The position numbers and the translations under genes were made by a program. A DNA stretch of 64,000 nt from Candidatus Marinacidobacterales bacterium. Lineage in GTDB: Bacteria; Acidobacteriota; Vicinamibacteria; Marinacidobacterales; SMYC01. The notes under the pieces were generated by a model that saw only the letters and a program-made list of their open reading frames with translations, ran no database searches and was not told where the DNA came from. The stretch is taken from NCBI GenBank assembly GCA_965237955.1, contig OZ250169.1:7264001-7328000 (forward strand), given 5' to 3'. Below are positions 1-64,000 of the stretch, piece by piece (position 1 is the stretch's first letter; each line of letters begins with the position of its first letter).

Positions 1-648
1 GAAGTATATAAGGGCTATGTGTCCGCGCTCGATCGGAGGAAGCGCGGTGAAAGTGGACAGACTGTCACGCGGAAGGAGACACGCGTCATTGACGTCAAGC
101 CAGCGACAAAAGAAGAATGGTATTGCGCTAGCTGCGATGCTAGATGGAGAGTACCGAGCGGTCAGACGCCGAAGGTTTGTATGGACGTAGCCGTCAATCG
201 CAAGGGGCAGCCGCAAAAGTCTGAAGGCTGCGGCAGTGCGAACATTCACAGATCAAAGCACGAATCGCGGACCGGCGGTGCAGAGTTCGGGGCTATCGTT
301 CCCGGGAAGTACGCAACGATTAGCGGCAAGCAGATCAAGGTGAAGGTAGACTACGAGATGGGCGAGGATGATGATGAGTTTAGCGTTGACGAAAGAGAGA
401 TTGTCATAAATGGTAACCACCGTGCGTATCGTTTAGCAGAATACCTTGATCAAGTGAGCGGAAAGAAATACGAAATTGGAGATGACGTCTTCGTACCGGC
501 ACTCACAATTCACATCACCAAGAACGTATGCTTGGCATGGGCGGAGTTGCATTTCCACACAACAAAGGAGTGGAGTGAGTTTCGCAACCGCTACGAGAGC
601 CTTCAAGCAGAAATCTGCGGATCCGTTTTGACGAAGCTCGCTCTCTAG
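1..648 (+). CDS. 3' part of a protein running in from the window edge; Zn-ribbon (CxxC...C..CGS) plus 'IVINxNHxxY' motif, possibly the C-terminus of a GHKL/MORC-like ATPase
   Basis: Frame is open from base 1 (EVYKGYVSALD...); WYCASC...VC...GCGS; REIVINGNHRAYRLA; lower GC than flanks. Family call is motif recollection only. Confidence 0.35.
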   Translation, partial: EVYKGYVSALDRRKRGESGQTVTRKETRVIDVKPATKEEWYCASCDARWRVPSGQTPKVCMDVAVNRKGQPQKSEGCGSANIHRSKHESRTGGAEFGAIVPGKYATISGKQIKVKVDYEMGEDDDEFSVDEREIVINGNHRAYRLAEYLDQVSGKKYEIGDDVFVPALTIHITKNVCLAWAELHFHTTKEWSEFRNRYESLQAEICGSVLTKLAL

Positions 649-847
649 GATCCAGCTCGCCTCCATTTCGATAAACGGAACGAGCGTCAATCGGCGGCGG
701 TCCGGCTCGTCAAGACCTCCCGCAATCACGATGCTTTAAGAGATTGCCACTAGCCGTCCACAGAAATCGCCGTTTTAAAAAGGCTCCGCAGGGGGTGGGG
801 CTGCACTTTGTGGACCCGGAAATTACCCGGCGTAGCTTGAGAATCGA

Positions 848-1934
848 TGCCTTGGTGCACAACTCCGATAGAGGCCGAGAGCTCGCTTGGCCCCAACTCC
901 CATCATCCGATCATCTCGCTATCAGGCATCCCGAGCGCCGTCATCGTGTTGAGAATCTTGCACCCGATCCTTGCCTCGACTCTCTGTGCCGCCAACCCTC
1001 TCGCTCGCATCGCTGAGCCCACGATAGCCTTGTAGCGATGGAACGTTGTCTCGACTTTGCTCCGTTTGCTGTAGCCCGATTCTGTGTGCCACTTTCGTTT
1101 GCCGAGCCGAGCTTGTGCTGCAATGTTGCGATTGCGCTGTCGGCTGCTCGCCGGCCCCGATGCGAGCTGGGCGCCCTTGCGCGGCGGTATCAGCACCCTC
1201 GGCGAGCAATGAGCGCTGTGATTCTCGATTGCCTCATAGACGCCGCCGGCGTCGTATGCGGTGTCAGCTCTGGCCGATGAGATGGGACTGTCGATCTGTC
1301 CGACAAGCGATGCAACCCGCGATGAATCGCGGGCTCTTTTGCTCGTCAGCTCGCCGGCGACGACTTCGCCACTCTGCTCGTCGACACACAGATGGAGCTT
1401 GCGATAGTCCCTGCTCTTTGGTGCTCTGCGCAGCTGGCCGGCGTGGACAGCGAGACCGCTGCTGTCGATCAAGATGTGCAACGGCGTCTTCTGCTTGTCT
1501 TGGTAGAAGGGGACCTTACCCAGCTTCGCCTTGCGCCTCGAGATCGTGGTGTGATCGGGCACATCATTGTCTAGCTTCATCAGAGCGAACAACGATCGCA
1601 GCAATCCCTCGCTCTGCCTAGATGACAGATGAAACACCATGCCCAGGGTGACAGCCGTCTCGATGGCGTGGTTCGAGTACTTGCGTTGACGGCCCGGTTT
1701 CCTCCTCCTCGGCCGGGGCGCGTCCCAGTTCACAAGCTTGCCGGCGGTGAGCGAGATCCAGACGGTCAGGCTCCCACGGTTGCGTAGACCCGCCTCATAT
1801 TCACGCCAATTCCTCACGCGATAGGCCTTCTTCACATACTTCCGCTGAGTGCGTTTGAAAATGCTCATGGGGAACCTCGAATCCGTGAGTAAAGGACAAT
1901 TGTGGACCGAGATCGCGAGTTGTGCACCAAGGCA
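848..1934 (-). mobile_element. IS5 family (IS903 group) insertion sequence, copy 1
   Basis: 18-bp terminal IRs TGCCTTGGTGCACAACTC at 848 and reverse complement ending 1934; near-identical copies at 17604-18690 and 46036-47122; no matching target duplication. Confidence 0.92.
903..1868 (-). CDS. IS5 family DDE transposase
   Basis: YRVRNWREYEAGLRNRGSLTVW, PDHTTISRR, IDSSG, ADTAYD, GYSKRSKVETTFHRYK motifs. Confidence 0.93.
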   Translation of the reverse strand: MSIFKRTQRKYVKKAYRVRNWREYEAGLRNRGSLTVWISLTAGKLVNWDAPRPRRRKPGRQRKYSNHAIETAVTLGMVFHLSSRQSEGLLRSLFALMKLDNDVPDHTTISRRKAKLGKVPFYQDKQKTPLHILIDSSGLAVHAGQLRRAPKSRDYRKLHLCVDEQSGEVVAGELTSKRARDSSRVASLVGQIDSPISSARADTAYDAGGVYEAIENHSAHCSPRVLIPPRKGAQLASGPASSRQRNRNIAAQARLGKRKWHTESGYSKRSKVETTFHRYKAIVGSAMRARGLAAQRVEARIGCKILNTMTALGMPDSEMIG

Positions 1935-2339
1935 CGCGAACGATGCATCCGCCGTGTCTTCGGCCGTCGCCGAAGAGCGGACCGCAAAGGAAAGCTCGGC
2001 GTCGAGCTCTCCGAACGCGTCAGCGATGGCGTCTCGCACCGCGTTGGGCAGCTCGGCGGTCTCGACAGCGGCACGAATCTCGCGACCGACCCGGGTGAGC
2101 GCGTGGACGTCGCGGACGTCGAGTTTCGCGAGCGCATCATGAACGCGCTCTTCGAGCCCGGCTTCCTTCATGAACAGATGGTAGGCCTCGGTGGTGGTGG
2201 CGAAGCCGCCGGGCACACGAACTCCGAGCTCGGTAAGGTGGTGGAGCATCTCACCGAGGGAGGCGTTCTTGCCACCGACGGACGCGACGTCGCCCATCCC
2301 CGTTTCACGCAGTGACTTGACGTAAGATGACGTTGACAT
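1935..2339 (-). pseudogene. ppsA: Phosphoenolpyruvate synthase, N-terminal ~135 aa only, cut by IS5
   Basis: GMGDVASVGGKNASLGEM, VPGGFATT, AVRSSATAEDTADASFA, then IS5 IR; divergent from ppsR. Confidence 0.9.
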
Positions 2340-3159
2340 GAGGACGATGTTTTACGTTTCCGATCGCACCGCGATTACCGCCGAGACCATCGGCCATAGC
2401 CTTCTGGCGCAGTTCGAGGGCAGCCCCGATTACAAGGAAGTTACCATACCGTATATCGACACTCCGGAAAAGGTGGCCGACGTCGTCGCGCACATCGACG
2501 CCGCGGCCGCGGCCGACGGAGAAATGCCACTCGTCTTCAGCACTCTCGCCGACCCCCAAACCCGCGCTCGCGTCATCGCGTCCCGAGGCCTCGTGCTCGA
2601 CCTGTTCCACGTCTTCATCGAGCGGCTCGCGGACGCGCTCTCGGCCGAGCCGGTCATCAAGCGGACGCGCTCGCACCGTATCAGCAACTTGTCGTCGTAT
2701 GAATCGCGCATCGGCGCCATCGACTACAGCCTACAGCACGACGACGGCGCGCGGACGAAGGACTACGACAAAGCTGACATTATTATGGTGGGCGTCTCCC
2801 GCTCCGGGAAAACCCCGACGTGCCTGTACCTCGCGATGCAGTTCGGGATCCGTGCTGCCAACTACCCCATCACCGAGGAAGACCTGCATACGTCCCAACT
2901 GCCCGATCCGATCGCACCCTATCGCGACCACGTGCACGGCTTGACGATCGACGCCAAGCGGCTAGCGAGCATCCGCGAGGAACGGCGCCCCGCAAGTCGT
3001 TACGCCTCAATCGAGCAGTGCCGCGCCGAGGTGCGCAAAGTAGAATCTCTCTTCAAGACCTTCCAGATCCCGTTCATCAACTCGACGAACACGTCGGTCG
3101 AAGAAATCTCGACGAGGGTCGTTCAAACAAGAGGCCTAGACCGCCACAGCGTCTTATAA
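2338..3159 (+). CDS. ppsR: PEP synthase regulatory protein (kinase/pyrophosphorylase, DUF299)
   Basis: FYVSDRTAITAET, AIDYSLQHDDG, GVSRSGKTPTCLYLA, STNTSVEEIST. Confidence 0.93.
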   Translation: MRTMFYVSDRTAITAETIGHSLLAQFEGSPDYKEVTIPYIDTPEKVADVVAHIDAAAAADGEMPLVFSTLADPQTRARVIASRGLVLDLFHVFIERLADALSAEPVIKRTRSHRISNLSSYESRIGAIDYSLQHDDGARTKDYDKADIIMVGVSRSGKTPTCLYLAMQFGIRAANYPITEEDLHTSQLPDPIAPYRDHVHGLTIDAKRLASIREERRPASRYASIEQCRAEVRKVESLFKTFQIPFINSTNTSVEEISTRVVQTRGLDRHSVL

Positions 3160-3258
3160 CCGCTCCCCCGAATGGGGGAGGCGCCGCCGAAGCCAAACAC
3201 GACTCTGAGCCTTCGAAGCCGATCTCCCCGCGTCGGTACCAACCCCGTTTCGGGACTC

Positions 3259-3696
3259 TTACGCAAGAATCTCTTCCAACTTTTGCGCGGCCCCGTGGCC
3301 GGTGTAGTACACGTCCTTCAGGCACCGATCGCGGCGATCTTTCGCGCGGATTCGATCCCCGAGACTGCGCTCGTCGTCCTCGGCGAACGCCTCGATCATC
3401 ATTGTGCGGGCCTCGCGGTAGGACTCCACGCACTGATAGAACGTTTCCACGGCGAAGTAGTGCTCGCTGGACAGAACTTGGGGCAGCCGTTGGTGGTGCG
3501 CTTCGTAGTGGCGTGCGCGATTCGGCTCACCATCGGACGGACTCTTCGGGTCCGCCGAATCCATCAGAGCTCGAATCTCTGGAAGGAGCTTTCTGGCGAC
3601 GTCGCGCGCTCGCCCGAGCCGCACCGCGCGGCGACGACTTCGCGCAAGCCAGCCTGCGCCCCCCAGTGCGAGCGCGGCGACAATTACCCAGATCAT
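3259..3696 (-). CDS. Hypothetical protein with N-terminal membrane anchor
   Basis: MIWVIVAALALGGAGWL hydrophobic N-terminus; ATGA overlap with upstream DedA gene. Confidence 0.65.
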   Translation of the reverse strand: MIWVIVAALALGGAGWLARSRRRAVRLGRARDVARKLLPEIRALMDSADPKSPSDGEPNRARHYEAHHQRLPQVLSSEHYFAVETFYQCVESYREARTMMIEAFAEDDERSLGDRIRAKDRRDRCLKDVYYTGHGAAQKLEEILA

Positions 3697-4274
3697 GATT
3701 GCGCCGGCGCGCTACCGCTCGCGAGACGCCGACCGACGAGGAACACCACCACCGTCGCTGAGAGAGCGATCCCGATTGTCAGATAGTTCTCTTGAAGCGC
3801 GGCCATGGCGCGGTCGCCCAGACGAACCGCAAGGTAGGCCTCCCCGAGATAGCGAACGACCCGCCCGAAAAACACCGCGGCGACGAAACGTCGCCAGTCC
3901 ATCCGCACCACGCCCGCCACGAGGATGAAAAGCTTCGTCGGAAACGGTGGTGGACCGAGCATGGCCACGGTCACGGCGAGGATATCGTTGCGGCGGACTT
4001 TCTCCGTCACCCACTGTTGTTTTTCCTTCGGAAAGCGCGCGAGCATCGTGTCGCCCCCGACCCGGGCGATGCGGTACAACACCCAGCAGCCAGCGGTCGA
4101 ACCGACGGCGGCGACGAGCGCGACGAGGATGGGGAGCGACGGCCGCTGCCACGACAACAGCATGACGACGAGGTCGACTCCGCCCGGAAGTGGTACGCCT
4201 GCCGAATCGAGAAAGGCAATCGCGAAAAGCCCCGGCAGACCGAAGGCGAGAAGATATTCTTTGAGAGAGTCCAC
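3693..4274 (-). CDS. DedA/VTT (YqaA-like) membrane protein
   Basis: GLFAIAFLDSAGVPLPGGVD, PPPFPTKLFILVAG, GRVVRY; GTG start at 4274 chosen because the ORF-track extension is amidase remnant. Confidence 0.85.
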   Translation of the reverse strand: MDSLKEYLLAFGLPGLFAIAFLDSAGVPLPGGVDLVVMLLSWQRPSLPILVALVAAVGSTAGCWVLYRIARVGGDTMLARFPKEKQQWVTEKVRRNDILAVTVAMLGPPPFPTKLFILVAGVVRMDWRRFVAAVFFGRVVRYLGEAYLAVRLGDRAMAALQENYLTIGIALSATVVVFLVGRRLASGSAPAQS

Positions 4275-4399
4275 GGTTAGAATCGCGACTACCCTATCAT
4301 CTCCGCGCAAGCCTGGGCTTGCATCAGGCTCACAGGCTCCCTGCAGGAGGCGGCCGCGAGGGCTGCAGATGTGTTTTTCAGCCCTGCTAGCGTCTCGGC

Positions 4400-4850
4400 G
4401 AACCCCGGCTTCGCCCGCGCCTGGATCGCTTATCGGGAGCCCGTGCACCCACCCGGCCGGAACGGTCACGTTGGGATAGCCGGCCACCGTGGCGGGCTCG
4501 AAGTCTCCCGCCGTTCGCGATCGAGCTCGTCGGCCAGCGTGAGGGCGTGCTCGTTCGTTTCGAGTATCGAACGCAGCTCGGGACCGCTACGGTCGAGCGC
4601 ATCGATACGATCGAGGTCCAGCTCGACGATGGAGCGTGCCGTGTAACGACCCGCTTCCATCCCCTCCTGAAGCTCCCCCATCGTCTTTTCGTCCAAACTC
4701 GAAGTCCGAATCGAAACCCGATCCGCCGTGCGGGGCGCGGGTCGACCTCCCCGTCTTGTCGTCGCCACATGTGGATGCGCCCGCGAACGCCGCCCCCGCT
4801 GCCAGTCTGCGGCCCATAAATGCCCTTCGGTCAATGTCTTGCTCGGTCAT
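4400..4850 (-). pseudogene. Tat-exported amidase remnant with frameshifts and large internal deletion
   Basis: MTEQDIDRRAF (Tat), then ELQEGMEAGRYTARSIVE..RIDALDRSGPELRSILETN..ADELDRER (amidase N-term) joined directly to AGYPNVTVPAGWVHGLP (amidase C-term) in different frames. Confidence 0.8.
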
Positions 4851-4993
4851 GCTGAGATCTCCCGGAAACGTCCTCATATTAGAACAATGCTCCCCTTGAG
4901 GGTTTACAAGGTGCGGGTTTGTGGGTACACTTGCGGCCCGGTTGCAGCCCGTTGGCCCGCACCGAGCTATTAAAAAGGGAGTTGTAGGCTCTA

Positions 4994-5120
4994 GTCCCCT
5001 GTATCAGAACAAACTAGATAAAGCAGAGCTTGCCGAAACCCTTCTAAGTGCATGAATCTTATGAATCTTATGGGCTGGCGAAAAGCCTAACTTTGTATAG
5101 TAATCAAAGATCCAGTGGAC
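4994..5120 (+). mobile_element. 127-bp MITE-like, internally deleted IS630 relative
   Basis: CTAG-flanked (TA duplication 4992-4993 and 5121-5122); ends GTCCCCTGTATC / GATCCAGTGGAC align with the ends of the IS630 at 19409-20591. Confidence 0.8.
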
Positions 5121-5245
5121 TAGGACAAATTTTTCGTGTGGGTGTAGACACAGATCCAGCGGCACTCGATGCGCTCCTGCCGCGCCAGTGCATCGACAGA
5201 TTCGACGTCAACCCGCCCGCCATCACGACAAAATAGGAGTTGACT

Positions 5246-6862
5246 ATGTCACTGTGGCAGCGTTCTCTGCTCTTCCGGTCCCTGAAACCACGGAAGATAT
5301 TGGGGTTAGCCCTGGTCTTCGTCGTACTCATGACAGCGGCGCTCGGCTCGACGGCGTTCGGGCAAGAGTACACCGACATCCGCAGGCTCGGCACGAGCAA
5401 TGCGGTCTTCAAGCCGGGACCGCAGACCCGAGCAGACCTTCAGCGCGTATTCCGCGACCATCGGGCCGACTACGAGAAAGTCTTGCGCGACACCAATTGG
5501 CCCGGCGATCCCGATGATCTGTTCAGCGCAGTGGAAAACGGAGATTTTAGTGAAGCGCAGTACCCCGTAGGCCACACGTTCGAGTGGATGGCAGTACGCA
5601 AGCGCGGTGTCGTCCAGGCGACAGGACGCATCCGATGGGCGGGACGTGACCCGTTCGAGGCGTTCGAGATTCGCTTCGAGTCGAATGGTCGGGAGCACCG
5701 ATTTCTCGTTCCCAAAGCGTGCGGCAACTTGTCGCTCATTCAGATGCGTGACGCCGGCCCGCCGCCGTTGACCGCGGTACCTCGAGTGAACGTGCAAAGC
5801 CCCAACCAGTGCACGGGCACCAATGTCACCGTGGACGTCACCATACCGGGTATGCCCGATGGGGCGAGCCTCGAGCTCACGCTCACGCGGCCGAGCGGCC
5901 AGCGCGAGACCATCACCCCGTCTCGCGCCGGCGGCGGGTATCGCTGGGAAGGCCAGCTCGACGACGCGGGAGCCTACACGTTCAGCGCAACCGTGACCCG
6001 CGGTTCGGAGCGAACGCAAACGGTCACCGAGCGGCTCAACCTGCAGCCGTGCGAGCCGACGTGCAACCTCCAGCTCACGCGCCCGCCGGTCGACCCGGCC
6101 CCGAGGGCCGGACGGGCGACGCTCGGCATCGACATGTGCTCGAGCGCTGCACGCGCGGGGAGCCTGACGAGTAAGAAGGTCAGCATCTACCACACGCCCA
6201 TCGATGGCGCGGAGCTGCTGCTCGAGACCCTATCGCTGGACGCGGAGTGCAGCGCCAACTACGTGATGCCCGAGTACGGCGGCTATCGCCTCGAAGGTAC
6301 GGTCGTCGACGACCGCAGCATGCAATCGCCGTGTCAAGAGAGCTACACGTTGCTGAAGCCGGAGGGTCTGTACGGGCCGTACTTCACGATTTTCGGTGGC
6401 AACGAGCGGCGTTGGCGCCCGGGTATCGAAGCCGCCCCGACTGCCGCGACCGCATTCACTAAGGGCGATCTTGCCCGAGGGGAGGATAGCTTCCAGTTCG
6501 ATCGCTCGGCGCCACTGTTTGGTGGCACGTTCGGTTACATGTGGCCCATCGCGAACGGAGGGGCCGGCGTCTTCGCTCAGGGTGGTGGCGCGATCAACTC
6601 TCGGGATAGCGACAACAGCTCGATCTTCGCCGATGTGGGTATCGACAAGATGTTCGAAAGCGGCTTTTTCGGTGGCGGTATCGGCATCTGGGATCTCAAC
6701 CACAGCGATACGCGCGACGGCACGATTTTTGTGCACGGCGGCTGGAACCTCAACGAGAAGATGCAGTTCTATCTCGAAGGCCGCCTGTTCATGGACATGC
6801 TCAGCATGATCGACAACAACTACGTGTACATGGGCGGGATACGCTACTTCCTCAAGAACTGA
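5246..6862 (+). CDS. Secreted or outer-membrane protein: signal peptide, unknown N-domain, Cys-paired Ig/PKD-like repeats, C-terminal beta-barrel-like domain
   Basis: AGGAG RBS; signal peptide ending AFGQ; alternating aromatic/Gly strands at C-terminus ending GGIRYFLKN. Confidence 0.7.
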   Translation: MSLWQRSLLFRSLKPRKILGLALVFVVLMTAALGSTAFGQEYTDIRRLGTSNAVFKPGPQTRADLQRVFRDHRADYEKVLRDTNWPGDPDDLFSAVENGDFSEAQYPVGHTFEWMAVRKRGVVQATGRIRWAGRDPFEAFEIRFESNGREHRFLVPKACGNLSLIQMRDAGPPPLTAVPRVNVQSPNQCTGTNVTVDVTIPGMPDGASLELTLTRPSGQRETITPSRAGGGYRWEGQLDDAGAYTFSATVTRGSERTQTVTERLNLQPCEPTCNLQLTRPPVDPAPRAGRATLGIDMCSSAARAGSLTSKKVSIYHTPIDGAELLLETLSLDAECSANYVMPEYGGYRLEGTVVDDRSMQSPCQESYTLLKPEGLYGPYFTIFGGNERRWRPGIEAAPTAATAFTKGDLARGEDSFQFDRSAPLFGGTFGYMWPIANGGAGVFAQGGGAINSRDSDNSSIFADVGIDKMFESGFFGGGIGIWDLNHSDTRDGTIFVHGGWNLNEKMQFYLEGRLFMDMLSMIDNNYVYMGGIRYFLKN

Positions 6863-6880
6863 TTCTGGAGGCGGCAACAG

Positions 6881-6912
6881 AAAGGGAGGGTCCAAGGGAC
6901 CCTCCTTTTTTT
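6881..6912 (+). terminator. Rho-independent terminator
   Basis: GGAGGGTCC-AAG-GGACCCTCC stem followed by T7, about 20 nt after the stop codon. Confidence 0.85.
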
Positions 6913-6922
6913 CGGCCGGTGC

Positions 6923-6952
6923 GCCGTCGGCCGTCAGCCATCAGCCATCAGC
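6923..6952. repeat. Heptamer tandem repeat (GCCRTCR)x4
   Basis: gccgtcg gccgtca gccatca gccatca gc. Confidence 0.6.
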
Positions 6953-6972
6953 TCGCTGACTCTTACCTTTTT

Positions 6973-8691
6973 GCCTCTCCTGCCATTTCAGTGGATCCTC
7001 TCGAGGGTGAGACCGCCACAGTTTAGGTAGACGAGACTGATGAGAGCTTCGGCAGAGTGGAGTCCAAAGCTGCGGTGGCTCAGCAGCCGGATTTTGTTGT
7101 TCATTCCTTCGAGTCGGCCGTTGCTGAGTCTCCACGTGACCCACGCGATGACGCCATCGAAGTGGCTGCGGATCATCTTCGCCGCGCGTTTGACGGGCTC
7201 TATCCTCGAGCTCATAGCGCGCCGCAGCCATCCTCGGAGAAACTTCTTGGCCCATGTCTCGGTTTTGTAGGTGTAGAGGTCCATGAAGTCGTCGCGCAGA
7301 AGCATGGCGCGGTAGAGGCGACGATTAGCTCGCACCTGCTCGCGGAGCACCCGTTTGTCTTTCGCGCTGCGGTTGTGTTTGGCCTTGAGAAGGGGAAACT
7401 TGGTGTTCTTGAGGTTGCGCCGGGCAGTCCCTTTGAGCTCGCGCACCAGCTCGCGCCGGGTCTTATCCACGGCCTCGTTCAGATGCTTGACGATGTGGAA
7501 GCGGTCAAAGATCACCCGTGCCTGAGGAGCCTTTTTGCCGACGACAGTTATGTACGGCTCCCACATGTCCATGCTGACCGCTTCGAGCTCCGCGGCTCTT
7601 TGTGGTCCGAGCTTGCGGAAAAACCGCAGCAGCGTCTTGGCCTTGCGCTCCTTTCCCGCCCAGACGACCCGGCCGCTGAGATGGTCTATTACCACTGTTA
7701 AGTACTTGTGGCGTTTGCGGTAGCTGATCTCGTCCATCCCAATCACCCGCAATCCATCGAGCTCGCGCCGCTCATCCCGCTGCTCGGCAACCACTCGCTG
7801 GATGATCCGTCGCACCGAACGCCACGTCACTCGGAAATAGTTCGCTACGGCGCTGACGTCCGTCCTCTGTGCCAGCCACGCTACCTCTTGTTCGAAGCTT
7901 TTGGTAAAGCGGCTTCCCTTGTCTGCCCAAGGCACCTTTTCTCTGACCACTCCACACCGCCGACATACCACTCGTCGGATCGAGTAGCGAAGATAGGTCC
8001 GGACTCCGAACAGGTCCAAGTGCCGCCAGTAGCGATTGTAGCGATCTTTGTTCTTGCGGACCTTTCGTCCGCAAATCCCGCACAGAGGCTTCCTCCTCCG
8101 TGGTACTACATCCACCACCACTCTGTCTTTGTCCGCCTGGAAGTGGAAACCTCGGACCCACAGGCCTTGCAATCCGATGAGCTTGTTGACTAACGTAGTA
8201 ACGCGCATCGCGGGAACGCTCTTTTCTCTTTCGGGAAAAAAGATTCTAGCGTTCTCGCCGATGCGCATCTACACATGGCTTACCCTCTCAACCCACGGGC
8301 CTCACCAAATGCCACTGCCCCTCAGCGGGAGACGAGGCTGTGGGAAACGCCCCCACGGTTCTGGTCGTTCAGACCTTGCTCACGACTGAGTTCTCTTCGA
8401 AGCCTGGAAGGGCGTTTTCCATAGCCTCCACTAATCGAGCCCCCCCTTCCTTATTCCATATGAATTAATCTTTCTTGTATATATATCAGGAGGGGCCTGT
8501 GGGCGCTCGTGGGAAACGCGAAGCGTTTTCCAAGCGATTGTGGAAAACGCCGCTCCACGTTTGTACGTGCTCACAACCTTTCCCTAAACGCCTCTCTCGC
8601 CCGGAGTTTCCGGCGTTTTCCACAATCGCGGCAGCGTCCATAGGCCATGCCCTCCAACACAAATCAGATCCCCCGAAACGACAGGAGAACC
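6973..8691 (-). mobile_element. ISL3 family insertion sequence, copy 1
   Basis: Imperfect IRs (GCCTCTCCTGCCATTT / GGTTCTCCTGTCGTTT); 8-bp TSD ACCTTTTT at 6965-6972 and 8692-8699; second copy at 34005-35722. Confidence 0.93.
6988..8268 (-). CDS. ISL3 family transposase (alternative start 8208)
   Basis: CxxC zinc finger, EKVPWA, IGMDEISYRKRHKY, SMDMWEPY, FDRFH, SNGRLEGMNNKIR. Confidence 0.93.
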   Translation of the reverse strand: MRIGENARIFFPEREKSVPAMRVTTLVNKLIGLQGLWVRGFHFQADKDRVVVDVVPRRRKPLCGICGRKVRKNKDRYNRYWRHLDLFGVRTYLRYSIRRVVCRRCGVVREKVPWADKGSRFTKSFEQEVAWLAQRTDVSAVANYFRVTWRSVRRIIQRVVAEQRDERRELDGLRVIGMDEISYRKRHKYLTVVIDHLSGRVVWAGKERKAKTLLRFFRKLGPQRAAELEAVSMDMWEPYITVVGKKAPQARVIFDRFHIVKHLNEAVDKTRRELVRELKGTARRNLKNTKFPLLKAKHNRSAKDKRVLREQVRANRRLYRAMLLRDDFMDLYTYKTETWAKKFLRGWLRRAMSSRIEPVKRAAKMIRSHFDGVIAWVTWRLSNGRLEGMNNKIRLLSHRSFGLHSAEALISLVYLNCGGLTLERIH

Positions 8692-8833
8692 ACCTTTTTA
8701 TACATTCCAAGTTGTGGGGATTCTCCTACTGCCGCGCGCCTGGGTAGACACACTCGAGAAGAAAACTACTTGGCTTTCATAGGGATGCGGGGCTCGCCCC
8801 CCTAAGGGCCGGCGACAAAATAAGTTCCCGTTT

Positions 8834-9745
8834 TCAAGACGGTCGGATGGTGTAGTTCCATTTGGGTAGAGTCTGGTCCTTTGTAACGGAAAGCGCCTGC
8901 ATCCGCTCGTCAGTGATTTTGACGCCCTTCGGATAACGACGCCGGATAAGGTGTGCGCGTACTCGCAAACCGGAAGAGGTGGTGGTCGTGCGGATGTATT
9001 TGAGGATGGTTTCGTAGCTGTCGAGAGGCCTGCCCGCCCAGTTCTTGCTGATCTCGCTGAACAGACGGTGCTCCACTGGATTCCACTTGGATGAACCGGA
9101 CGGATAGTGGGCTATGGTGATAGCGATGTCGTGGCGATTGCAAATCCGCGTTTGAAGCCCGTGCTTCCAACCCCGACACCGATAGCCATTGCTGCCCCCG
9201 GCGTCTGCCAATATCGCGAGGTCACGGGCTGCAGGATAGCGTCGCCGTCCTTCCGTTCGCCACCACTTCTCGATGGCATTCACGGCGAAGTCCGGGGTGT
9301 TGTACGAGGTACCAATGAACACTGTCCCGCGGTTCGCGAGCAGATCGTAGACGCCGTAGGGGATTGCGATGCCGTTCGATTCGGAACGGAAGTCATGGTC
9401 TTTGACGAGAGTCGGCTCGCGGTTCCAGGCCTGCCCGCCGTTTTTGAATAATCCCACCAGCTCCCGTTTCTTCGTGTCTACGCTGATGATGGGATGACCA
9501 GCTGCGGCAAAACGCTCGCGCAGTTCGGCGATACACGCGAATTGGGTATCGCGATCTTCGGACGTGGCACCGCACAGCTTCTTGTGGTTCACCCGCAACG
9601 AGAAGCCGAGCTGTTTGAGCAGTCGACCGACGGTTTTGCTGCTGACGTTCACACTGAGGCTTCTTAGCTCGCAAGCAATCTTGTCGGTGGTCCGCCGCGT
9701 CCATTTCACTCCCGTCATCGGATCGCCCGCGGTGTCGTGCTTCAT
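8834..9745 (-). CDS. ISAzo13 transposase DDE region (OrfB, likely reached by -1 frameshift)
   Basis: TAGDPM, ISVDTKKRELVG, DHDF, ADAGGSNG, HYPSGSSKWNPVEHRLFS, WNYTIRP. Confidence 0.92.
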   Translation of the reverse strand: MKHDTAGDPMTGVKWTRRTTDKIACELRSLSVNVSSKTVGRLLKQLGFSLRVNHKKLCGATSEDRDTQFACIAELRERFAAAGHPIISVDTKKRELVGLFKNGGQAWNREPTLVKDHDFRSESNGIAIPYGVYDLLANRGTVFIGTSYNTPDFAVNAIEKWWRTEGRRRYPAARDLAILADAGGSNGYRCRGWKHGLQTRICNRHDIAITIAHYPSGSSKWNPVEHRLFSEISKNWAGRPLDSYETILKYIRTTTTSSGLRVRAHLIRRRYPKGVKITDERMQALSVTKDQTLPKWNYTIRPS

Positions 9746-10530
9746 GAGTTCTTCGATCTTGGCGATGACTTCTGGCGTTTTTTTTGCACGGCGCGCCGTC
9801 CGCCACCCTTTCGCCGAACTCCGTCGAGCTCAACATCTCTCATTAGTAATTCCCTACGACCTCTGGCTACCGTGCTCGGATCCATCCCGAGCAGTTCGGC
9901 AATCTGTTGGTCGCCACCGTGACCGAGCTTCATGGCCTCGACCCCCGCGTAGAGACGGCGCTGCTTTTCATCGAGCAGGCTGTAGAAAAGAACGATCGCA
10001 GCCTTCAACTCCACGGGGAGCACGCGGACTCCCCCGACCCAGCCCAACGTGGAAGGTGACGCCTCATGTACCTGGCGGGCCGAGAGCTGTTGCTTGCGCG
10101 TGCTCACATCGGTGGCCAGATACAGATATCGGCCGAACACCTGCTCGCGCGCCAATCTTTTCTCTCGGACCAGTTTCAACAGAGGAGCCTTGACGTCAAC
10201 CTGCACCTCGTCCTCGAGCTCGTCGACGTAGTAGCCTGCCTCACAGGCCGCGACCAACGCTTTTACCGTCGCAAGCAACGTCCCGTACTTCGAGAACCAC
10301 ACTGAGCGCAACGACCAAAGACCTTTTCGATCGAACTGGGCGATCTCGTCCAACGTGTAGTAGCTACCACGGTGGGAGTAGCTTGTCCGATACGCCAACT
10401 CATTGAGCTTTCGGAAGACGGTCGAGTCCACATCGGTACCCAACACTGCCTTCAAATCATCGAGGGTAGCTATTTTGTGCTTCCTCAACAGGCGGTCGAG
10501 ATCTTCAGACTGATAGCTCGTAGGTCTCAT
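9742..10530 (-). CDS. ISAzo13 OrfA (extra N-terminal domain plus HTH)
   Basis: LDEKQRRLYAGVEAMKLGHGG..TVARGRREL..RRKGGGR; A8 run at 9778-9785. Confidence 0.85.
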   Translation of the reverse strand: MRPTSYQSEDLDRLLRKHKIATLDDLKAVLGTDVDSTVFRKLNELAYRTSYSHRGSYYTLDEIAQFDRKGLWSLRSVWFSKYGTLLATVKALVAACEAGYYVDELEDEVQVDVKAPLLKLVREKRLAREQVFGRYLYLATDVSTRKQQLSARQVHEASPSTLGWVGGVRVLPVELKAAIVLFYSLLDEKQRRLYAGVEAMKLGHGGDQQIAELLGMDPSTVARGRRELLMRDVELDGVRRKGGGRRAVQKKRQKSSPRSKNS

Positions 10531-10768
10531 AATAGGAGAAGTGCTCCTTGATAGGCGTAATCCTCCCTAAAATGAGGACCGTTTGTCAAACACGCGCTGG
10601 TTGCTGAAGATCTACAAATGTTCCGTTTCTAGGGAGCTTGCCAGGCTCTCGTGATGCCAGACGACATCGCGATCACGACCTGAAACAGGAAGAGTGTGCT
10701 CAAAACTAGACAGTTATTTTGTCGGCGGCCCTAAGGGTGGATCGGCACGGAACTTGCGACTGAAACCC

Positions 10769-11965
10769 GTGCCATTGAAGGGCACCATCGAACTCGACTC
10801 CGTGCGCCGGCAATTCGGCCGGGGGACGGTCATCTTCGAAGAACGCGAGCCCGCGAGCTACGCGTACGTGATCGAGACCGGCCTCGTCGAAATCTCGACC
10901 GACGTCGACGACGAGAGGCGGGTGCTGGCCACGATGGGTCCCGGTGAGATGTTCGGTGAGATGGCGGCGCTCGACGGTACCGAGCGCTCGGCCACAGCGA
11001 CGGCCATCGAAGATACCGAGCTCACTCTCATCGTCAGCGACCAGCTACGCTCACGCGTGGAATCGGCCGAGCCGATCCTGAAACTTCTGCTCCGGGTCAT
11101 CCTCAATAGATTTCGGCACGAGCAGAGACTCTTTCGGCATCCGGGAAACGGAACGTTCGAAGCCATAACCCTCGACGCCGAATACGATGTATCGAAGGGG
11201 GCTATCGACAAGATCAAGCTCGAAAGCGATCTGCGCGGCGCACTCGATAGACGTGAGCTCGCTCTTCACTATCAGCCGATCGTGAGCCTCGCTTCCGGTG
11301 ACGTCGCGGGTTTCGAAGCGCTTCTCCGCTGGCGGCACCGAGAGCTCGGAATGATCCCACCGCAGAGTTTCATCGGCCTCGCCGAGGAGACCGCGCTGAT
11401 TGTTCCCATCGGACGTTGGGTGCTGGAGCAAGCGTGCCGGGACCTCGTGCGTTTCCAAGCGCACGCGCGCGACGACGTCACCATGAGCGTGAACGTCTCC
11501 GGACGCCAATTCTCCGAGCCGGCGTTCATCGGTGAGCTCGCGAACGTGATGGCGGAAACGAGCATCGACCCGGAAACGCTCAAGCTCGAGATTACCGAAT
11601 CGGTCCTCATGGACTATCAGTCGGCGCCGCTACGCTGGATCGAGCAATGTAAACGCCTGGGTGCTCAAATCGCGCTCGACGACTTCGGAACCGGGTTCTC
11701 GAGTCTCAGCTATCTCGCGAGCTTTCCCATCGATACCCTGAAGATCGATCGATCGTTCGTCGCCGCGATGCATAAGGATCCGCGCAGTCTCAAGATCGTG
11801 CGCGCGATCAATCAACTCGCCCACGGCATCGGCCTCGACGTCGTTGCCGAGGGGATCGAAGAGCCGGAACAGCGCGACGAACTCGCGCAAATGGGTTGCG
11901 CGCTCGGTCAAGGCTTTCTTTTCTCGAAAGCCGTCCACTTCGACGAGGCCGTCGAGCTCCTCTGA
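10769..11965 (+). CDS. cNMP-binding domain plus EAL c-di-GMP phosphodiesterase
   Basis: GEMFGEMAALDGTERSATA; HYQPIV, FEALLRW, SVNVS, EITES, DDFGTGFSSLSYL, KIDRSF, VAEGIE, QGFLF. Confidence 0.9.
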   Translation: MPLKGTIELDSVRRQFGRGTVIFEEREPASYAYVIETGLVEISTDVDDERRVLATMGPGEMFGEMAALDGTERSATATAIEDTELTLIVSDQLRSRVESAEPILKLLLRVILNRFRHEQRLFRHPGNGTFEAITLDAEYDVSKGAIDKIKLESDLRGALDRRELALHYQPIVSLASGDVAGFEALLRWRHRELGMIPPQSFIGLAEETALIVPIGRWVLEQACRDLVRFQAHARDDVTMSVNVSGRQFSEPAFIGELANVMAETSIDPETLKLEITESVLMDYQSAPLRWIEQCKRLGAQIALDDFGTGFSSLSYLASFPIDTLKIDRSFVAAMHKDPRSLKIVRAINQLAHGIGLDVVAEGIEEPEQRDELAQMGCALGQGFLFSKAVHFDEAVELL

Positions 11966-11967
11966 TC

Positions 11968-12159
11968 TCAGTATCCGTGACCGGTGTTCCATAATCCCCG
12001 GATGCGGAAGCCGCTGGAACTAGAAAAAGAGGATCGCGTCGCGATCGCAGCAATCATGTGGTTGCCATAGAGGGTCGCAACGCCTTTGAAGTTGTCGTTG
12101 GCTCCGTTGGCGTAGGCCACGAACAGCGCACCGAGCAAGAGACCGGCGACAATCACCAT
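11968..12159 (-). pseudogene. PiT-family inorganic phosphate transporter, first helix only
   Basis: LFVAYANGANDNFKGVATLYG (GANDxxN-type PiT signature), then homology is lost. Confidence 0.8.
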
Positions 12160-12173
12160 GGCTTTTCCAGCCG

Positions 12174-13340
12174 TCAGCAGCAGTTACCGTCGGGTCCGCA
12201 GTACGGCGCGTCGGTTGTCTCGGTGGCGTCGTAGTCGAGCCCCTTGGTCTCGCGCGCATGGCGCACCGCGTCCTTCCGGCAATCGAACGGTACCGCTTCT
12301 GAAAGAGGAATCTCCTCGTAAGGCTCTACGGCTTCGATGTCCGCTGCGTAGGGCTCGGATTTGTAAATGTTGAAAGTCTTGTCGCAGACCGCCATGCGTT
12401 GGCCTCGAAAAAGCGCGTGCCCGTCATCGTCGGTGACGCTCCGCCATGGCCCTTTGTAGATCACGGCTTGATGGCGCTCGAGGCACGGGCCTTCCTTCCC
12501 CTTGAAGGCTCGGACCGTGAGCGCGCGGAACTCGATGCCCTCGACGCTCTGCCAGGGTCTTTCGTCCCGCGCGAGGATCTCGACGCCGTAGAACCCGGCT
12601 TCCTCGAATGCCTTCAAGAACAGGTCTTCACGAAACGCACCGGAAATGCAGCCGCTCCAGAGATCGGGATCGGCTTGCAAGTGCTCGGGCACGTCTTCGT
12701 CGCTAACGATGTCCGAGATGACGACGCGTCCACCCCTCTTCAGGACACGATGCATCTCGCGGAAGAGCCCGGATTTCGACTGCGGGTCGACGAGGTTGAG
12801 CACGCAGTTACTCACCACGACGGCGATCGAGGCCGACGGGATCATCGGGTTCTCCCTCCGCTCCTTCTCTTTCCAGTGGCCCACGGCCTCGAGCTCCTCG
12901 ACGGTGCGTACAGGATGAGACTCGAGATGGGCCTCGAGCCGTTCTTGATCGAGAGCGAGGTCTTGAATCTTGCCTTTGCGGAGCTCGACGTTGTGATAGC
13001 CGAGCGCGTCCCCGATGCTCTGCCGGTAGTTGCGCGCCAGCGCGAGCATGTCATCGTTTATTTCGACGCCGATGACGCGGCCTTCCGGCCCCACCACCTG
13101 AGACGCGATATAACAAATCTTGCCGCCACCGCTTCCGAGGTCCAGAACCGTTTCTCCCGGATGCAGGTGCTTCGAAGGGTCCCCGCAGCCGTAGTCCCGC
13201 TCGAGGATCTCTTCGGGAATCACCGACAGGTATCGCGGGTCGTAGTCCACGGGACAGCAGAGCTCTCGCTCTCGCGCCGTTGCCGCCTGCGAGTAGCGCG
13301 ACTTCACGGCTCGTTCGGGGTTTATCTCGGTTGTCGCCAT
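12174..13340 (-). CDS. arsM: ArsM-like As(III) SAM methyltransferase with Cys-rich C-terminal extension
   Basis: LCCP, YGCGDP, VLDLGSGGG, VGPEGRVIGV, SNCVLNL, WSGCISGA (positions of the four AS3MT/ArsM cysteines); ends YCGPDGNCC; TGATG coupling to the upstream gene. Confidence 0.8.
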   Translation of the reverse strand: MATTEINPERAVKSRYSQAATARERELCCPVDYDPRYLSVIPEEILERDYGCGDPSKHLHPGETVLDLGSGGGKICYIASQVVGPEGRVIGVEINDDMLALARNYRQSIGDALGYHNVELRKGKIQDLALDQERLEAHLESHPVRTVEELEAVGHWKEKERRENPMIPSASIAVVVSNCVLNLVDPQSKSGLFREMHRVLKRGGRVVISDIVSDEDVPEHLQADPDLWSGCISGAFREDLFLKAFEEAGFYGVEILARDERPWQSVEGIEFRALTVRAFKGKEGPCLERHQAVIYKGPWRSVTDDDGHALFRGQRMAVCDKTFNIYKSEPYAADIEAVEPYEEIPLSEAVPFDCRKDAVRHARETKGLDYDATETTDAPYCGPDGNCC

Positions 13341-14134
13341 CAGAAGCTTCCTTTCTTTCGCTCTTTCGCCGGGAGAATCTCGAGGCAGGTGGTCCACCAT
13401 CCGTGCCGGATCGTGTCCATGAACTCCACCGGGAGACCCTCCTGCTTCATCTCGAGCGCCAGGCTCTCGTGGTCGTAGTCCACGGGGACGAACTCGGCGT
13501 CGAAGCCGTTGCGGGCGTCGAGAATCGTGTACCAGACGTTGGTCCGTCCATCGTTGGCGGGCCGCCCCACGACACCGACGTTGACGAAGTGCCGGTCGCC
13601 GGTAAGCTCGCGCTTCCAATGAAGACCGGTATGCGTGGCTAGCACCACGTCGGCGTGATGCGAGTCCACCATCTTCTCGAGAAAATGCGTCGGGGTCGTA
13701 GACTCCCAGAGGAACTCGTTCATCTTTCGAGGCGAACCGTGGCTCATGAGCACCCGGTAGCCGCCGAGCTCGATGCGGATCGACTCCGGGAGCGATCGCA
13801 TCCACGACTTCCATCGGTCCGAGGTTCGGTCGAAGGTGTAGTCGTAGGAGATCTTCGCGAAGAAGTTGTCGCGGGGGTCGGTGTACCCGCACTGGCAGTC
13901 GTTGAGTCCGCGCCCGATGGAGTTGTCGTAGTTCCCCTGCATCACCCGTACGCCCGCTTCGAGCAACAAAGGAAACGTCTTGTCGGGGTGCGGCCCGAAG
14001 GCGCCGAGATCCCCGAGACAGAATATGGCGTCGACGTCGCGCCGGCGGGCGTCGGCAATGGCGGCCTCGAGGGCGATATGGTTGCTGTAGACGCCGCCGA
14101 GAGCGGCGATTCTCTCGAAGCGCTCAGGCCGCAT
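13340..14134 (-). CDS. Calcineurin-like metallophosphoesterase
   Basis: GGVYSNHIAL, CLGDLG, QGNYD, SHGSP, THTG; extra CQCGY and WWTTCLE. Confidence 0.85.
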   Translation of the reverse strand: MRPERFERIAALGGVYSNHIALEAAIADARRRDVDAIFCLGDLGAFGPHPDKTFPLLLEAGVRVMQGNYDNSIGRGLNDCQCGYTDPRDNFFAKISYDYTFDRTSDRWKSWMRSLPESIRIELGGYRVLMSHGSPRKMNEFLWESTTPTHFLEKMVDSHHADVVLATHTGLHWKRELTGDRHFVNVGVVGRPANDGRTNVWYTILDARNGFDAEFVPVDYDHESLALEMKQEGLPVEFMDTIRHGWWTTCLEILPAKERKKGSF

Positions 14135-15014
14135 CGCCGCCTCCCGCGCTCACATTGCTGCAAATGGCGCCGCCTACATAGCAGGTGTAGCAGGCTCCAT
14201 GCGCGAGCGGATAGGAGCCGAGCGACTCGGACAGGGTCTTTCCCATGCGGGCTTCCGGCGAGTCGATGAGGATGGGGCAGACGTAGACGCCCTTGTCGGT
14301 CACGATCCGCGAGTGGGTGCAGATGAGCTGAGAGACGTCGAAGTCCTCGAGCATCTCCACGGTCACCTTCTCCGACGGGTGATAGCCGCGATTGCGTTCG
14401 ACTTCCGCGCCGATCCGCAAGGTCGGAATGATCTTCACTCGGGGGCGCTCGTATCCTGCATCTCGCAGCACGCTCACGAAACGCGCGAAGACGTCGTCGT
14501 TGCGATCGTCGTCCCAGGTTTGCGCCACGGTGATGATCGGGAGGAAGCCGTGCTGCAGAAGAAGCCGCACACCGGCCATCGCGCGCACGAACGTCCCGTC
14601 CCCGCGAATGGGATCGTTCGTCTCGCTCGAGTAGCCGTCGATACTCACCCGAAACTCCAGGCTGTAGGGCGAAAGCACCTCGGCCCGCTCCAGCCGGGCG
14701 GCGGCCTCCGGTTTCAACAACGTCCCGTTCGTGAGCACGGTCGCCGGACCGAGCTCCAGGGTGCGCTCGAGAATCTCGACCATGTCCGGGTGTATGAAGG
14801 GCTCTCCCCCCGTGTAGTAGTACTCCTTGACGCCGAGCTCCCGAGACTCTTCGAGTGCGAGGAGCACGGCCTCACGGGAGAGGAGCTCGAACGTGTGGTT
14901 CGTCGGACCACACGAGATGAAGCAGTGGTGGCACGTCAGATTGCACAGCGTTCCCGAGATCTGGAACCAGAGATCGTCGAGGGCGCGAAGCTCGACCTGG
15001 GCACTCGCGCTCAC
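14124..15014 (-). CDS. Radical SAM protein with Cys-rich C-terminus (ArsS-related, divergent)
   Basis: CNLTCHHC, YYTGGEP, LTNG, RVSIDG; C-terminal IC..VCPIL..CYTC....C; GTGA overlap with the upstream gene. Confidence 0.85.
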   Translation of the reverse strand: MSASAQVELRALDDLWFQISGTLCNLTCHHCFISCGPTNHTFELLSREAVLLALEESRELGVKEYYYTGGEPFIHPDMVEILERTLELGPATVLTNGTLLKPEAAARLERAEVLSPYSLEFRVSIDGYSSETNDPIRGDGTFVRAMAGVRLLLQHGFLPIITVAQTWDDDRNDDVFARFVSVLRDAGYERPRVKIIPTLRIGAEVERNRGYHPSEKVTVEMLEDFDVSQLICTHSRIVTDKGVYVCPILIDSPEARMGKTLSESLGSYPLAHGACYTCYVGGAICSNVSAGGGDAA

Positions 15015-16222
15015 GAGGCTCGCTCCTTCCGCCCCTCGGCGGCCAGCAGTCCGAACACTTCTTCGATCTGCTGGAGCCCGATGCGGATCAGGAAGTTCGA
15101 GCCTTTGCCGTAGCTCTTGGCCCCGAGAATGAAGAAATTCGGTTCCGGATTTCTGAGAACCTCGGCACCTTTGGACGTCTGCGCCAGGCAGTCGACCGGG
15201 CTTTCGCCGAGAAGAGCTGCGGCAAGTTTCATCGGAGCCAGCGAGGCGTAGCACTCGTGGACTTGGAGCTCTCGATAGAGGCTTCGGTCCGGATGGTACC
15301 CGACGTGGGCAAGGATCCGGTCCACGGTCACGAGCTTGGTTACCCGCGACGAGCGAAGCTCGACTTCGAACGCGGAGCTCTCACGCCGTACCGACTCGAC
15401 GGTGTGCTCTGGATAGAAGTGGACCCGGGCGTCGCCTCCCGCCGCGAGCTCACCTGCGAGCTCGGAGAGCCTCTTGCGCTCGGGAAGCGGATCGTCGGCG
15501 ATGACGGCGGGCGGCTTCTGTCTTCGCGCGACCCAGTGGACCGTCGTTTCGGGAAGGGCCCTCAAACCGTCGAGCGCCGTGCTCGCCGAGTGACCGTCGC
15601 CGACGAGGAGAACACGCTTTGCCTCGTATCTCGCGCGATCCGTCCCGGGGACGTCTTCGAGCTCGTAGGCAATGTGCTCCTCGAGCGCGCGCTCTCCGAG
15701 AGCCGGTACGTTCCCGTTTCCCATCCAATTGTGGTTTCCATACGTCCCCGAACAGTCGAAAAGGACGTCTGCCTCCACGAGCTCTTCGTCGCCGGCCTCG
15801 CTTTCGACGAGAAGCCGGAACGGATACCGCTCCCGCGGACCGCCGATGAGGTCGCCCTTCCCGATGCCGTCGCGGCCGACCGAGACCACGCGCGTGTTCT
15901 GGTGGATGCATCCCGACAGAGGGGCTGTGCGCGACAGAGGCTCGAGATAGCGCTCGAGGTGCTCCTCCCCGGTGAGATACTCCCCGGCCTCGGGAAGCTT
16001 GAAACCTTCGGCTTGGAGAAGGCGCGCACCCCGCCCCGAGTGATCGAGCTCGAAGGAAGAGAAGAGCCGCACGTGTCCCCAGCGCCGCAGGTTCCCGCCG
16101 ACGGCTCCACGCTCATAGACGCGAACGTCGTATCCGAGCTCGCGCCCGGCGAGCGCGGCCTCGATTCCGATCGGGCCAGCGCCGATGATGGCTAGTCTGT
16201 GCAAGTCTATGGGCCTTTCCAC
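15011..16222 (-). CDS. FAD/NAD(P)-dependent oxidoreductase (flavoprotein monooxygenase-like)
   Basis: IIGAGPIG, WGHVRLFS, FDCSGT, LVGDGHSA, GYHPD, EPNFFILGAKSYG. Confidence 0.85.
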   Translation of the reverse strand: MERPIDLHRLAIIGAGPIGIEAALAGRELGYDVRVYERGAVGGNLRRWGHVRLFSSFELDHSGRGARLLQAEGFKLPEAGEYLTGEEHLERYLEPLSRTAPLSGCIHQNTRVVSVGRDGIGKGDLIGGPRERYPFRLLVESEAGDEELVEADVLFDCSGTYGNHNWMGNGNVPALGERALEEHIAYELEDVPGTDRARYEAKRVLLVGDGHSASTALDGLRALPETTVHWVARRQKPPAVIADDPLPERKRLSELAGELAAGGDARVHFYPEHTVESVRRESSAFEVELRSSRVTKLVTVDRILAHVGYHPDRSLYRELQVHECYASLAPMKLAAALLGESPVDCLAQTSKGAEVLRNPEPNFFILGAKSYGKGSNFLIRIGLQQIEEVFGLLAAEGRKERAS

Positions 16223-16266
16223 GGATACACTCCCGGTCCGCCTTTCGCGGATCTCGAACAGAAGGA

Positions 16267-17034
16267 TTAGAGCGTCGTGCAGGAAGGCAGCGGCGGAGCG
16301 CGCAACCGGTGGGCGGCGGCGGGTGAGAGGCGCTTGAGAGAGTGATGAGCCTCTTCGATGGTCCAAAGTTCCGGTACGGAAAGTCGTCGAATCCGAGAGA
16401 CGAGCCTCTTCAGAGCTACTCGGGCCCGCGGTCCATGGCTCGAGATGCGGTTCAAAAAGCGCACGAGCTCCTGAGCGCTATCGATGTCTTCGAGCTTCCG
16501 AAGTTGCGCCACCCCGAAGCCGCTTTCCTGAAGCCGCTCCACGGTCCGTTGCGCAACCTCGGCCGAGCCCCAGGGCATCGCTTCGAAGGCCGCGATGCAC
16601 GGCTCCGTCAGGCCGATAAGGTTGTAGCCTCCGTCGGTCGCCGGACCGACGACGGCCTTCCGTTCTCCTCGTGAGAGCTCGTCGAGAGCGGTTTTCACGT
16701 AATCCTGAGAGATCTCCGGCGCATCGTTCCCGATGACGACGACCCGCCGGTAGCCGCGCGCGAACGCCTCCTCGACCGCAAGCCTGAGCGATTCTCCGAA
16801 GTCTCTCCCTCGTTGACGGAGCCACTGAGCTCCCGGCGGGAGATCGACCGGTGCCTCGCTGGCGACGAGTAGATCGGCGCCGCTCAGACCCGTGCACACC
16901 GTCTGAACGTGCTCGATCAGGGTGGCAAAAAGAGCCGTGGCACGCTGCGACCCGTGGAGCCCGAGGGGTTTTCTAACCGCTTCCGCCTCCGGCGTCAGCG
17001 TGAAGAGGACGACCGCCGAGCTCGAGCGCCGCAT
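16267..17034 (-). CDS. DUF2064 / TIGR04282-type transferase (arsenosugar-cluster associated)
   Basis: QRGRDFGESL, VVVIGNDAP, VVGPATDGGYNLIGL, MPWGS, LEDID; C-terminal tail containing RAPP. Confidence 0.85.
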   Translation of the reverse strand: MRRSSSAVVLFTLTPEAEAVRKPLGLHGSQRATALFATLIEHVQTVCTGLSGADLLVASEAPVDLPPGAQWLRQRGRDFGESLRLAVEEAFARGYRRVVVIGNDAPEISQDYVKTALDELSRGERKAVVGPATDGGYNLIGLTEPCIAAFEAMPWGSAEVAQRTVERLQESGFGVAQLRKLEDIDSAQELVRFLNRISSHGPRARVALKRLVSRIRRLSVPELWTIEEAHHSLKRLSPAAAHRLRAPPLPSCTTL

Positions 17035-17109
17035 GACGCTACTCTACCAGACCACACGGCCGGGGCCTATGAATCCTTTCACAGGATCTGCTCGCACCTC
17101 CTCGTCATG

Positions 17110-17603
17110 CACCTATACGTCTGACGGCACATCTATCAGGCTACGCCGTCTTCTCAGCGATGGAAGAGCTCGAGCCTGATTTTCTCGTCGCGAACGGCGA
17201 CATGATCTACGCGGACAGCGAGTGCGCCGCGGAGCGCGCCGAAGGTGGCCGGAACATCCCCGGCGATTTCCCCAAGATCGACGATCCGAGCGTCGACTGG
17301 ACCAACGCGTCAGCCGTGAGAGAGATTTACCTCGCGCATTGGCGGTACAACCGCGCCGACCCCCACTTCCAGAGTCTCCTATCGAAAGCGTCGATGTACT
17401 CCCAGTGGGAAGACCGATGTCGATGGCGACGGCGATCGGCTGTTGTTCCACGAGCTCATAAGCGGCCCGCTGAGCGCGTTCAAGTCCGCGCCGCGGGGTC
17501 CCGACCCTACTTTCCAGCCACGCATCCTCTATGCCGAAGGCGAGCTCTTCAACTTCTCCTTCGTGCGCATCGAGCGTCGTGACGGCGTTTCCCACCTCCT
17601 CGC
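17110..17603 (+). pseudogene. PhoD-family alkaline phosphatase remnant (no N-terminus, internal deletion, cut by IS5)
   Basis: PDFLVANGDMIYAD..HWRYNRADPH..SQWED, then in another frame FHELISGPLSA..FNF. Confidence 0.75.
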
Positions 17604-18690
17604 TGCCTTGGTGCACAACTCGCGATCTCGGTCCACAATTGTCCTTTACTCACGGATTCGAGGTTCCCCATGAGCATTTTCAAACGCACTCAGCGGAAGT
17701 ATGTGAAGAAGGCCTATCGCGTGAGGAATTGGCGTGAATATGAGGCGGGTCTACGCAACCGTGGGAGCCTGACCGTCTGGATCTCGCTCACCGCCGGCAA
17801 GCTTGTGAACTGGGACGCGCCCCGGCCGAGGAGGAGGAAACCGGGCCGTCAACGCAAGTACTCGAACCACGCCATCGAGACGGCTGTCACCCTGGGCATG
17901 GTGTTTCATCTGTCATCTAGGCAGAGCGAGGGATTGCTGCGATCGTTGTTCGCTCTGATGAAGCTAGACAATGATGTGCCCGATCACACCACGATCTCGA
18001 GGCGCAAGGCGAAGCTGGGTAAGGTCCCCTTCTACCAAGACAAGCAGAAGACGCCGTTGCACATCTTGATCGACAGCAGCGGTCTCGCTGTCCACGCCGG
18101 CCAGCTGCGCAGAGCACCAAAGAGCAGGGACTATCGCAAGCTCCATCTGTGTGTCGACGAGCAGAGTGGCGAAGTCGTCGCCGGCGAGCTGACGAGCAAA
18201 AGAGCCCGCGATTCATCGCGGGTTGCATCGCTTGTCGGACAGATCGACAGTCCCATCTCATCGGCCAGAGCTGACACCGCATACGACGCCGGCGGCGTCT
18301 ATGAGGCAATCGAGAATCACAGCGCTCATTGCTCGCCGAGGGTGCTGATACCGCCGCGCAAGGGCGCCCAGCTCGCATCGGGGCCGGCGAGCAGCCGACA
18401 GCGCAATCGCAACATTGCAGCACAAGCTCGGCTCGGCAAACGAAAGTGGCACACAGAATCGGGCTACAGCAAACGGAGCAAAGTCGAGACAACGTTCCAT
18501 CGCTACAAGGCTATCGTGGGCTCAGCGATGCGAGCGAGAGGGTTGGCGGCACAGAGAGTCGAGGCAAGGATCGGGTGCAAGATTCTGAACACCATGACGG
18601 CGCTCGGGATGCCTGATAGCGAGATGATCGGATGATGGGAGTCGGGGCCAAGCGAGCTCTCGGCCTCTATCGGAGTTGTGCACCAAGGCA
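17604..18690 (+). mobile_element. IS5 family (IS903 group), copy 2
   Basis: Same 18-bp IRs; near-identical to copy 1. Confidence 0.92.
17670..18635 (+). CDS. IS5 family DDE transposase
   Basis: 321 aa, protein identical to copy 1. Confidence 0.93.
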   Translation: MSIFKRTQRKYVKKAYRVRNWREYEAGLRNRGSLTVWISLTAGKLVNWDAPRPRRRKPGRQRKYSNHAIETAVTLGMVFHLSSRQSEGLLRSLFALMKLDNDVPDHTTISRRKAKLGKVPFYQDKQKTPLHILIDSSGLAVHAGQLRRAPKSRDYRKLHLCVDEQSGEVVAGELTSKRARDSSRVASLVGQIDSPISSARADTAYDAGGVYEAIENHSAHCSPRVLIPPRKGAQLASGPASSRQRNRNIAAQARLGKRKWHTESGYSKRSKVETTFHRYKAIVGSAMRARGLAAQRVEARIGCKILNTMTALGMPDSEMIG

Positions 18691-19408
18691 GATAAATGGC
18701 AGGACTTCTGCAACGAGTGCGCGACGCGGGAGATTCCGGAGCGGCCTAGTAGGGAAGTGGCCCCGCGCCTGCGCGTGATTCGTGGCGGCAAGTCCAGTTG
18801 GGGAGCGGCCCAGTTCCAAGAGAAGCGGCAACCGCTGGCTCACGCCGGTGTCATCACCGAGACCGAGGCCACCCGAGCACTAGCGCTAGCGTCAAACGGT
18901 TTGGGTGATCTCTTCGACCCCTTTGCCGGGTCGAAAGCGCTTGACCTTGCGCGTCATCTCCTCGTTGAAGAACAGAGCCGCACATCGTGCCTAGAAGGAC
19001 GAGCAGCGCGGCGCGCGTGTGCCTCAAGCTTGTGCTGTTTCGGTCTTGGACCCCAAGATCTTCGAGGCGATCACACCTACGAGCGTGCCGACGCCGACGG
19101 TCCAGATGCCGATCCAGACGACGAGTTGGGCGACGACCCCGCCGAGCAGGAACTTTCCCGCCGCAGACGTTGCGGGGAAGTCCGGTGGAAACGCGTCGTA
19201 ATGCGTGCCCCACTCCCCGAAGATGGCGAGACCCATAATAATGATGACGGGAATGCGCGCTGCCAGTCCGTAGTAGAAGAGCGTCTTCGCCAAATTCTTC
19301 CAGAAAGTTCCGGAGGCACCGATGAGCTTGGTCGCGAAATACACCGCGAAGATCGGAACCAACCACACAATGCCGATGACGGCGCCACCTCCGCCCGACT
19401 CCTTGCTA

Positions 19409-20591
19409 GTCCCATGGAACAGAAAAAGCTAGACAACACTGGCACTTCTGTGATCTGCTAAATGCATGAAACACAAGGGCCGGCGAAAAGCCGAATTGAA
19501 GCTGTCGTCTCAAGAAAGCGAAGCGCTGACGCGACTGGCGCGACGCAGCCGTAGTTCGCCGCACCAAGCCTTCCGAGCGAAGATCGTGCTGGATTGCGCG
19601 GCGGGTCTGACGAATATGGAAGTTGCTAGGAAGATGCACACCATGAGGAGCACGGTGGGCAAGTGGCGAAGACGCTTTGTAGAACAACGAATGGAAGGGT
19701 TGTACGACGAACCTCGGCCGGGAGCGGCTCGCAAAATCGGCGATGACCAGATCGAGGAAGTCGTGACCAAGACGCTGGCGACGACTCCAAAGGGGAGAAC
19801 CCATTGGAGTACGCGCTCGATGGCCAAGCATCTTGGGCTGAGTCATTCGACGATTGGACGTATTTGGCGAACGTTCGGGCTTCAACCGCACCGCTCGGAA
19901 TCGTTTCGTCTCTCGCAAGACCCACAACTGGTCGAAAAAGTACGCGACGTTGTTGGCCTGTATATGAACCCACCGGATAACGCGGTCGTCCTGTGCGTCG
20001 ACGAGAAATCGCAGATTCAAGCGCTCGAGCGTGCTCAACCTGTCCTGCCCATGAGCTTGGGCCAGCCCGAGCGACAAACCCACGACTACATTCGGCATGG
20101 AACGACTGACCTGTTTGCCGCACTCGACGCCGCAACAGGTGAAGTCTTCGGAAAGTGCTACGCGCGACATCGAGCGCTAGAGTTCAAGAAGTTCCTCGCT
20201 GAGATCGAAGCAGCCGTTCCCAGCGAGTTGGACATCCACGTCGTGCTCGACAATCTCGCCACGCACAAGACACCGGCGATCAAACGCTGGCTTTCCAAGC
20301 GACCTCGGTTCCACTTTCACTTCACACCGACACACGCCTCTTGGCTCAACTTCGCTGAGCGCTTCTTTGGCTTGCTCACCGAACACGCCTTGCGACGAGG
20401 CTCGCACACGAGCGTGCCTCAGCTCCGCGTTGCGATACAAGACTATCTCGATGCTCACAACGAGAACCCAAAGCCGTTCAAGTGGACGAAATCCGCCGAC
20501 CAAATCCTCGAAACCATCGCTCGGTTCGCCCAGCGAACGCTCGATACACATGGCAAATCGAATTTGGACAGTAATTAAAGATCCAGGGGAC
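19409..20591 (+). mobile_element. IS630 family insertion sequence
   Basis: Inserted in CTAG with TA duplication; IRs GTCCCATGGAAC / GATCCAGGGGAC. Confidence 0.92.
19466..20578 (+). CDS. IS630 family transposase
   Basis: [59 protein letters not shown]. Confidence 0.95.
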
Positions 20592-20791
20592 TAGCGAGCC
20601 ACGCTGGCAGGTTGCCGAATTCCGCCAATAGTCTGACGATGGTGACCACGGCGGTGATGATCGCCGGGACGGTGATGAGTTTCTTGATATCGATTCCGTT
20701 CGTGTCGGTCATTTGCCCCTCCTGCTCTCGCTTAAGTACACCAAGGGAGCCGTGAAAGCAACTTCGTTGGGTCTCCGTATTACTAACACCC

Positions 20792-21061
20792 ATGTTTTCC
20801 TGGAAAAAAACTCGCCGCAGAGGCGCAGAGGACGCAGAGATTCGCAGAGAGTATTTGTTGGAGGAAGCTACGCGCTTGAGTGGTGAGAGAACCTTTTCCG
20901 CTGCCGTGAACCGGGCCCTCGACCACTACGTTCGGCGGGCAAAAGCTGGCCGAATTCTGGAGTTGGCTGGAAGAGGACTGTGGGAGGGAAACCTCTCGGA
21001 AATGAGGGGCGATCGCAGCGCTCGCTCGAACAAACACAAGGCCGGTCGTGGTACTCGTTGA
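20792..21061 (+). CDS. VapB-type antitoxin with N-terminus replaced by repeat-derived sequence (possibly a pseudogene)
   Basis: LLEEATRLSGERTFSAAVNRAL..RRAKAGRILELAG..WEGNLSEMR; overlaps the PIN gene. Confidence 0.65.
   Translation: MFSWKKTRRRGAEDAEIRREYLLEEATRLSGERTFSAAVNRALDHYVRRAKAGRILELAGRGLWEGNLSEMRGDRSARSNKHKAGRGTR
20813..20850 (+). repeat. Four CGCAGAG units (short REP-like repeat)
   Basis: cgccgcagaggcgcagaggacgcagagattcgcagaga. Confidence 0.6.
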
Positions 21062-21437
21062 CACCTCTGTCTGGATTGAGATCTTCAAGAAGCCGCCCGG
21101 GCTCGATTTGACGGCATTGGTGGACATCGACGAGGTGGCAGTCTGTCTACCCGTGATTCAGGAGGTCGTTCAGGGTTTCCGCGATGAGCGCGCGTTCGAC
21201 GTTGCGCGGGAAGCCATGCTCTCCTTTCCGGTAGTGGAGTCCCCTCTTGAAGAGTCGGTTTTCATGGAAGGCGCCTCGCTCTATCGGAGCGCCCGGCGCC
21301 GCGGATTTACTGTGCGCTCGAGCGTCGATTGCCTGATCGCGACGTGCGCGATCCGAAACGACTTAGAAGTGTTGCACCGTGACCGAGACTTCACCACTCT
21401 GGCTGAAGTGTCGCCGCTAAAGCTGCGTTCGCTGTGA
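21048..21437 (+). CDS. vapC: PIN-domain VapC toxin
   Basis: VLVDTSVWI, QEVVQG, SSVDCLIA, LHRDRDF. Confidence 0.9.
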   Translation: MVLVDTSVWIEIFKKPPGLDLTALVDIDEVAVCLPVIQEVVQGFRDERAFDVAREAMLSFPVVESPLEESVFMEGASLYRSARRRGFTVRSSVDCLIATCAIRNDLEVLHRDRDFTTLAEVSPLKLRSL

Positions 21438-21463
21438 GAGCGATCCGGTGTGCGGCTCTCTTG

Positions 21464-22156
21464 CTAGACGCCGGCTTCGCGTAACGCTTTCTTTGCAGTG
21501 CGGGTGATCAGGATGGTCACCGCGAGCGTGGCGAGAAGGCCTACGACCTGGAGCACGATCTTCAGGGTCTCCGCGCTCTCGGCGCCCGAGGCGGCTTCGA
21601 GGCCGCTTCGTCCCAAGGTTCCGAAATACACGTAGAGGAACGTTCCCGGGATCATGCCGATCCACGTCGCCAGCGTGTAGTGCCAGAAGGTGACGCTGGT
21701 CAGCCCGTACGCGTAGTTCTGGAAATTGAACGGAAAGATCGGCGATAGCCGGGTGAGGAAAACGATCTTCCAGCCCTGTTTCGCGACGGCCTTGTCGATC
21801 ACGTTGAACGACGGCTTTTCCTGAATCCAGCCTTCGACGCGCTTTCGTGCTACGAACCGCGACACGAGGAATCCGAGCGCGGCCCCGAGCGTGGCGCCAT
21901 GCAAGACGGTGACGAATCCAGGAAGCAACCCGAACACGGCTCCGCCCGCGAGCGTCAGGAGCGAGCCCGGAATCATCAGAACCGTGGCGACAGCGTAGAC
22001 GAGCGCGAACAGCACCATCCCCAAGACGCCGAGCTCGCTGACCCAGGCACTGAAGACCTTGAGCCAATCGGCGACGGGTAGCATGCGCGCGGCGACGATG
22101 AAGCCGACAAGAACCACCGCGATCAGACCGTATTTGACGTAGTTCTTGGCCGCCAT
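21464..22156 (-). CDS. TVP38/TMEM64 (VTT) membrane protein
   Basis: IPGSLLTLAGGAVFG, LTRLSPIFPFNFQNYAYGLT, GMIPGTFLYVYFG. Confidence 0.9.
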   Translation of the reverse strand: MAAKNYVKYGLIAVVLVGFIVAARMLPVADWLKVFSAWVSELGVLGMVLFALVYAVATVLMIPGSLLTLAGGAVFGLLPGFVTVLHGATLGAALGFLVSRFVARKRVEGWIQEKPSFNVIDKAVAKQGWKIVFLTRLSPIFPFNFQNYAYGLTSVTFWHYTLATWIGMIPGTFLYVYFGTLGRSGLEAASGAESAETLKIVLQVVGLLATLAVTILITRTAKKALREAGV

Positions 22157-23613
22157 CAGGAACGCCCCCGTTTGTAGAGCCATTTGAAGATGTTAGCGAC
22201 CGTCGCCGTCAGCTTCGTTTTCTGGAACGAGTCGGCGACGCGCTGCACCGAAGACGACAGATTCGGATACGCGTGGATGGTTCCGGAGAGTTTGGAGAGA
22301 CCAATGCCGTGTTTGGCGGCGACGAGCACTTCGTGGATGACTTCGCCGGCGTGGACGCCGGTCACCGTCGCACCGAGAATCTTGTCTTTGCCGGCCTCGG
22401 TGAGAACTTTGATGAAGCCTGTAGTCTCGCTGTCGGTGATCGCGCGATCGAGATCGTTCCAGTCGAAGCGGAAGACGTCGTAGGCGACGTTTTGCTTCTT
22501 GGCCTCGTCCTCGGTCAGACCGCAGTGGGCGACTTCCGGATCGGTGTAGGTGACCCAGGGCATCCAAGTATAGTCCGCCTTGGTCTTGAACCACGGAATG
22601 AGAATGTTCCGAACGACGATCCGTGCCTGGTAGTCGGCGGAGTGCGTGAACTGATACGGGCCGGCGACATCGCCGCAGGCGAAAATGTGTGGCTGCGACG
22701 TCGTCAAGGTCTCATCGACTTTGACGCCCCCGCGGTCGAACTCGACGCCGGCTTCCTCGAGACCGAGGTTGTCGACGTTCGCTTTGCGGCCAGTTGCGAC
22801 CAACAGCGCCTCCGATTCCAGCTTCCTCTGCTCTCCGTCTTCATTCTCGACGGTCGCGACAACGAGCTCGTCCTTCTGTTCGAAGCTCGTCGCTTTTGTG
22901 CCGGTGAAGACCTCGATGCCTTCTTCCGCGAAGCGCTTGGTGATGAGCGCGCTCGCGTCGGCGTCGTCGCGCGGTAAAAGCCTCGGCAGAAGCTCGACGA
23001 GCTTCACCTGAACGCCGAGCCGCCTCATAACTTGAGCGAACTCGCAGCCGATGGGCCCGCCCCCGAGGATGATGATCGACTTCGGCGCCTTCGGCATGTC
23101 GTCGAAGATGGTCTCGTTCGTGAAGTAAGGAACCTTGTCGAGACAGGGGATGGGCAGAACGAGTGCTTTCGTCCCGGTCGCGATCACGAAATTCCGGGCT
23201 TTCAGCCGGGTACCGTCATCGATTTCGACTTCGTGCGGGGAGACGAACTTCGCGCGCCCTTGGAACACGTCGACGCCGAGGCCTTCGAAGCGTTCGACGG
23301 AGTCGTTGGGCTCGATCTTGGCCCGCCGCTCGCGCATGCGCGCGAACACGTCTTCAAATCGAAACGACGGTTCCATGTCGGAAAGACCCATCTTCTTCGC
23401 GTGGCGGATACGCTCGATGAGCTTCGCCGACGAGATGAGTGCTTTCGAAGGAACGCATCCGTAGTTCAAACAGTCGCCGCCCATTTTTCCGGCTTCGATC
23501 AAAGCCGCCCGCCCGCCCAGCCCGACCGTGCCGGCGGACGTGACCAGGCCCGCGGTGCCGGCGCCGATGACGACGACGTTGTAACGCCCGTTTCCCTTGA
23601 CTTCTTCGCTCAT
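22156..23613 (-). CDS. MerA/LpdA-like pyridine nucleotide-disulfide oxidoreductase
   Basis: IGAGTAG, GGDCLNYGCVPSK, GGGPIGCE, YQFTH, TYTDPEVA, IHAYP; no C-terminal CC pair of true MerA. Confidence 0.9.
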   Translation of the reverse strand: MSEEVKGNGRYNVVVIGAGTAGLVTSAGTVGLGGRAALIEAGKMGGDCLNYGCVPSKALISSAKLIERIRHAKKMGLSDMEPSFRFEDVFARMRERRAKIEPNDSVERFEGLGVDVFQGRAKFVSPHEVEIDDGTRLKARNFVIATGTKALVLPIPCLDKVPYFTNETIFDDMPKAPKSIIILGGGPIGCEFAQVMRRLGVQVKLVELLPRLLPRDDADASALITKRFAEEGIEVFTGTKATSFEQKDELVVATVENEDGEQRKLESEALLVATGRKANVDNLGLEEAGVEFDRGGVKVDETLTTSQPHIFACGDVAGPYQFTHSADYQARIVVRNILIPWFKTKADYTWMPWVTYTDPEVAHCGLTEDEAKKQNVAYDVFRFDWNDLDRAITDSETTGFIKVLTEAGKDKILGATVTGVHAGEVIHEVLVAAKHGIGLSKLSGTIHAYPNLSSSVQRVADSFQKTKLTATVANIFKWLYKRGRS

Positions 23614-23725
23614 GAGCTACCTGAGTCTCCAATATCGACAGGTGCGCACCTGTGAGGTGGCTCATACTTGTACAGTGTTGGAGTTCATTGTTGCAACCAG
23701 GACGTCCGATCGGAAAACATAGGGT

Positions 23726-24391
23726 GTGATTCTTGGAATCGACGAGGCGGGTCGTGGGCCGGTCCTGGGTCCCATGGTCGTCGCCGGTGTCGTGCTCAAA
23801 CCTCAAGCGGCTTCGGCGCTCACCCGGCGCGGTGTCACCGACTCCAAGGATTTCGGGGCCGGAGCACAAGCCCGCGAGCGGCGCTCTGAGCTCGCGGAGC
23901 ACGTGTTCCGACTTGCCGAAGATGTGCAGGTCGAAGTCTACGACCACGAGGAAGTGGATCGTTATTGCGACCAGGGTCTGCTGAACGAGCTCGAGCGCAA
24001 GGCGGCGTCGAACATCATCGAGCGTACCGTGCCGGTCAAAAGGATCGTTGCCGACGGCGAGAAGGTTTTCGGGTTATTGCGCCGGCGCTACGCCCACCTG
24101 AGGGCATTCGACTTTGGCGAGCAGCATCATGTCGCGGTCGCCGCGGCCTCGATCGTTGCCAAAGTTAGGCGCGACGCGCTCTTCGGTGACATCGCCGCGC
24201 GCTACGACGCCGAGTTCGGCCCGATCCGCGGCGGCGGCTACGTGAACGCCGCCACCGCCGACTTCCTGAGACGTTATCACGAGCGCTATCAGCGATTACC
24301 GGACGAGACCCGGCGAAGCTGGAGCTGGAAAGTGCTAGCCGAGCTAGAACCGCGCCCGCTCCCCCTGTTCAACGACTCCGAAACCGGATAG
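23726..24391 (+). CDS. rnhB: Ribonuclease HII
   Basis: GIDEAGRGPVLGPMV, DSK, VAAASIVAKVRRD, GGY. Confidence 0.9.
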   Translation: MILGIDEAGRGPVLGPMVVAGVVLKPQAASALTRRGVTDSKDFGAGAQARERRSELAEHVFRLAEDVQVEVYDHEEVDRYCDQGLLNELERKAASNIIERTVPVKRIVADGEKVFGLLRRRYAHLRAFDFGEQHHVAVAAASIVAKVRRDALFGDIAARYDAEFGPIRGGGYVNAATADFLRRYHERYQRLPDETRRSWSWKVLAELEPRPLPLFNDSETG

Positions 24392-24533
24392 AGGACAGCC
24401 GGATCCTCACGCGTCCACTGTTTGGACGTTCGCGGTTCACGACCTATACTGGTCGTCGGGAGCCGGAAAATTTTTCAACTGACTTGGTCGATGCTCGGTT
24501 CTACCGGGCGACCTGTCGGCCAGAGATTAGCTT

Positions 24534-26366
24534 TTGAAACAGTCAATAATCAGGCGACGTGTCCTCGATACGTTGGTGGGCGGAATAGCGCTCACATTGA
24601 TCGGAACGAGTCATGCTGCTGAATCGCCCCGCTTCGATCGCAAAGCTCTCGAAGAGCACATCCACTATCTAGCTTCCGAAGAGCTCGGAGGCCGCGGTAA
24701 CGGCACCGACGGGTTACGGCTCGCCGCTCTTTACGTTGCTTCCGAGTTCGAAAAGCTCGAGCTGAGCCCGGCGGGCGAGAGCGGTACATACTTCCAGACG
24801 TTCCGCCTCATAGTCGGCAAAGAGATTGGCCGATGGACGCAGGTCTCCCTGCGCTACTCCGAAAGCGCGCAGCTCCTCGAATACGCTTCTGATTTTCAGC
24901 CGATGACGTTCAGCTCCGCAGGCGAGCTGTCCGCGCCGGTGGTTTTCGCAGGTTACGGAGTGACGGCGCCCGAGCACGACTACGACGACTACAGCGACGT
25001 CGATGTCGAAGGGAAGATCGTCATGTTGCTCCGCTACGTACCGGGGCAGTCACTCGAGCAAGGTCCGTTCGAGAAGAACGGGTGGCACGCGACGTTCGTG
25101 CGGAAGGCGGAGAACGCGGTAAGCCATGGCGCCGCGGGAGTCATCATCGTCAACGGGCCGCTTCACAATCGCGAAGACCGGCTCATCCCTTTTGGTGTCG
25201 ATGTCGGCGCCGAGAGCATGCCCGTTCCCGCGATGCACTTGAGGCGTGAGTTCGCGGAGCAGCTTCTGCGAGCGGCCGGGGCCAGCCTCGGTGACATCCA
25301 GCGGAGCATCGACGAAAGGCTCGTGCCTCGCTCGTTCGAGTTGGAAGGCGTCTCCGTCGATATCACTATCGACGTTCGCCGGACCATCGTCGAAGTCTCG
25401 AACGTTCTCGCGTACTTGCCTCCGACGACGGGTGACTCGCCCGAGCACATCGTCATCGGTGCGCACTACGATCACTTAGGACTCGGTGGTTCGGGAAGCC
25501 GCGAACGACAAGCGCACGGTAAGATCCACAACGGTGCCGATGACAATGCGTCAGGCGTTGCCGGCGTTCTCGAGCTCGCACGCGTCTTCCGTGAGCTCGA
25601 AGACCGGCCGCGAGGGATCTTGTTCGCTGCGTTCGCGGGAGAAGAGTTGGGCTTGCGCGGCTCGTACCACTACACCGATAACGCGACGTTCCGCCTCGAA
25701 GACGCGGTGGCGATGATCAATCTGGATATGATCGGTCGATTGCGGCACAAACGCCTTTTCATCGGCGGCGTCGAGATTGTGCCCAGTCTACAACCGACCC
25801 TCGATCGCCTCACCGGCGACGAAGAGCTGACGTATTCGACGCGGTTTTCGGCCGAATCTGCCAGCGATCACGCGTCGTTCATCCGCGCTGGTGTCCCTGC
25901 GCTCTTTTTCTTCACCGGCCTCCACGGTGATTATCACAAGCCCACCGATGATCTGCAGTTCGTCAACTTCGAAGGTATGGAGCAGGTGCTTGAAGTCGGC
26001 TACAACTTGTCGGACCACTTGCTGCGTGCGTCGAAGCGTCCGGTGTTGACCCCGAGGAGAGCGAGCGGCGACCGCGATCTCGTATCCCGTCGCGCGGCGG
26101 AGAGGGCTTACTTCGGAGTTGGTGTCGACAATAGCTTCAAAGGCGAGGGCGCGCGTTTTTCCTACGTGGCGGACGGTGGACCCGCGGCCGAAGCGGGACT
26201 GCAAGCGGGCGATGTGTTGCTCGAGCTAGACGGTCGCGCGGTGCTCTCGGGCGAGCGTGCGGGAGCGATGATCCAACAGCGACGCCCCGGTGAGACCGTC
26301 AGCGCCAAAGTACGCCGCGACAACCGCATCCTCGAAGTGAAGATTCAATTGTCACGCTGGCCGTAA
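24534..26366 (+). CDS. M28 family peptidase with PA and PDZ domains
   Basis: LASEELGGRG, VFAGYG, GAHYDHLG, GADDNASG, GEELGL, NLDMIG, SDHASF, DYHKPTD; C-terminal GPAAEAGLQAGD. Confidence 0.92.
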   Translation: MKQSIIRRRVLDTLVGGIALTLIGTSHAAESPRFDRKALEEHIHYLASEELGGRGNGTDGLRLAALYVASEFEKLELSPAGESGTYFQTFRLIVGKEIGRWTQVSLRYSESAQLLEYASDFQPMTFSSAGELSAPVVFAGYGVTAPEHDYDDYSDVDVEGKIVMLLRYVPGQSLEQGPFEKNGWHATFVRKAENAVSHGAAGVIIVNGPLHNREDRLIPFGVDVGAESMPVPAMHLRREFAEQLLRAAGASLGDIQRSIDERLVPRSFELEGVSVDITIDVRRTIVEVSNVLAYLPPTTGDSPEHIVIGAHYDHLGLGGSGSRERQAHGKIHNGADDNASGVAGVLELARVFRELEDRPRGILFAAFAGEELGLRGSYHYTDNATFRLEDAVAMINLDMIGRLRHKRLFIGGVEIVPSLQPTLDRLTGDEELTYSTRFSAESASDHASFIRAGVPALFFFTGLHGDYHKPTDDLQFVNFEGMEQVLEVGYNLSDHLLRASKRPVLTPRRASGDRDLVSRRAAERAYFGVGVDNSFKGEGARFSYVADGGPAAEAGLQAGDVLLELDGRAVLSGERAGAMIQQRRPGETVSAKVRRDNRILEVKIQLSRWP

Positions 26367-26400
26367 TTCACCTCGGTTCAGCCATCGGCACCGCCCGTCG

Positions 26401-27078
26401 CTAGGCTGGTGGCGGCTGATGGCCGATGGCCGATGGCCCATGGCTCTTCCTAAACAATCCATTCTGCTCCAGGTAGCGCCGCAGGTGTTTTACGTGGTTC
26501 CACATGGCGGGCTTTAGTTTCGCGTTGTAGAGTAGAGCAGCGGGGTGGTAGAACACCATGAACTGGATGCCTGGGTAGTCGCTCAGCGCGAAAAACTTTC
26601 CTGCTTCTTCGGACATTTGGAAGGTCGTTCTCGACTTGTCCATGTGCTTCAAAGCGGTCGCGCCGAGCAACACGATCACTTTGGGCTTCACGATCTCGAT
26701 CTGCCGCTTCAGAAAGGGAATGCACTCGGCGGCCTCTTCGGTGCGAGGGTTACGGTTCTCCGGAGGACGGCACTTCACGACGTTGGCGATGAGCATGTCG
26801 CGATTCGTGTCGAAACCGACGGAGCTCATGATTTTGTCGAAGAGTTGACCGGCACGCCCGACGAAAGCGAGGCCTTGCTTGTCTTCGTTCTCACCCGGAC
26901 CCTCACCGATCACCATGATGTAGGCGGAAGGATTTCCGCGATCGACCACGATGTTCGTGCGCCCCGTGTGCAACGCACACTTGGCGCAGCCGCTGCCACG
27001 GAGCTTTTCTTTGAACTCCGCGTAGCTCGGCGAGCCGAGGATCGTATTGCTAACCGCGTCGAAGAGATCGAATTGCAT
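26401..27078 (-). CDS. Uracil-DNA glycosylase family 4
   Basis: CxxC-L, IGEGPGENED..FVGRAG, NVVKCRPPENR, LGATA, YHPAALL. Confidence 0.92.
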   Translation of the reverse strand: MQFDLFDAVSNTILGSPSYAEFKEKLRGSGCAKCALHTGRTNIVVDRGNPSAYIMVIGEGPGENEDKQGLAFVGRAGQLFDKIMSSVGFDTNRDMLIANVVKCRPPENRNPRTEEAAECIPFLKRQIEIVKPKVIVLLGATALKHMDKSRTTFQMSEEAGKFFALSDYPGIQFMVFYHPAALLYNAKLKPAMWNHVKHLRRYLEQNGLFRKSHGPSAIGHQPPPA

Positions 27079-27397
27079 GGTTTTGCAGTATATCAAGATC
27101 GGCATTCGGCATCTGGGTCAAACCGCACTCTGCCGGTAAGGACGGCTGCGCATGGGATCATCACACTGCGATCATCACACTGCCAGCTCGGCGCGTTGCT
27201 GCTACGAGAGGAGCGGCGAGCCGATGTGGCCATGGTCCCGTCGTCTACCACCCCTCACCTGGGCCCGTCCGTTCGCTCGTCAGCTCGGTCTTGCGCCCGG
27301 GCCCTTTTGAGCGATTGTGGTTGTTGGTTCTAATGAATCATCTACCGAGCCGACTTCCGCAGAGCCACCTGCTGAGACAACAATTTCTTCTATGAAA

Positions 27398-28792
27398 TCA
27401 ATTTATGTCCATCTTTTCTGTAGCTTCAGCGAATTCGGCCCAAAAGCCTGTATCTACTCTCTGACACATAAGCTGTCGGGCGGTTCTCATCGCTTCCCAT
27501 GATGCATCAGCAGCAATCCCGAGTGCTTCACGCATGGAATCAAGTGTCTCACCATGAGAATATTTTGTTCCTTCATCATAATCAGACGAGTAGCTTGCTC
27601 CACGTTTTACTGCTTCATTATTAATGGCTGCTATCGCCATAAGATCTAACGCTCCCCAGTTTGTGGGTTGTGTAGTCTTGCTATTAGGAGATCGCATTTG
27701 ACTATATTCGCAATAGTTGTGATGTAGTCCAAGAGCATGTCCCAATTCATGGAAGACTGCATTTCGTCTGGTCATCCTTCTTGCTTTGCGATCCGAGGAG
27801 CTGTTATGTGAAATGAAGCCACGATGAGTTTCATACGCTTCAGGTAAATCATCGGGTCGGTATGGAAAAGAATAAGATCCGACGTATTTACAGCCTTCGC
27901 CATGAAGCCTTTCTCCCAATTCCTCAACTGAACAGTTGCCAACAAAATGAATGGGCAAGGTGACTTCATCGATCGAAGTTGCAAAGCCAATATCGAGGGA
28001 CGGAGCTATAACTTTTAGAATTTCTAGTGCATCACGATAGTCACGAATATTCTCTTCACTTACATCACCAAAGAAAGCCATTCTGATGGGTGCAATTCGT
28101 TTATGTACGTACAAGTCTACATAGACACCGTCTCCATGCGTATAGTTTCCATCTGAGTCATAATCTTCCCACCAGCTAGCCGCTAGGGAGACCGCCTGAG
28201 CAGTTGGCTCGGGTAGCTCCATTGATGCAAAGCGTGACCATTTCGAGAAATCGGGCTGTAGGTCATCCGGAACCAAAAGAGTCGGGTCCTGATAGGCATC
28301 AAGAGGTCTATTGTAGTTTTCGGCTAACCTAATCAGGCAATTTGGGCCTGATACGAATTCAATATTCAAAGAAATGTCCAGGCTTACCGGCACTGGAGAT
28401 CTTCCATTATGGATGGCAATAACTTGATCCATCCGAGACACACTCAACGTTTCACGGTGATATTCGTGGGTAGAGAACCCGAATGTTTCAGCTAATGCTC
28501 TGTTTCTATCACCAGATGGCTCAAATGCGAGAGACGCTTCTGAGATACTCAAGGATTCAGGTGTAACGGGGATGAAGGGATCCAACGATTCTGAAAATGA
28601 CAGCGAGGTCTGCAAGTCCTCGATTTGATACTTGACAGCGAACGGATAAGAGACGGAGTTATCACACGTATCAGAAGACACGGATCGAGTCGACGTAGTG
28701 TCTCGAGCAATCGAGGTTGCTGTTTCTTGGTCTGAACTGGAGCAGGAAGTCAGAAAGCCAAAAACTATAAATATTGGCAGCGGTCTTCTCAT
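27398..28792 (-). CDS. AT-rich lipoprotein with metzincin (matrixin-like) motif
   Basis: Lipobox LTSC; HELGHALGLHH followed by SQM Met-turn; GGAGG RBS; GC visibly lower than host. Confidence 0.8.
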   Translation of the reverse strand: MRRPLPIFIVFGFLTSCSSSDQETATSIARDTTSTRSVSSDTCDNSVSYPFAVKYQIEDLQTSLSFSESLDPFIPVTPESLSISEASLAFEPSGDRNRALAETFGFSTHEYHRETLSVSRMDQVIAIHNGRSPVPVSLDISLNIEFVSGPNCLIRLAENYNRPLDAYQDPTLLVPDDLQPDFSKWSRFASMELPEPTAQAVSLAASWWEDYDSDGNYTHGDGVYVDLYVHKRIAPIRMAFFGDVSEENIRDYRDALEILKVIAPSLDIGFATSIDEVTLPIHFVGNCSVEELGERLHGEGCKYVGSYSFPYRPDDLPEAYETHRGFISHNSSSDRKARRMTRRNAVFHELGHALGLHHNYCEYSQMRSPNSKTTQPTNWGALDLMAIAAINNEAVKRGASYSSDYDEGTKYSHGETLDSMREALGIAADASWEAMRTARQLMCQRVDTGFWAEFAEATEKMDIN

Positions 28793-29358
28793 AAAAATAC
28801 CTCCCTGAATGTATCTGCCGTTAGAATGAAGACCATTGACCTGATCGTTCTTTCCCGGCGTCGCGGCCCTTGCACCTCGCAGCGCGCGCTCGCGGCGGTC
28901 AATTCTCAGACGACTTCGTCGTTCCGCAGCTCCGCCATCACGGCAGCCTCACATCGGTCGCACATGCCGTGTGTGAGTTGTGGAAGCTCGTCATAGTACG
29001 TCGAGCTGCATTCCCAAGCACGCTTCGCGCTCCACGAACGCCTTCGCTCTGTCGTCACAAAAAGCGAAAGCAATAGCGGGCGCTGCTACAGAACAGAAGC
29101 ACCAGGTTACGACTCGCCACACTTCAATCCCTCGACCCGTTCAACAGCGCGGTCAGTGTCGGGCGCCGGTCACGCGATAGACCGAGCCAGCAACTCTTTG
29201 TTGAAAGGCTCTCATCCTCTATTTTTGCACATTGCGGTCGTGCACGACGGACGGGGTTTTGCCGGACGAAGAAGGTCACGTCTCCTCGGGAGGTACTTTC
29301 GAGTGAACGAACGGAGTTCGTTCACTCCCCGATGACCTCCGCCCACACGGGCGGTGCC

Positions 29359-30165
29359 ATTGCTGTCAAGTTCAGCCGGTGAATGGCAGACTTGCCCGAT
29401 GACAAACGACACGCCGAGCTACCGGGGATATCGATTTCCTGCGGAAATCATCAGCCACGCTGTCTGGCTCTACCATCGATTCTGCGTCAGCTTTCGAGAT
29501 GTCGAGGATCTGCTGGCGCAACGCGGCATCACGGTTTCTTTATGAAGCCATCCGACTTTGGTGCATCAAGTTCGGGCCGGAATACGCTCGTGGACTGAAG
29601 CGCCGCCAGGGTCGCCTGGGAGACACGTGGCACTTGGACGAGGTCTTCGTCACCATCCAGGGACAGCGCCAATATCTTTGGCGTGCCGTCGACCAAGACG
29701 GCGACGTCATCGACATCCTCGTGCAGTCGCGTCGCGACCGCCGGGCTGCCAAACGCTTCTTCCGGAAGCTGTTGAAGGGGCAAGGTCGCGTGCCCGGCCG
29801 GCTAGTGACGGACAAGCTGAGAAGCTACGGCGCTGCTCACCGCGAGGTCATGCCATCCGTCATTCACAGCACCAACCAGTACGAAAACAACCGGGCCGAG
29901 GTCTCACATGAGTCGACGCGGCAACGAGAGCGGCAAATGCGACGGTTCAAATCTCCTGGTCAAGCACAACGATTCTTGAGCGTGCACGGACTTGTTCAAA
30001 ATTTCTTCCGCGTCGGGCGTCACCTGTTGCGTGCTCCCAATCATCGAGAGCTCAGAGGCCGCGCCTTCCTCGCGTGGGACGCGGTAGCGATCGCGACGTG
30101 ATCCGAGCGGGCAAGTTCACTCCGGCGGCGCCGGCGTGCGTGCGCAACGTCAACTTGACAATACC
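29359..30165 (+). mobile_element. IS6 family element with frameshifted transposase and degenerate left IR
   Basis: YRGYRFPAEIISHAVWLY / WHLDEVFV..YLWRAVDQDG..TDKLRSY..NNRAE; frameshift near 29540; right IR CAACTTGACAATACC. Confidence 0.88.
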
Positions 30166-30190
30166 CCCTATTCTTCACGCGAGACTCCTC

Positions 30191-30892
30191 CTACGGGGCC
30201 ACCTTTTGGTAGTTGCTGTTCACGATCCGGACCTCGATGTTGCTTGCCGGAATCTTCAAAAGTGTCTCGCCTACGTAGCTGACACCGTCCGGCATCGACT
30301 GGAAGCTCACCTCGAGGGTCACTTTGTTATCCGGTTTGTCGAGCCAGGTGTCGACGGCTACCTGACGTAGCGCCTTCACCTCGGAGTCGAACATAAGCGT
30401 CAGCGAGTCGCCGCTCTTCAGGTAGTCCGGGAATCGAAGAGCGGCCGCGCCGGGTCCGGCCTGGGAGATCGAGACTTTGCCGGCCGCGATGACCGCCTGG
30501 AGCTTTTGCGGATCCGGGGGCGCGTAGCTGTGGGCGAGGGCGGCGGCGCTCTGGAGCTCTTCTTTCATCTCGCCGGTTTTCTTCGCGACGATCTTGCCTC
30601 TGAGGCCGCGTTTCTTCTTTGGCGGCGCCGGCGGATCCGTGAGCAGGGTCTTCTGCACTTTGCCGTCCGGCCCGTACTTGCAGGACTCGATCTTGGTGTT
30701 CTTCACCTCGCCCTTGACGCTGAGCTCGGTCTTCGTGATCCATGAATAAGACCGAAGGGCCTGCTGGTTTCGAGCCGCGGCCTCCTTGGCTGCCGCCGCT
30801 TTCTGCTGGATCTGCTCGCCCAGCGTCTGTATCGCGACCACAAGGCCGCTGAACGCAAACAGGAATGCGCACAAAAGCCCCATACGTTTCAT
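30191..30892 (-). CDS. Secreted hypothetical protein
   Basis: Signal peptide MKRMGLLCAFLFAFSGLVVA; coherent codon usage. Confidence 0.7.
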   Translation of the reverse strand: MKRMGLLCAFLFAFSGLVVAIQTLGEQIQQKAAAAKEAAARNQQALRSYSWITKTELSVKGEVKNTKIESCKYGPDGKVQKTLLTDPPAPPKKKRGLRGKIVAKKTGEMKEELQSAAALAHSYAPPDPQKLQAVIAAGKVSISQAGPGAAALRFPDYLKSGDSLTLMFDSEVKALRQVAVDTWLDKPDNKVTLEVSFQSMPDGVSYVGETLLKIPASNIEVRIVNSNYQKVAP

Positions 30893-30924
30893 TGTTTTCT
30901 TCCTTTCTTTATCGAATGCAAAAC

Positions 30925-31205
30925 TCATCGCACCGCCACACTCGTCATCACGTGAACCTGGAACGGCACGGCTACGGTGAACGACTCGAGCTTCTGGGCC
31001 GGGATAACGGCCGCGTCGACGCTCCCTGCGGCTGCCGCGGCACCTCCCGCACCCGCGCCGACGGCGGCGCCGATGGCCGCACCCAGGGCCGCGCCGCCGG
31101 CGAGCTTCTTGCCGCCCGAGGAGGCTTGGCCCTGCACTTGAAGGGGCTTGGTCTTGAGCGACACCACCTGGTTGCCCGCCTGGACGTCGGTGAGCTCGAC
31201 GCTAA
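30925..31205 (-). pseudogene. 3' fragment of a glycine-zipper protein cut by ISAzo13
   Basis: AGGAALGAAIGAAVGAGAG; 5' part absent on the far side of the IS. Confidence 0.6.
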
Positions 31206-31233
31206 GGGCCGGCGACAAAATAAGTTCCCGTTT

Positions 31234-32145
31234 TCAAGACGGTCGGATGGTGTAGTTCCATTTGGGTAGAGTCTGGTCCTTTGTAACGGAAAGCGCCTGC
31301 ATCCGCTCGTCAGTGATTTTGACGCCCTTCGGATAACGACGCCGGATAAGGTGTGCGCGTACTCGCAAACCGGAAGAGGTGGTGGTCGTGCGGATGTATT
31401 TGAGGATGGTTTCGTAGCTGTCGAGAGGCCTGCCCGTCCAGTTCTTGCTGATCTCGCTGAACAGACGGTGCTCCACTGGATTCCACTTGGATGTACCGGA
31501 CGGATAGTGGGCTATGGTGATAGCGATGTCGTGGTGATTGCAAATCCGCGTTTGAAGCCCGTGCTTCCAACCCCGACACCGATAGCCATTGCTGCCCCCG
31601 GCGTCTGCCAATATCGCGAGGTCACGGGCTGCAGGATAGCGTCGCCGTCCTTCCGTTCGCCACCACTTCTCGATGGCATTCACGGCGAAGTCCGGGGTGT
31701 TGTACGAGGTACCAATGAACACTGTCCCGCGGTTCGCGAGCAGATCGTAGACGCCGTAGGGGATTGCGATGCCGTTCGATTCGGAACGGAAGTCATGGTC
31801 TTTGACGAGAGTCGGCTCGCGGTTCCAGGCCTGCCCGCCGTTTTTGAATAATCCCACCAGCTCCCGTTTCTTCGTGTCTACGCTGATGATGGGATGACCA
31901 GCTGCGGCAAAACGCTCGCGCAGTTCGGCGATACACGCGAATTGGGTATCGCGATCTTCGGACGTGGCACCGCACAGCTTCTTGTGGTTCACCCGCAACG
32001 AGAAGCCGAGCTGTTTGAGCAGTCGACCGACGGTTTTGCTGCTGACGTTCACACCGAGGCTTCTTAGCTCGCAAGCAATCTTGTCGGTGGTCCGCCGCGT
32101 CCATTTCACTCCCGTCATCGGATCGCCCGCGGTGTCGTGCTTCAT
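31234..32145 (-). CDS. ISAzo13 transposase DDE region
   Basis: Same motifs as copy 1. Confidence 0.92.
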   Translation of the reverse strand: MKHDTAGDPMTGVKWTRRTTDKIACELRSLGVNVSSKTVGRLLKQLGFSLRVNHKKLCGATSEDRDTQFACIAELRERFAAAGHPIISVDTKKRELVGLFKNGGQAWNREPTLVKDHDFRSESNGIAIPYGVYDLLANRGTVFIGTSYNTPDFAVNAIEKWWRTEGRRRYPAARDLAILADAGGSNGYRCRGWKHGLQTRICNHHDIAITIAHYPSGTSKWNPVEHRLFSEISKNWTGRPLDSYETILKYIRTTTTSSGLRVRAHLIRRRYPKGVKITDERMQALSVTKDQTLPKWNYTIRPS

Positions 32146-32930
32146 GAGTTCTTCGATCTTGGCGATGACTTCTGGCGTTTTTTTTGCACGGCGCGCCGTC
32201 CGCCACCCTTTCGCCGAACTCCGTCGAGCTCAACATCTCTCATTAGCAATTCCCTACGACCTCTGGCTACCGTGCTCGGATCCATCCCGAGCAGTTCGGC
32301 AATCTGTTGGTCGCCACCGTGACCGAGCTTCATGGCCTCGACTCCCGCGTAGAGACGGCGCTGCTTTTCATCGAGCAGGCTGTAGAAAAGAACGATCGCA
32401 GCCTTCAACTCCACGGGGAGCACGCGGACTCCCCCGACCCAGCCCAACGTGGAAGGTGACGCCTCATGTACCTGGCGGGCCGAGAGCTGTTGCTTGCGCG
32501 TGCTCACATCGGTGGCCAGATACAGATATCGGCCGAACACCTGCTCGCGCGCCAATCTTTTCTCTCGGACCAGTTTCAACAGAGGAGCCTTGACGTCAAC
32601 CTGCACCACGTCCTCGAGCTCGTCGACGTAGTAGCCTGCCTCACAGGCCGCGACCAACGCTTTTACCGTCGCAAGCAACGTCCCGTACTTCGAGAACCAC
32701 ACTGAGCGCAACGACCAAAGACCTTTTCGATCGAACTGGGCGATCTCGTCCAACGTGTAGTAGCTACCACGGTGGGAGTAGCTTGTCCGATACGCCAACT
32801 CATTGAGCTTTCGGAAGACGGTCGAGTCCACATCGGTACCCAACACTGCCTTCAAATCATCGAGGGTAGCTATTTTGTGCTTCCTCAACAGGCGGTCGAG
32901 ATCTTCAGACTGATAGCTCGTAGGTCTCAT
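32142..32930 (-). CDS. ISAzo13 OrfA
   Basis: As copy 1; A8 run at 32178-32185. Confidence 0.85.
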   Translation of the reverse strand: MRPTSYQSEDLDRLLRKHKIATLDDLKAVLGTDVDSTVFRKLNELAYRTSYSHRGSYYTLDEIAQFDRKGLWSLRSVWFSKYGTLLATVKALVAACEAGYYVDELEDVVQVDVKAPLLKLVREKRLAREQVFGRYLYLATDVSTRKQQLSARQVHEASPSTLGWVGGVRVLPVELKAAIVLFYSLLDEKQRRLYAGVEAMKLGHGGDQQIAELLGMDPSTVARGRRELLMRDVELDGVRRKGGGRRAVQKKRQKSSPRSKNS

Positions 32931-33621
32931 AATAGGAGAAGTGCTCCTTGATAGGCGTAATCCTCCCTAAAATGAGGACCGTTTGTCAAACACGCGCTGG
33001 TTGCTGAAGATCTACAAATGTTCCGTTTCTAGGGAGCTTGCCAGGCTCTCGTGATGCCAGACGACATCGCGATCACGACCTGAAACAGGAAGAGTGTGCT
33101 CAAAACTAGACAGTTATTTTGTCGGCGGCCCTTAGTGGATGGAAAGCGACGAACGTCTCTGTCACCTCGCCTGGTATAACGTAAGGCTGAGCTGCGGCCG
33201 GCGTCATAGAAGATGGCGTCGATCTGATTCGTTGGCCGAATCGTACTGCCGGCCGTCTGCTCCAGCCGAAGTTATACAGCTCCCCGTTCACATTGTCATC
33301 TAAGCGTGACGCAATTCGAGCAGTGTGCCTCCCAATCGTGGTGGTTGGTCAGAGCGGGTTAAGTCGTTGCCGCAGCCTCCGACTGGGACGACAGGATCTA
33401 GTCTACTAATAATGATGATGCCGGGAAGTGAACCCTGTAAGGTTGGCGATGGAGTTGCAGCCACCCGTTAAAGATGGTCAACAGCTGCTCCTGCACCGGA
33501 TCATCACCTATGCAAGGCCACGAGTCGCCACACGACACCAGGAAGCGATTCTCATAGCCAACCGGTCGCTCATAGAAGTCTGCGAACGATCCTGTCGAAC
33601 GTTCGCTCTCCGCGCTCCACA

Positions 33622-33948
33622 ATGCTCGTGCGAACAGCACGGCTCTTCCTGAACACCCTCGACAGTGCGGCGGCGGTGCGGCGTCTCGTCGCGTTCTACG
33701 TCCGTGAGCACAACGAGAAGATCCCGCGCGTCGTTCTCGGAGCTCGCACGCCGGACGAGGTGTATTTCAGCCGAGAGGAGAATGTGCCGGAGCGGCTCTC
33801 CGAGCAACGCAAGACAGCGCAGCGGGTCAGGAGCGCGGCAAATCGAGCAGCGAACTGCCATCGCTGCGAATCCTCACGCGCTGGCCCTGCTGTCCGGAGT
33901 GTCGCCAGGCCAGGGGCTCGTCGAAAACCTGCTCGGAAATCTGCATGA
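33622..33948 (+). pseudogene. Integrase-core (rve) transposase C-terminal remnant
   Basis: LFLNTLDS..RRLVAFYVREHNEKIP..LGARTPDEVYF..NRAANCHRC. Confidence 0.65.
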
Positions 33949-34004
33949 TGTCTGTGTGAGCAGCACGGCTGCTGCTTGGCACCGCGCGTACGGGAAGGAT
34001 TATA

Positions 34005-35722
34005 GCCTCTCCTGCCATTTCAGTGGATCCTCTCGAGGGTGAGACCGCCACAGTTTAGGTAGACGAGACTGATGAGAGCTTCGGCAGAGTGGAGTCCAAA
34101 GCTGCGGTGGCTCAGCAGCCGGATTTTGTTGTTCATTCCTTCGAGTCGGCCGTTGCTGAGTCTCCACGTGACCCACGCGATGACGCCATCGAAGTGGCTG
34201 CGGATCATCTTCGCCGCGCGTTTGACGGGCTCTATCCTCGAGCTCATAGCGCGCCGCAGCCATCCTCGGAGAAACTTCTTGGCCCATGTCTCGGTTTTGT
34301 AGGTGTAGAGGTCCATGAAGTCGTCGCGCAGAAGCATGGCGCGGTAGAGGCGACGATTAGCTCGCACCTGCTCGCGGAGCACCCGTTTGTCTTTCGCGCT
34401 GCGGTTGTGTTTGGCCTTGAGAAGGGGAAACTTGGTGTTCTTGAGGTTGCGCCGGGCAGTCCCTTTGAGCTCGCGCACCAGCTCGCGCCGGGTCTTATCC
34501 ACGGCCTCGTTCAGATGCTTGACGATGTGGAAGCGGTCAAAGATCACCCGTGCCTGAGGAGCCTTTTTGCCGACGACAGTTATGTACGGCTCCCACATGT
34601 CCATGCTGACCGCTTCGAGCTCCGCGGCTCTTTGTGGTCCGAGCTTGCGGAAAAACCGCAGCAGCGTCTTGGCCTTGCGCTCCTTTCCCGCCCAGACGAC
34701 CCGGCCGCTGAGATGGTCTATTACCACTGTTAAGTACTTGTGGCGTTTGCGGTAGCTGATCTCGTCCATCCCAATCACCCGCAATCCATCGAGCTCGCGC
34801 CGCTCATCCCGCTGCTCGGCAACCACTCGCTGGATGATCCGTCGCACCGAACGCCACGTCACTCGGAAATAGTTCGCTACGGCGCTGACGTCCGTCCTCT
34901 GTGCCAGCCACGCTACCTCTTGTTCGAAGCTTTTGGTAAAGCGGCTTCCCTTGTCTGCCCAAGGCACCTTTTCTCTGACCACTCCACACCGCCGACATAC
35001 CACTCGTCGGATCGAGTAGCGAAGATAGGTCCGGACTCCGAACAGGTCCAAGTGCCGCCAGTAGCGATTGTAGCGATCTTTGTTCTTGCGGACCTTTCGT
35101 CCGCAAATCCCGCACAGAGGCTTCCTCCTCCGTGGTACTACATCCACCACCACTCTGGCTTTGTCCGCCTGGAAGTGGAAACCTCGGACCCACAGGCCTT
35201 GCAATCCGATGAGCTTGTTGACTAACGTAGTAACGCGCATCGCGGGAACGCTCTTTTCTCTTTCGGAAAAAAAGATTCTAGCGTTCTCGCCGATGCGCAT
35301 CTACACATGGCTTACCCTCTCAACCCACGGGCCTCACCAAATGCCACTGCCCCTCAGCGGGAGACGAGGCTGTGGGAAACGCCCCCACGGTTCTGGTCGT
35401 TCAGACCTTGCTCACGACTGAGTTCTCTTCGAAGCCTGGAAGGGCGTTTTCCATAGCCTCCACTAATCGAGCCCCCCTTCCTTATTCCATATGAATTAAT
35501 CTTTCTTGTATATATATCAGGAGGGGCCTGTGGGCGCTCGTGGGAAACGCGAAGCGTTTTCCAAGCGATTGTGGAAAACGCCGCTCCACGTTTGTACGTG
35601 CTCACAACCTTTCCCTAAACGCCTCTCTCGCCCGGAGTTTCCGGCGTTTTCCACAATCGCGGCAGCGTCCATAGGCCATGCCCTCCAACACAAATCAGAT
35701 CCCCCGAAACGACAGGAGAACC
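34005..35722 (-). mobile_element. ISL3 family insertion sequence, copy 2
   Basis: 8-bp TSD GGATTATA at 33997-34004 and 35723-35730. Confidence 0.93.
34020..35300 (-). CDS. ISL3 family transposase
   Basis: 426 aa, two substitutions versus copy 1. Confidence 0.93.
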   Translation of the reverse strand: MRIGENARIFFSEREKSVPAMRVTTLVNKLIGLQGLWVRGFHFQADKARVVVDVVPRRRKPLCGICGRKVRKNKDRYNRYWRHLDLFGVRTYLRYSIRRVVCRRCGVVREKVPWADKGSRFTKSFEQEVAWLAQRTDVSAVANYFRVTWRSVRRIIQRVVAEQRDERRELDGLRVIGMDEISYRKRHKYLTVVIDHLSGRVVWAGKERKAKTLLRFFRKLGPQRAAELEAVSMDMWEPYITVVGKKAPQARVIFDRFHIVKHLNEAVDKTRRELVRELKGTARRNLKNTKFPLLKAKHNRSAKDKRVLREQVRANRRLYRAMLLRDDFMDLYTYKTETWAKKFLRGWLRRAMSSRIEPVKRAAKMIRSHFDGVIAWVTWRLSNGRLEGMNNKIRLLSHRSFGLHSAEALISLVYLNCGGLTLERIH

Positions 35723-35740
35723 GGATTATACTTGCCTGTC

Positions 35741-36289
35741 GTGTCGCGCAGTGTGGATCGCCGAACCGCTCTCAAAGCTCTCGGCTCCCTCTCGTTGCTG
35801 GCGCTTCCTCACCCGGCCGTTCCGCTGCAGCAGGGAGAGACCTGGACGCCCCGATTCCTGGACGACGCTGAGCTCGATACAGTAACGGAGCTCGCCGAGC
35901 TCATCATCCCTCAAACGAACACGCCCGGCGCGAAGGCGGCGAACGTCCACCAGTACATCGATTTCGTCCTGAGCGAAGCAACGGAGGAACAGCAGGGCTC
36001 GTTTCGCGGCCGCCTTGCCTGGCTCGACGAGCGCAGTGGCTCCCGTTTCGTCTCCCTCGATGAGCAGGCACAGATCGAATTGCTCGAAGCCCTGTCCGCA
36101 GATGGCAGCTCGGAGGACGAGCGCGGCGTTGCGTTATTCGAGCAGATCAAGCAACTCACCGTCGAAGGCTACTACCGCTCGCGGGCGGGAATGATCGAGG
36201 AGCTCGACTACGACGGCAACAGTTTTCTAGGGGAGTTCGAAGGCTGCACCCACCCCGAGCACCACGACTGGTCGCCGGAGGACAACTGA
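35741..36289 (+). CDS. Gluconate 2-dehydrogenase subunit 3-like Tat protein
   Basis: DRRTALK Tat motif, [25 protein letters not shown]. Confidence 0.88.
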
Positions 36290-37932
36290 TGGCGGTGGTG
36301 CGCCAGCCAGAGACTCATGACGTTGTCGTCATCGGAAGCGGCGCTTCCGGAGGCATGGCCGCCTGGAACCTGACCCGAAAAGGGGTCAAGGTCCTGCTTC
36401 TGGACGCCGGGAGCAAGTTCGACCGGGACCGCTTCTGGACGCACGTGCTTCCGTTCGAAGCGGACGAGCGACTTCGAAACGGAGGACGCCGGCCGGAGTT
36501 CTACCTCGATAAAGAGGAACAGCCCTATCTCACCCCCGAGGGAAAGCCGTTCCAGCTGACGCGCGTCTGGGGACACGGCGGCAAGACCAACGTCTGGGGA
36601 CGGGTTAGCCTCCGCATGTCCGACCTCGACTTCACCGCGGCAGAGCGCGATGGCTGGGGAGCCCCCTGGCCGATTCGCTATCGCGACATCGCTCCGTACT
36701 ACGACCGGGTCGAAGAGCTCATCGGGGTCTTCGGCGGCGACGACGACTCGGAGGTGCTGCCGGGAAGCAAGCACCTGATGCCGCCCCCAGCTCTTCGCTG
36801 CGGCGAGGTAATTCTGTCGAAAGCGGCCCACCACCTCGGGATTCCGGTCGTGCGCATGCGACGCGCCAACCTCACCCGGAATCATCGCGGCTTCCCCGCC
36901 TGTCATTACTGCGGCAACTGCGGCTCGGGCTGCGATACCGCGTCTTTCTTCAACTCCGCAGATCACCTTCTTCCGTTCGCACTGGAAACAGGCAACCTGC
37001 GGATCCAGTCGAACGCGGTCGTCTCGCGTATCCTCGTCGACGACAACGGCCGGGCCAGCGAGGTCCAGTACTTCGAGCGTGCGTCCGGCCGCGAGCAGCG
37101 GGTGCGCTGCCGGACGGTCATCGTGGGCGCCGCCTGTATGGATTCGACGAGGATCCTCCTGAACTCGAAGTCGGAGCGCTCACCGAACGGTCTGGGCAAC
37201 GGCTCCGACGCCCTGGGGCGTCACTATTGCGAGCAGGTCATGGTGCACGTCCGTGGATTCCTGCCACAGCTCTTCGACCTGGGCTACCGCAACGATGACG
37301 GCGCCGACGGTGGTCACATCTACCTTCCGCGGTTCAACCATCGAACGAAGAACGACTACCTGAGAGGCTTCGGGATGCAGTTCTGGTCGAGCGGCTGCAC
37401 CCCTACCGCGATCCCCATTGCCGAGCGTGTGCCCGGCTTCGGCGCGTCGTTCAAGGCCGAGGTCAAGAAACGCTACCCCGGGTTCGTTTCGCTGCATCCG
37501 TTCGGAGAAGTGCTCCCCAGACCGGAGAACCGGGTCACCGTCGACGAGAGCCGCACCGACCGATACGGCGTTCCTTTGATGAATATCGACGTCGGCTTCG
37601 GTGAGAACGAGAAAAAGATGATGCGCCACATGTACGAAACCTGCGAGGAGATCCTCCATACCGCGGGCGCCGAGATCTCGCCTTTCCGGCGCGACGAGCA
37701 CGACCCACCCGGCTCGGCCATCCACGAGCACGGTACGTGCCGGATGGGAGGCGATCCGAAGAGCTCGATGCTGAACGCTTACAACCAGATGCACGAGGTG
37801 AACAACGTCTTCGTGGTGGACGGCTCCGCCTTCGCGAGCGCTTCGGAAAAGAACCCCACGCTCACCATCCTCGCGCTTTCCTGGCGAGCCACCGACTATC
37901 TGACGGAGGAGCTGAGAAAAGGGAACCTGTGA
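36289..37932 (+). CDS. GMC family oxidoreductase (large subunit)
   Basis: [41 protein letters not shown]. Confidence 0.92.
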
Positions 37933-38144
37933 AGAATCACCTCGCCCACTACGAGATCCTCGAAAAGCTCGGCAGTGGAGGCGTAGGCGAGGTCTACGTT
38001 GCCCGCGACAAGAAGCTCGACCGCAAGGTGGCGCTGAAGATCCTTCCCCGCGAGATGGCCTCCGACGAGCGCTGGGAGCGGTTCGAGCGCGAGGCGAGGG
38101 CGGTAGCCGCCCTCAACCATCCCAATATCGTCCAGGTGTACTAG
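37929..38144 (+). pseudogene. Ser/Thr protein kinase N-lobe only
   Basis: [44 protein letters not shown] then stop. Confidence 0.85.
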
Positions 38145-38206
38145 CTAACTCTCGGTGAGGAGAACTGACTAGTCGAACTCGATGTCCTCGTAGTCTTTCG
38201 TCGGGC

Positions 38207-38947
38207 TCAAGGCGAGAGCTCGCGGACCCAGATGTTGCGGAAGCTGACCGGGTTTCCGTGATCCTGCAGCATCAAAGGTTGCTTCGGAGGATGCGCCTCA
38301 TAGGCGGGCTCGCCGATATAGACGGTCGGCCCGGCGAGCGACACGTGGTTCTGAATCAAGATCCCATTGTGGAACACGGTCAACGTCGCCGGTCGCTCGA
38401 CCGCACCGTTAGCCGCAAAGCTCGGTGCCGCGAAAACAATATCGTAGGACTGCCATTCCCCCGGACCGCGTGAAGCGTTCACCTCGGGGATGAACTGTTT
38501 GTAGACACTCCCCGCCTGTCCGTTCGAGTAGGTCCGGTTCTGGAACGAATCCAGAACTTGAACCTCGTACCGCTTCATCAGAAAGACACCGCTGTTGCCC
38601 CGCTCTTGTCCCTCGCCCTCGGCAACGGGAGGCGTCCTCCACTCGATATGGAGCTGAACGCTGCCGAACGATCGCTTCGTCACCAGGCTGCCTGTGCCCG
38701 CTACCACGGTGAAGGCACCATCGGCAACGCCCCACCTGGGTCCGCCGCCGTTCTCGTGTTGCCACTCCGCCAGGTCCGATCCATCAAAGAGAACGATGGC
38801 ATCCGAGGGAGGCTGGCCGGGGTCGTCCGGATCGATGACGCGAGGCTCCGGCTCCCAGATCTCGGTGAGCTTCGGATCGCCCGATTCCTGTTGCGCGCAA
38901 ACGCCATCGCACGTTAGCAGAAGGAGGAGCGCAAGAGCGCAGCGCAC
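38207..38947 (-). CDS. DUF1080 / 3-keto-disaccharide hydrolase family protein
   Basis: PPSDAIVLFDG, GNSGVFL..YEVQVLDS, WQSYDI, LQDHGNPVSFRNIW. Confidence 0.9.
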   Translation of the reverse strand: MRCALALLLLLTCDGVCAQQESGDPKLTEIWEPEPRVIDPDDPGQPPSDAIVLFDGSDLAEWQHENGGGPRWGVADGAFTVVAGTGSLVTKRSFGSVQLHIEWRTPPVAEGEGQERGNSGVFLMKRYEVQVLDSFQNRTYSNGQAGSVYKQFIPEVNASRGPGEWQSYDIVFAAPSFAANGAVERPATLTVFHNGILIQNHVSLAGPTVYIGEPAYEAHPPKQPLMLQDHGNPVSFRNIWVRELSP

Positions 38948-38951
38948 GGCG

Positions 38952-39641
38952 TCAGCGTTTCCTGAACACCAGGAAGTACTGACCCTTCATGAGCGGAATC
39001 TCTTTCACCAGGTCGAAGCCGGCGTCCTTGATCTCGTCGCTGAAGGTGCCTTTTCCGGCCCGTACGTGCTCGAAGTAGAAATCCTCTGTGACACCGCGGA
39101 CCCGTTCGAACTCGATGATCGCCAACTGGCCGCCGGGTCTCAAAGCCTGGCGAATCGAGGCCAGCATGTCCTCGGGGTACTCGAAGTGATGATAGGCGTC
39201 GCAGGCAAGCACCAGGTCCACCGAGCCCGTGTTGAGCGTCGTGCTCCGGAATTCTCCCAGCACCGGGAGGAGGTTGTCGACCCCTTCCTTCGACGCCGCG
39301 TCGCGCAGGTAGTCGACGGCCTGAGGCGAGATCTCCACCGCGTAGACCTTTCCGTTCAGCCCTACCTCCCGCGCCATGAGACGGGCGATGAATCCCGTGC
39401 CGGCGCCGACGTCGGCAACGTCCATCCCCGGCTCGAGCGCCAGGGCGGCAACAATGGCGTGCCGATACTTGTAGATGGCACGGTCCTCGCGCTCGAGAAC
39501 GGCCTCGATGCGGTTCATGTCGGGATCGGCATAGCGTTCGTTGATGCCCGGTTTGACGCTCGCCTCTTGAGGGAGCGCAAAACTGGCGGCGCACATCCAC
39601 GCCAGACTGGTGATGATCAAGGGAGCTCTCGAATCGAGCAC
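38952..39641 (-). CDS. Secreted class I SAM-dependent methyltransferase
   Basis: VADVGAGTG, VYAVEI, DAYHHFEYP, LRPGG. Confidence 0.85.
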   Translation of the reverse strand: MLDSRAPLIITSLAWMCAASFALPQEASVKPGINERYADPDMNRIEAVLEREDRAIYKYRHAIVAALALEPGMDVADVGAGTGFIARLMAREVGLNGKVYAVEISPQAVDYLRDAASKEGVDNLLPVLGEFRSTTLNTGSVDLVLACDAYHHFEYPEDMLASIRQALRPGGQLAIIEFERVRGVTEDFYFEHVRAGKGTFSDEIKDAGFDLVKEIPLMKGQYFLVFRKR

Positions 39642-39728
39642 GCGGACCTCCTTTCGGCCGACTGAGTCTACAGCAGCGCGATCGCTCGGTCGAGTCGGCG
39701 CATGCCGTGTCAGGGTAACCGTTCGGAA

Positions 39729-40190
39729 GGATAGGAAATTTCATGGCCCATCGAGAAGCGTGTTCCTCCAATTTCCTGGCCTTGCATGCGGCTCAGCGAG
39801 TTTATTGAAGCTCGCTGAGGGTATCAGGTCGTAGGGATCTTTGAAACCAGCTCAGACTGGCTCTTGGTGGGGAGGTCGGTGTATGAACAGGCAGAAATCG
39901 GGCCGCGGTTGACGGGGAGAGAACGAGTGGCTTTGGGGAACGGTTGCACGAGCTAAGGAGGAGCGCGCGAGTCCGTTGTTCGGGTCTTCAAATGCGACAA
40001 GATCTTTTGAATGGCCTTGTCGTCGGTAATGAACGCGATGACGCGGAAGGTGCCGCCGCAATCGCATTGCAACGGATCGACGAGATACACGCGTCGAATA
40101 AGGGCGCGCCCAGTGTCTTCTGAGGGCGGCGCGCTTTTGCGGTGAAGGAGGGGGTTCATCCTGAGCTTGGTGGGTGTCCTTGGTGCCGAA
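39729..40190 (-). mobile_element. IS91/ISCR-like remnant: transposase C-terminus plus putative oriIS end
   Basis: LIRRVYLVDPLQCDCGGTFRVIAFITD..KILSHL..RAPP stop (39953); AATTTCCTATCC about 220 bp downstream. Confidence 0.7.
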
Positions 40191-40191
40191 C

Positions 40192-40660
40192 GCAGGATTC
40201 TGAAAGCGCACGATTTGATCACGAGTCCGGCGTACGTGCTGCTCCGGGCGTCGGACAGCTTCACGCAACCGACCCGACACGTAAACGAGCTTTGGCAAAC
40301 AAACTTCACGCATCTGCGTGTGGTGGGCTGGGGTTGGTACTACTTGTCGACGGTGCTGGACGACTTTTCACGTTACATCATCGCGTGGATACTCTCACCC
40401 ACGATGGTTACGTCCGACGTCGAGAACACGCTCGATTTAGCGTTGGAGCGGACGGGGCTCACCCAGATCCAAGTACGTCATCGGCCGCGCCTACTCAGCG
40501 ACAATGGGCCCGCATATGTCTCGAGGAGCTGGAGCGCTATCTCAGCTCTGTCGGCATGACGCATACGCGAGTCGCGCCCTATCACCCGATGACTCAAGGC
40601 AAGATCGAGCGCTGGCATCGCTCGATGAAGAACGTGGTCAAGTTGGAGCATTACTACTCG
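40192..40660 (+). pseudogene. IS3-family transposase (rve) fragment, frameshifted
   Basis: NELWQTNFT..WYYLSTVLDDFSRYI..LLSDNGP / APYHPMTQGKIERWHRSMK. Confidence 0.85.
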
Positions 40661-41250
40661 CCTGGTACTGGGCCCACAAGAAGGGGAAGGATAGGACAAT
40701 CGACGTCCGGTCCTACACCAACTGCGAGAGCGTCGAGCTGTTTCTCAACGGCAAGAGCAAGGGACGCAAGGACAGGCAGCCGAACTCGAGCCTGTCGTGG
40801 CAGGTCGAGTGGGAGCCTGGAGTTCTGGAGGCGAAGGGCTACCGGGACGGAAAGCTCGTCGCCGAGACGAGGAGAGAGACGGCGGGGGAGCCGGCCGGCA
40901 TCGCGCTCGAGCCCGATCGCTCGAGCATTAACGCGGACGGGGAAGACGTTTCCCTCGTGAAGGTCAGAATCCTCGACGCGCAGGGTCGACTGGTGCCGAC
41001 GGCCGGGAACGAGGTAAAATTCACGGTGGAGGGCCCGGGGGAGATCATCGGAGTCGGGAACGGCGACCCCTCGAGCCACGAGCCAGACAAAGCGGAGAGT
41101 CGCAGCGCCTTCAACGGCCTGTGCCTGGTCATCATCCAGGGGGCGAAGAAGCCGGGTGCAATCAAGCTTACGGCGGAGTCTGAAGGCCTGGAGAAGACCG
41201 TCGTTGAGATAACGGCGCTAAAGGCGCCGATACGACCGAGAGTACAGTGA
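40661..41250 (+). pseudogene. GH2 beta-galactosidase C-terminal fragment
   Basis: YTNCESVELFLNGKS..WEPGVLEA..IIGVGNGDPSSHE..AFNGLCLVIIQ. Confidence 0.85.
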
Positions 41251-41600
41251 TGGGTGACCGTCCGCGACCCATTCGCGAAAGACCTAGCCAAATACGTTTC
41301 CGAAGGTGCCAGCGTGCTCGACGTTGGCTGTGGCATTGGAGCTGTCACGGTCCACGCCGTCAGAGGCGGCCGGATCAACCGGTCGAGTCGTCGGCCTCGA
41401 CCCAATGGACTTCCTCTTGAATAAAGGAAAGGAAAAGACGACAGCGCACCCCGTCGAGTGGGTATTGGGCGGCGTCGAGACGCTGGAGTATGACGACGCC
41501 ACTTTCGACGTCGTTCTAAGTCACCAGGCACTTCAGTACATCGCCGACCCCCTCGTCGCGATGAATGCGATGGCGCCAGTCACGAAAGCAGGCGGGCTCA
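41250..41600 (+). pseudogene. Class I methyltransferase remnant, frameshifted
   Basis: VLDVGCGIG in one frame; GRVVGLDP..FDVVLSHQALQY in another. Confidence 0.65.
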
Positions 41601-41620
41601 AGCCAGGAGTGGCAGGAATA

Positions 41621-43060
41621 GTGCGAATTGGCGCTGCTCACGCGGCCGTGGCGGCTCTCCTCTCGATCTCGGCCTGCGCGCCGCCACCCGACGCAGCCGA
41701 GCGCAGCGGCCCGCGGTGGCTCGCCGGCGACCACCACATACACAGCCGCTACAGCGTCGGGTGGAACCGGGCGACGGATCCGCCTGCGCCCATCGTCGCG
41801 GGCGACGCCATCTATCCCATCCCCCTGAACGCTCTGATGGCGCGTCACTACGGGCTCGGCTGGATGGTGGCGACCGACCACGGCGGGCCGAACCACGGCA
41901 AGGTGAACCTGGAGCGGGCCTACCCGGAGCTAGTGCAGTCGCGTGAGGTGGTGCCCGAAATCATCCAGTTCTTCGGCATGGAGTTCGACACCCCGGGTGC
42001 GGAGCACTCGAGCCTCATCATCCCCCACACCCACGACGAGGCTGACCGCCTCCATCAGATCGAGTCCAGCTACGCCACACGCGAGCCCTGGCCGCCGGAT
42101 CCGGCCTGGGACACCCCTCCGCGGATGTTGGAGGCGCTCGCGACCATCCGGGACTTTCCGGCGCCACCCGTCGTGATCGCGAATCACCCCTCGCGCTCGT
42201 CCACGGATCTGGGGGTCTACGGTTGCAACTCGCCGTCGGTGCTTCGAGACTGGAACGACACGGCGCCGGAGGTCGCGGTGGGAATGGCCGGGGCCCCGGG
42301 GCATCAGGCGTCCACGCTGAACCCCGACGGGACCCTTGATCCGGGGCGTTCCCGGGGCGGCTACGGTCGCTATCCCACTCTCGGTGGCTTCGATCAGGTG
42401 ACGGCTCGCCTGGGCGGCTTCTGGGACTCCATGCTCGGCGAGGGACGGCGGTGGTGGATCACCGCCAACTCCGACTCCCACGTGAACTGGCGCGAAGGCG
42501 GCTCCGACTTCTGGCCCGGGGAGTACTCCAAGACCTACGTCTGGGCCGAGCGGAACCACGACGCGATCCTCGAAGGCATCCGAGGCGGTCGGATCTTCGT
42601 GACGACGGGAGACCTCATCTCTGAGCTCTCCGTCACGGCTCGAGTGAAGGGTGGGGGCGTCGATGTGCAGATCGGAGGGCAGCTCGACGTCCCCGCCGGG
42701 GGAGCAGTCGACGTGACGGTGCGCTTCCTAGATCCCGCCACACCGAACTCTCACGGAGACGAGCCGAGCGTCTCCCGTGTCGATCTCATCGCCGGTGATG
42801 TGACCGGTCCCGTGACCGACCGGTCCACCGACACCAACCTCACGACCCGCGTCGTGGCGCGCTTCGGGGAGAACGACTGGACGAGCGACGGACCTTATCG
42901 TGGGCTCACCTTTCGCCTGGAGGACGTGTCGGCCGACAGCTACCTGCGCGTGCGGGGGACCGACGGCTCCGAGCTTGAGCCCGAGCCCGACCCCTGGGGC
43001 GAGGACCCCTGGTCCGACCTTTGGTTCTACTCCAACCCGATCTTCCTGCACGTCCGCTGA
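41621..43060 (+). CDS. PHP-domain phosphoesterase lipoprotein
   Basis: Lipobox ISAC, WLAGDHHIHS, ATDHGG, ANHP, ANSDSH, WFYSNPIF. Confidence 0.85.
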   Translation: MRIGAAHAAVAALLSISACAPPPDAAERSGPRWLAGDHHIHSRYSVGWNRATDPPAPIVAGDAIYPIPLNALMARHYGLGWMVATDHGGPNHGKVNLERAYPELVQSREVVPEIIQFFGMEFDTPGAEHSSLIIPHTHDEADRLHQIESSYATREPWPPDPAWDTPPRMLEALATIRDFPAPPVVIANHPSRSSTDLGVYGCNSPSVLRDWNDTAPEVAVGMAGAPGHQASTLNPDGTLDPGRSRGGYGRYPTLGGFDQVTARLGGFWDSMLGEGRRWWITANSDSHVNWREGGSDFWPGEYSKTYVWAERNHDAILEGIRGGRIFVTTGDLISELSVTARVKGGGVDVQIGGQLDVPAGGAVDVTVRFLDPATPNSHGDEPSVSRVDLIAGDVTGPVTDRSTDTNLTTRVVARFGENDWTSDGPYRGLTFRLEDVSADSYLRVRGTDGSELEPEPDPWGEDPWSDLWFYSNPIFLHVR

Positions 43061-43239
43061 GATCCGGGAACGGTCAATCACCCCACCACGTATGAGTCGA
43101 TCGCCGCCTGCGTCGAGCTCTTGCTTGGCGGCGCCGGCCGAGTGCCCCCGATGGGACACTCGGGTTGGGTCTGTTCGATGTCAAGGCACTCGAATACGTC
43201 CAAGGTGTCGAGGATATGATCTCCGATCTTGAGCAACGG

Positions 43240-43528
43240 TTCCGCCTCGTAACAAAATCCAACCACCTCGCCCTCAGGCGAGAGGCGATGAATTACATTC
43301 ATAATTGATTTTTTCGTGTTGGCGATCACGCCCGGCGATTCAGGCTTAGACCGACCCGGGTACGCCACCGCTACCGCGATCGTGTCCTTGTGTACGTCCA
43401 GTCCCACGTATCCGCTATACTCTTCCACGACCTGTCCTCCTTGATTATGGCTCTGGGCCTTCGTGCTAAATCCTCGAAAGCTTAGCCCACGCCCTCAAGG
43501 TCAGGGCAGGTTCAATACATTATGTCTA
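43240..43528 (-). mobile_element. IS110 family remnant: left non-coding end plus transposase N-terminus
   Basis: YVGLDVHKDTIAVAVA..FCYEA (DEDD RuvC start) with GGAGG RBS; structured upstream region. Confidence 0.8.
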
Positions 43529-43587
43529 TCCTTTGATATGGGGAATATTGGAGAATACAAAAAGAAGGAAGAATTAAAAAGGAGGAC

Positions 43588-45678
43588 ATGATGAAAAAAA
43601 TCCATAATTTGAAACTTTTTGGATTGGTGGCCTTCCTGGCTTTTGCTTTGGTTTTTATTGGTATTGACTTTATTGAAGGCCAAGTAAGAACAACAAGAGG
43701 CAAGCCTGAAAACCAACCTGGCAATCCTGATAACCCTAACAAAGGAGGCCATAAAACCCAAGACCGCCCAGCACTAGAAGATTACAAGATCATGCCTATC
43801 TTTCATCGATATCCCGTGTCGGACCCGCAGATATCCCCCGACGGAACTCAGGTGCTCTTCACCTACACGACTACAAATATGACGAAAGACAGGTACGACA
43901 CTCACATCTGGTCATTATCTCTGGATGAGAAATTGCCGAAGCAGTTTACCTATGGCAAAGGCAACGATAGCCATCCTCGGTGGTCTCCTGATGGGAAGAC
44001 CATCCTGTTCCTCTCCAACCGGTTGAACGGGCAGAAGAATCAGATCTTCGTGATGCCAGCCGACGGGGGCGAAGCAAGGAGTCTCACCGCTATAGAGGAA
44101 GGCGCCCAGTGGCCATCCTGGTCCCCTGATGGAAAGACCATCCTCTTCTCCTCCCAGGTAGCCATGGGCGAGAATGCAGACGGTAGCGATGTAAATATCG
44201 TCCGACGTATCACATACAAGGTTCATAGTGGCAGCTTCATACGGGGAAGGAGGACGCACCTCTTCTCCGTCCCCTCAAGGGGAGGGAAGATAAGGCAGCT
44301 GACGGACGGAGAGTTCGATGTGGAATCAGCCGTCTTTTCCCCCGACGGTAGTCGCGTGGCCTTCATCTCCAATCTAGAGGAGTATGCGGACCTCTCCGAA
44401 TTTAAGCACCTCTACACCATTCCCTCGAAAGGAGGAGATCCGGAGTTCCTATGGGAGAATGAAAAAGTGAGTAGGCTTTACTCCTTGGGTTGGTCTCCAG
44501 ATGGTAAATATCTCGCGTTCAATGGACTCGTGCCCAGTGCCACTCACATGTCACCCCTAACAGGACTCCGTGGCCCTGCAGGGGCAGAGCCTAAACTAGT
44601 CTCACAAATCAATAGGGGCATCTGGATCCTTCCTGTTGGAGGTGGGGAGCCCAGGAACCTTACAGCCGAATTTGATAGGGCGGCGGACTGGGCGCTCACG
44701 CCGGTTCCGCGAAAATGGTCTCCTGACTCCAAGTATGTCTACTTCAAGATTCACAACCATGGCTGCATTCATCTCTTGAGGGTCAGCTTGGAGGGAGAAG
44801 TGGAGTATATGACCGAGGGAAAGATAAACGTTGGTCTCTTCGGCTTCAGCTTTGACAGGACTGGCTCCATCCTCGCCTTCACCGCGTCGGATATCATGAC
44901 GCCATATGAACTCTGGATAAAGGATGAGAAGGGCATGAGGCGCCTCACGGATATGAACAGGAATCTGCTGAGGAAGCTGAGGTTGAGTGAGCCGGAGGAG
45001 TTCTGGTTCACTGCCAGTGACGGCGTCCAGGTCCAAGGATGGATCGTCAAGCCTCAGGGTTTCAAGGAGGGCGAAAAGTACCCGACGGTTCTCCAAGTTC
45101 ACGGGGGGCCAGGTTATGGCGACTATGGCTTTGTGTTCGCGGCATCTGAGCACGAGTTCCAAGTGCTCGCCGACCATGGTTTTGCGGTGTTCTACACGAA
45201 TCCCCGTGGGAGCACTGGGTACGGTGCGGCCTTCAAGGATACCGCTGGTCGCCGTGGTGAACGAGATTATCAGGACCTCATGGAGGCCGTAGACTACGTC
45301 ACCGAGACCTACCCCTTCGTCGACCCAGAGAGGCTGGGCGTCACTGGAGGTTCCTTTGGCGGCTTCATGACGAACTGGATCATAGGGCATACTGACCGGT
45401 TCAAGGCAGCTGTCTCGCAGAGGAGCGGCTCGCGCGCGCCCATGGCCTATGTAAAGAACATGAAGACGCCGCTCTTGATCATCCACTCAGAGCTGGATTT
45501 TATTGCCCCGATTCATCAGGCTGAACGGCTTTTCGTAGCGTTGAAGGAGCTGAAAAGGGTCGTCGAGTTCGTCAGGTTCCCCGGGGAGAACCATCAACTT
45601 TCTAGGGATGGGGGGCCAAAGAACAGGGTAGAGCGACTCCAGCATATAGTCAGATGGTTCGATAGATACCTAAGGTAA
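43588..45678 (+). CDS. S9 family peptidase (WD40/PD40 propeller plus alpha/beta hydrolase)
   Basis: WSPDG repeats, VHGGP, NPRGSTGYG, GGSFGG, IIHSELD, FPGENH. Confidence 0.9.
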   Translation: MMKKIHNLKLFGLVAFLAFALVFIGIDFIEGQVRTTRGKPENQPGNPDNPNKGGHKTQDRPALEDYKIMPIFHRYPVSDPQISPDGTQVLFTYTTTNMTKDRYDTHIWSLSLDEKLPKQFTYGKGNDSHPRWSPDGKTILFLSNRLNGQKNQIFVMPADGGEARSLTAIEEGAQWPSWSPDGKTILFSSQVAMGENADGSDVNIVRRITYKVHSGSFIRGRRTHLFSVPSRGGKIRQLTDGEFDVESAVFSPDGSRVAFISNLEEYADLSEFKHLYTIPSKGGDPEFLWENEKVSRLYSLGWSPDGKYLAFNGLVPSATHMSPLTGLRGPAGAEPKLVSQINRGIWILPVGGGEPRNLTAEFDRAADWALTPVPRKWSPDSKYVYFKIHNHGCIHLLRVSLEGEVEYMTEGKINVGLFGFSFDRTGSILAFTASDIMTPYELWIKDEKGMRRLTDMNRNLLRKLRLSEPEEFWFTASDGVQVQGWIVKPQGFKEGEKYPTVLQVHGGPGYGDYGFVFAASEHEFQVLADHGFAVFYTNPRGSTGYGAAFKDTAGRRGERDYQDLMEAVDYVTETYPFVDPERLGVTGGSFGGFMTNWIIGHTDRFKAAVSQRSGSRAPMAYVKNMKTPLLIIHSELDFIAPIHQAERLFVALKELKRVVEFVRFPGENHQLSRDGGPKNRVERLQHIVRWFDRYLR

Positions 45679-45744
45679 ACGTGAGATCTTTATCTGAAAG
45701 ATGAAATAACTATTTGGGTTCCACATCAATGTTCGCACAACTAT

Positions 45745-46035
45745 CACCTGCAGAAGAAAGCGGAGAAGGCAACGAAACAGGCGCAGGCGATCGCATGGAA
45801 AGCGCAGAAGCGGCTGTGCGATCGACCTAGGGACCGAGAGACGATGATGGAATCAGGAAGCCCCCGACAGGGGCTTTTGGAATCAGGAGGTGAGTCACCA
45901 CAACACACTATACCGCTGGAGGCATCGCACCGATGTGGCCAGGGCACGAGGAGCCCGGTTGGAGAATCCTCGTAATTGACTAAGAGTCTCCCCTCCTGGG
46001 AGCACGCTCGAGGATAGAGAGAGGCAGCTCCGCGA
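45745..46035 (+). mobile_element. IS110 family remnant: transposase C-terminal piece plus 3' non-coding region, cut by IS5
   Basis: HLQKKAEKATKQAQAIAWKAQKRLCDR (IS110 'AWKAQxRL' motif), then non-coding GGAGAATCCTCG...GAGGCAGCTCCGCGA. Confidence 0.65.
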
Positions 46036-47122
46036 TGCCTTGGTGCACAACTCCGATAGAGGCCGAGAGCTCGCTTGGCCCCGACTCCCATCATCCGATC
46101 ATCTCGCTATCAGGCATCCCGAGCGCCGTCATCGTGTTGAGAATCTTGCACCCGATCCTTGCCTCGACTCTCTGTGCCGCTAACCCTCTCGCTCGCATCG
46201 CTGAGCCCACGATAGCCTTGTAGCGATGGAACGTTGTCTCGACTTTGCTCCGTTTGCTGTAGCCCGATTCTGTGTGCCACTTTCGTTTGCCGAGCCGAGC
46301 TTGTGCTGCAATGTTGCGATTGCGCTGTCGGCTGCTCGCCGGCCCCGATGCGAGCTGGGCGCCCTTGCGCGGCGGTATCAGCACCCTCGGCGAGCAATGA
46401 GCGCTGTGATTCTCGATTGCCTCATAGACGCCGCCGGCGTCGTATGCGGTGTCAGCTCTGGCCGATGAGATGGGACTGTCGATCTGTCCGACAAGCGATG
46501 CAACCCGCGATGAATCGCGGGCTCTTTTGCTCGTCAGCTCGCCGGCGACGACTTCGCCACTCTGCTCGTCGACACACAGATGGAGCTTGCGATAGTCCCT
46601 GCTCTTTGGTGCTCTGCGCAGCTGGCCGGCGTGGACAGCGAGACCGCTGCTGTCGATCAAGATGTGCAACGGCGTCTTCTGCTTGTCTTGGTAGAAGGGG
46701 ACCTTACCCAGCTTCGCCTTGCGCCTCGAGATCGTGGTGTGATCGGGCACATCATTGTCTAGCTTCATCAGAGCGAACAACGATCGCAGCAATCCCTCGC
46801 TCTGCCTAGATGACAGATGAAACACCATGCCCAGGGTGACAGCCGTCTCGATGGCGTGGTTCGAGTACTTGCGTTGACGGCCCGGTTTCCTCCTCCTCGG
46901 CCGGGGCGCGTCCCAGTTCACAAGCTTGCCGGCGGTGAGCGAGATCCAGACGGTCAGGCTCCCACGGTTGCGTAGACCCGCCTCATATTCACGCCAATTC
47001 CTCACGCGATAGGCCTTCTTCACATACTTCCGCTGAGTGCGTTTGAAAATGCTCATGGGGAACCTCGAATCCGTGAGTAAAGGACAATTGTGGACCGAGA
47101 TCGCGAGTTGTGCACCAAGGCA
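46036..47122 (-). mobile_element. IS5 family (IS903 group), copy 3
   Basis: Same 18-bp IRs. Confidence 0.92.
46091..47056 (-). CDS. IS5 family DDE transposase
   Basis: Protein identical to copies 1 and 2 from MSIFK. Confidence 0.93.
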   Translation of the reverse strand: MSIFKRTQRKYVKKAYRVRNWREYEAGLRNRGSLTVWISLTAGKLVNWDAPRPRRRKPGRQRKYSNHAIETAVTLGMVFHLSSRQSEGLLRSLFALMKLDNDVPDHTTISRRKAKLGKVPFYQDKQKTPLHILIDSSGLAVHAGQLRRAPKSRDYRKLHLCVDEQSGEVVAGELTSKRARDSSRVASLVGQIDSPISSARADTAYDAGGVYEAIENHSAHCSPRVLIPPRKGAQLASGPASSRQRNRNIAAQARLGKRKWHTESGYSKRSKVETTFHRYKAIVGSAMRARGLAAQRVEARIGCKILNTMTALGMPDSEMIG

Positions 47123-47135
47123 GTGAGCCGTCGCA

Positions 47136-47861
47136 TCAGTCCGAAAACGCGAGAGACAGTCCACGCAACGCGGGCCCGCCCGTGACCTTGGACGTCCAGA
47201 CCTCACCGGCCAGGACGGGAAGCGCCCCCGTCATCGTACCCGTGGTCACGATCTCACCGGCCTCGAGGAATGGCTCGTCAGGCTGCCTCTCGAGAATCTC
47301 GACGAGCCGTTCGATGGCGCGAAGCGGCCCTCCCAGAACGCTCTTCCCTTCCCCGCGCGCCACAACCTCCCCGTTTCGTGAAAGCGAGACCTGCAGCCCC
47401 TCCAGCTGGGTCGAATCCGTTCGTGGCTCTCCGACGTGTAACGTTCGATGCAGACCAAAATCGGCGACCGCGTCGGCGCAACTGAATTTCCAATCAGGAT
47501 AGTGGCATTGAACGATCTCGTAGCCGAGCGCGGCCCACTCGATTTCCAGAGGTGTCAACGAAGAGAGCTTCAGCACGACCTCGAGCTCGATTCGTGGTCC
47601 CACCGCGCCATCGAGAGAATGCCGCTCGTTCTGAAACGAGACCGTGGTGTCGTAAATCGGTGCCCAGATGGGCTCCGTCAGTCCCAGCTCGGCCCAGATC
47701 GTCTCGTTCGTGAAGCCGAGCTTTCTTCCGACCATGCGATGGCCTTGCTCGATCAGAGATCGGCGCAATTGCGCACCCACTTGGTAGGCTTCCCGGAGCT
47801 CCAAGCCCTGAGGCGAGATCAAGCCCGAGGCCGCGCGGGCTTCGAGGAGCTCGTTCACCAT
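47136..47861 (-). CDS. 2-keto-4-pentenoate hydratase-like (FAH superfamily)
   Basis: AYQV, GRKLGFTN, PRIELEV, ADFGLH, VLGGPL, GEIVTTGTMT. Confidence 0.85.
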   Translation of the reverse strand: MVNELLEARAASGLISPQGLELREAYQVGAQLRRSLIEQGHRMVGRKLGFTNETIWAELGLTEPIWAPIYDTTVSFQNERHSLDGAVGPRIELEVVLKLSSLTPLEIEWAALGYEIVQCHYPDWKFSCADAVADFGLHRTLHVGEPRTDSTQLEGLQVSLSRNGEVVARGEGKSVLGGPLRAIERLVEILERQPDEPFLEAGEIVTTGTMTGALPVLAGEVWTSKVTGGPALRGLSLAFSD

Positions 47862-47929
47862 CCGATCACGTAGCTGTCACCGGTCGGGCTCACGCCTCCC
47901 ATCAGGGCTCCCGAGACGGCGTCGATGAG

Positions 47930-48120
47930 AACGGCCTTCACCAAGCCCACTCCGCGATAGTCCCGAATCTCGAGATCGTGCCCCTGGAGCGACGGACGGC
48001 GAGATCTTCGAGGCAAACCAGATCATCGCCTATTTCAACTACGCGAACCGTGCTCTCAATGGTCTCGGTGTGACGACGACGGGCGACGTGCTTGGAACAT
48101 CGCCGCGTACGGAGAGATAG
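47930..48120 (+). pseudogene. AhpD/peroxidase-related enzyme C-terminal remnant
   Basis: WSDG-EIFEANQIIAYFNYANRALNGLGV. Confidence 0.6.
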
Positions 48121-48131
48121 GACACGCTCCC

Positions 48132-49637
48132 TCACAACGTATCGCTTCGCGATCTCCGCGTGCCATAGACGAATCGCTCCATCGCGCAGTGGATACGCCA
48201 CACCGTCTCCGCGGAGGGCGGTTTCGTGAAACGCGACACCGCGGTGGCAACCATCCAGTTGAGCGCAAGAGACCAGACGGCACCGTGGACGCCGAAGGGT
48301 TGCGGTTGGATGACGAGCGTCCAGAATAGGCAGGCGAGTCCAGCCCCGAGCCCGGCCAAGACGCCGACTCGGGTCAAGAGGTGCTTCGAGGGAAAGCAGA
48401 CGTTTACCACACTAGGGGCGAGTTGCAGTGTGCCCGAGCCCGAAAGCGAGACGAGCACGACGAGAGCCTCGAACGTATTGATCGCGAGCACGTAACCGAT
48501 GACGAGAAGCGCCAGGACTACGAGACGACCGACGCGCACGTAGTGCGCGGGGCTCGCTTCGGGGCGCACGTAGCGCTGATAGATGTCGCGCGTCAGCACG
48601 GTCATGTTCGCGTGCAAGATCGAATCGAGCGTGGACATGGCGGCGGCGACCGCGCCTGCGAGGATGACTCCCGTGAGCCACGGCGGCGCGTAGCGAAACA
48701 AGAGCTCCGGGAATATCTGGTCGGGAATGGCGAGATCGGGTAGCACGAGCGCGCCCCCGAGACCAATGAGGGCCGTCGGGATATAGAGCGTCATCAAGTA
48801 AATCGGCGTCGTCGCGCCGAGCAAGCGGATCGTGCGATCGGAAGCCGCCGTGTAATAGCGGAGCATCATCTGCGGCATGAAGAGAACGCCGCAGAGCGAG
48901 ATCATCATGCCGAACCACATGCCGGGCGTGAAGAAGCCTTTTGGTCCCGGCAGCGTCAGTAGATCGGGCCGCTCGATGGCGATGCGGCGCCAGAGCTCGA
49001 ATGGTCCACCAAAAAGCTCGAAGGCGAGCACGAGCGCGCCGACCCAAATGGCCACGTACATCCATACTCCTTGAACGACATCGGTCCAATAGACCGCGCG
49101 CAAGCCTCCGGCCGCGAGATAGATCGCCGCCACGACGAGAAGGATGAGCGTCCCGGCTTCGTAAGGAATGCGTTCGCCCGAGGCGACCGAGATGATATAG
49201 CCGAGCCCTTGAGCCTGGACCTGTATATAAAGGATAGTGAAGAGCACCGAGACGAGCGCCACCACGATCCTGACGGCCTCGCTCTCGTAGAAGTCCGCGA
49301 GCAAGTCGGCCGGCGTCACGTAGCCGAATCTCTTGCCGAGCGCCCAGATCCGGGTGCCGAGCACGTAGCTGAAGGCGCCGACGAGGATCGTCCACGTCCC
49401 CGCGTCCCAAAAACCGATCCCGTGTGTATAGAAGAAGCCGCTCGAGCCCAGAAAGGCGAACGCGGAGTGATAGGTCGCCACGACCGTCAGATAGAGAACG
49501 CCGAAACCAGCTTTGCGGCCATAGAGAAAGAAATCTTCGAGATCGATCGTTAGACGGCGGTTGGCGACGAAGCCGAGCACGAGGGTGACGAGGACGTAGA
49601 GAAAGATGAGCCCAGTCGCGATGACCCACGGCTCCAC
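48132..49637 (-). CDS. Sodium:solute symporter family protein
   Basis: DFFLYGRK, SAFAFLG, GYVTPAD, GGLRAVYWTDVVQG, AAAMSTLDS. Confidence 0.92.
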   Translation of the reverse strand: MEPWVIATGLIFLYVLVTLVLGFVANRRLTIDLEDFFLYGRKAGFGVLYLTVVATYHSAFAFLGSSGFFYTHGIGFWDAGTWTILVGAFSYVLGTRIWALGKRFGYVTPADLLADFYESEAVRIVVALVSVLFTILYIQVQAQGLGYIISVASGERIPYEAGTLILLVVAAIYLAAGGLRAVYWTDVVQGVWMYVAIWVGALVLAFELFGGPFELWRRIAIERPDLLTLPGPKGFFTPGMWFGMMISLCGVLFMPQMMLRYYTAASDRTIRLLGATTPIYLMTLYIPTALIGLGGALVLPDLAIPDQIFPELLFRYAPPWLTGVILAGAVAAAMSTLDSILHANMTVLTRDIYQRYVRPEASPAHYVRVGRLVVLALLVIGYVLAINTFEALVVLVSLSGSGTLQLAPSVVNVCFPSKHLLTRVGVLAGLGAGLACLFWTLVIQPQPFGVHGAVWSLALNWMVATAVSRFTKPPSAETVWRIHCAMERFVYGTRRSRSDTL

Positions 49638-49874
49638 CTAGACGTCCCGGCGATGCATCCAGAGAAGCACCGCGATGAGCGCGGTGTAGACGGCGAGGAG
49701 GTACGTGTAGAGAAAAGGCATCCCGAGCACGAAGGGCTCGATGCGGTTAACGAGAAGCAGAATGGGCGGCTCTGCGAGCGCGAAAAGAATCACGAAGAGC
49801 AAGAGCCCGCGTCGCCCCGCGGTGGTTCTGGGAACGAAGTGCGACGCGAAGCGAGGGTAGTCTCGGCGGGCCAC
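49638..49874 (-). CDS. Small two-TM partner of the symporter (DUF3311/DUF997-like)
   Basis: NRIEPFVLGMPFLY; abuts the symporter start. Confidence 0.8.
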   Translation of the reverse strand: MARRDYPRFASHFVPRTTAGRRGLLLFVILFALAEPPILLLVNRIEPFVLGMPFLYTYLLAVYTALIAVLLWMHRRDV

Positions 49875-50494
49875 GATGCCCGCATTCTAAACGAAGACGC
49901 GCGTGCTCAGCTACTGATTGGTTTCGTGACGACGTGGAGTGGGTGGTTGATGCTGTCGAAGAGGGGATCGACTTCCGCGCGGCGTCGCGCGTCGGCCATT
50001 CCGATCTTGGTGTGAATCGTCGCCGGATGCACAAACTCATTCGTTTGTCTCACGCACGACGGAAAAATCTTCTTGATTCGAAGAGGAGGAATGAAAAAAG
50101 AGGCTGCGGGGCATTTCTGTTTGCCGAATGCGGTTTACGTGGGGGATTGCGCCAACGATTTCATGAAGATGCGGTACACCGTTATGAAACAGCCGTCCCA
50201 ATGACCGTCGCGCGCACCTGAAGGGGAAAAATGCCGGCTCCGAACTGCTCCATTTTGGTAAAGTGGAATAAGACCTACGAATATTTAGCGAAAGTATGTG
50301 GGTAATATCCTACGATTCGGGATCTGGTAGATACCGTAACTCGTTAACTCCGAACAAGATCCTGAAATTCCCTCTTGACAGATATGGGAAAAAATCGTAC
50401 GTTAACGGTACCCAACCTCCCTACGATCAAGATCACAGAATCGAGATCGTTGAACACAGACTTCCCCCAAAGTCTCCTGTTTCGGAGGAACGAG

Positions 50495-51205
50495 ATGCAC
50501 GTATTCGAGTCCCCGCAAGCCGCCAAAGGTGCCGAGGCAAGTAGACCAGGCCCTGATCTTCTTCATGTCGTCTGTTTTTCTACTTATGTTTCCGAACGTA
50601 CTCAGCAGACGAACCGCCATCATGACGTGCGAAATTTCCTGCTCGCACTGCGAGGCGAGGAGGTCGAAGGGGAATCGAAGATTCCCGTGCGTGCGGAAGA
50701 GCGTACGCTCACGAGCCACAACGCGAACGATTCCATCGACTGGTTCGGTGAAATGGTGACCGCGTACCTGGAGACGTGTCATATCCAGCCGCCGTTCAGC
50801 CTGGTGCCGGTACCGACGTCGAAGACGACGCTCGACTTGAGCGCTGGCCCATGGACGTCGCTCCTCGCGATCTCGATCGCCTCGAACGGGCTCGACGACG
50901 TGTCGATTCTGGACGTGTTGCGATGGAATCAGCCCCTCGAGCCACCGAGTCAGCGTGACCAGACCGTCTCGGAGCTCTACGAGAACCTAGCGATCCTCCA
51001 GCCGTTGCCGGAGGGAAGTCCGGTCATTCTAGTGGACTACCTGTTCACCAGCAGCGCAACGCTGCGAGCGTGTGCGGCGAGGCTGCGGCACCACGGTGCG
51101 CGGGTGCTTCTCGGCCTGTGCGCGGGTCGAACCGCGACCAAGTCGAGCCACGATCCATTTACGGTCGTGACCGGCGGGCTTCACCGGTACGACCCGGGGC
51201 ATTAG
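50495..51205 (+). CDS. ComF/PRTase-like protein with degenerate PRPP motif
   Basis: LVPVPTS, ILVDYLFTSSATLRACAARL..GLCAGRT; GGAGG RBS before 50495. Confidence 0.6.
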   Translation: MHVFESPQAAKGAEASRPGPDLLHVVCFSTYVSERTQQTNRHHDVRNFLLALRGEEVEGESKIPVRAEERTLTSHNANDSIDWFGEMVTAYLETCHIQPPFSLVPVPTSKTTLDLSAGPWTSLLAISIASNGLDDVSILDVLRWNQPLEPPSQRDQTVSELYENLAILQPLPEGSPVILVDYLFTSSATLRACAARLRHHGARVLLGLCAGRTATKSSHDPFTVVTGGLHRYDPGH

Positions 51206-51591
51206 GGAACAAGCTGAAAAATACCGCTCGACAACAGATCGCGAACGGTCTCTTCGGAGTCGATTGCGAAGGTCAGTCCAGTGAGATAACCGACGATCTC
51301 CTTGACCGGCTCCAATCGCGCTGCACACCAGATGACGCGGGCCGCCACGTTCATGTGCTCCGCCCGACCGCCTGCGATCGTGAGGCGCACATCGGTGTCT
51401 TTCGGCAGGCCCAGGTTGGTGATGACGCACGCCCCCGACTCGGACATATTGGAAATAACCCCGAAGACCGGCCTTTTGGAAGAAACGCTCGGTCCCTCGA
51501 GGCGAACCGGTATTGTTTCGAGCGGCAGAAAACGAGGCGCTGGCGTTGTCGTCGGCTCTTCCTTCGCCGTGACTTCTTCAATCGTGGGCAC
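51202..51591 (-). CDS. PilZ-like domain protein
   Basis: APRF, NMSESGAC, ARVIW, GLTF. Confidence 0.7.
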   Translation of the reverse strand: MPTIEEVTAKEEPTTTPAPRFLPLETIPVRLEGPSVSSKRPVFGVISNMSESGACVITNLGLPKDTDVRLTIAGGRAEHMNVAARVIWCAARLEPVKEIVGYLTGLTFAIDSEETVRDLLSSGIFQLVP

Positions 51592-51752
51592 GTGATCTCC
51601 TGATTCGAGCCGGTATCGCGCTCGAACGGGAAAAGTTGCCTATGTGGGGAGGGGCCAGGATCCTTCCCATCCAGTGTGCCTAACGGGATTGCCCACGTCA
51701 AACCCGAGTCCATCAGTTGATTTCCTGGCCCGCTCACTGCTAGCCTTTCCAC

Positions 51753-52127
51753 ATGCGTTCCAAAACGGCTTTCCGGACTTTGTGCACATTCACCTTGGGC
51801 CTCGTTTTCCTGACCTCCTGTTCGGAGAGTAAGAAAGACCCTCCGGCTCGCGAGCACGTGGAGCCCCTTCTGCAACAGGAGGCGGATACCATGAAGCGTG
51901 AAGGCGAGTCCGACGTCAACCCATCGCTCGGCGTCACCATCACGTGGACGGTTCAATCCGTCGCCATTCGCGAGCAGCTCGAAAACGAAGCCGAGCCATG
52001 GGCGGGAACGATTCGGTTCGTCATCGAGAGCGAGATGCCCGAGCTCGACGGCACCGCGACGGAGCGATTCGAGCGGAGCTACGACTACGTGTGGGAGCTC
52101 GAGCACGAGCGCTGGGTGATGCGTTAG
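51753..52127 (+). CDS. Hypothetical lipoprotein
   Basis: Lipobox LTSC. Confidence 0.7.
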   Translation: MRSKTAFRTLCTFTLGLVFLTSCSESKKDPPAREHVEPLLQQEADTMKREGESDVNPSLGVTITWTVQSVAIREQLENEAEPWAGTIRFVIESEMPELDGTATERFERSYDYVWELEHERWVMR

Positions 52128-52316
52128 TCTGGACTGCAGTTCGGTATACGGCATACGGCATACGGGTCAAACCAGGCCCTGCCTCTCGAAGGCTCGTAGC
52201 GGCGATGGGGCGCTGTCGCCTGCGGGCGGCACGGCCTGAGGTGAACCGTATACCGATGGCCCGATGCCGAATGACGATTCAACCCCTATAATTGAAGCAA
52301 CCCTGAAAACTCGACC

Positions 52317-53834
52317 ATGAAATCTGTCACTACGCTTTTCCTCGGCGCCACCATCGTGTCTTCGATGCTCGCGAGTGCCGAGGAAACCAAAACCTCGCCA
52401 CAACAACCGCAGGCCGGTGAATCCGTCATTCTGTTCCTGCTCGACAATTCAGCGAGCCTACCGCCTCTCGATCCCGACACCAAGCGTCGCGACGCTATCG
52501 AGAAAATCTATTCGTTCTTGAAAGGACAGCCTTACCGCCTCATCCTGTTCGGCGGCCGCAACGAGATCTACGTCGACGCGCCGCAGCACTACCGCAACGC
52601 CGGGAAATGGACCGACTTCTTCTTTGCATTCCAGGCGGTGCGCGAAGTCGCCGCGGAGTATCCCGACGATACCGACCTCAAAGTGGTGCTGATCACCGAC
52701 GGGATGATCGACCCGTCGCCTCGAGAATGGCGTGACCAATCGATTCCTAAAGGTGTGGACTTGAGGGCGGAAGCGGGTTCTCGAACGGTGCGGCTGCTGG
52801 AGAATCTACGACTCCCTCTCTACGTGATCCTCATTGGCGAGGAAGTGGACTACGAGTTGATCCAGAGAATGGTGGTCGGTGCGAACGGCTCGATCGCGGC
52901 GAGCGATTACGCTCAAGGCATCGCCGATTTTTTCGACGACGACGGAGTTCTCTTGCGTCGATTCATCTTTCGCCTCGAAGCGGAAGAAGGTCTCGAAGAG
53001 ATCGAGCCGATCGTCACCCGCATCGCGACCCCGCCTGCACCGAGAGTGGAGTTCGGGATTGCGGGCGTACTGTTCGGCGTGATCGCCCTTCTGGTCGGCG
53101 CCGGCGTCCGTTCGTTCCCCGGCTCCGGCGACCGTGAGATCGTCGAGCTGAGTACGGGAAACTCGCTCCAGGTTGCCGTCGACCGACTGCGCCGGGTGGC
53201 GGATGGTCCGAAATGGAGCTGGAAAGGCCTGTCGCTCGTCGAGTCTTCGAAACAGGCAGCGGCGATGCTGACGGCGAAGGAGCACTCGACCGAGCTCCCG
53301 CCGATGGGGTTCGATATCGATGGCACCGATGAAATCGCTCGCTCACTCATCGAGCTTCCTCTCGACGATCTTCGTGAGGGTATCGAGTATCTCTCGAAGG
53401 AAGGGAGCAAGGACGAACAGATCTACGCCCTCAACCTCGAATACGTTGCCCGCGACATGGAAGAGGCTTTGGTGGAGCGGCTCATTACAGCTGCGCCAGC
53501 CGAGCGGTCGAAGTTCGGCGCGCTCGACTTCCTGCGCGCGAAGGTCCACCTTCTCCACAACGACAAGCTCAACAAGAAGCTCACCGGGCCCACGATCGAC
53601 TGCAAGATCTATGGAGTGAACGCCCAGGAGTACGAGCTCCGTTACGGCAGCAAGGTCAAGCTCGGCCGCTACGAGTTCCGCGTCGACGAGCTCGGGATGG
53701 GCGGCCGCAAGGATGTGAAGCTCGGCCTTACCTACGAAAACGTCCCCTCGCCGCTTTTTCTCAAACGCTTCATCCCAGGAAAGATTCAGCGAGCGCTCCG
53801 CCTACGGCGGAGTCATGAGCGCATCGTCCGTTAG
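52317..53834 (+). CDS. VWA-domain single-pass membrane protein
   Basis: Signal peptide, LLDNSAS (MIDAS), VLITDG, TM helix near aa 247-265. Confidence 0.75.
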   Translation: MKSVTTLFLGATIVSSMLASAEETKTSPQQPQAGESVILFLLDNSASLPPLDPDTKRRDAIEKIYSFLKGQPYRLILFGGRNEIYVDAPQHYRNAGKWTDFFFAFQAVREVAAEYPDDTDLKVVLITDGMIDPSPREWRDQSIPKGVDLRAEAGSRTVRLLENLRLPLYVILIGEEVDYELIQRMVVGANGSIAASDYAQGIADFFDDDGVLLRRFIFRLEAEEGLEEIEPIVTRIATPPAPRVEFGIAGVLFGVIALLVGAGVRSFPGSGDREIVELSTGNSLQVAVDRLRRVADGPKWSWKGLSLVESSKQAAAMLTAKEHSTELPPMGFDIDGTDEIARSLIELPLDDLREGIEYLSKEGSKDEQIYALNLEYVARDMEEALVERLITAAPAERSKFGALDFLRAKVHLLHNDKLNKKLTGPTIDCKIYGVNAQEYELRYGSKVKLGRYEFRVDELGMGGRKDVKLGLTYENVPSPLFLKRFIPGKIQRALRLRRSHERIVR

Positions 53835-53862
53835 TCTGCCAAGGACGAAGAAAACCCGTAGA

Positions 53863-54513
53863 ATGCTGCCGGAGGACCACAGGTTGAACGGATCAAAGAT
53901 TCAAGCAGCACCGAATGGACCTTACCTCGTACATAACTCGCCGCCATTGAAGAATTCCAAAGGCGGCGATCTCGCGACCCGAGAGGTCACCGCGCTCTGC
54001 CGCTGCGGAAAGTCCGACAATAAACCGTATTGCGACGGCGCGCATGCGAAAGTCGGGTTTTCTTCGGAACGCGAAGCAGATGGATCGAACGACACGTGGG
54101 ACGTGTACGCCGGAAAGGCGATCACCCTCCATGACAACCGGGGTGTCTGCGCGCATTCAGCGATATGCACAGGAGGACTGAGCTCCGTGTTCAAGTACGG
54201 TGAAGAGCCGTGGATCGATGCGGACGGTGCGGACGTCGCGGCGATCGAAAAACAAGTCGCGGCCTGCCCGTCAGGCGCGCTGAAGTATACCGCCGGCGGT
54301 ACCGAGCACGGCGATTTCGGAAACGACCCCCTCATCTACGTTGCGAAAAACGGCCCGTACGCGGTGAAGGGCGGTGTGGAGCTCGAGGACTCGGTGACGG
54401 GACAGGTACCGAAGTCGAGAGACCACTACACGCTCTGCCGCTGTGGCGGCTCGAAGAACAAACCCTTTTGCGACGGGACGCATTGGCAGGGTTTCACCGA
54501 CGACAAAAACTAG
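53863..54513 (+). CDS. CDGSH iron-sulfur domain protein (two CDGSH domains plus a divergent 4Fe-4S domain)
   Basis: LCRCGKSDNKPYCDGAH, CAHSAIC..CPSGAL, LCRCGGSKNKPFCDGTH. Confidence 0.9.
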   Translation: MLPEDHRLNGSKIQAAPNGPYLVHNSPPLKNSKGGDLATREVTALCRCGKSDNKPYCDGAHAKVGFSSEREADGSNDTWDVYAGKAITLHDNRGVCAHSAICTGGLSSVFKYGEEPWIDADGADVAAIEKQVAACPSGALKYTAGGTEHGDFGNDPLIYVAKNGPYAVKGGVELEDSVTGQVPKSRDHYTLCRCGGSKNKPFCDGTHWQGFTDDKN

Positions 54514-54692
54514 CCCCGCTCGAATACGATCTGCTCGAGCGCACTTCGCCCGAGCGCTACGTCGCTTTCGTCCCTGGCGTCGATGAGCACGCCGTCAGGC
54601 GCTTTCGTTCCTACGCGCGCCGCGTCGGGAAAACTGACGAAGTCCTGCATATCGCCGTCGAGAGGAAAATGCTTGTAGTTGTACTCGGCCAT
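54510..54692 (-). pseudogene. N-terminal remnant of a deiodinase/redoxin-like protein
   Basis: YNYKHF..VGTKAPDGVL; truncated. Confidence 0.45.
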
Positions 54693-54718
54693 GGTGCGGA
54701 TCTATAGCACGAAACCGA

Positions 54719-56548
54719 TCAGCTCGAGCCGCGGAGGAGCTCGAGGAACGTAACCCCGTACTTCTCGAGCTTGGCGGCGCCGACGCCGCCGACTTCGGCA
54801 AGCGCGGCGAGAGTCTGCGGTCGCTCGCGAGCCATCTCGACGAGAGTTCGATCGTGGAAAATCACGTAAGGGGGTACGCTTTGCGCGAGCGCAAGGGCGA
54901 GGCGTTTTTGCCGCAGCAATTCGAATAGCTCTTGCTCTCGAGCGGATGTCAGCACGATGTCGACGGTAGAACCGGTGCTCGATTTCGATTTACCTCTTTG
55001 ACTTTTGACCGGCGTCGGATCCAGGCGAAGACGGAAGCTCTGGTCGCCCTTCAGCAGAGGCCACGCTCGCTCGGGAAGACATAGACCGCCGTGCTCTGGC
55101 TCGACATCGAGCATGCCGGCCGCAATCAACTGGCGGTAGACGCTCATCCATCCGTTCCGGTTCATCTCGCGTCCGATGCCGAACGTGGAGATACGAGTGT
55201 GTCCGTTTCTCGCGACGCGCGCGTCGGACGCGCCGACGAGGACGTCTGCGAGATACGCCGCGCCGAATCGTTGGCCGGTGCGGTAGACGTTCGACAGCGC
55301 TTTTTGCGCTTCGGTCGTACCATCGAACGATTCGACCGGGTTGGTGCACGTGTCGCAATTCCCGCACGCTCCGGGGTGGTCTTCGCCGAAGTAGCGCAAG
55401 ACCACCGCGCGGCGGCACTCGGCACTCTCGCAATAGCCAAGAAGAGCGTTCAGCTTGAGATGCTCGATGCGCTTGCGCTCGGCGGGCGCGTCGGATCGCT
55501 CGACCAATTGCCGGATCAAAACCGCGTCGCCGTAGCCGTACGTCATCCACGCATCGGATGGAAGGCCGTCGCGACCCGCGCGCCCGGTCTCCTGGTAGTA
55601 GGCTTCGAGGCTCTTGGGTACATCGAGGTGCGCGACGAAGCGCACGTCGGGCTTGTCGATACCCATCCCGAACGCGATGGTTGCCACGACCACGACTCCG
55701 GCTTCGTTCGAGAACCGCTTTTGGTACGCTTGGCGCACGGCTTTGTCCAGACCCGCGTGGTACGGGAGCGCCGATACCCCCTCACGGACGAGCCATTCGG
55801 CCGTTTGCTCGACTTTTTTGCGGCTCATGCAATAGACGATGCCGCTCTCACCACTGTGCCGGGAGCGAATGAATCTCAGTAGTTGCTGCCGTGCGCTCGC
55901 CTTGGGTACGACCTCGTAGCGGAGGTTGGGCCGGTCGAAGCCGGAGATGAACACGTCTTCCTCGGAAAGGTCGAGATGCGTCAAAATCTCGCTCCTCGTG
56001 GGAGCATCGGCGGTCGCGGTCAGTGCGATCCGCGGTACGTCGGGATAGCGCTGGTGCAAGACGTCGAGCTTTCGATACTCCGGCCGGAAATCGTGCCCCC
56101 ACTGGCTGACACAGTGCGCCTCGTCGATAGCGAAAAGCGCTAATCGGCAATCATCCAAGCGTTCCAGAAACGCATTTCTCGCCAATCGCTCGGGAGCGAC
56201 GTAGATGAGATCGTATCGCCCTTGGACCATGCCGTCTTCGACTCGCCGGGCCAGGTGCGGTTCGAGGGTCGAGTTGACGAACGCCGCCCGAACGCCGGCC
56301 TCGGTGAGAGCAGCGACCTGATCCTGCATCAGCGCGATGAGCGGCGAAATGACGACGCCCACGCCCTCGCGCGCGATGGCCGGGATCTGATAGCACAGAC
56401 TCTTGCCTCCGCCGGTCGGCATCAATACGAGGGCGTCGCCGCCGCCGACGACACGGGTGATGATGCGTTCTTGCTGGCCCCGGAAGCTCCGATACCCGAA
56501 GACGTTTCCCAGGATCTCGGTCGGGACCCGGCTCACCGTTTCGTTCAA
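54719..56548 (-). CDS. recQ: ATP-dependent DNA helicase RecQ
   Basis: [49 protein letters not shown] Cys cluster, [12 protein letters not shown]. Confidence 0.96.
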
Positions 56549-56647
56549 ATCGCCTCCATTTCGATGCAATGATACCGCGCAACTATAAGCCTTCGGCAAA
56601 GTGCGCAGTTGTTCGGGGCCTTGTGAAACGGGGACGGGCAGGGGGGC

Positions 56648-59600
56648 TTACGAGCCTCGGGGTTGCCACCGAACTTCCGCAAGGTAGTCAGCGAGCTCGT
56701 TCGCGACGCGCTTGACGTCATCCGCTTGCGATCGTGACGCTGCATGTTAGAGAGACGCTCCATGAGAGCTGATGATCTCGAACCCGTAACCTTTGCCGGT
56801 CCCTTTCATGTTGTGTCCGATACGGCGGACCGACTCGATATCGCGCTGGTTGACGAGCTCCAGCACGAGCGTGGCGTTTTTTTGCTGGTTCTCCAGAAAA
56901 CGCGCCACCAGATCCTGGATGTCGGGATCCACGATCACGACCCCGGCCGGCGCGTCGGTGGCCTCAGGCTCGGCGACGTCTTCGACGTCTTCATCGACCC
57001 GGAGCTTCACGTGCTTTGCGACGATAGCGTTCAGGGTCTTGCGCACGAGTGGTTTCTGGATCACGGTCGTACACCCCGCCTCGGTACAACGTGCGAGCTC
57101 CCGAGTGTCGCTGTGGGCCGTCATTGCGATGATCGGAACCGCGTCACCGTCGGGAAGCGAGCGAATCGTCCGCGCGGTCTCGAAACCGTTCAGTACGGGC
57201 ATCTCCATGTCCAGAAGCACGAGCGAAACGTCCTGCCGTTCGAAGGTGTCGAGGGCTTCACGGCCGTTGTTCGCGAACATGAGTCGATAGTCGCCCCCGA
57301 GCATCAAGAAGCGTTTCACGATGAGCCGATTCTCGGGGGCGTCGTCGGCGACGAGGACCAGTGGACGGCGATCGACCCATTGGTCTACGACGGCGAGGAA
57401 GCGATCCTTCTTGAACGGCTTCGAGACGTAGTCGTCCATACCGGCGTCGAGGCACCGGTCGCGGAAACCTTCGGTCGCGTGCGCGGTCAGCGCGACGATC
57501 GGGACCCGATTGGGCGCCACTTCACGAGCTCGGATTTCCTCGGTCGCCTGAAACCCGTCCATCACCGGCATCCATCAGGTCCATGATGATGAGGTCGTAC
57601 AGTGTTTGTCCGGCCATCGTCACCGCCTCGCGCCCGTTTTCGGCAGTGTCGACACGCGCCCCCGAGTTTTCGAGCACCCGCTCAGCGAGCTTCTGGTTGT
57701 CGCGGTTGTCCTCCACGAGCAGGATGCGAAACGGCGCCGTGTCCTCTACATCTTGCGCGCTCGGAGCCGGCTCGCTCACGGCGGTATCGAGACTCTGGGC
57801 GCGTAACCCGAGAGCACGAACCACGGTTTCGGCGAGCCGCCGCTGGCGAATCGGCTTCACCACGAGGTGTGGGCATGTCTCGGTGAGAACGGTCGATGAG
57901 CTCGCACCGATCGAAGCCAGGAGCAACAGCTCACGAAGAGGTGGTTGGCGGAGCTTTTTGAGTGTGTCCAAGTCGATTTGTTGCGGGCGGTGCTCGAGAA
58001 CCGTCAGCGTTTGTCGAGCGCCCGCCGCCGCGAGCTTCGCATGGAGCTCGTCGAGCGAGCTGACGAGCTCGACCTCGAGCCCCCAGGCGATGAAGAGACG
58101 CGCGAGCGTGCGCCGGCGCTTTTCCTGTTCGACCCAGAGGAGAATCTTCGCCTTGGCATCGGCCAACTGGGCGCGATGGCGCGCCGAGTTGGGCTCCGTG
58201 TCCGAGGGCGATTCGGTCGAGATGCTCACCCGGAACGTGCTGCCTTTGCCCTCGTCGCTGGTGAAATCGATGCGGCCGCCCATGAGATCGACGAGCGATC
58301 GCGAGATGTTGAGCCCGAGCCCGGTGCCGCCGAACTTGCGCGTCGTCGAGCTCTCCGCCTGGTAGAACTTCGAGAACAGCTTTTCCTGTTTGTCTTTGGG
58401 AATGCCGACGCCGGTGTCGGTCACGACGAAGACGAGGTCGACGCGATCCCCGGGCTTCCAGTCTTCGACTTCGACGGAAAACTGCACCGAGCCCTGTTCG
58501 GTGAACTTGACGGCGTTGCCCACGAGGTTGAGGAGGACTTGTCTCACCCGCTTCGGGTCACCGACGATCTCCATCGGCAAGTGTGGGTCGACGTCGAGGA
58601 CTAGCTCGACGTCCTTGGAGGCGGCGCGAACGTTCAAGGATTCGGCGACTTCGTCGGCGAGCTCACGCGGATCGAACGGGATCTGTTCGAGATCCATTCG
58701 GTTGGCTTCGATCTTGGATAAATCGAGAACGTCGTCGATGAGCCTCAGGAGGTTTTCGGAGTTCGACTGGATAGTTCTGAGGAACTCGTGTTGCTCGGCG
58801 CTCAGTTTCGTATCGAGCGACAGCTCGGTCATACCGAGAATCGCATTGAGCGGCGTTCTCAGCTCGTGGCTCATCATCGCGAGAAAGCTGCTCTTGGCGG
58901 CGTTCGCTTTTTCGGCTTCGAATTTGGCGTTGAGGATCTCGGATTCGGCGCGCTTGCGTTCGGTGACGTCTCGGTACTGCCACAGGTGGGCCCGGTAGTT
59001 TTGGTTCACGATGGGAACGAAGTCGCGGGCGAAGACGCGACCATCGGCGAGAGTCAGCTCTTCATTGCGAACCAATGTGTGCGACGAGAGAATGTTCTCG
59101 ACGCGCCTCAGGAAGTCGTCGGGCGCGGGGAACATGTCCTTGCACTGGTCGAGCAACGTCCGTGAGTCGGCACCGGCGAGCGCTGACGGAGGGACGGGAA
59201 TGTCGAGCATCTGACAGAGCGTCTGGTTCGCGAGTACGACGCGGCGATCGTCATCTTCGAACAGGATGCCGACTTGCAGGTTTTGGAGCAGACCTTCGAG
59301 CCGTGCCGTCGTCGCGATGATGGCATCTTCCGCTTGTTTCCTCTCCGAGATTTCGCGTGCAAAAACACAGTGGTACTCCTGGCCGCGGAAGCTCAGGAAA
59401 CTGATGGTCACTTCCACGGGGAAGCTGCGACCGTCTTTCGTGCGATAGATCGTTTCCGTCGTGAATCGCTCGAGCGCTTTGACCTGCTCCCAGTGCGCGG
59501 GCCATTCGCTGCGGTCGAGCGTGATGTCGACGTCGTAGATCGAGATTGATAGGAGCTCGTCTCGGGTATAGCCGAGATCGTCGCACGCTGCGTCGTTCAC

Positions 59601-60179
59601 GTAGCGAAGTCGCCCGTCGGAAGCGATCCAGAACACCGAGTCCGCCGCCTTGTCGACCGAGAACTGTGTCAGCTTCAGCGTCTCTTCGAGACGCTTCATC
59701 TCGGTGATGTCCTGCGCGTGACCGACTACGCATGGTTCCTGCCCTGGCTCCTTCAGCCGTGAGTTGTGAAACGCCCAGGTGCGAGCCTCGCCGTCGCGCC
59801 GGCGGACGGTGATGACACCACTCACCGTAGGCTCGTTCGCAACCTTTTCGAGGTAGTCTTCGAACCGCGTGCGCTGGCGAGGCTCGAGGAACTCGCTGAG
59901 GTTCCTTCCAACCATTTCTTCCTGGCGGTAGCCGAGGTTTTTCGCAGCCGATTGATTTACCGAGAGGAGCACTCCGTTGAGGTCGTGACTGCAGATGAAC
60001 GCGCCGCTCGACTCCATGAGCTGGCGATAGCGACGCTCGCTGTCGAGAAGCGCCAGAAGAACTTCAGGTCGAAGCTCGTGCTCTCGGAGTGTGGAGCTAG
60101 GGTTGGCGAAGACGCGTTGGAGCTCGCGAATGCGCGCCTCGACCTCGCGCTCACGCGGGAGAGAAGGTGTCTTGCTCAC
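56648..60179 (-). pseudogene. Hybrid sensor kinase (3 PAS, HisKA/HATPase, 2 REC, Hpt) with frameshift and premature stop
   Basis: MSHELRTPLN, NLVGNAVKFT, GGTGLGL; extra G at ATGGACCTGATGGATGCCG (~57572); in-frame TAA at 56747 within Hpt, frame continues to 56648. Confidence 0.85.
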
Positions 60180-60202
60180 GGTGTCCTACCCCGTCCTCGG
60201 GG

Positions 60203-61682
60203 CTAGTCTCGGAGCTTGTGGGCCTTGAGTTTGCGATAGAGCGTCGTTCGACCGATACCGAGGATGCGCACGACCTGGGAGAGATTGCCGTTGGCCTCGA
60301 CCAGCGCCTGTTTGATGGCACGGCGCTCGAGCTCCTTGAGATCGAGCGTATCGAGAGGTGACGCGGAACCACCTGCGGTGGCGGTCGACGTCGCCGCTGC
60401 CGCCGCCGCCGCTGGGACGGGCGGTACCGGCTCGGCGACGGACGGAGCGCTCCCCTCGTCCGGCTCGCTGGCAGAAAGCCGCGGCGGAAGGTCGTCGGGC
60501 TCGATGGTGTTGCCTTTGGCGATCAGCAGACAACGCTGCACGATGTTCTCGAGCTCACGCACGTTGCCGGGCCAGTTGTAAGCTTTGAGAAGATCGACAA
60601 CCTCGCGCGACAGTAGCGGTCGCGGCTGGCCTTTGGGTTTTGTAGCGGTCGAGGAATCGCTCGGCAAGTATGATCACATCGTCATCGCGTGCGCGCAGCG
60701 GCGGGACTTCGAGCTCGAAGACAGCGATGCGAAAGTAGAGGTCTTCGCGGAAGCGGCCTTTCTTGACCTCTTGGAGAAGATCGCGATGGGTCGCGGCGAT
60801 GAGACGAAAATCGGAGCGCACTTGCGTCGAGCCGCCAACGCGATGGAAACGCTTTTCTTGAATCGCGCGCAGCAGCTTGGCTTGAAGCGTCAAGCTGAGC
60901 TCCGCGACCTCGTCCATGAACAGGCATCCGCCGTCGGATTGCTCGAACTTTCCGATGTGACGGCTGACGGCACCGGTAAACGCGCCCTTCTCGTGTCCGA
61001 AGATTTCCGATTCTTGAAGAGTCTCGGGGATGGCGGCGCAGTTCAACGCAACGAACGGGCCGGAGCTGCGGCCACTCGACTCGTAGATCGCCTGGGCAAC
61101 GAGCTCTTTGCCGCTTCCGCTTTCACCGTGGACGAGGATGGTGATGTCGCTCGCCGCGACACGGTCCATCTGACGGTACAGCTCTTTCATCTGCGGCGAA
61201 TCGCCGACGATGTTCTGGTAACCTTCGCCTTCGACTTCGCGCTCGAGCTGGCGCAAGCGCATCGACATGCGGTAGTGCTCGACTGCATTGCCGACGGTGG
61301 TGATGAGCTTGGTACGATCGATGGGCTTGACGATGTAGTCGTAGGCGCCGCGTTGCATCGCGCCGACGACGCTATCGACGGCGTGATCGGCGGTCAGGAT
61401 GATGACCGGAAGCTGGCTTTGCCTCTCTTTGATGAGCTCGAGCGTCTCGAAGCCGCCGATGCCGGGCATGCTGAGATCCAAGCAAATCGCGTCCGGCATC
61501 ATCGCACCGAGAGCAGCCAGGAAGCTCTCGCCGTCGTGGAACACCACGACACGATGACCCGCTCTCTCAAGGAACCGCTCGACAAGATCGCACAAGTTGC
61601 GATCGTCGTCGACGAGCACGACGAGGCGTTTCCGCTCGTCGTGAGTCTGCTTCTGGTCGCTTACGAGGCTCGTGCTACTCAT
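60203..61682 (-). pseudogene. NtrC-type sigma-54 response regulator, frameshifted
   Basis: REC domain, GESGSGKE, GAFTGA, FREDLYFR, then a shift near 60640 to YNWPGNVRELEN and a Fis HTH (LGIGRTTLYRKL). Confidence 0.88.
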
Positions 61683-61974
61683 GTCGCTTACTAATGACTC
61701 AGTATACGAGAGTCTCATTTCAGCTTCCAGCCAGCCTTCGCCGGGACGCTGAACGGAGTTTCAGAGGGTGGGCTACCCGCTTTCCGCTGTCCGGTTTTGC
61801 ATGGATCTGAGAACAACGGAGAGCGGGAAGCGGATAGCGGGTAGCCACATCCGTCCCGCGCGAAGCGTGGGCTTCAGGAGGGGCCTCCCCTGCAGTCTCG
61901 GTGAGAAGGACAAGACTTCAGGGGAGGCTAGTCGGGCCGAGGGGGTCGTCTCGGACCCGAGGCTCTTCATGACT

Positions 61975-63084
61975 CTAGTTACCAATCTGTAGATTCGAAT
62001 ACTTCGCTCCCACGACCGATTCGCCGCGCTCGCCGACGCCGAGCTCGATGAACAGCATGTTCGGGCGGTACGCGCGGTTGTAGTTCACGGTGATCATGAG
62101 CTGCCCGTCGAGAAAGACTCGCGCGGTGTGCCCGCCTCCCGACGGACCCCACTCGATACGCCACTGGTAGGTGCGGCTCGGATTCCAGTCTAAGAAGTTG
62201 TTGCCTTCGTCGTGCTGTTCACCGTTAGCAATCCAACGCAGTCTCAAATACGGGGGGTTATGGGGATTGGGGTGCAGTTTTTGGAGGTGCACCCGAAACG
62301 GGTTGGCGCGGTAGGAGCCTGCGGAGGGGTCCCACATCCCGAAGAGCATGAACTGATTCGGAGATGCATTGATCTCGCGCAGACCGCTGATGTCGAACTC
62401 TACCCAGCCACTTACCATCGGCGGGACTTCGTAGCGAATGAAGTTACCGGGCGCCGTCACCTGCCATCCACCGGAGGTGAACCGCCCGCCGGCGACCTCG
62501 CCGATGCTTCCGCCCATGAGAGGATCGGAGACGATGGTTCCAGCGGCAGGCGGGGGTGGCGGATTGGGCCCGGGCGGAGGGTTGTTCGGGGGAGGGCCTG
62601 AACCCCCGCCCGTCGCGATGCTGAACTCTGCCGTCGCCGAGAATTGGCTGTCGTTCGTGCCCGAGCGGCTTCGCACTCGCCAGAAATGTCGCCCTTGGGA
62701 GAGCGTGCGGTCGAGCGCCCACGACGTGCTCCCGTTTGGACCTTCGGGAACTTGTGTCGACTGCGCTTCCAGGGCGGCAAAGGCCGTGTCCGCGGATACC
62801 TGAAAGAGATAAGTGCGGCTTCCACTCTCGCGTTGCGCCGAGTTCAGAACCGTCAAGGTCGGCTGTCGGTCGGAAATCGTGCTCCCGGAGAGTGGATCCG
62901 AGATAATGGGCGCGGTGATGCCGGATCCGGATCCAGTGGCGACGACGCTGCCGTCGCCCGAGATCGCGTCGTTTCCGGTCGCGTCGGTCGGGAGCAGTGT
63001 TTCCTCCAGCTTGCACCCGCCGAGGAAAAAAAGGAGGGCCAGGAGCGCGATCATGAGGAAGCTCGGCTGTCGTTCCTGGCCCAT
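61975..63084 (-). CDS. Lipoprotein: Ig/Fn3-like domain, Pro-rich linker, ConA/LamG-like domain
   Basis: Lipobox LGGC; PTLTV..YLFQVS..HFWRVRS; PPPNNPPPGPNPPPPP. Confidence 0.7.
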   Translation of the reverse strand: MGQERQPSFLMIALLALLFFLGGCKLEETLLPTDATGNDAISGDGSVVATGSGSGITAPIISDPLSGSTISDRQPTLTVLNSAQRESGSRTYLFQVSADTAFAALEAQSTQVPEGPNGSTSWALDRTLSQGRHFWRVRSRSGTNDSQFSATAEFSIATGGGSGPPPNNPPPGPNPPPPPAAGTIVSDPLMGGSIGEVAGGRFTSGGWQVTAPGNFIRYEVPPMVSGWVEFDISGLREINASPNQFMLFGMWDPSAGSYRANPFRVHLQKLHPNPHNPPYLRLRWIANGEQHDEGNNFLDWNPSRTYQWRIEWGPSGGGHTARVFLDGQLMITVNYNRAYRPNMLFIELGVGERGESVVGAKYSNLQIGN

Positions 63085-63325
63085 CGAATGAACCCCGTCC
63101 TTGGGTGTGTGCATTAAGACTTACCGGAAAGGAGGACCGCGCATGAAGTCGCTCGCTCAAGAGGTGCGGCCCCCCATCCGTGCAAGAACTGTACAACGAA
63201 GATCTCTATTTTGCAATAGGTTTAATAGCATTTCATGAGATTTTACTTTAACTTATGTTCCGTATGCAGCTATGAACAAGAGATCTACGTAAATAATTGT
63301 TAAATAAACACTTGTGGAGGTCGAT

Positions 63326-64000
63326 GTGGCGGACGTCGTAGCGGCTCTCGATCAGGGGACGACGAGCACGAGGTGTCTCTTGATCGATTACGGCGGGGAG
63401 GTCGTGGCCTCGCACCAGCTCGAGCACGAGCAGATCTACCCGAAGCCCGGTTGGGTGGAGCACGATCCCGAAGAAGTGTGGCAGAGAACGGAGGAGGTCA
63501 TCGGGGGCGCTCTCCAAAAGGCTGGGATCGCGGGCGGTGGCATTGCCGCCCTCGGCATCACCAACCAGCGAGAGACGACCGTCGTCTGGGACAAGAAGAC
63601 GGGAAAACCGCTCCATCCCGCCATCGTGTGGCAGGACACGCGCACGGACACGATTTGCGCGGAGCTCGGGCGCGATTCCGGCCAGGACCGCTTCCGGGAC
63701 AAAACGGGTCTGCCGCTCGCGACTTATTTCTCCGGGCCCAAGATCCGCTGGCTCCTCGACGAAGTTGGCGGGCTGCGCCAGGCGGCCGAGCGGGGAGATG
63801 TGCTTTTTGGCAACATGGACACCTGGCTGATCTGGAACCTCACCGGCGGAGCATCGGGAGGCTCGCATGTCACCGACGTCACCAACGCGAGCCGTACCCA
63901 GCTCATGAGCTTGCGCGACCTGGATTGGGACCAGGACATCCTCGACGCGATGGATATCCCGCGAGCCATGCTGCCGAACATCCGACCATCGTCGGATCCC
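63326..64000 (+). CDS. glpK: Glycerol kinase, 5' part (runs off the window)
   Basis: GGAGG RBS; [65 protein letters not shown]. Confidence 0.95.

Follow-up and report, generated by a model that had tools for sequence, protein, structure and literature searches.

The window, a 64,000-nt stretch of DNA to whose positions all coordinates below refer, carries five intact genes and a 31-codon scrap of a transporter gene on its minus strand, as an open reading frame check of the interval 11968-17034 revealed. The first gene (16267..17034) encodes a 255-residue DUF2064 or TIGR04282-like transferase of the CofC fold, an accessory gene of arsenosugar clusters. After a gap of 44 nt follow the genes for a 403-residue FAD/NAD(P)H flavoprotein (15011..16222; PF13738/PF07992), a predicted oxidase of trivalent organoarsenicals; a 296-residue radical SAM enzyme of an unnamed family, here called X (14124..15014; PF04055), predicted to form C-As bonds; a 264-residue protein of the metallophosphoesterase fold, MPE (13340..14134; PF12850), a predicted Car1-like As(V) reductase; and a 388-residue long-form ArsM-like As(III) methyltransferase (12174..13340), assigned from scores below the cut-offs of NF040538, NF008823, and NF038099 and from PDB matches. 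The flavoprotein and X genes overlap in a GTGA, those of X and MPE by 11 nt, and those of MPE and the methyltransferase in a TGATG; for the flavoprotein start, a 96%-identical relative has an ATG at the matching position. The preliminary description had counted six tightly packed, co-oriented genes; the orientation, the overlaps, and five genes stand, and the sixth, listed there as a PiT remnant, is a 63-codon ORF (11968..12159) left over from a PiT-family transporter gene: its first 31 codons or so carry the GAND signature, and the sequence after them is unrelated. Over 69 nt the remnant is 90% identical to the PiT gene start in another genome (G033), and a profile search with PF01384 found no PiT match anywhere in the genome. 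The same five-gene order is present in 9 of 12 relatives carrying X, so the arrangement is not due to chance. A promoter and terminator scan returned no promoter and two terminators, against 4.2 expected. RNA contigs of close strains, from four runs in two studies, cover parts of all five genes; they are short, of low depth, and uncontrolled for DNA carry-over, and this coverage is not taken to indicate transcription. A VTT gene and a MerA-like gene are paired at 21464-23613 of the window, and they count only as possible members of the operon because the MerA-like copy nearer to those of arsenosugar clusters lies elsewhere in the genome (61% identity vs 46% for the copy at 21464-23613).

X contains the radical SAM motif and the C-terminal cysteine tail that had been quoted for it. 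Its cysteines, the CxxxCxxC motif with C35 (C24, C28, C31, and C35) and five near the C-terminus (C232, C246, C275, C278, and C285), are invariant across 46 sequences. A CxxxCxxC motif with a Cys-rich C-terminal domain is also the feature of ArsS, and the tail spacing is C232-x13-C-x28-CxxC-x6-C in X vs C239-x14-C-x36-CxxC-x7-C in ArsS, with the first two of these cysteines lining up in hhalign at a profile match probability of 98%. This probability, and the same slot adjoining a long ArsM, would suit X being merely a divergent ArsS in an ordinary arsenosugar operon. However, X scored only 53.5 bits against TIGR04167 (ArsS; cut-off 300) in the NCBIfam search, confined to residues 13-157, and 52.1 bits in the genome-wide search, whereas true ArsS proteins in the same order reach 360-455 bits; in a quick tree of 49 rows, the ArsS proteins group in a single starred clade whose branch has length 6, and X falls outside it on a separate long branch. 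Score and tree position rule out X as a true ArsS, as the HMM comparison proposed in the preliminary description was meant to decide, and make the divergent-ArsS reading extremely improbable. The earlier label of a distant ArsS paralog is weakly founded, since the kinship is remote (24% identity) and unspecific: ArsS ranks only 13th among the NCBIfam matches of X, the best of which is the Rv1681 family (100 bits vs a cut-off of 380), and X exceeds no cut-off among the best 25 of 50 matches. A fold search of X returned generic twitch/SPASM enzymes only, BlsE and SkfB being the top two matches for both the X model and the ArsS model; the cluster-binding loop and the Cys tail are low-confidence parts of the predicted X structure. 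A search of the ESM Atlas gave unnamed clusters only. ArsL was likewise rejected as an identity for X. The available text on ArsL states that its RCCLKC tail is needed for As binding (bioRxiv 10.1101/2024.02.01.577332); this motif is absent from the X translation, and no ArsL profile is among the best 25 of 50 NCBIfam matches. With at least 583 confirmed GTDB loci, X is, on sequence grounds, a distinct, common, and unnamed radical SAM family rather than ArsS. Its hosts include Acidobacteriota, Planctomycetota, Calditrichota, and Ignavibacteriota, along with further bacteria of which most are uncultured.

The link of X to its neighbour genes is strong. All 44 longer X homologues found are fusions, 31 to ArsM, 11 to the flavoprotein, and two to MPE. 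In a phylum sample of 251 Planctomycetota genomes, the flavoprotein and MPE orthologues share one set of 18 genomes, each of which also has X, even where the genes are unlinked, and are absent from all 70 genomes that have ArsS only. Generic ArsM, matched in 115 of the 251 genomes, was rejected as an uninformative co-occurrence marker; for the long form, 49 of the 54 genomes with it carry ArsS or X. Among ten chosen X genomes lacking the long form, six (seven counting G070 in both) have no ArsM match above about 105 bits, the X genomes with weak or no ArsM matches being incomplete MAGs. The preliminary proposal of an organoarsenic operon around a radical SAM enzyme other than ArsS is supported by the TIGR04167 score and by genes that co-occur and fuse across phyla, outside ars resistance operons.

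The closed set formed by X, MPE, and the flavoprotein, each partner of which is found fused to X, together with the distance of X from ArsS in score, identity, and tree, would fit a C-As product unlike that of ArsS, such as a monomethyl arsenosugar precursor or, as with ArsL, the transfer of another SAM fragment, in which the reductase and the flavoprotein would be dedicated steps. The genomes G046 and G195, which retain both X and ArsS and have two long ArsM copies each, point the same way. However, X-ArsM fusions occur in four genomes of the phylum sample without orthologues of flavoprotein and MPE, so these two proteins are not needed for X itself; the absence of the RCCLKC tail from X and of an ArsL model from its best 25 NCBIfam matches, and its near-exclusion with ArsS combined with common accessory genes, which suits a single function, also weigh against a different product. 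We regard this possibility as less likely than a replacement of ArsS but still considerable, and give the same weight to the idea that X is a third C-As bond-forming radical SAM family beside ArsS and ArsL, with its own reductase and oxidase, that makes an undescribed organoarsenic natural product.

The methyltransferase scores below every curated cut-off (337.3 of 500 on NF040538, 184.8 of 263 on NF008823, and 127.7 of 400 on NF038099), the best model being that of the arsinothricin ArsM, and its best PDB matches are all arsenic methyltransferases (E 1e-31). It has the four conserved cysteines of ArsM in a SAM methyltransferase fold, as previously claimed: C28/C29, C52, C179, and C231 are invariant in 35 homologues, and C52, C179, and C231 correspond to positions 72, 174, and 224 of the solved ArsM (4fr0/4kw7), with the N-terminal Cys pair outside the alignment; the four ArsM cysteines are those of the CmArsM numbering. 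The Cys-rich tail ending in CC is present as described, but it is not distinctive, since 30-31 of the 35 long ArsM homologues share it, ArsS-linked ones among them, and it was rejected as a mark of novelty. Orthologues adjoining true ArsS are 55-62% identical and belong to the same subfamily. The DUF2064 protein matches PF09837 (E 2.9e-26) and reaches 125.7 bits across the whole TIGR04282 model (cut-off 134).

In MPE the first metal site is degenerate, with DxH replaced by GGVY and GNH by GNY; against the binuclear metallophosphoesterase ligand set DxH, GD, GNH, H, and GHxH, it reads GGVY, GD42, GN68Y, H132, and TH168TG. C39, C80, and C82 are present in 71 of 71 sequences and C250 in 70 of 71, and C80-x-C82 aligns with C74-x-C76 of three MPEs from ars operons, where relatives of MPE are found. 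In Car1, an arsenate reductase of the same fold from Rufibacter tibetensis, Cys74 and Cys76 are stated to be essential in the available text of the source (PMC12124457). With its fold and its CxC at this position, MPE resembles As(V) reductases of the Car1 type, a prediction matched to the ars-operon relatives and not to Car1 itself; it differs in its identity of about 30% to the ars-operon group, the GGVY in place of DxH, the extra invariant C250, and its tie to X instead of ArsR/Acr3. Plasmid proteins match the flavoprotein with 32-34% identity across about 90% of its length; they are putative ArsZ-type methylarsenite oxidases, and four of five inspected sit in ars operons. The flavoprotein has WGHV, KSYG, and one Cys that aligns in common with these flavoproteins of arsR-flavoprotein-MFS operons, but is without their Cys-rich C-terminal tail and adds HECY; C324 is conserved in 55 of 56 sequences and C345 in 56 of 56. 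A PDB sequence search with it gave nothing specific. It looks like an ars-operon oxidase, again as a prediction. Given these likenesses, both proteins may only manage the arsenic redox state, and on this ground, and on that of the X-ArsM fusions in genomes with neither orthologue, the earlier argument from the extra genes to another product is unsupported in the form given.

That the genes act on a non-arsenic substrate, such as another metalloid or a thiol-bound one, with the arsenic link an inherited annotation, would be compatible with the absence of any operon gene over a curated arsenic-family cut-off and with Rv1681 as the best radical SAM match; the arsenosugar names of TIGR04282 and TIGR04283 are themselves based on gene neighbourhood. 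Yet ArsM, MPE, and the flavoprotein, three independent families, have retained their cysteines, and for each the closest annotated relatives belong to arsenic systems; we consider this reading highly improbable.

Queries for ArsC, Acr3, ArsR, ArsH, ArsA, ArsN, and ArsK-type MFS matched none of 80 X loci, and none of these loci has the ArsR and efflux pump of an ars resistance operon. The reported lack of ArsR, ArsC, and Acr3 holds near the operon, and Acr3 has no match in the genome, but ArsC-like (34%) and ArsR-like (44%) genes lie elsewhere in it; moreover, a Car1-like As(V) reductase in the operon would undercut the use of a missing ArsC as an argument for biosynthesis over resistance. The absence of efflux pump and ArsR also speaks against a module that recycles or detoxifies environmental organoarsenicals, taking them up, reducing and oxidizing them, and cleaving or rearranging C-As bonds by radical chemistry, with nothing new built, as do ArsM being the commonest fusion partner of X and the linkage of X loci to DUF2064 and arsenosugar accessory genes. 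On the other side, in nine of the 80 loci a solute symporter adjoins X and MPE while methyltransferase and flavoprotein are absent from the locus, a sister family lies beside a phosphonate-type ABC importer on 21 kb of plasmid in which ArsM has no match, and the relatives of MPE and flavoprotein are ars-operon genes. We judge recycling unlikely.

X and ArsS occur together in 2 of 24 X genomes in the Planctomycetota (ArsS in 72 of 251 genomes), in 1 of 13 X genomes in its own order (ArsS in 22 of 41), and in 3 of 50 in a further set, figures that kinship inflates as a measure of avoidance (by genus, X is in seven and ArsS in eight, with one shared). In the samples, genomes with X are about one third to more than one half as numerous as those with ArsS. 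Five genomes have both (G046, G195, G031, G059, and G087), among them the completely sequenced isolate Adhaeretor mobilis (G046); G031 has an intact ArsS behind the operon's methyltransferase and a frameshifted X, although the frameshift may be an assembly error. DUF2064 is found in 17 of the 80 X loci, which share further ArsS accessory genes (TIGR04169 over its cut-off, DUF547, PiT, and VTT). The genome studied here encodes a TIGR04283 glycosyltransferase over the cut-off outside the operon, and a profile search found no ArsS in it. Avoidance of ArsS with shared accessory genes is as compatible with replacement as with a new product.

Our best explanation, to which we assign a probability of about one half, is that the operon is a second entry route to arsenosugar-type compounds with X standing in for ArsS. 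Beyond the observed gene anatomy, residues, co-occurrence, fusions, and ArsS avoidance, each chemical step is proposed as follows. The Car1-like MPE would use its CxC to reduce As(V), either as arsenate or in a methylated form, to As(III), and ArsM would methylate As(III) with SAM. X would cleave SAM, and the 5'-deoxyadenosyl radical would combine with a trivalent methylarsenical to give 5'-deoxy-5'-(di)methylarsinoyl-adenosine; this adenosyl-transfer chemistry is borrowed by analogy, because X is so remote from ArsS in identity, rank, and tree. The flavoprotein may oxidize either the product while it is trivalent or any stray methylarsenite, yielding a safer As(V) form, and the sugar would be elaborated by DUF2064 and the TIGR04283 glycosyltransferase. 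Replacement of ArsS by X is favoured by the X-ArsM fusions, the avoidance, the common long ArsM and accessories, TIGR04283 in a genome without ArsS, ArsS beside the frameshifted X in G031, the alike Cys spacing, and the ars-operon relatives of MPE and flavoprotein. Against it stand the five genomes with both enzymes, the weak or absent ArsM in several X genomes, and the best methyltransferase score on the arsinothricin model. That ArsS works without flavoprotein and MPE orthologues suggests needs unlike those of X. Taken as a whole, the interpretation in the preliminary description is partly supported.

ArsS adenosylates DMAs(III) to DDMAA according to the available text of PMC13598754. The ArsM-ArsS arsenosugar pathway, with its accessories TIGR04282, TIGR04283, and TIGR04169, resembles the X operon in its long ArsM subfamily, DUF2064, a radical SAM enzyme of about 300 residues with a similar five-Cys tail, and accessory neighbours common to X loci; in contrast, X fails TIGR04167, stands in a separate clade, and is accompanied by two proteins missing from ArsS-only genomes, the Car1-like one and the flavoprotein. 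The ArsL-ArsM arsinothricin pathway also pairs a radical SAM enzyme with a long ArsM of the NF040538 type, but X lacks the ArsL tail, no ArsL model is among its best 25 NCBIfam matches, and its DUF2064 linkage points to sugar chemistry. The bisenarsan (bsn) pathway of Streptomyces is likewise organoarsenic biosynthesis but shares no gene with the operon, and the available text of PMC12159101 describes it as having no SAM-dependent enzyme. No description of the cassette was found in the open-access literature, and in the literature searched, C-As bond formation is described for only two radical SAM enzymes, ArsS and ArsL. If X replaces ArsS, surveys that count arsS overlook part of the arsenosugar producers; if X makes something else, both the organoarsenical and the radical chemistry would be new.

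The five minus-strand genes of the operon and their junctions were confirmed in the window as the preliminary description had placed them, running from a DUF2064 (TIGR04282-like) transferase (16267–17034) through a flavoprotein (15011–16222), the radical SAM enzyme X (14124–15014) and a metallophosphoesterase-fold protein (MPE, 13340–14134) to a long-form ArsM-like methyltransferase (12174–13340). The proposed sixth gene is a scrap rather than a gene, while its kinship with PiT holds, as about 31 codons match the PiT start of a relative; a whole-genome search found no PiT match anywhere in this genome. Just upstream of the operon lies a fragment of a PhoD alkaline phosphatase (17160–17582, plus strand; PF09423, E 8.7e-7), interrupted by a frame change and deletions. 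Transposase-like ORFs (6988–8268, 8834–10530, 17670–18635 and 19466–20578; types judged by eye) flank the operon, and similar elements break it in close relatives. A small gene pair at 20792–21437 (plus) resembles an antitoxin and a PIN-domain toxin by eye, and a gene for a cNMP-binding and EAL protein (10694–11965, plus) converges on the operon end with no sign of a link. On the operon strand, 4.4 kb upstream and beyond IS-like elements, are a VTT/DedA membrane protein and a MerA-like flavoprotein (21464–23613). This family pair also flanks clusters of ArsS, the arsenosugar radical SAM enzyme (TIGR04167), and of sister forms of X; the closer MerA-like orthologue of the cluster-flanking type is at G000:C1:3214826 in the same genome, not the window copy.

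X, which the preliminary description had set apart from bona fide ArsS, indeed fell below the ArsS cut-off (53.5 bits against 300), the model ranking 13th among its matches behind a top hit to the Rv1681 family (100 against 380). Alignment to ArsS gave a probability of 98%, E of 1.4e-13 and 24% identity, and the two share a similar C-terminal cysteine spacing and identical top fold matches. A quick tree of 49 rows placed ArsS on its own long branch, apart from X, fused X and the sister forms. Based on the score and the separate branch, we rejected the reading of X as a plain ArsS, which is exceedingly improbable. A genome search found no ArsS in the organism. X also differs from ArsL, the arsinothricin radical SAM enzyme, whose RCCLKC tail is missing from the X translation.

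No operon gene passed a curated arsenic-family cut-off in the profile search. DUF2064 scored 125.7 against 134 for TIGR04282, and the methyltransferase scored 337 against 500 for the arsinothricin ArsM, 184.8 against 263 for NF008823 and 127.7 against 400 for the arsenosugar ArsM. All five PDB matches of the methyltransferase are arsenic methyltransferases, with which three catalytic cysteines align, and C28, C29, C52, C179 and C231 do not vary across 35 homologues, in agreement with the ArsM cysteine motifs first noticed. We consider a function unrelated to arsenic very unlikely. The CC tail, by contrast, is no addition peculiar to this protein, being found in 30–31 of the 35 homologues, including ArsS-linked ones. 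A second, short ArsM-like gene of the same genome (L253:5613–6470, near 2255700 of G000:C1) carries an in-frame TGA at a conserved cysteine motif position, possibly encoding selenocysteine.

The nearest named X records, among the matches listed, are from Candidatus Marinacidobacterales, Acidobacteriota (96–97% identity). X occurs in 12 of 40 relatives at 68–97% identity; nine of the 12 keep the five-gene order, three of these with a break in one gene. A GTDB scan confirmed at least 583 X loci, the best 80 of which come from Acidobacteriota, Planctomycetota, Calditrichota, Ignavibacteriota, Bacteroidota, Latescibacterota and Verrucomicrobiota. The expected co-occurrence was borne out in these 80. 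MPE lies within 10 kb of X at 67 loci, the flavoprotein at 53, DUF2064 at 17 and the methyltransferase at 10; the gene immediately downstream of X is MPE at 62 loci, and the one immediately upstream is the flavoprotein at 51. Six of the 13 MPE-less loci reach their end within 1 kb. Among 50 genomes taken from the same set, 27 hold a long methyltransferase (E < 1e-100) and three hold ArsS. The absence of resistance genes extends beyond the window, since queries for ArsC (two types), Acr3, ArsR, ArsH, ArsA, ArsN and ArsK-type MFS matched none of the 80 loci.

X and ArsS tend to avoid each other. In 251 genomes of Planctomycetota, X (E up to 1e-55) is present in 24 (unfused in 19, fused in four, divergent in one) and ArsS in 72, both together only in G046 and G195; without the centre genome, 6.5 overlaps were expected and one was seen (p 0.006). 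Eight weaker matches, two full-length sister forms and six N-terminal in long ORFs, were excluded, and none of these genomes has ArsS. Within the organism's own order (n = 41), 13 genomes have X, 22 ArsS and one both (seven and eight genera, one shared). Such p values overstate the avoidance, given the relatedness of the genomes, their incompleteness and the limit of 7–9 candidates scored per genome in the large searches. Across all samples five genomes retain both enzymes. In one of them, G031, the methyltransferase of the same five-gene operon (L039:6189–12524) is immediately followed by an ArsS that passes the cut-off, and the X of this operon is frameshifted, which reflects either an ongoing replacement or a fault in the assembly.

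The long ArsM was found in 54 of the 251 genomes, with ArsS in 39, with X in 12 and with neither in five; two genomes, counted in both groups, have two copies each. Five checked X genomes without it all have another ArsM-type gene, and generic ArsM is widespread (115 of 251). X is nevertheless not accompanied by ArsM in every case: among ten X genomes chosen for lacking the long form, three had ArsM over cut-off, five weak matches only and two none. MPE (E < 1e-100) and flavoprotein (E < 1e-70) orthologues occupy an identical set of 18 genomes, all within the 19 with unfused X, and in some of these the genes lie on different contigs or at a great distance from one another. None of the orthologues was found in the 70 ArsS-only genomes; weaker MPE matches occur in 13 other genomes.

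Fusions give the strongest support for X acting together with ArsM. All 44 long X homologues (519–2000 residues, E up to 1e-40) join X to an operon partner, namely an ArsM domain (31, with X N-terminal in 30 and ArsM in one), the flavoprotein (11) or MPE (two). Some may be read-through artefacts, yet several clusters have multiple members. Four genomes of the Planctomycetota sample carry unbroken ORFs of about 600 aa that join X to ArsM, with PiT nearby in two and DUF2064 in one. G242 encodes an 819-aa protein with a SPASM-type radical SAM domain and an ArsM domain near a PiT-like gene (L222:6190–8646); similar long ORFs occur in five more genomes of this sample (G269, G296, G309, G235 and G305), none with ArsS, and are possibly another ArsM-fused radical SAM family.

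Plasmid relatives of the flavoprotein (32–34%) sit in ars operons in four of five cases inspected, the fifth adjoining an ArsR-type regulator and MFS; they are probably ArsZ-like. PMC11719878 cites ArsZ as a methylarsenite oxidase. MPE lacks DxH as well as further metal ligands of the first site, and it conserves C39, C80 and C82 in 71 of 71 homologues and C250 in 70. All four inspected plasmid relatives (30–32% identity) lie in ars operons, and their CxC at 74–76 aligns with C80-x-C82. Car1, an MPE-fold As(V) reductase, requires Cys74 and Cys76 according to PMC12124457; the match to the operon MPE runs through the ars-operon relatives rather than Car1 itself. Because the relatives lie in ars operons and the CxC is shared with the Car1 type, MPE and the flavoprotein most likely manage arsenic oxidation state, as judged from sequence. 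The two extra enzymes, earlier taken to point to a different product, thus need not imply another carbon skeleton, and such a product is a possible but less favored outcome.

At nine of the best 80 of at least 583 loci, a solute symporter accompanies X and MPE, the methyltransferase and flavoprotein being absent from the locus. On a Roseomonas plasmid (NZ_CP061178.1, L173:8550–13952), a sister form of X adjoins a second radical SAM enzyme (best match TrsS, 100 against 490), a phosphonate-type ABC importer and MPE, amid TIGR04282, DUF547, VTT and MerA-like genes and with no ArsM match. Both arrangements fit uptake and reduction of arsenic that has been methylated beforehand, and also salvage or breakdown; salvage or detoxification as the role of the operon is nevertheless unlikely in our estimate.

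The operon is dispensable in its own lineage, because it is decaying in very close relatives (in G015, DUF2064 is missing and the methyltransferase is truncated). We found no description of the X family or the cassette in the open-access literature, subscription papers lying mostly outside this scope, and the accessible portions of PMC9807832, PMC13188914 and bioRxiv 10.64898/2026.08.27.747368 hold nothing decisive on it. As known bacterial C–As routes, PMC12159101 names ArsM, ArsS, ArsL and the bisenarsan route, which is independent of SAM. The genome also encodes a TIGR04283 glycosyltransferase over cut-off and, elsewhere, a second DUF2064 and DUF547. We propose, with a probability of about 0.5, that the operon yields arsenosugar-type compounds without ArsS. 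In this predicted scheme, MPE would carry out reduction, ArsM would methylate, X would add an adenosyl radical, with ArsS chemistry as the model (PMC13598754 and bioRxiv 10.64898/2026.04.29.721666), the flavoprotein would oxidise, and DUF2064 and TIGR04283 would elaborate the product to arsenosugar-type compounds.
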